NCBI GenBank assembly: GCA_002269645.1
Contig: NIVC01000493.1
Coordinates: 496,001 to 560,000 of the forward strand
Length of the DNA: 64,000 bases
Direction of reading: 5' to 3'
DNA from: Macrostomum lignano
Lineage: Eukaryota
Of the stretch, positions 1 to 64,000 are shown piece by piece; the stretch's first letter is position 1, and every line of letters starts with the position of its first letter. The position numbers and the translations under genes are program-made. The notes below the pieces were generated by a model. The model made no database searches. It saw only the letters and a list, made by a program, of their open reading frames with translations, and was not told where the DNA came from.

Positions 1-3000
1 CCACGTACCGGTAGAGCTTGGGGCCTCCCGTGGTGAACTGTACCATGCGGCAGCCAGCAGGTACCTCGTCAGTCCACTGCCCCAAACTCGAACCGCCCGG
101 AGGCTCGTACTCGCCCGGAGAGCAGCGGTATACGACCCTGGGAGGAGGAGAAGGATAAAGTGTTAAGGGGAGAAAGAGAGACAGAGACAGTTGAAAAAAT
201 TACTCACGAATCAGTATCGGCGTAAATGACGCGGGTTCCTAGACCCTCCAGAGCCTCGTAGAGTCGCAGCCGGGCGTGGGAGGTGGTGAAAACGCCAATA
301 GGTACATTAGCGTACTTGAACGCCCGCTCGCCAGCACCGCCAAATCGGGGCTTGTACTCGAGCATCATGAAGCTCTCCCCAATTGGCTCGCACGACTTGA
401 CCTTGATCGAGGGGTCGGTCAGGCGCTGCAGCCACGCCTCGTAGCTGTCCACAATCTCTGTGGAGGTCAGGTCGTCGCGCTGGCAGAATTTGCCCCAGAG
501 CCTGCAGGGAAAAATAAATTTTTTTTTGTAAGTAGAAAAACACGGCCCCCACTGCAAGTAGAAAAACTTACGAGTTTAGAAAAATCTTGGCCACAAAGCG
601 CAAGCCAGGATTCTCCTCCACCTTTTCCAGCCGGACGCCTTCGCGCTCGAAAAAGCTGGCCATGTAGGCAGCCTTGGCGTCCTCAGCCATCCCCGGCGAA
701 CCGCTAGACTCGGCTTTGAGCTTTAAAAAAGTGTTTACGTAATCTGCAAACAGGCCCGTGCGAGTCTCGGTCCAATAGGCCAGGGCATGAACTGACTGCA
801 GCTTGTAACCCAACTGCAGGGCTTTGTGGAGCTCTGGGGTCGACCACGTGCCGCGGAGCATTCTCTCAGCGTCAGTGTGTGTACACTCGCTGCTGCACTG
901 GGTCTCCATGCAGACGCGGCAGAGGCCGAAAACCAGCTTCTTGTTAATCTTGGCGGGCAGTAGCGGGATGTGGAGATTGGTTGGCGGCAGAATCGACACC
1001 TCGGCGATGCCAAAATACCGGGCCAGCTGCAGCTCATCCAGTAGATGAGGCTCGGGGTGGTGAACCGGGTGCCCGACCGGGTACTTGTCAAACTTGTTGA
1101 CAGTCGGGTAGAGCGACACCTAGGGGATAAGGATAAGATAAACTCAAACGCATGTCAACTGTGTGTGTGTACAAGTGTACAAACTTACCACATCCCGATA
1201 GCGCAGCTCTACAGTCTCGGTGGCCTCGGCGTGCGGGACAAAAGCCTCGGTACGGCCGCCAAACAGGGCATCCTCCAGGCGAATAGGCTGCTGGACTGGC
1301 GCTCCCTCGTCCTGATAGTCGTGCTCCCACAGAACACGCACATTGTATGCAGTGGAGAGCAGCCGGGTGAAGCGCTCAGTCTCCTCATAAATTGCTCGCA
1401 TTGGCTGGTTCTTGAGCGGGTGCAGCACGTCGCCGTTGGGGAAGCACTTGGGACAGCCATGGAAGAAGCAGCCATGAAACTGCAGCACTGTCCTGGTCTC
1501 TGGGTCGAAGCCGTCGACCTTACGGCCCATGGCGAAAGCCTCGCCGCCCGAGTCCGCTGTCCGCAACCGGCCGCCAAACTCGGTTGCATTTAAATGTGCC
1601 AGCCAGCACCGCGCCTTGTGCGACTGTACATCGGACCGGCGGGAAATCACCCCAAGAGTGTTGGGCTCCATAAACTTGGTGGTGAATACCGACATGGCCA
1701 AGCCCGCAATGGTGTTGGATTGAACAAATGCGTCCAGTCCGCAAATGTCCTTAATCAGGCGGGTGTACTTTAGACAGCCTTCCCGCAAAATTAACGTGTC
1801 CTGCAGGCAGTAGTCCAGGTACTCCTTATTGAAATTAAACACCTGTCCCTCCTGCTTGGCCAGCCAGTCGGCGATGGAGTCATGCTGCTTATTCTTCTTC
1901 CCGCCGTACATATCAATTGAGCAGTAGGGACCGACGTACCCCCAATTTTGAGGCTGGTTAAACACGTGCGGGAAATCTCCTTTGGTCAGTTGGGTGCCCA
2001 AACCAAGCGCCTTTGGGAATTGCGCCAGACCAATAGGGATGAAATTGAGGCTGTCCTTGAAGGTGATCTTGTCGCACTTCATGTACATTAGGCGGCTGTT
2101 CTGGAAGATCACCTGCGGCTTCTTCTTGGCCAGTCCGTTGAGTAGGGCGCCGAGCAGGAGGAATGCGTCATACGCAGAGCCATTGTGCGCAATAGCAATT
2201 GCCCCCTGCTTGAACACACTAGTCAGCCAGCAGTAAAATGCATCGATAGAGTGCGGCCCGACAGATACAAACTCTCGCATCCCACAGGCACAGTCATTGT
2301 GCGAGACACAGCTCGTGAAATCCAGCGCCAGATTGCGTCCCGCAATGCAATTGGCTGAGCTGTGTAGTCCCCCGCACGCGCTGCAGCGGGGCCTGGGGAA
2401 GAGTTTGGGACACGCCTCGCAGGAGGTGGCAGCCGTAACCAAGTGTACCCGGTGCTGCTTGCCAGAGTCCACGTACGTCTCGAAATCATAGTAAACATAC
2501 GGGGCGCTAGACTCTTTGGCTTTGGGCGGGGTGACAAAGCACTCGTGGGTGGCAGTTTCGTCGTACTGCTTGCAGACTGGGCACTTGGCGTAACCACACT
2601 GATGCTCAGGGGGCTGGCCTACTTTTAGTTCTTCTAGATAGCCACACGTGCCGCAAACGTGGACCGAATCACAGCGCGATCTGCCGGCCTTATTCTTGCG
2701 CTTGTGATTTTCTAGGCACTGAGCATTATAGCAATTTAGCCCGCAATCATGGCATCTTACATATGCGCGGTTTGCCTTACAGTTGGAGCCCGGAGTCTTG
2801 CATGTACTGCAGGCATCAGCGCACTTGTGCTTGGCGGGTTCGCTATCATAGGCCATCTCGCACTTGGGGCAGTAGTGGTGGCTGCCGAAAAACGCAGGCA
2901 GCTTGGTGACCACATTAAAGTGCTGCTCGACCAGGTGTAGGTGCAGAATCTCGGTGCCCGGCAGGTTGAAGATGCACCTGTTGGCCTCCTCTGCGCGGTA

Positions 3001-3908
3001 CACGCGTACACCAAAATCGTGCCCTGGATGCAGCCGGTTCAGGGCACGGATCGCTTCGGGCAGTGCATCCACCCCGAAAGGACCGGCCTGCGAGACGGTT
3101 TGAAGAGTCTGTGTGGGGGGTAAAATATTTCTTTTAGTATTCCCTGATACTGTGTAAAAAATCTTTTAGTATTCCATGATACTGTGTAAAAATCTTATCA
3201 GAAAATATATCTTTTAGTACTCCATGATACTGTGTAAAAATTCTTTTAGTATTCCTTATCGTAAAAATTCTTATCAGAAAATTTTAGTATTCCATGATAC
3301 TGTGTAAAAAATTCTTATCGGAAAAATACTAGAAACTTACCGTGTAGAGGCCAGCTTCGATTTGTAGCTCAGCCACCAGCTTAGTCTGCGTGGGCGAATT
3401 GGCCTTGATTGTGTGCCACACCCGCTTGGTGATGGACTTGGCCACGAATTGCAGGTAGGCGCAGGCCACGACCAGAGCGCGCAGCAGGCATCTCTTGTCC
3501 GAGTTGGTGATGCGGACATAGTGCTTGGAGAAGGCGTGCCGCTCTTCTAGATGCTTGTTCTCGAGAGCACATCCACCTCGAGGCACCCAGGCCTTTAGCA
3601 ACCGGATAGAAAAGTTGCCTGACAATACAGTGGCATCCGACTGCACAATCTTGTCAATGTGCTTAAACAACAATTCAGCCGTCATGCGGGATGCACGCAC
3701 CGGGGGAGTGTGGGCCGCTTTGAGCATATTGTCGCTCTCGAATTTCGCGGCCATAAAGTCATCACCAGCCAAATCTTGCTTGAAAACTTCGAGCATGTCA
3801 GCAAACACCTCCCGCAAATCTTCGGTGTTGGTAATATGCACCACATACTCGACACCCTTTGCCCTAAACTTGGGCAGGTCACGCTGATTATCCAGCCGGC
3901 CGTAAAAC
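1..3908 (-). CDS. polB: Protein-primed family B DNA polymerase (pPolB, Polinton/adintovirus type), multi-exon, 3' end beyond left edge
   Basis: Exons (minus) 3908-3341, 3108-1189, 1119-572, 501-208, 137-<1 join in frame through GT-AG introns 3340-3109, 1188-1120, 571-502, 207-138 (phases 0,0,2,2), giving about 1155 visible codons. The spliced protein has ExoI YYDFET, ExoII AHNGSAYD, ExoIII YCLQD, motif A YRDV|VSLYP, motif B KIFLNS|LWGKF, FTTSHARLRLY, motif C YADTDS|VVY, then LGQWTDE...FTTGGPKLY. Confidence 0.95.
3125..3330. repeat. About 33-nt degenerate tandem repeat inside pPolB intron
   Basis: Repeated TTCTTTTAGTATTCCATGATACTGTGTAAAAA / TTCTTATCAGAAAA blocks. Confidence 0.85.
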
Positions 3909-3978
3909 CTGCATGGGGGGAATGGGGGAGTGTGAGTCAGCTAGGGTCTGTGTGGGAAATGGGGGCTGGATAACTCAC

Positions 3979-4845
3979 CCGGTCCGGTAACAGATTCCGG
4001 CTGTGTTGGCGGGACAAACGCGTCTGAAAAAACACAAGGAGATAAAAAACCAGAAGAATCTGTCATTTTCCTGGCCCCAGCGTGTTTCCCCGCCCTAGCC
4101 CCAGCAATTTCTTAACAGAGTTTACTCTGCTGTCCCCGCAGCAACTCTCTGCAATTTCTTATCTGCACCCCCGCTGCAGCCTGTCGCAGCAGTCTTTGTT
4201 TACTCACCCCTGCAACTCTCTGTCGCAGCAATTTGCACCTAGCTGCAGCCTGTCTGGGTAGCGCCCCTGCCAATTTCTTATCAGTCTGTCCCCGCGCTAC
4301 ACAGTCCCAGCAACTCTCTGCCCCCACCTGGCTGTAACTTGTCTAGCCTGCCCCAACGATTCTGCAGCAATTTCTTATCTGCCGCAGCACCCTAGCAACT
4401 GTCTGTTTTTGCAGCAATTTCTTATCAGCACACCCCTCCCTGTCTAGACAACACCCCACCCCAGTCTTTGTTTACTCACCCCTGCAACTCTCTGTCGCAG
4501 CAATTTGCACCCCAGCTGCAGCCTGTCTGGACAACACCCCCCTAGCAGCAATTTCTTATCAGCACACACCCGGCTGAAACTTGTCTAGCCCTCCCCTGCA
4601 ACTCTCTGTTACAGACCCTGCCGCAGCACCCCACCCTAGCAACTCCAGTCTAGACCCCTGCAGCTGTCGCAGCAGTCTTTGTTGTTTACTCTGCGGTCCC
4701 ACAGACCCTGCAGCTGCTGCTGCTGCTCAGCCCCTACCCCCACCCTAGCAACTACAGTCTAGACAGAAATTAATTAAAACTTACCATAAAGACGTTGCCT
4801 CTTGTCAGCCAGGAAAGCAGTTGCTGCGGCGCTGCGTTTAGCCAT
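3979..4845 (-). CDS. Candidate 5' exons of pPolB (4845-4785 and 4023-3979)
   Basis: AAAATGG start at 4845, donor G|GTAAGT at 4784, acceptor TTTTCAG at 4024, donor G|GTGAGT at 3978, 70-nt intron to acceptor at 3909. Encodes MAKRSAAATAFLADKRQRLYDAFVPPTQPESVTGP but is 1 nt out of phase with the pPolB frame (see findings). Confidence 0.55.
4100..4770. repeat. Mosaic of short direct repeats in the putative first pPolB intron
   Basis: About 65-nt duplication (GTCTTTGTTTACTCACCCCTGCAACTCTCTGTCGCAGCAATTTGCACC..., near 4193 and 4463) plus recurring GCAATTTCTTATC and CTAGCAACT motifs. Confidence 0.8.
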
Positions 4846-4915
4846 TTTGCAAACAGAGAGCGTGAGAGAGCGGAGAGAGAAGGATTTATCTCTCTACCCT
4901 GGCTCTGGGGGTCTG

Positions 4916-5037
4916 TATATATACTAAAAAATCTGCTCAGCTCGCCTGTTATTGGATAAATCGCCAAAAACCAACCAAAATCATCAAAAATCACCCCAAA
5001 ATCATCACCCACCCCACCCTCCACCGGGGGTATATAA
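4916..5037. promoter_or_regulatory. Divergent promoter: TATATATA (4916-4923) for polB and TATATAA (5031-5037) for the PC4-like gene
   Basis: TATA motifs lie about 70 nt upstream of ATG 4845 (-) and about 50 nt upstream of ATG 5084 (+). Confidence 0.55.
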
Positions 5038-5083
5038 GGCGCTGCACGGCTGTCAGAGAGCTCTCTGCTGCTGCTGCTAAATC

Positions 5084-5617
5084 ATGTCTTCTATCTCTCT
5101 ATACGAAAACTTTGTGGCGCGGAAGCCCACATTTGAAACTGAACACAACTTGATTGAAATTCGGCGTCTCTACACCAACGAGGCCGGAGTGTGGAAGGAC
5201 GGCTTCCCTGCAATCTACTTGGCCGAGCCAGAGTGGAAGAAGCTCGAAGCTGCGCGCCCTGACCTGGAGGCTGCTGCCCGCCTTCACGTGAACAAGCGGG
5301 TCCTGTTGGGCAATTTCAAGGCAGTTGAAGCTTCGCGAGGGAGGATCCGTTTGCTGCGCAATTGGCTCAATCAGGACCCAAAGTTTAATTGGCGCTACAC
5401 GATCGAATTCACGCCTGAACTGTGGCGCCGGATGTTTGCCGCCCGTTTGGACAAGCTCTTCAAGCCGGCACCTGAGGCACCCCCTCCAGCCAAGCGAGTC
5501 AAGACAGACACGCCTCCGGTAGCCGGGACTGAGGTGGATGTTCTTCAGCTCATGGGTCTCAAACCCTACCAATCTCCACCCTGGGAAAATCTGTTTAACG
5601 AGGGTTGGGACTGCTAG
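5084..5617 (+). CDS. PC4/Sub1-like putative ssDNA-binding protein with a probable second degenerate PC4 repeat (177 aa)
   Basis: LIEIRRLYTNEAGVWKDGFPAIYLAEPEWKKLEAARPDLEAAAR aligns by eye, without gaps, to human PC4 [44 protein letters not shown]. A second segment, IRLLRNWLNQD...YTIEFTPELWRRM, repeats the pattern. Intronless, with upstream TATA. Confidence 0.7.
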   Translation: MSSISLYENFVARKPTFETEHNLIEIRRLYTNEAGVWKDGFPAIYLAEPEWKKLEAARPDLEAAARLHVNKRVLLGNFKAVEASRGRIRLLRNWLNQDPKFNWRYTIEFTPELWRRMFAARLDKLFKPAPEAPPPAKRVKTDTPPVAGTEVDVLQLMGLKPYQSPPWENLFNEGWDC

Positions 5618-5653
5618 TTTCCTATTGGTTCGCACCGCCTCACTCGATCCGTC

Positions 5654-5660
5654 TATATAA
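5654..5660 (+). promoter_or_regulatory. TATA box of the orphan gene
   Basis: TATATAA about 75 nt upstream of ATG 5733; ATTGG (inverted CCAAT) at about 5624. Confidence 0.45.
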
Positions 5661-5732
5661 TTAGTGTTTCCCCCTCTCCAGAGAGTCAAACCCTATCTCA
5701 GCTCTAATACTTTACTCTCTGTTGATTCTAGC

Positions 5733-6747
5733 ATGTCCCGCCGAGCTCTATCCAACCTCTGGGATAATAATCGCCCGACTGAAGAGTTAACCAGCCTCGA
5801 CGGGGATATCCCTGAACACATAGTTCCCCTAGGCACTGAAAACAACGGAAGTGATAATTGGGAGGCTGATCAATATCTAGCTTGGGCTATGTCCTATGAT
5901 AGCGACACCGAGTCTGAAGTTTTTGACCTCCCGCTGCTGGCTATCGGCGGGGTTGTGAACGGTGCCCCTGCTGCTACTGCCTCCGATTTGACTACCGCCT
6001 CAGCCGCCCTCTTTGACGTCTCTGTTGAGGAGCTGACCACAACCGGCCCTGCCTCTGCTGCGCCCGTCTCTGCTGCTGCCGCCTCTACTACGCCCGTCTC
6101 TGCTGCTGCTTCAACTACCTCCCACCGGGCCTCAATATCATCAGCCGCTACGCTCCTTCTCTTCGACGACGAGGACGAGGATATGTCTGAGGAGATCGCC
6201 GTGGTTCGTGAGCGCTTTCCTCGCATTGTGGCCTCATTTTTCCGCGGGGACATTGACTGGCTGAGGTCTCGGCATCCTGGCGGGCTGCCCTCCCAAGCTA
6301 CCTTTGTCAGAGCCTTTAATCGGGTTCTTGATACTTTGGTTGCGAGGGGTGCCGGCCTACGGGAGGTGTTGGAGGCTGAGACTCTGCACCAGGACTGGTT
6401 GATGGGGCGCAATTCGTATGCCCCCGACTCTGAGGCGTACCTGGCCGGTCCGGGAGCGCGGCCAACTGCGTGGGATGAGCCCGTCGCATGGCCCTCCAAC
6501 TGGGAGGAGCACCTTTCGTTGGTGCGCTATACAGCGTCTCTACGTCTGTGGCGGCTGGAGGACGATTTAGATTTGGTAAGATATTACATTATATACACAA
6601 CTCATCTAATCATATACCTTGCATATATTCTATCTACATTGACTGTTATAATTTCCACATTGCCAGTCATCCGACTACTGCTTCGAGAGCGTGGAGGAAG
6701 AGGCCGCGTACGAGACAGCCCTGAGGGAGCGTATGGAGATTGACTGA
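5733..6747 (+). CDS. Orphan protein of the pPolB element, 2 exons (5733-6575, 6667-6747), about 307 aa
   Basis: GC-rich coding sequence is interrupted by an AT-rich 91-nt phase-0 intron (TTG|GTAAGA...TTGCCAG|TCA). Spliced C-terminus reads LEDDLDL-SSDYCFESVEEEAAYETALRERMEID*. Acidic N-terminus, Ala/Ser/Thr linker, no recognised family. Confidence 0.65.
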
Positions 6748-7580
6748 TAAGGGTATTTCTCTTTGTACGCGGTTTGGGGAACCCAACACTGTACACTGGG
6801 TAGGTTAGAATGTGCGCTAGCTGGGGGCCTCTATGTGTGTATACACGGGGGTTAAAAGACCAATTCTGATAGCTCGCTCCTAGGGAGGAAATTGGCAGAG
6901 GGGCCGGCCCAAAAAACTGAAATGGGCTGGCCCCGGGCTCGAGTCCACCCACCTAAAATATGGAGGTCATTACAACCTAATGACCCGAAATACTTTCAAC
7001 GCAATTGTACCTATAAGAGGGTTAGGGCGGCGGCGGCGGTGGCGAAAACGGGCGGCTAAAACCTCCCTTTTGGGATTTCCCCGAACCGCTTTTGTTTAAA
7101 ATTTTTATGCACCTGCGGGTTAGACAATATTTACTCTTTAGTCGGTGTGACATTATTTACGCGTCTGTTGCACCTGGGCGTTTGCCTATAATCTGATTAT
7201 ACATGCGTGCCTGTATTATACAACTACACCTTATGCATGCCTTGTAAACCTGCTTTATACATTAACCCGATATGTATCGAAAGTACACTTTGTAAACCTG
7301 CTGTGTGTATTTCCACCTATGTAGCGCCTACAGTACCTGCTTTGTCTATTTCTGCCCATACACCTACATTGTGTGTTTTTGCTGCTCATATGCTCCAATA
7401 TGTACATTTTAATATGCAATATGCGTCATTATTCACCTACCAATATGTTTTATCTACATTTTTATGTAAATATACGCAATTTCATCTACTATAAGTAGTT
7501 TTCACTAGCCTAATATCGTTGACTACATATCGGAAGAGTGGTAGAGTGTACATATCGGGAGAGTGGTAGAGTGTACCTTT

Positions 7581-7756
7581 GGCTCGGTAGAGTGTACACT
7601 CGGGGTGCCTGCGGCTCGGTAGAGTGTACACTCGGGGTGCCTGCGGCTCGGTAGAGTGTACACTCGGGGTGCCTGCGGCATGGGCGCCTGCGGCTCGGGA
7701 GGGTGCGCTTGGGATCTGATTGATTTGGGATCTGATTGATTTGGGATCTGATTGAT
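7581..7756. repeat. Iteron-like repeats: 3 x 32 nt (7581-7676) and 3 x 16 nt (7709-7756)
   Basis: GGCTCGGTAGAGTGTACACTCGGGGTGCCTGC x3, each containing the palindrome GAGTGTACACTC; TTGGGATCTGATTGAT x3. Confidence 0.9.
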
Positions 7757-9446
7757 TTATTGGGATCTAATATCGGTAGGTGCGCCTGCGGCTGGGGAGG
7801 GTCGCCTGCGGCGCTTGGCGCCTGCGGCGCGCGCGCGCGCCGAGCGCCGATATCGATACGGGTATCGATCACCTAGTGATCGGGGCGCCAGCCAATGAGA
7901 GGCGAGGAGGGTTGACACCCACCTCACCTCCAAAATCGCGCCATTCGGGTTCATATAGTAGTCTCGGCCCCATCTTTTGTGGATGATGAAAAGACTGAAG
8001 ACCTGCAGTCCAGCCTAAAGTTGTCTGAAAGTGGGGAACCCCCAGGCCTCAAGCCGTCACTTCTTGACTTAGGCTTTTCATGGCTCTAGTTAGCTGCTGC
8101 TTTGAAACCGGCGTAGCAGTTGGGGGGGGGGTAATTACCCTGCCGCGGCACTCGAGTCCCCCCGGCTCCTCCATCTCCCTTCCTCCCTCCCTGGGCTCAG
8201 CTGGCGGGGAACAGGCAAGCGGGGATTTCTAAGAAATGGGAAGTAGAAAAAATATAGATGGGGAAAACTCGGGCCTTCGTCTCTTCCCCCTCCACCCCCC
8301 CCCCCTAACTCTAAGTCGCCCTATCTCTCTGTTCTGTTCTCGGGCAGTCAGGCGGAAAATTGAGTTGAATTCTGCTCACATATCCCAAGCCGAACCAGGT
8401 GTGCTGTGAGGGGGGTGGTGCGCCGTCCATGATTAACGGGTCTCAACGCGAGCCCTCGCTCCGAGATTTAAGCAGGAATGCCGCCGCCTGCCTGCTTGCA
8501 TAAACAGGTTTTCTGTCCCCCCCTATAATCAAGACTCGCAATTGATAACTTCCCCCGGTTTTGTTCTGCTAGCTGACTGTCTCTCCGCGACTCTCCCATT
8601 ATAGATCGGCGGCTGACCGGAACGGGATGGGCCAAAACTTTCTTCTATATGCATAATTATCACCCCGAGCCGCGGGCGGGCACAAAGGCCTGAGATTTTG
8701 CCTTTTGTTGAGAGTTTTCTTTTGGAAAAAGAGAGATATTTTCTGTATGCTCAGAAAAAGAGCAATGGGACACCTGCTTTTAGAAATATTTTAAGCTGCC
8801 TCACAAATCTATTTGAATTTTTGAGACATTGCAACTTCTTTATAAAGACACAAAACTTCACCATAAACAATAAATAAATTTTTATTGTTTATTAATCAAA
8901 TTTTATGATTTTTCAGCAAACGCAACCTCATAGACTCCAGTGTGTTTTTGATAAAGAGCTGTTATTCGAAATCGACTCAGTCCCTGCTCAAAGTCCCCCT
9001 TCTCAGCGAAGCAGCCTTCACTAATCAGAGCCAACGCCCTTATCGAATACTAGATGTTGAGCAAATGCGCAAATCTACCAGCATCTCAGAGCTTCTTCAT
9101 TATAGGCTTGCTCATCTCGCGTTCCCTCCAACCGAGCAGTGAAAATAGTCGATGGCCCTCCCCAGTGATTCGTTCCAGCATCCTCCCTGTTCTGCAGCAG
9201 CTTCATCCGCAGCTTCCCCCCCCGCCCCGCCGCCTCTGCCGCCGCCTCTGCCGTAGCTGCTCAAACCCCCATGCAATCAGCCAATCAGACAGGCCCTCCC
9301 GAATCCCTATTGATCTCCGATTCCTCAAGTATTGTAGAATTGCCCGTCTGCTTCCGTTTCGATTCTCAAATTTCTTCATCCCCAGATTGCAGCTTGTGTA
9401 ACCGGCTGTGATATACGAAAGCAGAATTTTACACGGTTTGCAGAGC

Positions 9447-11083
9447 ATGAAGTCTACTAAAGAGGTGGCAGCTTCGGCAACCGCAATGCCCAGGCGGCAT
9501 GGACTGGTATGTGCATCCCAATCCCAATGTTTCCCATGACTTATCTCAGAAATCCCAATGTTTCCCATGACCCATCTCAGAAATCTCAATGTTTCCCATG
9601 ACTTATCTCAGAAATCCCTATGTTTCCCATGACCCATCTCAGAAATCCCAACATTTCCCATGACCCAACTCTGAAGCCCCATTCTCACTCCATATTCAAA
9701 CAGGATGTCGGATCGGCTGAAGAGCCGTCAATGCGACGCCACCTCGACGACGCCGCCGAATGCCGAGGCGACGGGTCTCCCCAAGAGACCGCAAATATCT
9801 CGCAAGGCACCCGCGTCGGCAGTGTCGGCGTGCCGACCAGGCCGGAGGCGCCGTCCTCGTCTGAGAATTCGCCGACGGCGGGAGGAGGAGCCTCTGCTGA
9901 CGTCGGCAAGCTGCCACCGGCCACGGCAGCAGCGGCGGCGGCAGCGATGGCTGCTGCTGCGGCTTATTATCGAGGCGGCGCCAACAGCGGCGGCGGCGCC
10001 GGTGACGGCGGCAGCGGCGGCGGCAGCGGCGGCGGAGGAGGCGGCGACTTCTATCACACGGCGGCGCTGATGGAGCCGATGTCGACGCCGATGTTCAAGG
10101 CTGACTATCCGCCGGCAGCGCTGTACCAGGGCTGGCAGCAGCACCAGCCGCAGCAGCAGCAGCAGCAGCACCTTCAACATCAGCAGCAGCAACAGCAGCA
10201 GCATTCTTACTGGGAACTGCAGCACGGACCCAACTGGCTCTCTACTGCAGTGGCAGCCTCCGGTGCCGAGCATCATCAGCACCAGCCGCACCAGGTGCAG
10301 CAGGCGCAGCACTTCGCCTATCTGAGCCAGCCGGCCGCTGACTACCCGCTGGTCAGCCAGCAGACGCATTCCTTCCTGCCGTTGTTCAGCCACGCCGACG
10401 CGGCGGCGACCGCCACGGCGGCGGCTGCGGCAGCTGCGGCTGCGGCGGCGGCTGGCTATGCTGGCACTTCAACGTCGTCCGTCGGTGGACAGCAGCCGCC
10501 GCAGCCGCCGATGCCGCTGCAACAGCAGCCGCCAGCAGCGTCGTCCAACTCCGGCAGCAGAGACGCCGGCAACGGCAGCCGGAGCAGCGGCGGCAAGTCG
10601 AACCGGCGCTACCCCGGCCGGGCCACCTGCGACTGTCCGAACTGTCGCGAGGCCGACCGTCTGGGCCCGGCGGCGGCGGCGCAGCTGCGCAAGCGGAACC
10701 TTCACAGCTGCCACATCCCCGGCTGCGGCAAGGTGTACAACAAGACCTCGCACCTGAAGGCCCACCTTCGCTGGCACACCGGGGAGAGGCCGTTCGTGTG
10801 CAACTGGCTGTTCTGCGGCAAGCGGTTCACCCGGTCCGACGAGCTGCAGCGGCACCTGCGGACGCACACAGGTGAGAAGCGGTTTTCCTGTGCGGTGTGC
10901 CGCAAGAGATTCATGCGCTCCGATCACCTTTCAAAGCACCTGAAGACGCACAGCGAGGCCGGGGAGCAACACCCTGATGTTGAGGAGGACGAGGACGGGA
11001 ACAGCATCCCCATGGGCGGCGGCAGCGTCGGCGGCGGCGGCGAGGAAGACGCGAAGTCGGCGATTCGCCTGCAGCAGCCCTGA
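9447..11083 (+). CDS. Sp6-9: Sp6-9 (Sp8/9-like) buttonhead-box C2H2 zinc-finger transcription factor
   Basis: Btd box [15 protein letters not shown], then three fingers [12 protein letters not shown]..., [21 protein letters not shown]..., ..[11 protein letters not shown], matching the Sp8/9 signature. Probable exon 1 9447-9506 (CTG|GTATGT) spliced in phase 0 to acceptor AAACAG|GAT at 9704; exon 1 is less certain than exon 2. Confidence 0.95.
9527..9665. repeat. 31-nt tandem repeat in Sp6-9 intron
   Basis: AATGTTTCCCATGAC(T/C)(T/C)ATCTCAGAAATCCC, about 4.5 copies. Confidence 0.85.
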
Positions 11084-11470
11084 GCGCTTGGTTCGATAAG
11101 TTTTAAGACGGACGAACTTTCACTGCAATCCCCTCCCTTACTATCCCATTTCCCCTTCGTGTGCAACAGCTGTGCATCGCCCACCAGTTAGTTATTGAAT
11201 ATCATATTGAAAGTCCACTATTGTCGAGAAATATTAAATGTTGTTTTTGTAAATGACGAATGGCACGGCCAGTTTAATAGCAGTCTAAAAATGTTGACGG
11301 TTCCTTTCTATCATAGCAAATTAACTGGATGATGCTTCGCGAGTGAGTCTGATTTTTAGAGTCGGAGTTTTTTGAATGAAGTTATCAATAAACTTTTTTG
11401 GTCGGCAATTGATGTTTCATTGAATTTATCGGCATTTTTTTCTCTTGATTCACACAGGGCGTGAGGGTAG

Positions 11471-11829
11471 GCAGACGCAGGACCAGTCAGCGGTTGAGTT
11501 GGGGAGGGGGTGGGCAGACGCAGGACCAATCAACGGTTGAGTTGGGGAGGGGGTGGGCAGACGCAGGACCAATCAGTAGTTGAGTTGGGGAGAGGGTGGG
11601 CAGACGCAGGACCAATCAGCGGTTGAGTTGGGGAGGGGTGGGCAGACGCAGGACCAATCAGCGGTTGAGTTGGGGAGGGGTGGGCAGACGCAGGACCAAT
11701 CAGCGGTTGAGTTGGGGAGGGGGTGGGCAGACGCAGGACCAATCAGCGGTTGAGTTGGGGAGGGGGTGGGCAGACGCAGGACCAATCAGTGGTTGAGTTG
11801 GGGAGGGGTAGGCAGACGCAGGACCAATC
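11471..11829. repeat. 42-43-nt minisatellite (8 full + 1 partial)
   Basis: GCAGACGCAGGACCAATCAGCGGTTGAGTTGGGGAGGGG(G)TGG; unit starts at 11471, 11514, 11557, 11600, 11642, 11684, 11727, 11770, 11812. Confidence 0.95.
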
Positions 11830-12504
11830 GGAGGGGCAAAAGTGATCAGTAGGTATCAAGTAAGCTACAAATACCTACAATAAACTCGTATTAATATTAA
11901 AGTACTTTATATTCGAAAAGCTGCAGTAATGGTAAAAACACATAAATATTGGTATATTATTTTCAAATTTTACAGTTACAAAAAAGTTCACAGCACAGCG
12001 GTGAGCACCACAATAAACAATGTATAAAAACACAAACAGAGAATACAAACGAGAACAAAAAGCGGCAGTTCGAGATTCGAATGATAAATTTTGGCTTTAG
12101 AAAAACAAAAAACAAACTTGCTGTGGGAAGCACAAGGAAATATAAAAAAACCGTTTTGGGTTTCGGAAGGCATGCAGCTGGTAGAGTGCGGGTTGGGTTA
12201 CGAGTTTAGGTGAGGTAGAAGTTATATCGGTAAATTTTTATAGTAAAGCCCATAGTAACCATGACAACTAATTCCCTATACGTTGTGCTAGCTTAATGAA
12301 TTGTCTTGAGCAAAATTTTAGTGCATAGGTAGGACTAGGCGAAAATGTTATACAGGATACTGGCATTGGAATGAACTGGCAGACCGACTGCAATGTGATG
12401 GTATTTAACTGATGAATTATTGAACAAAGAAATGTGATTTATCAAGATAAAGAGCGGAAAAACCAGCCAGAGAAACAAAAGAAGAAGACCAGAAGACCAA
12501 CCAA

Positions 12505-13606
12505 AACAAAACCTGGACAGACAAACAAAACCAGACAGACAAACAAAACCAGATAGACAAACAAAACCAGACAGACAAACAAAACCAGATAGACAAACAA
12601 AACCAGACAGACAAACAAAACCAGACAGACAAACAAAACCAGATAGACAAACAAAACCAGACAGACAAACAAAACCAGACAGACAAACAAAACCAGACAG
12701 ACAAACAAAACCAGACAGACAAACAAAACCAGCCAGACAAACAAAACCAGACAGACAAACAAAACCAGACAGACAAACAAAACCAACCAGACAGACAAAC
12801 AAAACCAACGAGACAGACAAACAAAACCAACCAGACAGACAAACAAAACCAACCAGACAGACAAACAAAACCAGACAGACAAACAAAACCAGACAGACAA
12901 ACAAAACCAGACAGACAAACAAAACCAGATAGACAAACAAAACCAGACAGACAAACAAAACCAGACAGACAAACAAAACCAGACAGACAAACAAAACCAG
13001 ACAGACAAACAAAACCAGCCAGACAAACAAAACCAGACAGACAAACAAAACCAGACAGACAAACAAAACCAACCAGACAGACAAACAAAACCAACGAGAC
13101 AGACAAACAAAACCAACCAGACAGACAAACAAAACCAACCAGACAGACAAACAAAACCAGACAGACAAACAAAACCAGACAGACAAACAAAACCAGACAG
13201 ACAAACAAAACCAGACAGACAAACAAAACCAGCCAGACAAACAACAAAACCAGCCAGACAAACAAAATCAGCCAGACAAACAACAAAATCAGCCAGACAA
13301 ACAACAAAACCAGCCAGATAAACAAAACCAGACGGACAAACAAAACCAGCCAGACAAACAACAAAACCAGCCAGACAAACAAAATCAGCCAGACAAACAA
13401 CAAAATCAGCCAGACAAACAACAAAACCAGCCAGACAAACAACAAAACCAGCCAGACAAACAAAATCAGCCAGACAAACAACAAAATCAGCCAGACAAAC
13501 AACAAAACCAGCCAGACAAACAAAACCAGCCAGACAAACAACAAAATCAGCCAGACAAACAACAAAAACCAGCCAGACAAACAACAAAACCAGCCAGACA
13601 AACAAC
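12505..13606. repeat. AAAC/AGAC-based 16-19-nt tandem array
   Basis: CCAGACAGACAAACAAAA units grading into CAGCCAGACAAACAACAAAA(C/T) units. Confidence 0.95.
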
Positions 13607-13683
13607 TGCATCCATCAGAGCGGCACATTTTGCCTGAGGTATTTTCAACCCATTCGCTTCGCATCAATTGTTGCGTTTGACAA

Positions 13684-16600
13684 TCAGCCGTCAATGACGC
13701 GGTCGTGCGCCACTGGCGCGGTCAGGCCGGACACGACGCCGCTAGCCGAGTCGGCGCTCTGCATCTGCAGCAGCAGGTCCAGATCCGCTCCGGCCAGCTC
13801 GTCGATTCGCCGGCTCAGCTGACGCGTCAGCCGACGGTCGTCAACGCCGCCGCCTGCCTGTCGGGCCATGCGCAGCGGCTGCAGGCAGACGGCCAGCCGG
13901 CGGACCTTGTCCCATTTGATGTGGCCGCTAGCCAGATGGAAGCTGCCAACTTCCAGTGATTGGAGATGGGCGCGCAGCATCCTCGGATGCGGCACAGAGG
14001 CTGGCTCGGATAGCGGCTCGGACAGCAGCCGGGCTCGCAGGACGGACAGACGCTTCCTGGCCCGGCTGGCCCGGGAGTCCAACCGATGAAGCCCCGGCGC
14101 CCACTGGAGCCGCGGTCCGGACAGGCCCTCGGCCAGAGCCACGGCGGAGGCCAGGTCGCCCCTGTCAGCGCACTCGCCAGCTGTCAGCCAAAGCCTCCTG
14201 GCCATCAGGGCTCGCTGCTTGGCGCCGGAGCCGGCCGCCAGCAGTTCGGCGGTGCACCAACGCGACAGCCGGTCGCAGTGGCCGAGATAGTCGGCCAAAC
14301 CGGCGCCGGAGCCGGTGAGAAAATCCACGGGATGGCAGGCCAAGAACCGCTGCCTACTCAGCGCGCACAGGCTGGCGGCCAGGTCGGATTCAGCGCAGTC
14401 TAACAAAGACAGCGGCCGGTCCGTGGCTGGCTTGGTCAGGCTCTCGGCGAGCAGCTGGCGCGCCTGGCGCTCGCTGACGCGGTCAGGGCTGAACACGTGC
14501 AGCTGGGGCCACTGTTGTTGAATTTTAAATAATTTGGTAAGTCAGTTTGATTCAAAATCTAGAAAATAATTACTTATGCTAGTTATGTTACTGTTAGTAG
14601 CAGTAGTAAAAAAAATAATTTTCATTAACTTACCGGAAGAAACGACACGGGCCTTGGAATGATCTGAAGGAAATAATATATATTCAACAATTGATTGTGA
14701 GCAATCATCTGAACTTTAAAGAAAAAAAGCAGGTTAAAATGGTTGCACATTAAAAAAGTAAAAATTATGATCTCGCCCAGGCTCGAACTGGGGACCTTCT
14801 GTGTGTTAGACAGATGTGATAACCACTACACCACGAGATCTTAAGGAAGTATGAGTGTCGCGTGCGTATTGATATAATGTTTTCGTAACTGTTTTGTTTA
14901 AGTTACATGTTCGTTTTTATATCAAATCAAATCAAATCAAGTCAGATTATTTCAAATTCCAGTTTCATTATTCCTCAAACGTTACGTACCGTTTGTGTCT
15001 TGGCGTATGGAGCAGTGCTGCTTATGTCAACGTCGCAGTAGTGCAAATCCACGTGGATTCCACGTTGACAGTCCGAAAACAATGAAAATATTCCGTTCAT
15101 AGACGGGTATTGGTCGGCAAGTTTTGGTGCCTAAAATATTTTCGCGTTGGAATCAGTTTTAAACAGTTTATTTCTCTTTGCTTTATAGCTCGCTAGCCTA
15201 ACGCTTTTACCGTTGTAAATCACGTACTATTAGGTTTATTTTCGATACATATCGGCCAGCGACGAATTATCATTTAGTAGGTCATCTATCGAGCAAAATT
15301 AAATGGGCAGCATACCTGATCGGACAGGAACTCCATAAAGGACTTTAGAGTGGTCTGTGCTTCTTTTCTTTCTTGAAAGTCAATTTGATAAAAACCAAAA
15401 AGCCAAAACAGTAGAAGGTTTAACCCACGGTGAAGAATCAGGCTTTCCACGGTGTCGGGTTCTAGACATTTCGGAAATGTGTTGCGCATCACATTCGTTA
15501 TTACTTTAGCGAGATCCTCTGTTGTTGCGAAGTAGCGATAGCCGAAAAAATATTCCCAAACGAATCCAGTTGTAATGCTTTGTCTGAAAATTACAAGAGA
15601 AAAAAGTTATGATCTCGCCCAGGCTCGAACTGGGGACCTTCTGTGTGTTAGACAGATGTGATAACCACTACACCACGAGATCTTACAGTATGGGTGACTG
15701 TACACTGTATAATAAACCATGAGTAATACGAATAAAGTAGCACAGACTATTCAAGTAGACTTAAGACTTAAGTAGTCCTTGGTACGCATTCGTCGTCATT
15801 TTAGACTTTAGAACTTTCACAAACCTGCAAAACAGAAGAGCAGCAAGACAGTCCGGCTCAGCCGAGTGCACCAGGCCTCGCTTAAAAGTTACATTGCTAT
15901 TATTCGATTCTGATAGAGAAAACTGCTGGCTTGCATCATCGTCTAGTTTGGCGGCCACCTCCAGCTGAAGATGGCCGCTGCGTAGGCAACCTGCCAGGCT
16001 CTGGCACAGGCTCAGCGGCAGGCCTTGATTGTCAGCAAATAGTGCTTCCGCCTGTCGACAACTAGCCTCCAAGTATTCCATGCGCGCTGTTAGGGCAGCC
16101 AGATCACGCCTGTAATAATTGAAAAGCGAAGATTTTTCGATACATATCGGTAGATCGGTAAAATGAAATAAATAAACATCGCACCTGCACGATCGGGAAC
16201 CACCAGACTGCTGCCTGTTCAACTTCTCAACCTTGGCGACGTCTTTTGCTGTTAGAACCAACTGCTGTCGCAGCTGCTGCAGCCGTGTTTGAAGATCTAG
16301 AACGTCGCTCGAAGATGCCGACGCCAACGACGACTTCGCGGGCGGTGGCGGTGGTGGGGGAGGGGGTTGTTGAGCCAGAGGTGGAGATTGCTGCTTGGGC
16401 TGCGGCTGCTGAGGATGAGGAGGAGGAGGCGATGGTATCTGCTGAATCGTTGCAGCCTTTTTTGTTGTCGACAGCGGTGGCGGCGGGGGCAGCGGCGGCG
16501 GCGGCAGCGGCTGTTCCCGGCCGGCGTTGACGATGCCAAAGCAGGCCCGGAGCAGCTCGTCGCTCCAGTAGAGGTCTGGGAATCGTTCGGTAATGGCGCT

Positions 16601-19600
16601 AGTAAAAGTTGCCCAGGAAAGATTGACTAATGAGACTATGTACTCTGCCAGTAAGGGCAGATCAACGCCCGGACAGCCGTCCAACGAGAATTCCGGGTGT
16701 AGAAGGCGAATGACGCTGGCCAGAGTGCGTTGATAGTGAACCGCATCGTTTGACAGCAGCCGCTCCATCGGCGTGGCGTAGTGACCGGTAGCGACACCGG
16801 TGGAGAGTCGCTGCTGCTGCTGCTGTTGTTGTTGTTGTTGTTGCTGCTGCTGCTGCTGGTGGTTAGCCGAGATGCTGACTCCCGAGTCAGCATTTGGCGA
16901 GTCCCGCTGTGCTGCCGCTGCCACCGCTGCCACCAGCGGTGCCTCAACGTTGCGGATGTTTCGCGCAATCGGCCGCGGCGGCGTCCTCGTCAGCCAGTGC
17001 TCGGCAACCACCGGGTCCGAGTAGGCCTTGTGGCTCACGTTGGAAGACTGGGCGATGGGAAAGTTCATTTTGTCAAGTAAGTGATCAAGGTTTTAATTTT
17101 ATGTAGGACAACTATTGTGAGAACTTTGTCTTTAGCTTTCCTATGCAGCAGCACTAACTGGTGTGACTCATCCAGGATGCAGCAGCCCAAACTAGTGTGA
17201 CTCATCCCGATGCACCGGCACTAACTGGTGTGACTCATCACGGATGCATCAGCACTAACTGGTCTGACTCATCCCGATGCACCAGCATTAACTGGTGTGA
17301 CTCATCCCGATGCAGCAGCACTAACTGGTGTGATTCATCCCGATGCAGCAGCACTAACTGGTGTGACTCATCCCGATGCAGCAGCACTAACTGGTGTGAC
17401 TCAAAAATCTTACTGGCGGCACGGACTGCCTTGCCCGGTAGCGAGCCAAATGCCTGGTGCTGGCCGTGGATTCAGCCGCAGCCGTTGGCAGAAATCTTGC
17501 GCCTCCGGGATCGTCATCGTACCCGACGCTAGAGATGTTCATATCCGTATCGGCTGTTTCGTCAACGGCGAGTGGCGTCAGCAATCGATAGCTGTCAGCC
17601 AGATGCTTGTGCTGACCCCAGTCCGTGGACGTTGAATCTGCTTCCATCGACTCCAGGCACAGTCGCCCATCCAGAGCCCACCGACGGTTTTCTCGCGCCA
17701 AGCTGCGAAGCCGCTCCGCCAGCTGCTGTTTCGATGCCGCCTCCGCCGCTGCCGACATTGCCGCCGCGGCGGCAACTGTTGAAGTTGTCGCGTTGCTGTT
17801 TTCATCGTCCGGACGAGCATCGATCGGCTTGAAGTGGGTCAGCTGGCTGGTGAAGGCTGGCGGCAGCAAGTCTCTAGGCTGCGGCGGTTGTGGCGGAGGT
17901 CTTCGTTGAGGTGGCGGTGGCGGTTGCTGCGGCTGCTGCTGCTGCTGTGATTTCAATAGCTTGGACTCTTTCGCTGACCTATTCAAGAAAATGAAACGTA
18001 GGCTTGAACACTTATCTTGGTACACGAAATGAAGCATCGTAAAGCCAGTCTTTATTCACTTTAGCTCTTTTCGTATCCTGGTTACTGCCACAAAATACCC
18101 TGTCTGAGGGTTACTGCTCAACCATGCAATCTCCAATTTACACAATTGCTCGCATACCTAGCCGGCAGAGGCGGCGGCTGCGGCTTGAGCTGCTGGAGCC
18201 GCTGCCGGCCCTTCCTCTGGCCGTGCAGCCTGGCAAACATGGTCACCAGCACGTGCCTGTAGCCTCCGCCCGGACACTGGGCCTCCAGCTCGCTGCTCCA
18301 GTCCCTGACGGTGGCCAGCGCTGGCCGACGATCGGCCCGGTCGTGGCACAGAGACTCCAGAATGGAGTACAGCACGGGGTCCAAACTGCGCGGTCCCAGC
18401 TCCGTTTCCTGCTGGCGTTGGCGTGCCTCCGAGCTGGAGTCCTCTCCTTCGTCGTCAAACACGTCAAGGACGTTTAACAGAGCGACTCCAATGGCGTAGG
18501 CGACCGTCTTCTCGTAGTCCGTGGCCAGACCGGTGCCGGAGTACTCGGGCGGCAGCCAGCGCAGCGGGCTGAGCTGACCGCTGGCTCCGCTGCCGCTGAT
18601 GGCGGCTTCTTGAAGGCGGCAGCGCCCGGTTGAATCAAGAATGAAATTGTCTAGCGACAGGCCGTGAACTGCGGATTGTACAGAGTGTTGCTTTGTTGGT
18701 AGCTTAGTACTGATTTACATTGGATAGAATGCCAGAGAGTGAGATGGTTAGTGGAGTGAGGTAGCTGGGGAGTGAGGTGGCTGGGGAGTGAGGTGGCTGG
18801 GGAGTGAGGTGGCTGGGGAGTGATGTGATTATGGAGTGAGGTGGCTGGGGAGTGATGTGATTATGGAGTGAGGTGGCTGGGGAGTGATGTGATTATGGAG
18901 TGAGGTGGCTGGGGAGTGATGTGATTATGGAGTGAGGTCGTTGTGGAATGAGGTAGCTGGGGAGTGAGGTGGCTGGGGAGTGAGGTGGTTGGGGAGTGAT
19001 GTGATTATGGAGTGAGGTGGCTGGGGAGAGAGGTGGTTGGGGAGTGAGGTGGCTGGGGAGTGAGGTGGCTGGGGAGTGAGGTGGCTGGGGAGTGAGGTGG
19101 CTGGGGAGTGAGGTGGCTGGGGAGTGAGGTGGCTGGGGAGTGAGGTGGCTGGGGAGTGAGGTGGCTGGGGAGTGAGGTGGCTGGGGAGTGAGGTAGCTGG
19201 GGAGTGAGGTAGCTGGGGAGTGAGGTGACTGGAGAGTGAGGTGGCTGGGGAGTGAGGTAGCTGGGGAGTGAGGTGGCTGGAGAGTGATGTGATTATGGAG
19301 TGAGGTGGCTGGGGAGTGATGTGATTATGGAGTGAGGTGGCTGGAGAGTGATGTGATTATGGAGTGAGGTGGCTGGGGAGTGATGTGATTATGGAGTGAG
19401 GTGGTTGTGGAATGAGGTGGCTGGGGAAGGTGGCTGGGGAATGAGGTGGCTGGGGAGTGAGGTGGCTGGGGAGTGAGGTGGCTGGGGAGTGAGGTGGTTG
19501 TGGAGTGAGGTGGCTGGAGAGTGATGTGATTATGGAGTGAGGTGGCTGGGGAGTGATGTGATTATGGAGTGAGGTGGTTGTGGAATGAGGTGGCTGGGGA

Positions 19601-21995
19601 AGGTGGCTGGGGAATGAGGTGGCTGGGGAGTGAGGTGGCTGGGGAGTGAGGTGGCTGGGGAGTGAGGTGGCTGGGGAGTGAGGTGGCTGGGGAGTGAGGT
19701 GGTTGTGGAGTGAGATAGCTGGGGAGTTAGATAGCTGGGGAGTGAGGTGGCTGGGGAGTGAGGTGGCTGGGGACTGAGATGATTATGGAATTACTATTCA
19801 GCAGCCAAGCAGCCACCCGATGAGAAGCTCGCCTCAACTCACCCCAGAGCTGGCTGGCTGCCGGATCGAACTGCAGAGCGGCTACACAGAACTCTCTCAA
19901 CAGGGCCAGACACTCGGTTGAGCAGCGGACAACGCCGCCTTTGCCGGAGCAGAAGGCCCAGTTGTCCAGCTCGTTTAGCGACGCCCGCAGTACCTGAAGA
20001 TTTCGGTCGAGTTCAGGCTTGGTTAGAAGTAGTTTTAAAGAGTTATTAAGAGCTTTAGCGTCGACAAGCGTATTTATTAAATAAATAATTCTTACCGGCT
20101 GTTCTACAGGTGACTGGCGAATCGTGTGATTGTCGAGATCTAAAAAATTGGTAAAGCTCCATGATGACTCAGTTCACAAAGTACATGTACATCGGTTGCA
20201 TGGAGGGTAGGTGGACAATTAGATGAGGGAAGTTCGATGGCAGCGTGATGTGTGTAGCGGAGTGAATGGCATGGAAACAAGAGGTGACGGGCGGTGTCGG
20301 GGCGGGTGGCGGAGTGAGGTGGGTGGCGGATTGATGTGGGTGAGGGAGTGATGTGGTGGCGGAGTGAGGTGGGTGGCAGAGTCGGTATAAGGATGGTAAT
20401 CAACTGTCATTTAGGAACTATCGTAGGAACTATTAGGAATAGGACTTAGGATTTAGGTTAGGGAATTAGCAAATTGCACTGTTATCAGAGCGTGGTGGAG
20501 TGTGGCAGTTGCGGACAGCTGCACTCTTACAAAAAGCCACAAGCGCTCGAGGACGGCATTGCAAAGGGCGAGTGCAGGCCGCCCTAAAAGTCTGCTTCCA
20601 CTTTAAATGGGTTGCATGCCTTTATGTGGGGTGGGGTTCAATTACATTTTTAAACAGAGACATTTCAGAAGTCGCACGAGAGAGAGAGACCGTGAGAATC
20701 GGCCGGAATGGAATTGCGACGATGTCTGGAAGACGTGGGAAGTTATAACGCAGACAGTTTCACAGGGACTTCTTCATCGGGAAAATTTACTATAAATAAG
20801 CGAGGGGTTAAATGTCTAATCTTTACTCTCTTTACTAACTTCTGACTTGCTTAAACAACTAGTTTGCAAATCGTTGCTGTGATCTAAGCGTGCCGATTGC
20901 TTCTGCAGAAACCTGTGAACGGCGGGTAAGACTGAGCACTGCGATGCCTATAGATTTATGAATATTAGCATATTGGTCTCAGACCATGTAGATAGGCGTA
21001 AGATATATATGTAAGGTTCGAGTTAGCGGCCGGCTAGAGCCTTATAGTCGGGCGGGTGGCGGAGTGAGGTGTGTGTGGGGGAGTGAAATGGGTGGCGGAG
21101 TGAGGTGTGTGGGGGAGTGAAATGGGTGGCAGGGTGAGGTGTGAGGTGGTTGGTGGAGTGAGGTGGGTGGCGGAGTGAGGTGGGTGGTGGAGTAAGGTGG
21201 GTGGCGGAGTGAGGTGGGTGGCGGAGTGAGGTGAAGGCTCAGAGAATCCTAAGCATTAGGAGAACCCACCCGAGCCGTCAGCCGCCGCGGTCAGTCGCAG
21301 ATGTCGCTGAACAATCTGGCCGGCCAGCCACTTGGCCGAGTCGCCCGGCAGCAGCGCCCGACATTCGGCCAGCAGCTGCGCGGCGCCGGGCCGCCTGTCC
21401 GGCCGAGGGTCGCGCATACGCCGAAATAGTCGCCGGGGCGCACCGACACCTCCGGTGAGCTCGGCGCCAGCGCAGCAGGAGTGCAGACAGGCGCCCAGAG
21501 AGTACACGTGCGCCAGCTCGCCGTCGATCTGGACGTCGGCAAAAATTCCGCTCTCGGTTTGGGCCGCCTCCGGCGCCAGATAGGCCTGGTCTGTCTCTGG
21601 GAATGTTTTTAGAGACGAATAGCATTCTGTGACACCTGGTGGACAAATAAATGGAAAAACACCTGTGACACCTGATGGACAAATAGCATTCTGTGACACC
21701 CGATGGACAAATAAATGGAAAAACACCTGTGACACCTGATGGACAAATTGCATTCTGTGACACCTGATGGACAAATAGCATTTTGTGACACCTGATGGAC
21801 AAATTGCATTCTGTGACACCTTGATGGATAAATAGATCACTTTGCTGGCCTGGTATTGATGCTTGTCTTTCTGCGAACAATAAGACGACAGCTGTGTGCA
21901 GATACAGCTAAAGCAGCTCGCCTCCATTTCTCTGTCTGTCTCTCTGCATCAACTCAATTTTAGTTTGTGCTGAGAGTTTAGATTGCAGCCACAGG

Positions 21996-22079
<84 letters not shown>

Positions 22080-22566
22080 GCAATTTGTATTTAGCAATGC
22101 AAATTAGGCGGCACAATGGGTTCGTGTCTTTGAGAATGAATGCCAATTAAATAGCTATTTAATTCTCGAACTTTGGCTCAATACAGATCATAGACGCTAA
22201 GAGGTAAAGCTGATTTACATATATTATTAGACTGAATATAACTGGGGTCCTTTGTGTGGTTAAGCGCTCCTCCATCTCAATACCAGGGGGCAGTGCCCCT
22301 CCATCTCTTTATTCGTCAAAAAATGAAAAAAAACTATAATTAAGCTTGCCTTCAATCTGCAGATTAAAGCTGGCCTCTCCATTCTCGCTGAAGAGCAGCG
22401 AGGCCGGGGATATGGTGAAGGAGGTGACAATGTGCGAGAAGTGAATTGAAAGCGACTGCAAAGCGGAAGCGGATGCGTGGCACAGGGCCAGCAGTTCGCT
22501 GTCGCTGAATGGCTCGGCTTGAGAAGTGATGAGATCTTCTAGCGAGACCAGTGTGCCACGATCCAT
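13684..22566 (-). CDS. KNDC1: KNDC1/very-KIND-like protein (KIND-KIND-REM-RasGEF), 12 exons
   Basis: Phase-consistent exons 22566-22350, 21596-21270, 20139-20096, 19993-19843, 18668-18158, 17978-17414, 17047-16185, 16109-15825, 15583-15316, 15130-14990, 14663-14634, 14511-13684. KIND motifs VSLEDL..ELLALC, YLAPE..VYSLG..L, WLPPE; REM FFGYRYFATTEDL; CDC25-like LLDCAESDLAASLCALSRQRFLACHPVDFL. Confidence 0.8.
14768..14840 (-). tRNA. tRNA-Val(AAC)
   Basis: Reverse complement GATCTCGTGGTGTAGTGGTTATCACATCTGTCTAACACACAGAAGGTCCCCAGTTCGAGCCTGGGCGAGATCA: 7-bp acceptor stem, A and B boxes, anticodon arm TCTGT-CTAACAC-ACAGA, downstream T5 terminator. Confidence 0.95.
15610..15682 (-). tRNA. tRNA-Val(AAC), identical second copy
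   Basis: Same 73-nt sequence as 14768-14840 with different flanks; T6 terminator follows. Confidence 0.95.
17140..17402. repeat. 33-nt minisatellite (about 8 copies), intronic
   Basis: GCAGCAGCACTAACTGGTGTGACTCATCCCGAT. Confidence 0.9.
18755..19785. repeat. G-rich 16-nt minisatellite; related patches at about 20300-20390 and 21050-21232
   Basis: GAGTGAGGTGGCTGGG units interleaved with GAGTGATGTGATTATG units. Confidence 0.95.
21620..21835. repeat. About 28-nt tandem repeat
   Basis: GCATTCTGTGACACCTGATGGACAAAT(A/T) with a longer AAATGGAAAAACACC variant. Confidence 0.85.
21998..22075. repeat. (CA)n microsatellite
   Basis: Pure CA run. Confidence 0.98.
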
Positions 22567-24408
22567 AACTGTAACTGTGCTCAAGGCTGCAATAATATAG
22601 GATTTATAGACTCTGAGGTTACTCATGAAGCTACTTAAGACATCAATTGTGAGGTCTATATCCTATACGACATATGTATAGTAGTCACTAAATACAGTTA
22701 CTATAAAAATAATTATAAAAAATAAAAACCTTGAAAGTATGAAAGTTTTTTTGTTATTATGACATTAAAAATATAATAAACAATTATGGCTATGGCATTC
22801 ATTTGCTTGTCATGGTAAACATTCTAATGGGCTTTGAGTGAAATGAAATTTGTGAATTTTTTTAGTATGCACTCTATGTTAAACATTTTATCATAGAGTA
22901 TAAAGAAATGCGCTAATAGTCAGCAGAATATTTGAAGTTTGTTCGTAGCTTTTTATTTTTTGGAAGTATCTTGACATTATTTTGACTTTCTGACAAACTT
23001 TCATGCCTAAGTTTGTTGCATGTCTAAGTTAATGCTTAATGATATTTGATAAATATTCGTATTAGAAGACAATTCATGACAAAAATTATGTCGTAAAATT
23101 ACCCCACTAGCCTTAAAATTATTGTTTAATCACAGGATTATACTAATTTTTAAATAGAATACTATTACTTAGACTTAGTGACACAAACAGAATTTTTTTC
23201 ATTTCGAGCAAAAGTTGTACTTTTCTATATTATTTTTATGTCTGGTAATAATCAATATGATAAATTATGCATCTAAGCTTGATCCAAATGACAAATTCGA
23301 TTCCTAATCTATCTTTTACAAAACATGTATTTAAAATATTCTGTTTCAGATGTAGCTAGCAAATGGTATAAAAATATCTACATAATTTCAATTGACAGTA
23401 GAAAGCCAATAACCAGCATGTCGGCGCTGTAGCTACAAATACACAATAATTACAAACATACTCTATCGGCTATCGCCAGACACCTACGTAACGCACCCAA
23501 ATAAGGAAAAGAACAACACTCAATAAAGTTAAATTCCAAGATCTAATGACTCTTTAAAGAGTCGAAAAATTATGATATTTATATAAAGTCTATAAAAAGT
23601 TAAAAAAAACTTTTAATAATTAAAGAAACATATTCAGGCATTTTTCCGCTAAGTTTTTGCACGAGGTACTTAATAAATTTGTTATAGCAACAAATTTTAT
23701 GTATGGGTCGTTCTCAAAACTTGGGACACTAGTAGTGAAAATATTATTTTTCTAAAGGAATCAGTTAACCAGCGATGATGGTGAGCATGCTCAAGCCTAC
23801 AGCTCTTATCGTTGTTTTAGCAGCCTTAATTTATAAATCCAGGATAATTTGAGAATTATATAGAAGAACATGATTTAGAATGAGAATCTATTCTACATTC
23901 GTTGGATGACTGAAACATTTATTTTTCATTATATGCAATACATGGCATTGTTTCGGATAACACATTTGTACCTCAAACAAACAAAACATTCCCAATTCAA
24001 TAATGACGTAAATTTTTTATTGACTTTGTTTATATACATTCAACAGAATGCAACTAGTTTTAAAGACAACATCCAAGAATTTTAACATTTCTAATTAAAA
24101 CGTGAACGACAGCATCGATTCGATGTTGCGACCATGAGTAAAAATGTACATGTACGACTGTAATTAAAGTGCAGTGCCTGTCAAATGTGCGTACAAGCAT
24201 GAATATATTGCAACAGGTGTAGAACTAAGCATCGTTTCTCTTTAAATTATTGCGACTAGGTGTTAGCAGATCATGTTGTTCAATTAGCTGTACAAAACAG
24301 GGGCATACGTGCATATACTAAAACGCTTTGAGTTCTGATTTGAATATATATGCTGCACGAAACAACGCATTACTGATTGAATAATAATTTAATTTCCAAA
24401 CAGGAATA

Positions 24409-33899
<9,491 letters not shown>

Positions 33900-33959
33900 C
33901 GTTGGGATCTGAAATCAGGTATAAACCGTTTTCTTATCACAAGAATCGCTAGCTGGAGA

Positions 33960-34566
33960 GAAGAGACATAAGAGAGGAGAGAGGAGAGAGGAGAGAGTAG
34001 AGAGTAGAGAAGGGACAGGAGACAGGAGACAGGAGAGTGGAGAGAGTAGAGAGGAGAGAGGAGAGAGGAGATAGGAGAGAGGAGATAGGAGAGAGGAGAT
34101 AGGAGAGAGGATAGAGTAGAGAGGAGATAGGAGGGAGGAGAGTGGAGACAGGAGACAGGAGACAGGAGAGTGGAGACAGGAGACAGGGAGAGTGGAGACA
34201 GGAGACAGGAGAGAGGAGAGAGGAGAGAGGAGAGAGGAGACAGGAGACAGGAGAGAGGAGAGAGGAGAGAGGAGAGAGGAGAGAGGAGAGAGGAGAGAGG
34301 AGAGAGGAGAGAGGAGAGAGGAGAGAGGAGAGAGGAGAGAGGAGAGAGGAGAGAGGAGAGTGGAGACAGGAGACAGGAGAGAGGAGAGAGGAGAGAGGAG
34401 AGAGGAGACAGGAGACAGGAGAGAGGAGAGAGGAGAGAGGAGAGAGGAGAGAGGAGAGAGGAGAGAGGAGAGAGGAGAGAGGAGAGAGGAGAGAGGAAAG
34501 AGGAGAGAGGAAAGAGGAGAGAGGAAAGAGGAGAGAGGAGAGAGGAGAGAGGAGACAGGGAGAGGA
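33960..34566. repeat. (GAGAGGA)n purine array
   Basis: 7-nt units with GACAGGA variants. Confidence 0.95.
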
Positions 34567-35673
34567 GTGAGTACTTTAATGTTGTGGAATTCAACACTGA
34601 ATATACTACAATACGTAACAAGGTAGTTATAACTCTAATTTCGAAATTGTAAAAGTACAAATCCTTACTATTCGAAGTTGCAATCTACAAGGCCACGCAA
34701 GGCATGGATACTAATCTATATTGTATGGATTGCCAGTTGCGGAGGGTCACGCAATATGACAAATGAGATTTTCAATCTATTATCATTTTCTCTGTACAGC
34801 TATAGCAATTAAAATGTTTTTTTAAAAGTTGCAAAACTTATGCTCTGGAAATTTGTTAAATTGAGCTCACCTATCAGGTACGTAGAATTTCTGAAACTGA
34901 AGTGTCTTCTTCCTCTGCTTTGCAGATGAATTTTCTTTCCTAGCAGCTGTGGATAAGCAGAAACTGTTTGGGGACAGACTCACGGAGAATCGCCTGAGCC
35001 AATTATGGCCCGAGTTTGGTTGCCAGGGTTAGAATTCGATGCTCTCACAAATTTTTGGGCGTCTACATGGGGGGGGGGCGTCGGGCAGTGGTGCCAGCAT
35101 GGGCCTGCATAATTAATACTGCAGGTACACTCCGCAGCATTCTGTTTTAGAGTGACTTCGCTAGCAGAGTCTGCAAGGCTTCTGGGAATGCTCCAAGGCT
35201 GGGGCGCTGAAGAATGTCTATATGAGGCCGTAATTTCGGCAGCGCATAATGTTGACACTACTTGGTTATTTTTACGCAGCTGCCTGAACTTGGCATAGCA
35301 GGAAACTCAGGCAAATCAAAATCTTGCAGCTTTCAAAAATGTTTGAGACTTGAGTTACACAGGCTAAACTATTCTTTATAAGTACAACTATTGGTGATAT
35401 AAGCATGCTTCAATCTCAGATGATTTCATCAAATACATCCAGTCTGCACCGAGCGTCTCAAGCTGGTAAAGCTAGGAAGCTGGTAAAACCTATTGTACCA
35501 TGACCTTTGTGCCCGCTGGGCACTTATTCTTGCCTTTTAATGCCATAGACTACATTTAAGCCCGCTTGCAGGAAAGAAATATCGAAATTAACGGGCAGTT
35601 AATGACATTTAACGCCCGATTATTCTGTCCCACTTCGTCAAGGACACAAATGTCTATGGCACAATAATAGTAA

Positions 35674-35762
35674 TACCCATGCTTTGGGGGCGCTAATGAG
35701 AAATCCTCGGGCGCCTAACGGCGCCCTCTGATTTTCCCAATAACGCCCTTAAAGCATGGGTA
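35674..35762. mobile_element. Tiny MITE-like foldback element
   Basis: TACCCATGCTTTggGGGCG ... CGCCCttAAAGCATGGGTA inverted ends with TA at both extremities; internal GGGCGCC-TAAC-GGCGCCC. Confidence 0.4.
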
Positions 35763-36709
35763 CACCATTTTACCTCCTATTTTGAACAAAGTCTTATTCA
35801 AAAGAAACAAGCAGAACTTCAATTCAAACACTCTAAGAAATATCAGCCCTTGCGGAAATTCAAATCAAACAAAGTCCCTTTCTATTGAAACAGAAGAACT
35901 TCAATTCAGACTGTCTGTGGCCAAAATTGTCCCCGAGTGACGCGCATGCGCAAACTTGAAATTCAAGATCCAATCTTGAATTGAATTGAGAGGCCAATAT
36001 TTCCTTATTGGCCTTATTCAACACTCTTTGTTTATCACCAATAGTTTCACTTATAAAGAATAAAGTATGATGCCTCAAATTGCAATAGTTTTCCCTCTGT
36101 AACTCAAGTCTCAAGCATTGGGACGCCCGAAGAAAAAATGAAAAATAACTGTTATTTTGCTCTGATTTCTACGCAAACACTCTGCAGTTGTCGGTAATTG
36201 TTGTGAGAGCTTTTATTTGTTAGCACATCTCATATAAATGTCAGAGTTTCAACTGGCCGTGGACGTTTTTGACAGAACCTGTCTGCTGTACTGGGTCTAG
36301 AAACAGTGGGAAAGAACAGACAAACACAGAAGAAGTAAAGGGAAATTTTTCCCACAAAGTCAAATTAAAAACTGAAGCTTGTCGTTCCATTTCGAAATTG
36401 GATGCTAGGAAATCAAAGTCGGTAATAAAAGGAATTAGTGAATCGATTTAGGTGAAACAGTAGAAGTCATATTTACACACAGGTAGAGGTTAAAGTACAC
36501 CGCTCACTGATGGGGCAGTGGATAAAAATGGTGCAGTTTTGGGCAGAACAGTTAGACATGTGAAGGCGTTGGCTGCAGCATATTACTGTTAGTAGACTGA
36601 TTGTGATCAACTTATATAAGTATATAACAGTTTCATCTTACGAACGGTGCCCCTCACAGGTTTCTATTCTGATCCCTGAAAAACAGTGATAGACTGAGAA
36701 AGTAAAGGA

Positions 36710-37326
36710 GTAGAGGAGAAGGAAGAGAGGGAGGAGAGGGGGGGGAGGGGCGAGAGGGAGGAGAGGGGCGAGAGGGAGGAGAGGGGGAGAGGGGCGAGAG
36801 GGGAGAGGGGCGAGAGGGAGGAGAGGGAGGAGAGGGGCGAGAGGGGCGAGAGGGGGAGAGGGCGAGAGGGGCGAGAGGGGCGAGAGGGAGGAGAGGGGCG
36901 AGAGGGGCGAGAGGGGGAGAGGGCGAGAGGGGCGAGAGGGGCGAGAGGGAGGAGAGGGGCGAGAGGGGGAGAGGGGCGAGAGGGGGAGAGGGGCGAGAGG
37001 GGGAGAGGGGCGAGAGGGAGGAGAGGGGCGAGAGGGGGAGAGGGGCGAGAGGGAGGAGAGGGCGAGAGGGGCGAGAGGGAGGAGAGGGAGAGAAGGAGGA
37101 GAGGGAGAGAGGGAGGAGAGGGGGGAGAGGGGCGAGAGGGGGAGAGGGGCGAGAGGGGAGAGGGCGAGAGGGAGGAGAGGGGCGAGAGGGGAGAGGGGGA
37201 GAGGGGCGAGAGGGGGAGAGGGCGAGAGGGGCGAGAGGGGCGAGAGGGAGGAGAGGGAGAGAAGGAGGAGAGGGAGAGAGGGAGGAGAGGGAGAGAGGGA
37301 GGAGAGGGAGAGAGGGAGGAGAGGAA
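36710..37326. repeat. GA-rich purine array
   Basis: GGGCGAGAG / GGAGGAGAG units. Confidence 0.95.
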
Positions 37327-37513
37327 GCAAAATGGAAAGAGGACAGAACGAACGCAAGGGCCATAACCAGATGGAATTAGTGAAGGAAATCCAGAGACCG
37401 ATCTAGAGACGGCGAACATCTAAAGAGAAATCTTTGAGTCCTGCGCCCCTCCTATAGGGCAGAGGCTCCCTGTGAGTCCTGGCTGGAGCAGAAGAATCCC
37501 TCCGCAGCCTCGG

Positions 37514-44391
<6,878 letters not shown>

Positions 44392-46334
44392 CTGAAACGC
44401 GGCAGATTACAATGTGGAAATTCAGTCTTCAATCGGTGGGTGATAGCTCCGCCAAGTTAAGACTGCGCGGCGGTTGGAGGCTGCAACTAAGCGGTATGGA
44501 GCGCGGGAGAAACGGGCTGGGCAGAGGAGAGGGAAGCACTCTGGGGGGGGGGTAAGAGAAGGTTCTTCTCATGTACAGCCTCCTTGCCCAGGAAAAAAAT
44601 CAGTCAACCCATGCAGTTGGGATCGATAACCGAAAATCCCCAGTCAGTCGGGACTAATCAAAGAGAGATTGGAGCGGGGCTGGCGGCTGAGGAGAAGAGG
44701 CTGGCTGCTCAACGGAAGCTGATGGGGGAGGTGGGGAGGTGCAAAGGGGGGGGGCAGAGGAACCGCGCTCTCTCTCTCCCCCATCCCTTACTATGCACAC
44801 TCCGCATTGAGAATTCCCCATCCGATCTGAAGGCTGCGCAGCTCTGCGAAAATCCTCTTGGCTGCATCCCCGCTCTCAGCTCCAGGACCACCAACCCCCC
44901 TGCCAGGTCTCTGAGAGTCTGAGGCCGATTGATTTCTCCAGGTATGACGTCTGATCAAGGAGAGCCTGATCAAGGAGAGCATGGCTTTTCAATGCTACTC
45001 ACTTTTCTATTATCATTCATCCTATCTGCAGCTTCTGATCCCAAAAAGATGAATTATCCTTATGAGTTAGCGACGCGGAACTCACTGCGAAGCGCCATTC
45101 TCCGGCGTGACCCTGTCTTTCTCGTCCTCGTATTGGCCGCTCCTTGGTGTCCTTGAGGCGGCCTCAGCTGCTGCTCCAACCAGACTCATCCGGCCGCTAA
45201 TAAACTGCCGAGTTTAATTTCAAGTTTCTCTATCTCGCACTTTGTCTTTTGAGGAATTTCGTTTTCAAAAAATTACCCCCGGCCACGAGTCCGCCTGAAT
45301 GGGCAGTTATAGAGGCTGGGGAAGCGGGAGGGAGGCTGCCGGCCGTGATGGGGTGGCGCAGCGATCCCTGATTATCTGCTATCGATTTTTGTCCCGTGTT
45401 TACCCTCTACCTGGACTGAATCCCATGCATGCCTCAGTCCCGCACACGGGGGTACCTGGGGCTTGTTTGCCCCCCTCCCCCGATTCAAGTCATCCCAACC
45501 CCCGTGTCCAATACCGCCCGTCCCAGCTTCCGTCCGTCATCTCTCCCAATCGTTCCGATCGCTCTCCCCTCCTCTCCCCCAGCCCTCCCATATTTTTCCA
45601 TTCATTCCTCGCAGCTCTTCTGGACAGAGGCGGACGGACCGGGGGAAGGAAATGATAAAAGGGGGGGGGGGTTTGCAACAAGTTGCGCTTAGGAGAATGC
45701 GGGGAGGTCGCGATCGAGTCCCGCTCCCTCCTAATCCCCTCCATGCAGCCCCCACCCCATTAGGCAAATGCTAGCATCGGGCCCAAGCACTGGAATCAGT
45801 GTGTACACCAGTTTATCAATACAGCAGGCAGACTGCACCCCCCCCCCTGTGAACAGGACGATGGCAGCACGTGGACTGACGTGACCGGCTTTTGGCCAAA
45901 GTCTCTCCAACGGAGGGCAATTTTCACTTTGAATCGTTTATCGAAGTTGATATTGATTGGTTTAATAATACTGATCGATTTGTCTCTTGACTGACGCAGC
46001 TGGCTGTGTATTGATAAAACAATAGCTAGCGGCCGATAGAGACTGCAGGCTTATGGGGGATTCTGGACAGATCGATATGCGTTGGGGGCACTCGCTGATT
46101 GCTTAAAGGAGTTATCGATCGACTACTCAGATGCTGACTGAAGAGATGGAACGTTGTATAATAATAGTAATATTACTATTGATAATAAAACCAACTGGTC
46201 GATACTCTTCTACAAGCAAAATCTGATGCCAGAATCAATACTAGTAATATTATAATACTATATTATATTGATTATAGTTTCTCAACGTTAATATAGCTCT
46301 AGCTTGACTTCTAGTGAATTCGAGGGCCTAGGGC

Positions 46335-46817
46335 AGTGGCTTTGGCGCCCCTGGTGCTGGCGCCCCTGGTGCTGGCGCGTCTGGTGCTGGCGCGTCTGGT
46401 GCTGGCGCCCCTGGTGCTGGCGCGTCTGGTGCTGGCGCGTCTGGTGCTGGCGCGTCTGGTGCTGGCGCGTCTGGTGCTGGCGCGTCTGGTGCTGGCGCGT
46501 CTGGTGCTGGCGCGTCTGGTGCTGGCGCGTCTGGTGCTGGCGCGTCTGGTGCTGGCGCGTCTGGTGCTGGCGCGTCTGGTGCTGGCGCCCCTGGTGCTGG
46601 CGCCCCTGGTGCTGGCGCCCCTGGTGCTGGCGCCCCTGGTGCTGGCGCCCCTGGTGCTGGCGCGTCTGGTGCTGGCGCGTCTGGTGCTGGCGCGTCTGGT
46701 GCTGGCGCGTCTGGTGCTGGCGCGTCTGGTGCTGGCGTCCCTGATGCTGGCGCGTCTGGTGCTGGCGCGTCTGGTGCTGGCGCGTCTGGTGCTGGCGTCC
46801 CTGATGCTGGCGCCCCT
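46335..46817. repeat. 15-nt GC-rich minisatellite
   Basis: CTGGTGCTGGCGC(GT/CC), about 32 copies. Confidence 0.95.
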
Positions 46818-48254
46818 CCCCAATTCAAAAGCAAGTTTAATGTTGCTGTTAAAGCATTCTAACATTGGAATGAATCGAGACTTCATATCAATGCACGTAG
46901 CTAATCTCTAGTTGTATCTGAAAACTATGAGTGGAATCTCATTACCCCTTAGAGCACGGGGATTCTGTTTATGTTTATTCCCATTCTCCATCGCTTGGAA
47001 GAATAAAGAATTCCCCCATTTCTTCACTCCGCTCCAATAATCGATGCATGATTGAGCAGCGTGCCTGAAAAATCCATTTTTCCCCTTCGGGGAATTCTCT
47101 GCTCCTCCTTGTCCTCTCGATTCTATTCCCTCTCCGCAACTGCGTTCTCCCTTGCCTCTCTTCCCCGGCCAGTGTTTCGTCCCCTCCGACCAACCCAACC
47201 CCAATGAATGAATGGAATGCCGCTCGGATGCTGAGGTGCGGCAGTTGAAGCAGGCCGTTCGCGATCTCCTCATCTCTGCCCTGTGTCTCTCCTGAGTAGA
47301 AGAAGCAACCCGGCTTCTCCTGTGCTGGTGAGAGGGAAGAGACAAAATTTTGAGAGACGTCTGCATTGGAAATGACTGATTTATGAGGATGAGAAAGACA
47401 TCGATGGGGCTAGCCATACAGGGGAGGAACTCCACTGCTGGGCTGACTTCTTCGGCCCGGTCAGCAGCTGATTTGATTGAGAGTTCGATCGATGAATTCG
47501 ATTGCAGCTAAAATATGCAGCACTACTGCAACATCAAGAACGATGATAAAAACTTATTAAGGACATACTACACCCGAAATGAATTAATATATACCTTAGA
47601 TGATGGCACGCCAGTGCCGATTCAAATGTAAAGGTTCCGATGTTATATTTCACAAGTTAAAGTGGAATTGAATTCTTTCGATTTGATTTTGAACTTTCTT
47701 ACGAGTAAGTACTACAACACGAGCAAGCGCATGCATAAGTATATGTGTATATAGTATGTGAGCTGGTATTTTCTACAGAATAAGGCTCGATTCACTGAGT
47801 TCGTGTTAACCACCCTCGTAAGAAAAAAATTTCAAAAAGTTTTCTAGCAAAATACCATGCATGTTTACAACCGTTTATAACAAGGGCCAGATAAAGAACC
47901 TATGCGGTACATGTAGCGCATGCCTGCGGGTTAGAGGAGTGGCGAGAGAGGAGAGGGAAATAGAGAAAAGAGAGGAGAGATCGGAGAAAGGAGAGGCGAG
48001 GTACTGTAATAAAGAAGAAAAGAGATGACAGGAGAGGAAAGAGGAGAGAAGGGAGCGTGTGCCCATGACAAGATCGAGAACATGAGGAAAAAGGAGAGGT
48101 AAAAGGAGCGAAGAGAAGGAGACAGAGGAGAGAGGAGAGCGAAGAGAAGAAGAAAGAGGAGAGAAGATAAGGAGAGGAGATTCGACAAGGGAGCTGAGAA
48201 GAGATACAAACCTTGAGCAGGCCGGACTGCTACTTTGAAGTTTAGAAGAACTCG

Positions 48255-48965
48255 AGGGCCATCTTCCACGAAGGTAAGATGCTCCTTTAGGAAAGTCTGC
48301 ACCAGCTCATTGAGAACACCTCGGTTTTCCAAGCCAAAATCTGTGCCATTGAGCAGTGTGCCCAGCACCTGCTCCAGGCGAACGTTAGGAATTTGAATAT
48401 TCATTTCTACACTAATAGTCAAGACACCCGGCCACAGCAATATCCTTGGGTAACGAACTCGCGGACTCTCTCGCCAAGGAGGTAGCAATCCAGACGGCAA
48501 CCACCTCCTGATGAGGCTACCCATGCCCAGGTCGCAAGTCACCCGCCATATCAACAGGTGGCTCCACCAGCAACACCAGCTCCACTGGAACAGCTGCACC
48601 GATTAGGCAGACCCGCTCTGCGATGCCTAACCTGAACAGGAAAGTCTCTGACTATCTGATCTACTTAACAGAACCCACCCCAGTGAGATGTGCATGGTCC
48701 TAACCGGCCATGGATTCTTCCAGAGACTTATCTCGTTGCAAACCATTTGCCAGCTCCTACCTGTCTTTTCTGTGGTAGGAGAGAGACCGCGGAGCATCAC
48801 ATCACCTTCTGCCCTCACTTCAACAAGGTGCGGCACAAGCACCTCGGCCACCCCCAGCGGATGGACGAGCTGACCACCCTCGACAACATCCGTGACCTTC
48901 ACGCCTTCGTCCAAGATACCGGCCGGGTGAGGGTCGCCGATGCCTCCTCTGTTAACCAATTCTGA
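48255..48965 (+). pseudogene. Degenerate 3' fragment of a non-LTR retrotransposon (I/LOA/R1-type: RNase H plus C-terminal CCHC)
   Basis: Across frameshifts and stops: [13 protein letters not shown]...[69 protein letters not shown]. Confidence 0.85.
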
Positions 48966-50184
48966 CTGCTGGCGGGGACTGCAGGCGCACCCCCAAGGTT
49001 AATCCTTGGTTTCTTTTACATTGGGGTTGCGATGGGGTTGCGATAATCCCCGCCAGTAGGGAGTATTAAGTAAAAAAGCGAGGAGACAAGGAGAGGAAAG
49101 ATGAGAGGAGAGAGGAACGAATAAAAGGCGAGAGAAAGAGAGAGAGAGAGAAGAGAGACAATAAGATAGAAGAGCGAAGAGAAGAAGAGGAGAGATGAGA
49201 GAGAAAAGGTGAGAGGAGAGAGAGAAGAAGAGGAGAGAAGAGAAGATCGAAGACAGGAGAGAAGATTCGATTGGAGCTAAGAAGAGGTACCCCAATCTTG
49301 ATCGGGCCAGATTGCTATTGTAAAGTTTAAAAGGACCCGATAAAGAGGTTTTGGGAGCTTCACGTACGTGGACCACCCTCGGTTTATGCGAAATCGAAAT
49401 CGAAAGAAATTCTCTGGCTTGTTTTCTGGCTTATGGTTGCTATTATGCTTGGTCGCTGGACGTAATTAAGAGCTATATTAAAGCAAACTGCATATTATTA
49501 AACTAGTAATCTGGGAATTTAGTACACTTTATTATTTTTCAAGTTATTATTACGCGATATTAGAGCATCATCTAATAAAAAATTATAAGTAAAACAGCAT
49601 CTATTAGGCTTTTCAGTTTTCATATTACCGGTTCCAGAACCAGAATCGGTTTGAAGCTTTTCATATTGTCTATTCGGTTTTAAAAATCGGTTTCAGAACC
49701 GTGTTCTGGTTCTGGAATTTGGATCAAGAAATTTTCTTGATCCGTTGTCATACATTTTAACAGTAAAATAGATTTGAAATCGTCAAATTTATATTATTGG
49801 TGTATAATTATTCCGTTTTTGTCATATCCAAGAGGAAACAAAGCCAAGGAAAGACAAAATTAATTGTAAAGACTGACCAACATAAAATGTTTTCGAAGCT
49901 TTTCATTTTCCTACCGATTCTGTTCTGGAATCGGAATTATTCTGGTTCTAGAACCGATCTTCGTGAAAAGCCTAATAATAGCGGACAAAACGCGCCAATT
50001 CAAATATTTCTCATTCCAAGAATCTTTAATCATATAATCGTGTAGTTTGATGTATAGGTACTATTACTATATGCTATAGCCTCTTATCCAATTGGCCTTT
50101 AAGATTTCTCGAAAAAAATATGAATCGTATTTGAGCTTTTTAACATTGAAACAGTCCAGTCAAAACTTTACATTTTCGATTAAA

Positions 50185-50526
50185 ATGGCTGCACCCAACA
50201 ATCAATATACACTATATAAGCTTTTGATTTTCGTTCTAATACTTGCTTTGGTTGTCGATTTTTGCCATAGCCAACCGCAGTTTTCCTATCCTCGTTACTC
50301 ACTTAAATCTAAACAGAAGTATCAAAGAAAAGTAAATGATAGAATAAACGAATGCAGACCAGGTTGCTCTCATATTAGTGATTACTTAGAGAGAGAAAAG
50401 TGTGTGCGTATATGTGCTTCTAAGGAATGCTACAATGAAATTTATGCGTCTGATGAATTGGAAGAAGACGAAATTGATGTGAGATACAACTCGTTCAGAG
50501 GTTGTGTCTACACTAAAATTAAGTAG
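50185..50526 (+). CDS. Small secreted Cys-rich protein, DUF4787-like (113 aa)
   Basis: AAAATGG start, hydrophobic signal LLIFVLILALVVDFCHS, then C..C...EKCVRICASKECYNEIYASDELEEDEIDVRYNSFRGC. Family recognised from memory, not from a search. Confidence 0.7.
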   Translation: MAAPNNQYTLYKLLIFVLILALVVDFCHSQPQFSYPRYSLKSKQKYQRKVNDRINECRPGCSHISDYLEREKCVRICASKECYNEIYASDELEEDEIDVRYNSFRGCVYTKIK

Positions 50527-53500
50527 CCTCGTTAACAATAGTCACTATATCAGTAAGTATCTTTGTCATTGAAAACTTGTGTACAATTTGTAATTTTGTA
50601 ACTATAACCTTATCTAGTCTCTAGATTCTATGAATACATAATTCCATATGTCATATGAAATTGTTCTTGTATTATAAAACTGTTACAATACAACTTTCTA
50701 AAAATGGGATATATTTTTAATATTAAATATATTTTATCCCTAAATATTTTAAGCATTTTTTAGATTATTATTTAATATAATTGGTTAGAACTTTTTAATA
50801 TCATAATAATTTACTACACCTGCCCTAATGGGCAGATGTGCAACTAACAACTTAACTGCAGCTATTGTATAATGCATATAAAGGCTATATATAGCTATTT
50901 AGTCCAAAGAATATGAGGTCACTATGCTAGAGACTTCCTTCAGTGAGATTTTGAAAGTTAAAAATAATGTAAAAAAATTTCCTAAAACTTTAAAATTTAT
51001 TTGCTACCTGTTGAATAAGTTTTATAAAATCCAAAATATGTATAAGAAACTAGAGAAATATATCTTTCAAATGAAATAACTCCTAAACAAACAAAGTTTA
51101 ATGATAGAAATGCCAAGTTAGATAGTTAAAAGTCCAAAAAGTGTTTTTGTAGAAAAAAATTATTGTTCCTATTTGGCCCATGTAAAAATTTAAAAGTTGA
51201 ATAACTTTTATTGCATTTTGTGCAATTCTAAATGCTGTTTTTTAATGTGCCTTTATGTTATGAACACAAAGAAAACTGTTTGTTTGTATCTCTTCTCACT
51301 CAAAAGGTATCAAGCTTTCTTTAGTCTCATTTTTTGCCTATCTCCGCAATGTATTTTTTATCCAAAAACTGAAAATTTGGTTTTTTATAGATGACTTCAT
51401 TTTGTGGACTTTTTATGTATTGTTTTTAAGAAAGGGGTATAAACGCATTTTTTAGCAACACCCGCTTTCATTTTGCATGTCTCACTTCTTTGTATTAACA
51501 ATTTTTTTATTTTTGGTGAACATGAGCATTTGCATAACTCACAAACTACTTATGCAGAAAAAATATATAGCTTTGTTCTATATGCCATTTCTTTACAGTA
51601 TTCGATTCACTGATACATAGATAACAATTTGACAAAGTTTGTAGTCCCCTATTTTGTGTTTGAAGCATGCAATCACGAGTTCTTTTTTAAATATGTACAC
51701 ATACACTACTTACATGCTACTTATGTAAAAAGTGGGTTATTATGGCTTTTCTTAATTAAAAAGAAGGACTTTTACCATAGGAAATGTTTTTGAATTTAAT
51801 TAATTGAAAATAATGCTTGTTCTAACTTATTGAGCTATAGCAATTGCAACCCCAACAAGTGACCCTTGGACTGCACTCAACTTGGCTTGGTCTGCAGTGC
51901 AAACTCTTAAAATTAACTGAACTTTATAAGAGATGGTCTTTATTTAATTTGTATGCTTAATAAGCAATTTCAAAATACAATTTTAGTTACAATATATTTT
52001 ATATAATAGTTGACAGTTGAAAAACATGCAATTTTGAGATACACCATCAAATTCTTATAGAAAAAAACACAAAATTGGTGAGTTTTTTTAAACCAAGCAA
52101 TTCTAAATTAAAAAACTGTGATTAGGTACATTCTACTAGGTGTTTGAAAGGAAATGTAAAAAATTATCAAGATATATTGAAAACTTTACAAATAGTAGCC
52201 ATTTACAACAACAAAAATTGACCTTAGCAGCATACAAAAAGTGTATATTTTTTATTTTCAAAGCCTGCTTACACAATAGTTGTCATTGATTGTGTCTAAC
52301 AATTATATTACTATTGTATAGAACTTCTTTATCTTTAAAATGACATCTAGATGAACACTGTAAGTTAAATATTAAAAGAAATATGACCAAAAAGACAAAA
52401 AACAAAAAAATTCAGATATGGCACTCAAAAGGCACCAACCCATAATGTATTTTTCCTATCTAAAAATGCCATTTTTTTCACACAAAAAATGTTACAACTT
52501 TTTTATTATTTTATCAAATTGGACAAATGAGGCCATTTTAGAATTCTAACACTCCTTTATCAAATGTATATATCAAAAATACAAAAAAATAAACTTTCAA
52601 AATCTCATTGAAGTCTCTAACTATGCCTATTGTAGGCAAGGTCTAAATTGTACCAAACATCCCTTTCTTGCACTAAACTGCACCAGTGCACCAGACTATG
52701 TCTACACTACTGAAGGCCAATCTATGCTAGACACTATCCATGATAAATGGCAATTGGCTACAATAAAGTCATTATATATACCCTCAATCATCATGGCTAA
52801 TTCAAATACCCATTTTATAGCTGGTTGAACTGAAGCAAAGCAGAGTTAATAAAATGAAAGATTTATATTTAATATAATTTAATAATTTTGTTGACTAAAT
52901 CTAAATATATTAGTGGCCTAGACTTGATTCAAAGTGTAGCCATATTAATTTGGGAATAAATTAGCACTTCTATTTGGGCCATGCCTATAGTATAGTCAGA
53001 AACCATCATGACAGCGTATTTTGTTGTTGTTGTTGTTGTTATAGTCAGAAAGGTGGCATAGCATATACTATAATAAGTTATTAAAATATTTTATATATAG
53101 TATATATAAGCCACATTTTCAGTCAATGGGAATGCTATGTTTTATATATCAGTATACTTTTAGAGGCTGCAAATATATGGGCAATTATGTTATGTCTTTT
53201 GCTAGCTTTATAACAAAATTGGTTAAAGTGCACTTTGAGATTCAGAATTTAGGATGCTAAACAAGTGAATTAATGATTATGATTATTTAGGATTATATTG
53301 AGTGTTTCAAAGTGCATTAAAAATCTAAGTCTTTAATGCCATCACTTGTCTATTTCCATTTCAGTGTGCTAACAAACTGTGCTGGATCAAGTCTTATATA
53401 CTTTGCCTATAAATTAATTTGCAATATACAAGCATATTAACATATTGGTAACTGTTAATGAAAAACATTTTTCAGCAGGTGCCATATTTTTCCTCAAAGT

Positions 53501-54464
53501 ATTAATTAGAAATTGTCTATATTGCTGAAAGTAGTTTGTGTTGCATAGATATGTATATTTTACAGTTTTTGTGCATGAGTAATAATTGATAGATGTGTCT
53601 TTAACTGTCCATCAACCCATTTTTGCTTGCACATATAAATGGTTGAGTGAGTTGTACATGTAGGCAGTCTAAGTGACATGCAAATTTAAATTTAAAGTAA
53701 TTCAGTCAAATACTTCTAGAATTAGTTTCTTACCTTGTAGTTGTAACTAGCGTGATTTTACTTGCCAAGTGAAACCATTATTTTTATGTCTCCATGTTCA
53801 TTTATTTCTACTCTTTAAGTAGTCTGTTGCGTTCTAATGTCTTTTATTGGAGTATTTCACAGGCAAAAAAAAATAAATTTGATTTGTAAGTGAGTTTGCC
53901 TGACTGGAACACAAAAAAGTTTTTGCCTTCAGTATTTTTGTTATTTCTTTTCGGTGTAATTTTTTAATACGCACTGCGCTGCATGCACGGAGATAAATTA
54001 AGCTAATGGGGCTCCCGTAGTTTTGGCTGGTTGGTTGCCTTCGACCCGGGCCCAGCAAAGCAAAGTCTGTATTAGCCAAAATCAATAAGCCGACTTATAT
54101 ATAGAAATGAGTTGAAGTGTGAGAAGAAATCGATGTTCCGAAGGCTTGACTGCCAGGTGAGGGAGAACAAATTTACGCGTGCAATTAGACTGCTTGCAGG
54201 AGAGATGAGGGGTGAATAGGGACCCAAGTACATCCTAACCTTGCCTGTGCATGCCTATAGAGTTGTTTATAAAGTTAATTGGGTGTAACTTTGCTCGTGC
54301 AGTCATGCAGACTCACGATCCGATTATTGATCTTCATCATAGCTACCTAAGGTTGCGCCTTAGAAATTACTTTTAGGCTTAAGTCATCATTATCTGTTTG
54401 CCATTCAGGGGTACATGGGAATGTACTTTAGAACTGAATCTTCTGGTGGAAGCTGCTGAAAGTT

Positions 54465-55066
54465 AAGTGACTGAGTGGAAGCTGTTGGAAGTTAAGTGAC
54501 TGAGTGGAAGCTGTTGGAAGTTAAGTGACTGAGTGGAAGCTGCTGGAAGTTAAGTGACTGAGTGGAAGCTGCTGGAAGTTAAGTGACTGAGTTAAAGCTG
54601 AAGTCAGCTAGGTGACTGAGGGGAAGCTACGAGTGCAGGAAGTTAGGTGACTGAGTGGAAGCTACCATTAAAGGAAGTTAGGTGACTGAGTGGAAGCTAC
54701 CATTAAAGGAAGTTAGGTGACTGAGTGGAAGCTACCATTAAAGGAAGTTAGGTGACTGAGTGGAAGCTACCATTAAAGGAAGTTAGGTGACTGAGTGGAA
54801 GCTACCATTAAAGGAAGTTAGGTGACTGAGTGGAAGCTACCATTAAAGGAAGTTAGGTGACTGAGTGGAAGCTACCATTAAAGGAAGTTAGGTGACTGAG
54901 TGGAAGCTACCATTAAAGGAAGTTAGCTGACTGAATGGAAGCTGTTGGAAGTTAAGTGACTGAGTGGAAGCTGCTGGAAGTTAAGTGACTGAGTGGAAGC
55001 TGCTGGAAGTTAAGTGACTGAGTGGAAGCTGCTGGAAGTTAAGTGACTGAGTGGAAGCTGCTGGAA
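54465..55066. repeat. Composite 29/35-nt minisatellite
   Basis: GAAGTTAAGTGACTGAGTGGAAGCTGCTG units flank a central block of GAAGTTAGGTGACTGAGTGGAAGCTACCATTAAAG units. Confidence 0.95.
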
Positions 55067-55515
55067 CTGTAACTGAAATCCATTCGCACACTCGCTCGAA
55101 TCGAAGTCTTTGCATCGTGCATGTAAAAGAAGAAGTTCCCGCCCAGTCGACCAGCACTCGTTGATCAGGAAGTGCAAGCTATATTTACACCATATCCAAT
55201 TGGCATCGGATTATATCCAGCCATGATAATCAATTCTAGCAATGGTGATGATCCGCGTGCAATCAGCAGCAGGGCCGCAGTTAGTCTCAACTTTGCCCGA
55301 AAATTGGCGGCTGAGAAAACGCCGGCGCGCTTCTGTTTGCGCCTCTCCTTTTTCTTGGGGCGGGGGGAGAATCCCCTATGGCGGCTTGGCTCTCCTCTCC
55401 TCAGCTGGCATTGGTCGGTCATGTCAATCGCCATGGCTAATCCACGCGTCGCTTATAAATGCACGCTTTGCAGCTTAGTCTGTCTGGATAGCTTATAATT
55501 TCAGAATCAATAACT

Positions 55516-58296
55516 ATGCAGTTGAGCAGCCGCGAGAGGCACATTATCACCGAGGACTGGCGGCTTGTGAATGCCAGGCGGGATCAAGTGGCGGTGATTT
55601 TGTTTCTCAGGTAAAATTGATTGATTGCTCAATTGAGAATATTTTTCCTCAACTGCAAAAATTATACTGAAAGTGCTATCATTCGATACGCTCGTATCAA
55701 AGTACAATTAACAACTTTCTTGGTAGAAGGACGTGTCCTTACTGTACCCTTAGTGCACACTTGGTGCACTGCAATTGCTGCACACTTGCTGCACACTTAT
55801 TACATACTTATTACACACTAATTGGTACACACTTAGTGCACACTTGCTGCACACATGATGTACTTGACTTAGCTGCAGTGTGCAGTGGTCCGTTGACACA
55901 GCGGGGAGGCGAGGGTTGCCCATTCCGCTAGCCCCTGAAGGCCCGCAGACAGGCAGAGGCGTGGGTCCGCCGGTCCGTCCTGCAGCGTGATCTTCCGTTG
56001 GGAAGAAACTGGCTCGTCTAGTCGCGCGAAGGAACTGGATGAGCTTTGAGATGCTGTCGGGCTGGCAGACCTCGTCAATGGACGGGTTTGGCCCGAGGTG
56101 GCGTAGCGCCGGTCTCTGGTAAAGAAACGGCAGTGACACACATGATGTGCAGTACATAAACTGCATGATGGCGAACAATATCGCTGGGGTGGTGGCTGCG
56201 CATTCTAAGAAACCCCATTCTTAAAGCTGATGGAGAAGGGATTATTTGCCCCTCAGAAATCCTGTGAGAGAGGAGAGAGTTTCGTACTGTGCCATTTATT
56301 ATTTGTTTATAACTGACAGCTGCTCCTCATCTATCAGGATATAGCTAGGCAAGCCGTGTGTGTTTGCATTGCAGGGATTTCACCTCTCAGGCGCTCGAGC
56401 CCCCCCCCCCCCATCTGTCCCCATCATCTGACAGTAAAAAGCGCACGCACTGTTGAGCACAACACGATTTTCCTCCTCCCTCCCAACAAAACTACAAGGC
56501 TAGGCCTGTTCTATATATACTCGGTATAAGGATGCGTACGAATCAAGCTCATGTACCCCTGATGACTCAAGAAGATAGCTAGACATCACAGCAATTCTAG
56601 CAAAATTCATCACAGACATGACGCTCGTAGAAGGCAACTGCCCTACCGGAAGAATATCAGCTCAAATACTCTTGTTTGCCTTCGAGACTTTATTGCAACT
56701 CCCGTTACGTTGGAATTCACACCGTCTGAGGTGACTTTTTATTGTAATATCGCCAGGTAATCCAAGTGCCTGCCGCTGCTACTCAATTAGCGCCATCTGA
56801 TGGAGGAATTTCCCCCTTGCATGCCAACACGACTACACAGCCAACCTGCAGCTGGCTGTAGCGTTGTACTTTTCTTGCATTCCGGCGGCGAGTCCCAAAC
56901 TCTTCCCAATTCTATTTCCTTAAGGCTTCACTCCAGGAAATGAAAAGGCCTAAAATCCCAACGGGAGCCATGCAGCAGCAGCAATTACACGGGAAAGGTA
57001 GATCTCATTTTATACTGGTCCATGCGCACAGGCTCGCCTAGCCCATTCCTTCCTGCGGCCGCCGACGCACGCCAAACCCGTTGCCGACTGTGGGGCCGGG
57101 CTGGATTATTTGCAGTGCCCTTGCTGTCGCGCTCTCTTTGAAAAATATAGAAAGAAAGAAAGAAAGAAAAAATGGGATGGAGATGTGTCCGTCAGCATCT
57201 CCCCCTTGTCGGGGCATTTCCGCCTCTTCCCCAGCTTCCCTGAAGTCTGCCGCTGTTTCTCCCTTGATTGAAGGGCTCTTATTGAGGGCCGCTTGGCCGT
57301 CTAATTCCTGCTATTGAGCAGAGCTGCTGATCATCTCTCTGCTCTCTTCTGTGTCCCATTTCTCTCTCACTTGGCGCTAACAGAATTCCTATCGCAATCA
57401 ATTTTGCAGTCTAAAGATAAGTTGCTATAGGGCTTGCGATTGACTGCGCGCGTGCCCCAATGGAACTTTTCGGCGTCTTAGTCTCTCATGTCTGAGTATA
57501 TCCGTATACTTTCTACGAGCGTATTTGGCTGAAAAAGAAAGTCTTGTTGATATTTTACTTGGGGAACACAATAAATTATCCTTTAAACTTGTCTAATATA
57601 ATGTAGTCCTTTACAGAAGTATTGTAGTCTTGCTTTCACGAATTACGAGTAAGAAGTAACAATCTGTTTCAAATGACATTCATTTTCACATAAATCAGGT
57701 GTCTCAATTGCGCATCAGAAAAAAATTCTTATAATGTGCACACTATCGATTAGCCCCAGTCTGCCCCAATGTACACACTATCGATTAGCCCCAGTCTGCC
57801 CCAATGTACACACTATCGATTAGCCCCAGTCTGCCCCAATGTACACACTATCGATTAGCCCCAGCCGGACCCAATGTACATACTATCGATTAACCCCAGC
57901 CTGACCCAATGTACATACTATCGATTAGCCCCAGCCGGACCCAATGTACATACTATCGATTAACCCCAGCCTGACCCAATGTACATACTATCGATTAGCC
58001 CCAGTCTGCCTATCCGCCACGCAGAATGTTCGACGAAGACCCCAGCACGCAGGCGCTGTTCTCCAGATTTCGCGGTCAGAGCCAAGCGGAGCTGGTCCGA
58101 TCAACGCCGCTGCGCACCCACGGACTCCGCGTTCTGGGGATCATCGGCACCGCGGTTGGAGAGCTGGCGGCCGGGGTGGACTACCCGGACTCGACCGCGC
58201 TGCGCATGATCGGGCACTCGCACCGAACCATGGGCGTCACCGAGCACCACTTCGCTGTGAGACTTCTTTTTACCATCCATCCAGATTGGGTTTTTT

Positions 58297-58351
<55 letters not shown>

Positions 58352-58982
58352 GTCCGACTCTCGCGCTACATCAGAGCGCCAGACCTCTAGGCTACACCCC
58401 CTTAGGCCTTGATGGCTGAAAGTTATCTATCTAAATACAAGCTCAACAACAATATGAAAAATGATTTTGGTAAACATGGTCTAGATTCAATTACTTAGAC
58501 AGGTCTAGGAACAACAATATGAAAATAAAACTTTCACTGCACAACTATATAAAATGCAACAAAGTAAAATGTTGAGCATGATCAATTAAAGTAGTGGCGA
58601 TCTTCACTGCAACTGGTCTCCGAAAAATTACAAGATATTTGAGTTTTACATTTTGTTATACTACAGTGGTCCTTGGTGCACCGCCTGTTGGTCAAAATGA
58701 CTGCATGGGCCGCAGTGTTTCAACTGAAGTTTTAGTTCTAAAGCACACAGCAACTATTTGCGTGTCGCGGCATGTATAATTTATGCTAATTAAGTTGCAG
58801 ACGAACTAATTATAATGAATCCTCCGCAGTCGATGCGCCGAGCCCTGCTGGAGACCCTGGATCACGTGCTGCAGTCCAGCCCGGAGGGTCACGCGGCCTG
58901 GGCCAAATTTATCGACTGCCTCCTGCACTTCGCCGCCGACTCCAACGGGCGCGCTGGGGACGGCGTCAAACGGGGCTTTTGA
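55516..58982 (+). CDS. Single-domain globin, 3 exons (55516-55610, 58025-58256, 58830-58982), 159 aa
   Basis: MQLSSRERHIITEDWRLV...ILFLR|MFDEDPSTQALFSRF...LRTHGLRVL (E7 His)...IGHSHRTMGV (F8 His)...HFA|SMRRALLETL...AWAKF. Intron phases 2 and 0 match the canonical B12.2 and G7.0 positions; TATAAAT at about 55464. Confidence 0.9.
57740..58005. repeat. 35-nt minisatellite
   Basis: CGATTAGCCCCAGTCTGCCCCAATGTACACACTAT and variants, about 7-8 copies. Confidence 0.9.
58299..58349. repeat. (CT)n microsatellite
   Basis: Pure CT run. Confidence 0.98.
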
Positions 58983-59030
58983 ACTCTGCGTCTGTGCTGG
59001 ACAGGGACTTTCAATTCCAACTGTTGATTC

Positions 59031-59775
59031 CCTCCCACCTCTGCCTCCCACCTCTCCCTCCCACCTCTGCCTCCCACCTCTGCCTCCCACCTCTGCCTCC
59101 CACCTCTCCCTCCCACCTCTCCCTCCCACCTCTCCCTCCCACCTCTGCCTCCCACCTCTGCCTCCCACCTCTCCCTCCCACCTCTGCCTCCCACCTCTGC
59201 CTCCCACCTCTGCCTCCCACCTCTCCCTCCCACCTCTCCCTCCCACCTCTGCCTCCCACCTCTGCCTCCCACCTCTGCCTCCCACCTCTGCCTCCCACCT
59301 CTCCCTCCCACCTCTCCCTCCCACCTCTCCCTCCCACCTCTGCCTCCCACCTCTCCCTCCCACCTCTCCCTCCCACCTCTGCCTCCCACCTCTCCCTCCC
59401 ACCTCTGCCTCCCACCTCTCCCTCCCACCTCTGCCTCCCACCTCTCCCTCCCACCTCTCCCTCCCACCTCTGCCTCCCACCTCTGCCTCCCACCTCTGCC
59501 TCCCACCTCTGCCTCCCACCTCTCCCTCCCACCTCTCCCTCCCACCTCTGCCTCCCACCTCTCCCTCCCACCTCTCCCTCCCACCTCTGCCTCCCACCTC
59601 TCCCTCCCACCTCTGCCTCCCACCTCTCCCTCCCACCTCTGCCTCCCACCTCTCCCTCCCACCTCTCCCTCCCACCTCTGCCTCCCACCTCTGCCTCCCA
59701 CCTCTCCCTCCCACCTCTGCCTCCCACCTCTCCCTCCCACCTCTCCCTCCCACCTCTCCCTCCCACCCACCTCTC
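59031..59775. repeat. 13-nt minisatellite with two variants
   Basis: CTCCCACCTCT(G/C)C, more than 50 copies. Confidence 0.95.
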
Positions 59776-60593
59776 CCTCCCACTTCTCATCCTCCCAACT
59801 CTCTTCCTCCCACCTCTCCCTTCCACTTTTCCCTCCCACCTCCATCCCATCCCACCTCTCTCCCTCCCAACTCTCTCCCTCTCCCTCCCATCTCTCCCTC
59901 CCACCTCTCCCTCCCACTTCTCATCCTCCCAACTCTTTCCCTCTCACCTCTCTCCCTTCCATCTCTCCCTCTCACCTCTCTGCCTCCAATCTCTTTCCAT
60001 TCCATCTCTCTCATCATCTCTTTCCCCTTCGCTCTCCCCTCTCTCTCTCCCTCTCTCCATATTTTCCTCTCATTACCTACCTGCTCTCATTTGCATTACG
60101 AGTATGGTACAGATGGCACTCCCATCATTTTGCACCCAGAATCATCGCTTTCTCAATATAATACGCCACCACACACTTTAATCTCAATATATTAATTCAA
60201 TGCGCTGAACACTTGTAGAAATACACAATATAATTTTTCACTTTTCATTTATTCTTCAAACCCACAAATACATTTTACTGTTAGTAGTAAATTCGAATAG
60301 AGGATTTTGACCACAAAATTGCTGGGACAAAATCCAGGCCAGGATGAACATAAAAAACGGAGCTGAAGAAAAACGAATTACCAATAATTTAGCGCTCGTA
60401 AAAGCATTAACGATGTCAACCGATCAGATATTTTATTGTCTTGTAACTACATGTCAGATTTCCGGTACTAAAACAGAGCATAATTAAAGAAAATATTGTA
60501 AAACTTAATTGCTTTCACAATGGGATATAAGTAGACACTAGCACAAGGGTGCAAGATTGCCTTGGTTGGAATTCTTAATTGAAAAAACACACC

Positions 60594-63500
60594 ATGAGTT
60601 CCGCTAGTGAGCCACCGCGCAAGGTGAACAAGAAGCGGTCGGGTTGTTCAACAACTGGCGAAATCTGCCGCAGCGCTGGAGGTGTCGAGGTGGCCGGCTA
60701 CGGTCTGATTTTTTTCTCTGCTTTTGCCTTCGCTGGCGCCGATATGTACCGAGAGTTTGGCCGGACTGCGAAACCAAACGGTGAGCCTCACAGATGCGTC
60801 AGAAAGAGGTTTTGGCCATAGACTAATAACAATAATGACTGCAGGAGGCGACGCCCGTCCCACAATCTGCCCATTCCGCTGACTCCTGAGCACAATACTG
60901 TACTCGGGCACGCACTCATGCACACGCTCACACAGGGTGTACAGCAGCCCTGACTTTCTAACCACCAGGCATGTACACTCTCCGTGCCTTGGGGGGTTGG
61001 CCCTCATAGGTTGTAAATCGCACGACAACCCCCCCCCCCCGGCATGTTTTGTGCAGCCAGGCACTGCTCTCGGCCATAGACAATAGAGCCAATCCACAGG
61101 ACAAGTCCTTGTATCGGGAAATAGTAAAACGTTATTAAACTACAAAATTTTCAGCACCTCCATTGCGGCACATGACTGACGGGTGGCTTTCCGACTACAT
61201 GGTAAAGTACATTCATGACATGCCCATTCCGAACTGTCATAAATTCATTGTATTGATCATAAGTACAAACTGACACATTCTCAGGAGATTCCGGCCGATT
61301 TCATGGAGATCGAAATGCTCAGCCAGTATAAGAGCATTGCTGCCATTTCTGTCGGCTTTCTGATGGTCAGCCTGATCACACTGCGGTGCTCGAGCCGAAC
61401 TGTACGCTCTGGCCTGTCTTGCTTAAAGTTTCATGTCGCTCAACCCCTGGAGAGAGAGTGATCAGTCAGAGGAGGAGTGACAGTGGCAGAGTGATCAGTC
61501 AGAAGAGGAGTGACTGTGGCAGAGTGATCAGTCACGAGAGAGTGACAGTGACAGAGTGATCAGTCACGATAGGAGTGACAGTGACAGAGTCATCAGCCAG
61601 GATAGGAGTGACAGTGGCAGAGTGATCAGTCAGGATAGGAGTGACAGTGATTAGTCAGGATAGGAGTGACAGAGACGGAGTGATCGGTCAGGAAGGAGTG
61701 ACAGTGACAGAGTGAACAGTCAGAGCGGAGTGACAGTGACAAAGTGATCAGTCAGGAGGAGGAGTGACAGTGACAAAGTGATCAGTCAGGAGGAGGAGTG
61801 ACAGTGACAGAGTGATCAGTCAGGAGGAGGAGTGACAGTGACAGAGTGATCAGTCAGAGGAGGAGTGACTGTGACAGAGTGATCAGTCAGAGGAGGAGTG
61901 ACTGTGGCAGAGTGATCAGTCAGAAGAGGAGTGACAGTGACAGAGTGATTAGTCAGGATAGGAGTGACAGTGGCAGAGTGATCAGTCAGAGAGAAGTGAC
62001 AGTGACAGAGTGATCAGTCAGGAGAAGAGTGACAGTGGCAGAGTGATCAGTCACGAGAAAATTGACAGTGACAGAGTGATCAGTCAGGAGAAGAGTGACA
62101 GTGACAGTGATCAGTCACGAGATGAGTGACAGTGACAGAGTGATCAGTCAGGAAGGAGTGACAGAGACGGAGTGATCAGTCAGGAAGGAGTGACAGTGGC
62201 AGAGTGATCAGTCAGAATAGGAGTGACAGACAGTGACAGAGTGATCAGTCAGGAGAAGAGTGACAGTGACAGAGTGATCAGTCAGGAGAAGAGTGACAGT
62301 GACAGACTAATCAGTCACGAGAGGAGTGACAGTGACAGAGTGATCAGTCAGAGGAGGAGTGACTGTGGCAGAGTGATCAGTCAGGAGGAGGAGTGGCAGT
62401 GACAGAGTTTCTGACGAGAGAGTGACAGTGACAGAGTCATCAGCCAGGATAGGAGTGACAGAGACGGAGTGATCAGTCAGGAGAGCAGTGACAGAGACAG
62501 AGTGATCAGTCAGGAGAGCAGTGACAGAGACAGAGTGATCAGTCAGGAGAGCAGTGACAGAGACAGAGTGATCAGTCAGGAGAGGAGTGACAGAGACAGA
62601 GTGATCAGTCAGGAGAGGAGTGACAGTGACAGAGTGATCAGTCAGGAGAGCAGTGACAGAGACAGAGTGATCAGTCAGGAGAGCAGTGACAGAGACAGAG
62701 TGATCAGTTAGGATAGGAGTGACAGTGACAGAGTGCTCAACCGAAATGCCATATCCTGCAAGAGCAGCTGAGAACCTGTCAAGTTCCCCATTCCTCATCA
62801 GGTGCACTACCTGGCTACTACAAGCTTCACCTTGGCTGTGACAGCGGCTATCCTTGGTTACAGAGCAGCGATGTACTTTCTGGTGTTGCACTGCGGTGCT
62901 GTCTGCATGGGATATTTCTCCCAGTTCGGTGTCTGGCTGTTCATTCTGTCGGCAATGATGCTGCAAAACTCGGATTACAGCAGCGCGCTCTTTCAAGTCC
63001 TGGATCTCGAAGGTGATTACTCTCACCTGTTCTACCCAATCTCTGGCTACCTGTACTGCCGCTGCATCTCCGCTGGACTCAGCCTCAACCAAATGCTGCG
63101 GGACCAGAGACGCCAACCTGCAGATGAGGCACAGCAGCTGAGCCTGCTCCAGTTCCTTAGACTGCACCTTCCCCGAGCTTTGGCTTACGGATTTTACCTG
63201 CCCTGGCACTTTTCCGGCCCGATCCTCACCTTTGCTGACTTCTGTCGGGAGGCTGAGAGACCCGACAGGCTGGTGTGGAAGACGAAGCTGCTGCTACAGC
63301 TGGCGTGGCGAGCGACTCGCCTGTTGGTGTGGATGCTGCTGCTTCAGGTGCTGCATCATTTCCTACCTGTTGGAGCATTTCTGGAGAGCATTCGGTCTTA
63401 CGAGTCCGTGCCCTACAAGCGGCTCGTGTTTTCAATGTACCTGCATGGCCAGAACTTCATGCTGGTCTACGTGCAGCTGTACGGCTGGCCGGGTCTCGTG

Positions 63501-63812
63501 TCCAGCATTGACGGAGTCGAGCTGCCGCACTGGCCCGACTGCATCAGCCGGGTCTATACTTACAGGCAGATGTGGCGCGTGTTCGACAGGGGGCTGGCCT
63601 CCTTCATGTACAGCCACATCTACATCCCCATGGGAGGCAGTCGGCACGGCATTGTGAGACAGGTAGCTGCTGTGGCTGCCAGCTTCGCCTTTGTCTCCAT
63701 CTACCACGGCGACTCGACCAGCGTCCGCATCTGGGCTGCGCTGAACGCACTGCAGCTGCTTCTGGAGACCCTGGCCTGCGCTTTCTATGAGAGGAAGTTG
63801 AAGACGTGGCTG
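60594..63812 (+). CDS. HHAT: Hedgehog acyltransferase-like MBOAT (HHAT/rasp); continues past the right edge
   Basis: Phase-consistent exons 60594-60780, 61155-61201, 61285-61401, 62802-63812. Motifs GWLSDYM|EIPADFMEIE, YLFYP...SGPILTF.DF, MWRVFDRGL..FM..HIYIPMGGS, catalytic His in FAFVSIYHGD. Confidence 0.88.
61455..62735. repeat. About 33-nt degenerate minisatellite in HHAT intron
   Basis: GAGTGACAGTGACAGAGTGATCAGTCAGGA-based units. Confidence 0.95.
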
Positions 63813-63827
63813 GTGAGTCCGGGGATC

Positions 63828-64000
63828 AGAGTGACTGACCCAGAGTGAGCTCCGGGTGACTGACCCAGAGTGAGCTCCGAGTGACTGATCTAGAGTGAGC
63901 TCTGAGTGACTGACCCAGAGTGAGCTCCGAGTGACTGACCCCAGAGTGAGCTCCGAGTGACTGATCTAGAGTGAGCTCTGAGTGACTGACCCAGAGTGAG
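63828..64000. repeat. About 25-nt minisatellite
   Basis: GTGACTGACCCAGAGTGAGCTCCGA. Confidence 0.9.

Follow-up and report, generated by a model that had tools for sequence, protein, structure and literature searches.

Three closely packed genes (a pPolB gene, a PC4-like gene and a spliced orphan) occupy the left edge of the window, by which we mean the whole stretch of 64,000 nucleotides of Macrostomum lignano DNA analysed here. Are they the end of an unusual full-length Polinton, or a capsid-less minimal replicon? Both possibilities were raised in a sequence-only reading of this DNA. The former does not hold: the element's left end, with its target duplication, is reached 1,516 bp outside the window. 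The latter is supported, and the three genes co-occur at many loci; but the element is neither free-standing nor without known ancestry. Its pPolB, PC4 gene and terminal repeats, and the 6-bp duplications of its target, mark it as a Polinton derivative that needs an outside integrase. We favour, at somewhat better than even confidence, a replicon of Polinton descent: it copies both itself and a class of palindromes, and a Polinton-type integrase acting in trans inserts it. The integrase most probably comes from a resident full-length Polinton, and we infer that self-replication is extrachromosomal.

Table. Features of the element, in window coordinates unless a contig is named
Feature	Position	Strand	Remarks
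Whole element	C493:494485-503962 (window part 1..7962)		9,478 bp
pPolB exon 7	1..137	-	Runs ~256 bp further, left of the window, to the stop
pPolB exon 6	208..501	-	Following intron at the end of motif C (YADTD)
pPolB exon 5	572..1119	-	Preceding intron splits Pol motif A (between D and VSLYP); following one splits motif B
pPolB exon 4	1189..3108	-	Cys-rich region; exonuclease motifs YDFET, AHNG..YD, YCLQD; HGCFFHGCPKC; GGRTE
pPolB exon 3	3341..3908	-	Frameshift near 3898 in the window copy
pPolB exon 2	3979..4023	-	45 nt
pPolB exon 1	4785..4845	-	ATG at 4845; joint 4023-4785 in 2 of 4 runs
Divergent promoter region	4916..5037		TATA-like boxes 4916-4923 (pPolB) and 5031-5037; predicted from sequence
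ORF2	5084..5617	+	177 aa; PC4/Sub1 fold in residues 1-130
ORF3, spliced orphan	5733..6747	+	Exons 5733-6575 and 6667-6747
Right terminal inverted repeat	7060..7962		903 bp; 100% identical to left copy
Hypervariable 20-nt block	7936..7955		nt 8-27 from the end
Terminal TAGTAGT-3'	7956..7962	+	5'-ACTACTA on the other strand
Target-site duplication CTCGGC	7963..7968	+	6 bp; second copy left of the left end

The 1,516 bp outside the window consist of the left terminal inverted repeat and the 3' part of pPolB. This flank had been proposed as a check; it contains the matching 903-bp repeat, without a single difference from the right one, and the 6-bp duplication, and no standard Polinton gene set. 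The right end, formerly placed at 7890, is at 7962. The "repeat/palindrome-rich arm" reported there is present but is the right terminal inverted repeat. The flanking DNA is that of the host, with an Sp-type zinc-finger gene downstream, as had been recognised. An exact 6-bp duplication accompanies all 45 loci of the window's family (family 1) that have both ends, and likewise the resident full Polintons.

According to the available text of PMC8097293, Polinton ends are 5'-AG...CT-3', with (AG)3 or (AGT)2 in vertebrates. The tips of the element, 5'-ACTACTA...TAGTAGT-3', are the reverse complement of the usual Polinton end and do not start with 5'-AG. The family-1 terminal repeat contains GCCGCAGG seven times against 0.05 expected. 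The tip block differs between elements by 9.8 of 20 nt on average, yet at 34 of 45 loci the left and right blocks of the element are identical. A hairpin telomere at the tip was considered and rejected, the fold of 7770-7962 being weak (z -1.95; 8 of 200 shuffles were equally good).

The three genes lie in the orientations first described, each with a TATA-like box; the third box, upstream of ORF3, is at 5654-5660. pPolB (seven exons, six introns, minus strand) matches PF03175, and its exonuclease motifs and Pol motifs A, B and C are recognisable. Exon 3 likely encodes the terminal-protein region, and its DKRCLLRA is the putative Cys motif of a vOTU-like domain; these domain names are drawn partly from known motifs and partly from the accessible portion of PMC11161782. 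The exon 4 motif HGCFFHGCPKC resembles that of VSR; Pfam gives no VSR match for it, and one relative is named VSR by its source. The polymerase is a probable candidate for the VSR-bearing pPolB2 type. Our pPolB tree is a quick version built without the pPolB2 references of Jeong et al.; short coverage removed 4 of its 46 rows, and the resident outgroups are on long branches. Exon 4 had no match among PDB sequences, the window protein gave no exact-peptide match in a scan of viral contigs, and pPolB shows no sequence-level relationship to the polymerases of four resident full Polintons.

Splicing of pPolB and the orphan, as first proposed, is supported by GT-AG ends at the six pPolB introns and the ORF3 intron and by splice joints in contigs of four public runs, which we guess to be RNA, none being recorded as such. 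The polymerase had also been called intact; the window copy as assembled has a frameshift in exon 3, and the reading frame is open in 5 of 23 copies and frameshifted, as assembled, in the other 18. One could propose ordinary decay on this ground, the elements being passively amplified Polinton deletion derivatives and the palindromes described below artefacts of long-read assembly; no short-read contig crosses a palindrome centre, which would agree. We give this reading very little credence. Within exon 4, 21 of 29 deleted bases fall in base runs, which comprise 44% of all bases, so many frameshifts may be sequencing errors. Among copies pN/pS is 0.13 for pPolB exon 4, 0.07 for exon 5, 0.32 for ORF2 and 0.08 for ORF3. 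By this measure purifying selection is acting on all three genes, and the low values suggest that the copies spread while these proteins mattered. The same plan, moreover, recurs in a second family.

The PC4-like assignment of ORF2 is borne out by an alignment (E=5e-9) with the PC4 protein of a resident Polinton and by a model with pLDDT 91, which best matches human PC4 and the adintovirus "MOSUB" protein. Human PC4 is on top in the PDB comparison (prob 1.00, rmsd 1.7 over 66 columns, E=2e-3), and MOSUB gives TM 0.71 and E=4e-4; the single-sequence model was unusable (pLDDT 35). A Pfam profile search finds no PC4 match for the window ORF2; the family-2 homolog passes the Pfam PC4 cut-off. The product is predicted to bind single-stranded DNA. 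As for ORF3, the region round its splice site is conserved in family 2. Pfam offers no credible family for it, residues 150-280 have no match in the Atlas, and homologs among the best 7,995 candidates scored occur only under the host species name. Its identification as an "Oncoid" was rejected, as there is no exact LxCxE motif.

The absence of integrase, ATPase, protease and capsid genes, already remarked on, agrees with ORF, Pfam and resident-Polinton probe searches, none of which detected such a gene in the element; there is no RNA polymerase ORF in it either. Three genes, introns and repeats account for the element fully. The resident-Polinton integrase, capsid, ATPase and protease probes gave no match at E<=1e-3 in the window element and 40 family-1 loci. 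No Polinton integrase or capsid match was found inside the element at 24 family-2 loci, and 13 further family-2 loci gave weak integrase matches only, in LTR-like DNA outside an element.

The assembly contains about 220-240 integrated ACTAC-type ends. Three end patterns listed 232 of them, forming 83 end pairs (58 classified, 25 unclassified), and 52 of the 58 classified pairs are 8-10 kb long. Window-like copies number dozens and are young; nine sister copies have 0-7 substitutions relative to the window over 1.85 kb. The search for other copies, suggested earlier, defined the ends and found pPolB, the PC4-fold gene and the orphan together at many loci. Family 2 has ~65% pPolB identity to family 1, the same gene layout, its own palindromes and likewise 5'-ACTAC ends; GCCGCAGG is absent from the first 600 bp of these ends.

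Half of the sampled elements are non-coding palindromes of 8-9.4 kb. They share with the polymerase element only the outer ~300 bp of the terminal repeat, most of the arm being unmatched. Four 27-mers are present in both types, which, together with the matched tip blocks, is expected if both replicate and recombine together. Assembly artefacts would hardly have, as each palindrome does, their own flanks and 6-bp duplication, or a common ~75-nt asymmetric centre (13 of 22 palindromes); the arm sequence is also present in short-read DNA contigs. A special structure at the centre was not retained, since the stretch with the strong fold (z -6.55) takes in 20 bp of the arms, which makes the value uninformative. 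An Rfam search of two palindromes gave no match.

We presume the following mechanism. An element that has kept only its replication genes (spliced pPolB, PC4-fold protein and orphan), flanked by terminal inverted repeats, would be copied through protein-primed strand displacement in the form of free linear DNA, and so would the gene-less palindromes. Priming at each end would fall to the N-terminal part of pPolB, and the PC4 protein would coat the displaced strand, which may fold back on its terminal repeats and so keep both ends of one molecule alike. The displaced strand of a palindrome would form a 4.6-kb hairpin with a complete origin, and the palindrome could thereby parasitise the polymerase efficiently. 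Packaging in a capsid that is likewise borrowed may explain why ~9 kb is the common length. The integrase that performs the insertion is likely of Polinton type and encoded by another element.

Which element supplies it? Resident integrase-bearing Polintons with readable ends all start with 5'-AGTAG, so for the ACTAC-ended families a resident integrase must accept a 3' GT instead of CT. Further points against the preferred reading are the unrelated polymerases of the four resident full Polintons, the identity of ORF2 to their PC4 proteins (only 26-31%) and the lack of GCCGCAGG in the first 600 bp of family 2. The C114-type resident lineage encodes a PC4 homolog, and its tips have a short fixed end, then a variable block, then fixed GCCGCAGG. 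One of its members is inserted within a palindrome (C106); elsewhere (C1944), by coordinates, an ACTACTA element interrupts a C114-type integrase gene. The PC4 homolog, the tip plan, GCCGCAGG and these mutual insertions point to this lineage as the helper. The C494/C110/C592 family, with an integrase and an internally deleted polymerase, was rejected as a partner, its ends being AGTAG.

A segmented Polinton is possible, if distinctly less probable: the element would be the polymerase segment, a dedicated ACTAC-ended partner would carry integrase and capsid, and the palindromes would be satellite or defective segments. Non-canonical ends conserved in two families ~35% apart in pPolB suggest a matching integrase, the uniform ~9-kb length fits segment packaging, and segments with shared termini are known from bidnaviruses and Vesanto virus, as the accessible texts of PMC8502044 and PMC8363768 report. 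However, only two of the 83 end pairs are 10-11 kb long, both with pPolB matches, and the 40 family-1 and 24 family-2 loci have no integrase or capsid match inside. The genome candidates scored were the best 144 of 2,313 for integrase, 150 of 619 for ATPase and 126 of 195 for capsid, so that a dedicated partner, if rare, may have escaped detection. Matches to rve came overwhelmingly from LTR retrotransposons, and the Pox_A32 profile had no match in the genome, although ATPases exist there.

The helper could also be absent from the assembly, a free or rarely integrated ACTAC-ended virus with a related pPolB that supplies integrase and capsid on infection; we consider this unlikely. Metagenome relatives of pPolB (on L267, L289, L327 and L225) do adjoin integrase, ATPase and capsid genes, and the assembly gave no full element with this polymerase type among the best 56 of 313 candidates. 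No such virus was found, however, and even the best metagenome matches reach no more than 27-40% identity.

Under the preferred reading, a Polinton-derived replicon served by an integrase in trans, a Polinton lineage has survived the loss of integrase and virion genes yet stayed nuclear and mobile, and would parallel, within the nucleus, the step from which cytoplasmic linear plasmids arose. A laboratory animal with young, transcribed copies makes open Polinton questions testable: free protein-primed replication of Polinton DNA, the end stringency of the integrase, and packaging of other DNA. Perfect palindromes of 9 kb are not normally stable in chromosomes, and the terminal block, particular to each copy, offers a natural tag by which the lineage of replication events can be followed. 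It is tempting to go further and propose a multipartite, integrating, nuclear dsDNA virus-like system of an animal, with polymerase, palindrome and integrase/capsid molecules of ~9 kb and ACTAC ends, represented by two families in the one genome; we hold this tentatively, as a minority view. If true, its molecules would be co-replicated, swap terminal blocks and be packaged to one size.

We did not find this type of element in the main texts of the literature searched; Kapitonov and Jurka (2006) and Repbase may list non-autonomous Polintons. With Polintons/Mavericks (adintoviruses) the element shares pPolB, long terminal inverted repeats, the 6-bp duplication, a trinucleotide-repeat tip and a PC4/"MOSUB"-like gene. 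Polintons are 13-25 kb long with intronless genes, according to the available parts of PMC8097293, PMC8502044 and 10.1101/2023.08.22.554363. The element, in contrast, is 9.5 kb long, lacks integrase, capsids, ATPase and protease, and has seven introns (six in pPolB), 5'-AC ends and giant palindromic satellites.

As in the Polinton-derived linear plasmids pGKL and kalilo, described in the accessible portion of PMC11161782, the virion module is lost and the terminal-protein pPolB and terminal repeats are kept. With its TATA boxes and spliceosomal introns the element is nuclear, unlike these plasmids; it also lacks an RNA polymerase gene, and its integration is precise and frequent. Vierula and Bertrand (1992) reportedly described a hairpin-forming deletion derivative of kalilo.

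Bidnaviruses and the Drosophila Vesanto virus likewise have pPolB on one molecule and termini common to several; in the available text of PMC8502044 and PMC8363768 they are free ssDNA viruses that carry structural genes of their own and whose vOTU is inactivated. Here, by contrast, the second molecule type is non-coding, every molecule is integrated, and both the Cys and the His motif of the vOTU look intact.

An enzyme supplied in trans is needed by non-autonomous DNA transposons and fold-back elements too, and the palindromes, like them, keep only the ends. In contrast to that group, the main element here keeps a selected polymerase, which makes the dependence three-tiered (helper integrase, polymerase element, palindrome), and the palindromes are ~9 kb long, with arms largely unrelated to the parent.

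The window element is real and recently active. Retrieval of 20 kb of left flank and alignment to nine other copies, as the sequence-only reading had proposed, defined both ends: the element extends from C493:494485 to window position 7962 (9,478 bp), starts with 5'-ACTACTA and finishes with TAGTAGT-3', has terminal inverted repeats of 903 bp that are 100% identical to each other, and is bordered on either side by the 6-bp duplication CTCGGC. That reading had offered two possibilities, the end of a Polinton or a capsid-less minimal replicon; the former is dismissed by the completeness of the element, and the gene content (pPolB, PC4-fold ORF2 and ORF3 only) agrees with the latter. No match anywhere in the element was obtained with probes for integrase (three), capsid (two), ATPase (two), minor capsid and protease taken from resident Polintons, in line with the sequence-only reading, which saw no integrase, ATPase, protease or capsid ORF on the window side. 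Host Sp-type DNA does lie beyond it: the element sits about 1.6 kb upstream of an Sp-type zinc-finger ORF, whose expression the insertion might have altered. The host gene is flanked by 31-bp and 43-bp tandem arrays (window 9520-9675 and 11465-11829).

Exons of the pPolB gene (window coordinates)
Feature	Position	Strand
Exon 1	4845-4785	minus
Exon 2	4023-3979	minus
Exon 3	3908-3341	minus
Exon 4	3108-1189	minus
Exon 5	1119-572	minus
Exon 6	501-208	minus
Exon 7	137 to about 256 bp left of window	minus

The seven exons encode about 1,275 codons. Splice joints were sought in contigs of four presumed-RNA runs from four studies, whose reads are not assignable to the window copy. Joints 136-207 and 500-571 of pPolB and 6574-6666 of the ORF3 intron were found in all four runs, 1117-1187 and 3108-3341 in three, and 4023-4785 (exons 1-2) in two; the exon 2-3 boundary appeared as a true joint in one run and as loose ends in all four. 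The predicted splicing of pPolB is thereby supported. Each of the polymerase motifs A, B and C is hit by one of the last three introns. Introns 3 (3122-3316) and 1 (4100-4760) are packed with short imperfect repeats varying in number from copy to copy. The protein also has Cys and His motifs, which we take to be of the vOTU type. The description of pPolB as intact has to be corrected: the assembled window copy is frameshifted near 3898, and the frame is fully open in 5 of 23 copies. Since 21 of the 29 bases deleted in exon 4 fall within base runs, which hold 44% of all bases, many of these breaks may be long-read errors.

ORF2 encodes a PC4-fold protein, as had been supposed. ORF3 homologs, among the best 7,995 candidates, occur solely under the name of M. 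lignano. Comparison of copies shows purifying selection on all three genes (pN/pS of 0.13 in exon 4, 0.07 in exon 5 and 0.32 in ORF2, 22 copies each; 0.08 in ORF3, 13 copies).

pPolB and the PC4-like gene do co-occur elsewhere. Window 4900-6600 has a full-length match at at least 22 loci among the best 40 of 90 candidates, and nine sister copies show 0-7 substitutions relative to the window over 1.85 kb. In a subfamily about 8.8 kb long, pPolB and ORF2 are retained and ORF3 is reduced to a remnant. The end pattern ACTACTA-N20-TTTTGGAGG matches the genome 222 times versus 0 for the control; with three looser sub-patterns the listing comes to 240 ends. Contigs C1242, C1300:338559, C1923, C168, C4048, C1597, C3395 and C670 carry short elements (0.46-4.1 kb) that end in ACTACTA, several of them near-identical in size. 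At C271:276939-317558 (L086-L090) a 32-kb Polinton with AGTAG ends has inserted into a polymerase element and is flanked by a separate 6-bp duplication.

The 45 family-1 loci with both ends read all have an exact 6-bp duplication; pPolB is present in 21, a second type accounts for 22, and the remaining 2 fit neither group. Elements of the second type match the polymerase element over the outermost ~300 bp and in a few short internal patches, and they form giant palindromes: self-complementarity (95% identity or more) covers at least 85% of the length in 18 of the 22. The arms reach about 4.5 kb, and 13 of the 22 have a centre of ~75 nt. In one arm, no ATG-initiated frame exceeds 122 codons, and two palindromes searched gave no Rfam match. 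Arm sequence is found in short-read DNA contigs, none of which spans the centre.

Tip bases 8-27 differ between elements by a mean of 9.8 of 20, with 31 distinct 27-mers among 45 elements. The two tips of one element are identical in 34 of the 45, a figure that rises to 41 when a difference of one base is allowed, and four 27-mers are common to polymerase elements and palindromes. We infer that fold-back copying makes the ends of an element alike and that ends are exchanged between co-replicating molecules.

A second family has a pPolB about 65% identical to that of the first, ends 5'-ACTACGTA (111 matches versus 0 for the control) and 6-bp duplications. In the most complete copy (10.4 kb, on C1263), pPolB and a PC4 gene are divergently oriented, the PC4 protein being 44% identical to ORF2 and scoring over the Pfam cut-off for PC4; this copy also has a dUTPase and a spliced homolog of ORF3, and integrase and capsid were not found in it. 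Of the 17 non-polymerase loci of this family, 8 reach 85% self-complementarity or more, and the majority of the rest show it in part; the family's palindromes have no sequence relation to those of family 1. The dUTPase gene also occurs on C157, C471, C694 and C1438 and in L182 (G000:C2132:148104-157572), which has it in both 2.2-kb arms together with an inserted THAP/P-element transposase. At C1485:44228-62496 (L049-L051) a family-2 polymerase element lies within a family-2 palindrome, with separate 6-bp duplications. On C583 and C3173 (L058-L060, L064-L066) the flanking 6-mers and end variants of two family-2 elements are reciprocally swapped, as if by recombination between two insertions or by mis-assembly.

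Several families of full Polintons, equipped with capsid and integrase, are present in the genome, and every one with readable ends has the AGTAG start and a 6-bp duplication. As the C114-type Polintons have the PC4 gene, tip architecture and GCCGCAGG motif in common with window-type elements, and the two are nested in each other in both directions, we prefer this lineage as the putative source of integrase; the differing terminal bases (AGTAG versus ACTAC) argue against it. C114-type tips (L083 10183 region, L092, L145, L157) have a variable block of ~17 nt between AGTAGTA and the fixed motif, and the two tips of the C393 copy differ. Another AGTAG-ended family (C494, C592, C110; L159-L164) has integrase, capsid, TBP-like and PC4 genes and an internally deleted polymerase; its C592 copy, 10.6 kb long and nearly palindromic, carries integrase in both arms. 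A less probable alternative is that the window element is the polymerase segment of a split genome, with integrase and capsid on a same-ended partner. Pairing 232 ends (after removal of 8 chance-like rows, and with many single ends outside pairs) gave 83 pairs, with pPolB matches in 35, sampled palindromes in 23 and 25 unclassified; both pairs of 10-11 kb have pPolB. The partner protein searches scored the best 144 of 2,313 integrase, 150 of 619 ATPase and 126 of 195 capsid candidates.

Synthesis would be primed by protein at each end, and the displaced strand would be coated by the PC4 protein and fold back; insertion would then use an integrase borrowed from another element. PMC11161782 describes Polinton pPolBs as having a terminal protein at the N terminus and a vOTU protease that presumably frees it. 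A length of 8-10 kb is found in 52 of the 58 classified elements, although the palindromes are non-coding, so a length constraint, e.g., packaging, may apply. The literature searched (mostly open-access, as listings, abstracts and some passages) yielded no account of palindromic satellites accompanying a polymerase-only Polinton and no report of Polintons in M. lignano.

The phylogeny called for by the sequence-only reading, a quick tree, unites the polymerases of both families in one clade (SH-aLRT 100) that sits on a long stem within a set of animal and metagenomic relatives; the polymerases of four resident full Polintons fall elsewhere. The best matches outside the host are 28-40% identical, and several of these relatives lie inside elements that also carry genes for integrase, ATPase and capsid; therefore, the minimal form is a derived state. 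The window element is Polinton-derived, yet outside Polintons by the membership criteria.

Follow-up and report, generated by a model that had tools for sequence, protein, structure and literature searches.

The window analysed here, a stretch of 64,000 nucleotides of contig NIVC01000493.1 of the flatworm Macrostomum lignano, carries at its left end a protein-primed polymerase gene (pPolB) on the minus strand. The gene comprises 7 exons and 6 introns, encodes 1,276 amino acids and extends beyond the window's left edge, with its stop at contig base 495744. It belongs to an element of 9,478 bp, hereafter segment A, bounded by 903-bp terminal inverted repeats (TIRs) and a 6-bp target-site duplication (TSD), whose only genes are pPolB, a PC4-like protein and one orphan. 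The features are as follows, in window coordinates unless stated otherwise:

1..137, minus strand: pPolB exon 7, window part (profile positions 1153-1285)
138..207, minus strand: intron 6, 70 nt, phase 2, in Pol motif C (DTD-S); 99.7th conservation percentile, same site in family beta
208..501, minus strand: pPolB exon 6 (reading frame, profile)
502..571, minus strand: intron 5, 70 nt, phase 2, in Pol motif B (LN-S-LWG); 96.7th conservation percentile, same site in family beta
572..1119, minus strand: pPolB exon 5 (PF03175, E 7e-13)
1120..1188, minus strand: intron 4, 69 nt, phase 0, in Pol motif A (DV|VSLYP); 99.2th conservation percentile, same site in family beta
1189..3108, minus strand: pPolB exon 4, 640 codons (PF03175, E 1.8e-17)
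3109..3340, minus strand: intron 3, 232 nt, phase 0, internally repetitive (138-320 nt in other copies)
3341..3908, minus strand: pPolB exon 3, putative terminal-protein/vOTU region (copy comparison, profile)
3909..3978, minus strand: intron 2, 70 nt (GTGAGT..CAG in 23/23 copies)
3979..4023, minus strand: pPolB exon 2, 45 nt (same length in 15/15 traced copies)
4024..4784, minus strand: intron 1, 761 nt (GT..AG in 19/19 copies that reach it, of 20 copies in total)
4785..4845, minus strand: pPolB exon 1, from ATG 4845 (copy comparison)
4916..5037, no strand: back-to-back TATA-like boxes at 4916-4923 and 5031-5037 (sequence)
5084..5617, plus strand: PC4-like protein, 177 aa, predicted ssDNA-binding (similarity to PC4)
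5733..6743, plus strand: orphan ORF, 336 aa (missing from part of the copies)
7060..7962, no strand: right TIR, 903 bp, terminus 5'-ACTACTA (identical to left TIR)
Contig 494485-495387, no strand: left TIR (identical to right TIR)
7963..7968, plus strand: 6-bp target-site duplication CTCGGC (flanks of the element)

The polymerase scores above the PF03175 cut-off, and a profile comparison recovers Exo I-III, VSR and Pol motifs, in line with what the original prediction had claimed for Exo and Pol. Exon 4 holds what we take to be a vOTU-like His, the Exo I-III motifs and a VSR-type FHGCFFHGC motif, together with a Cys-rich region. Judged by sequence, the two TATA-like boxes likely form a divergent promoter. 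The neighbouring PC4-like protein reaches an Atlas score of 0.86 to PC4 clusters, which serves as a lead, and a Pfam PC4 E-value of 0.19; its beta homologue (44% identical) reaches 6e-6. No Pfam family attains the cut-off for the orphan ORF, in which a candidate intron proved unnecessary. No double-jelly-roll (DJR) major capsid, minor capsid, packaging ATPase or protease was found on segment A, and bases 8-27 of the TIR vary between copies.

In the genome pPolB has 97 matches, about 24 of them at 98-100%, and it sits on a young multicopy mobile element. Domestication as a host polymerase gene had been proposed, with single copy against multicopy as the distinguishing check. Such a gene would account for the introns, splicing and purifying selection described below, but it is refuted by the copy number and the target duplications, to which identical TIRs and unrelated flanks are added, and it keeps next to no probability.

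Splicing and age of the introns

Introns 2-6 are of the GT..AG type with GTRAGT donors and pyrimidine-rich acceptors, and the phases of neighbouring exons agree. The five introns originally predicted, with lengths of 70, 70, 69, 232 and 70 nt, are all confirmed at their exact positions, while the sixth, at 4024-4784, had been missed in a count of at least five. Likewise, the frame of about 1155 codons free of stops and frameshifts holds from 3908 down to 1, where each exon lacks stops (3,467 nt, 1,155 codons), but it does not hold upstream: the frame from ATG 4845 is broken near the start of exon 3, by either a mutation or an assembly error in this copy. Among the 15 copies traced (of 23 tried), 4 are open end to end. 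Accordingly with the check proposed for selection among copies, a pN/pS of 0.077 in exon 4 indicates purifying selection.

Splicing was assessed on Logan contigs of three probable RNA runs, from three studies, and one DNA-like run, the 'RNA' status being a software guess, as no listed run is recorded as RNA, and the contigs carrying neither level nor strand information. Introns 138-207, 502-571 and 1120-1188 are exactly skipped, as CT..AC, in all three probable RNA runs and in 0/1 DNA-like runs. Introns 3109-3340 and 3909-3978 are each skipped in 2/3 probable RNA runs, with a few differing letters beside the joints, these contigs stemming from slightly different copies. Intron 4024-4784 is skipped in one of the three (run X3), and a single contig covers three pPolB junctions.

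The introns also appear to be old. In particular, introns 3-6 occupy identical positions in a sister family, beta, that is 62% identical to the family described here (alpha), and every traced copy keeps all introns. At the site of intron 3, beta has an intron of 60-62 nt, and at that of intron 4 an in-frame intron of 81 nt, which corrects a reading of beta as lacking intron 4. No intron pair rises clearly above shuffles, whether among the six introns (15 pairs, lowest shuffle fraction 0.02) or between alpha and beta, where the sequences are unalignable. Identical positions with unalignable sequences in so distant a family point to a long residence, as had been suggested under long adaptation to the host. 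These results support genuine spliceosomal introns that do not derive from an introner burst, which had also been argued originally.

According to PMC8097293, introns were not observed in intact Polintons; here, instead of intronless core genes, six introns are spliced. Spliceosomal introns within Maverick/Polinton-like elements do occur in dinoflagellates (10.1101/2025.03.18.643946), where they are introner copies of recent age, for the most part acquired once the element had integrated. The six introns of pPolB, in contrast, are mutually unrelated, old and fixed in all copies, and three of them lie in catalytic motifs.

Introns inside the catalytic motifs

That three of the six introns fall within Pol motifs A, B and C, with the other three outside motifs, had been overlooked originally, as had the separate integrase/capsid element described below. 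The placement has a P of about 7e-4, for a statistic chosen post hoc. Of 61 truncated foreign homologues, 7 end at motif B, as seen at the protein level. Endings at motifs B and A recur, with separate contigs breaking off at an identical residue. The read-through endings in motif B (NSF-CK, NSLW-stop, NSFW-VS and LWG-stop) would point to several different bases there, a pattern more in keeping with introns gained repeatedly than with a single ancient one.

We lean, at a little under an even chance, towards a targeted gain or retention of the motif introns: an intron would destroy a conserved DNA site putatively cleavable by a homing-type nuclease and leave the protein unchanged. A survivor bias, to which we give only slightly less weight, would instead have left introns in motifs after random past gains, imprecise loss there being lethal; alternatively, under this same heading, the host would control polymerase supply through splicing. 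The three introns outside motifs and the retention of all introns across traced copies agree with survivor bias, whereas the apparent endings at several bases of motif B in foreign homologues argue against it. If introns have repeatedly landed in motifs A, B and C, site-specific spliceosomal intron gain becomes directly testable.

A comparable clustering is known from PolB inteins, intervening sequences that also gather in the conserved catalytic domain, at sites a-c (PMC4760082). The pPolB introns differ from them in being short, spliceosomal and without a coded nuclease. The three motifs that they interrupt, A, B and C, are presumably those to which the intein sites correspond.

An integrase/capsid element with matching ends

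A second, separate element of about 10.4 kb, segment B, has termini matching those of segment A and 6-bp target duplications. It encodes an integrase (rve plus chromo, with DDE motifs) and a capsid whose predicted fold is a double jelly roll (pLDDT 90.5; PBCV-1 capsid, E 4.5e-18), and it contains no pPolB. An adenain-like protease and an ATPase are assigned by motifs, and a minor capsid by weak similarity. A PDB sequence search with the capsid profile returned nothing. Contigs from all four runs cover segment B at low, flat depth, with no splice joint among them.

A census retrieved 87 traced ACTAC-ended elements through pPolB, integrase or end-motif matches, some of them haplotype duplicates. 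Polymerase is present in 37 (26 alpha, 11 beta) and integrase/capsid in 11, while none carries both; in particular, a B-type integrase occurs on 0/37 pPolB elements, although one 40.6-kb pPolB copy holds a nested integrase of the AGTAG family. These searches are lower bounds in an assembly of 5,269 contigs. All ends conform to 5'-ACTAC...GTAGT-3' (166/166, with a pattern anchored on ACTAC, a motif first found without the anchor), and of the 87 stretches having both ends, 83 show a 6-bp duplication, 70 of these distinct. The elements form two A/B pairs, alpha and beta, each with its own end type, accompanied by non-coding palindromes of 8-9 kb.

The end types link A to B within each pair. The 27-mers of B-alpha lie a median of 2 letters from A-alpha and palindrome-alpha ends and 13-14 from beta ends, with exact matches to own-family ends in 4/18 and across families in none; B-beta matches A-beta more loosely (median 5 letters). 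Facing B-alpha ends lie 10.2-10.7 kb apart in 18/22 pairs, all four outliers enclosing sequence without pPolB, and 27 B-beta pairs span 7.6-14.3 kb.

The two-segment interpretation

Segment A lacks integrase and capsid, segment B lacks polymerase, and their ends match; it is therefore likely that a single virus-like transposon has been divided between them. In other words, the pPolB element is probably the replication segment of a bipartite Polinton/Maverick, the two halves presumably complementing each other. The anatomy of both segments, the splicing, the purifying selection, the matching end types and the 6-bp duplications on both are observed directly. As for the mechanism, the host spliceosome would yield a 1,276-aa terminal-protein/vOTU/exonuclease/VSR/polymerase product that would prime on the shared ACTAC ends and copy A, B and the palindromes, all of which the B integrase would insert and the B capsid package. 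The palindromes are likely snap-back by-products turned parasites of the A/B pair.

The genome also contains hundreds of full-length Polintons with integrase and pPolB, ending in AGTAG instead of ACTAC. They could provide an integrase, an observation that weighs against the bipartite reading. As a capsid partner for segment A, 124 PF21738 matches were considered and rejected: the 10 examined (ends traced in 6 loci) belong to or resemble AGTAG-ended full-length Polintons. A gamma family was rejected as a third, polymerase-less segment, most of its copies being about 17 kb long with their own pPolB. A Pox_A32 search of the genome gave no clear match though ATPases exist, so that blanks of this kind are weak.

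A and B might be independent non-autonomous families, A borrowing integrase and B polymerase from these residents. The abundance of the latter, an A copy nested inside one of them and the pPolB-less deletion derivatives in the AGTAG-ended gamma family would suit such borrowing. It is nevertheless improbable, as A and B share ACTAC ends that the residents lack, have in common a family-specific 27-nt end repertoire twice over, and carry exactly complementary gene sets.

Still less probable is an origin of A and B by deletion, with later amplification, from a monopartite master of about 19 kb, absent from the assembly or existing as free virus only. The fragmented assembly and the lower-bound searches leave room for it, and capsid relatives at 78-80% occur on short public contigs; a rare joined form is possible, since the pPolB search scored 95 of 177 candidates. 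However, none of the 87 elements has both modules, the sole end pair at the span expected for a joined form is an 18.4-kb element with neither, the TIRs of A differ from those of B beyond about base 31, each segment having its own matched pair, and the split is identical in two old families. Metagenomic relatives of the B capsid adjoin polymerases only 23-24% like that of segment A, a point against the bipartite reading that leaves a single monopartite ancestor of A and B hypothetical. IMG/VR scans revealed no relatives.

The bipartite reading can be set beside known systems. Animal Polintons/Mavericks (adintoviruses, Eupolintoviridae), as described in PMC10748475, PMC8097293 and PMC8502044, share with segment A a PF03175 pPolB with the FHGCFFHGC VSR-type motif, long TIRs and a 6-bp TSD; their rve integrase, double-jelly-roll capsid, protease and ATPase are matched only by A and B together, the genes here being split over two separately integrated elements. 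Vertebrate Mavericks end, in these sources, in (AG)3 or (AGT)2 motifs, as opposed to 5'-ACTAC here, where the 5'-AG...CT-3' pattern does not hold. By definition, and in genome mining, a Polinton is one undivided unit free of introns, in which polymerase and integrase lie side by side. The survey in PMC10748475 kept only pPolB matches of at least 650 aa with an integrase within 20 kb, a filter that would leave out this pPolB, whose largest exon has 640 aa and which has no integrase. The lineage fails both the intronless and the single-unit filters, and such elements are probably being missed. The open-access literature searched, in main texts, contained no bipartite Polinton, no Polinton of Macrostomum lignano and no motif-splitting spliceosomal introns.

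Bidnaviruses are bipartite, with matching segment termini and a PolB related to Alpha adintoviruses (PMC8502044). Two segments, matching termini and a protein-primed polymerase are thus common to them and to A/B. Their capsid is a parvovirus-like single jelly roll, their genome is single-stranded and they are not known to carry an integrase, whereas A/B combine a double jelly roll, an rve integrase and chromosomal copies. As genomic copies, A and B have gene sets that complement each other and termini in common, as would the segments of a bipartite or segmented virus, which would in addition depend on each other and be packaged in particles. If true, the split would offer, in a laboratory animal, a natural example of a dsDNA virus-like element passing from a monopartite to a segmented state. 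A more extended picture, possible but doubtful, is that of an active integrating segmented dsDNA virus of an animal, in which two old lineages, told apart by a variable code in the 27 terminal bases, each have a polymerase segment and an integrase/capsid segment and are parasitised by giant non-coding palindromes. In this picture the motif introns would protect the polymerase gene from homing nucleases that cut such motifs, by an intron-gain route recurring in unrelated Polintons.

In an integrase tree, B-alpha and B-beta are sisters (100/100, without the gamma rows, one row being ill-chosen). The A families (62% identity) diverge more than the B families (integrase 81-82%, capsid 86-92%), an observation against the bipartite reading in that a strict one-to-one history predicts otherwise.

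Gene structure, splicing and mobility of the polymerase

The protein-primed family B polymerase gene (pPolB) consists of seven exons, which run from an ATG at 4845 to a stop located 256 bases left of the window and encode 1,276 aa, with two exons matching PF03175. All five introns of the original prediction are found on the minus strand, bounded by GT..AG and with compatible phases, and the exons from 3908 to 1 indeed give 1,155 codons without stops. The frame, described as unbroken, is so from 3908 down; read from the ATG, however, it breaks in this copy close to where exon 3 begins. Splicing was checked by aligning contigs of four public runs to window 1-7050; three of these, from three studies, were guessed to be RNA. 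Specifically, the introns behave in these three runs as follows:

4024-4784, minus strand: intron 1, not previously predicted, skipped in 1/3
3909-3978, minus strand: intron 2, skipped in 2/3, a few letters beside the joint differing
3109-3340, minus strand: intron 3 (232 nt), skipped in 2/3, a few letters beside the joint differing
1120-1188, minus strand: intron 4, skipped exactly in 3/3
502-571, minus strand: intron 5, skipped exactly in 3/3
138-207, minus strand: intron 6, skipped exactly in 3/3

The fourth run has none of these splice joints among those displayed, and behaves like DNA.

The gene belongs to an element of 9,478 bp (G000:C493:494485-503962) that is bounded by two identical inverted repeats of 903 bp, has 5'-ACTACTA ends and a 6-bp target duplication, and also encodes a PC4-like protein and a 336-aa orphan missing from some copies. 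The names of UniRef entries matching at 90-99% make the flatworm Macrostomum lignano the very likely host. Exon 4 has 97 genome matches (95 of 177 candidates scored), at 81-100% for the alpha family and near 65% for beta. Twelve alpha copies whose exon 4 is free of indels yield a pN/pS of 0.077 (99 synonymous and 26 non-synonymous variants), the comparison among copies that had been called for. Of 23 pPolB copies tried, 15 were traceable, 4 of them with an open frame over the whole length; the remaining traced copies carry small indels, which may in part be assembly errors. dUTPase occurs in two beta copies. The cargo of beta segments varies, since some hold both PC4 and dUTPase (L130:9407-9934, L136:734-1255) and others neither.

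Introns within conserved polymerase motifs

Introns 3-6 are kept in 20/20 traced alpha copies and intron 2 in 23/23, with freely varying length. In 16 beta copies, introns 3-6 occupy the codon positions and phases of alpha with unalignable sequences (exact GT..AG for introns 3, 4, 5 and 6 in 14/14, 14/16, 14/16 and 12/13, respectively), and therefore predate the split to 62% protein identity. Of the earlier suggestion of long adaptation or domestication, the antiquity of the introns thus stands, while domestication has to be abandoned, the gene being multicopy and carried by an element with inverted repeats and target duplication. Moreover, the six introns are unlike one another, in agreement with the absence of a single introner burst.

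Pol motifs A, B and C are interrupted by introns 4, 5 and 6, respectively, whose sites rank at percentiles 99.2, 96.7 and 99.7 for conservation in a profile of 89 foreign homologues; three of six introns at such conservation corresponds to a P of about 7e-4, calculated post hoc once the pattern was known. Intron 3, the other one scored, ranks at the 25-35th percentile; introns 1 and 2 are situated in the N-terminal part. The C-terminus is reached by 110 of 171 foreign homologues, some of which may derive from spliced gene models; at eight metagenome loci and in one full-length Polinton resident in the M. lignano genome, single ORFs of 1,145-1,350 codons are directly visible. Among the 61 early-stopping homologues, 7 have their end at motif B, in a stretch of four profile positions, and 2 have theirs at motif A. 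For 4 of these, cluster members on different contigs end at the same place, and the final residues fit, as judged from protein sequences alone, read-through into GTAAG/GTRAGT at different bases.

Our leading guess, to which we give slightly less than even credence, is that the motif introns were repeatedly gained at cut sites of homing-type nucleases, selection being proposed to act because an intron hides the site while leaving the enzyme unchanged. Putative nuclease domains occur in these polymerases. A VSR-type pPolB2 is described in PMC10748475. Survivor bias or splicing control, taken jointly, is a plausible, only slightly lower-ranked explanation. Our literature search found no spliceosomal introns splitting such motifs, and intact Mavericks are reported as intronless in PMC8097293, in contrast with the six introns of the window polymerase.

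A probable partner segment with integrase and capsid

Integrase, capsid and ATPase had no match in 69 elements of the window element's kind, with the single exception of locus L097. This element has ACTAC ends, a 6-bp duplication and no pPolB; it encodes an rve+chromo integrase carrying DDE motifs, a capsid candidate, and motifs of the adenain-like and Walker types. The capsid fold, predicted from 54 sequences (pLDDT 90.5), matches the double-jelly-roll capsids of PBCV-1, Sputnik and mavirus (best E 4.5e-18). Short public contigs from ENA, Logan and JGI contain capsid relatives at 78-80% and 45-47% (P0037-P0041), and the lineage may exist outside the Macrostomum lignano genome.

Searching the genome with the integrase revealed two subfamilies of this second segment (B), and all 11 loci examined share gene order and lack pPolB. 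The family at about 81% ends in ACTACTA, as does the window element (segment A, alpha), and that at 97-100% ends in ACTACGT/ACTACAT, as does the beta polymerase family. End bases 8-27 are highly variable (40 forms in 111 alpha ends) and the repertoires are family-specific: B-alpha ends are a median of 2 letters from alpha ends and 13-14 from beta, 4/18 are identical to alpha ends, and exact matches across families number 0. These bases (window 7936-7955 and all ACTAC ends) are modular between nearly fixed flanks, sometimes differ at opposite ends of one element, and in some forms make imperfect hairpins.

A joined A+B master, absent from our sample, is an unlikely alternative. Both modules on one element were met in 0 of 87 traced elements (37 with polymerase alone, 11 with integrase/capsid alone, 29 non-coding palindromes and 10 others), a sample chosen through hits and including some duplicates; 6-bp duplications flank 83 of 87 stretches with both ends. 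Facing B-alpha end pairs span 10.2-10.7 kb in 18/22 cases, pPolB being absent from each of the four outliers, and 27 B-beta pairs span 7.6-14.3 kb. One 18.4-kb element (L203+L204, G000:C56:643541-661960) with B-alpha ends, 1.2-kb TIRs and a TSD matches neither module and has no ORF of 300 aa.

Assistance to A or B by resident full-length Polintons is likewise a less probable alternative; their AGTAG ends and EndoVII-type pPolB make them a distinct system. Against the pairing count the unequal divergence depth of A and B and the distant polymerases adjoining B capsid relatives. On balance, we consider it probable that A and B act together, and are less sure that the pair forms particles. The original observation is real, and together the segments resemble a Polinton distributed over two molecules, a single element alone failing three defining Polinton features.

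Transcription by the host's RNA polymerase II followed by spliceosomal splicing, which is observed, would yield the polymerase, and its terminal-protein and vOTU domains would prime on ACTAC ends. A slide-back start is known from protein-primed replicons, and the short ACT repeat suits it. The polymerase would then copy A, B and palindromes sharing its end type, the B integrase would insert all three, creating 6-bp duplications, and the B capsid would enable spread. The two priming domains are putative, assigned by position and two residues only (cf. PMC11161782).

Our literature search found no bipartite Polinton. In PMC8502044, bidnaviruses are presented as bipartite, their ends matching. 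PMC10748475 applies a criterion of a 650-aa match plus a nearby integrase, and 10 nematode loci with pPolB and TIRs without integrase are regarded as remnants (10.1101/2024.01.15.575659).

Palindromes, other Polintons and neighbouring features

Alpha-ended palindromes are abundant; they are 6-9 kb long, 99% perfect and devoid of long ORFs, and each is flanked by a 6-bp duplication of its own. A single-arm form of 4.1 kb exists (L112-L114), and three beta polymerase copies are folded back as partial palindromes. We infer that palindromes are snap-back products of strand-displacement replication. The arm has only short pieces in common with A and B.

L031-L048, L155-L160, L162, L221, L222 (e.g. 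L043:312-9133): alpha-ended palindromes
L119, L121: beta equivalents
G000:C1412:127475-136586: alpha polymerase element within a full-length Polinton
C1485:47664-57290: beta polymerase element within a beta palindrome-like element
C271:276939-317558: full-length Polinton integrase within an alpha element

AGTAG-ended full-length Polintons form at least three families (L063-L102, L184-L201); their pPolB is of EndoVII type, and some also encode a D5-like primase-helicase and F5/8 lectin-domain proteins. The gamma family includes internal deletion derivatives. A 4.1-kb AGTAGT-ended mini element (L103:2307-6389; 333-bp TIRs) encodes a PLA2-integrase together with a protein matching Adeno_PX.

The window also holds:

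9602-11083: Sp/KLF-like host exon with three C2H2 zinc fingers, some 1.6 kb beyond the right end of the element
13684-14541: RasGEF-like exon
30027-31862: LTR-type integrase fragments
42126-42998: CUT-domain exon
62772-63848: MBOAT ORF
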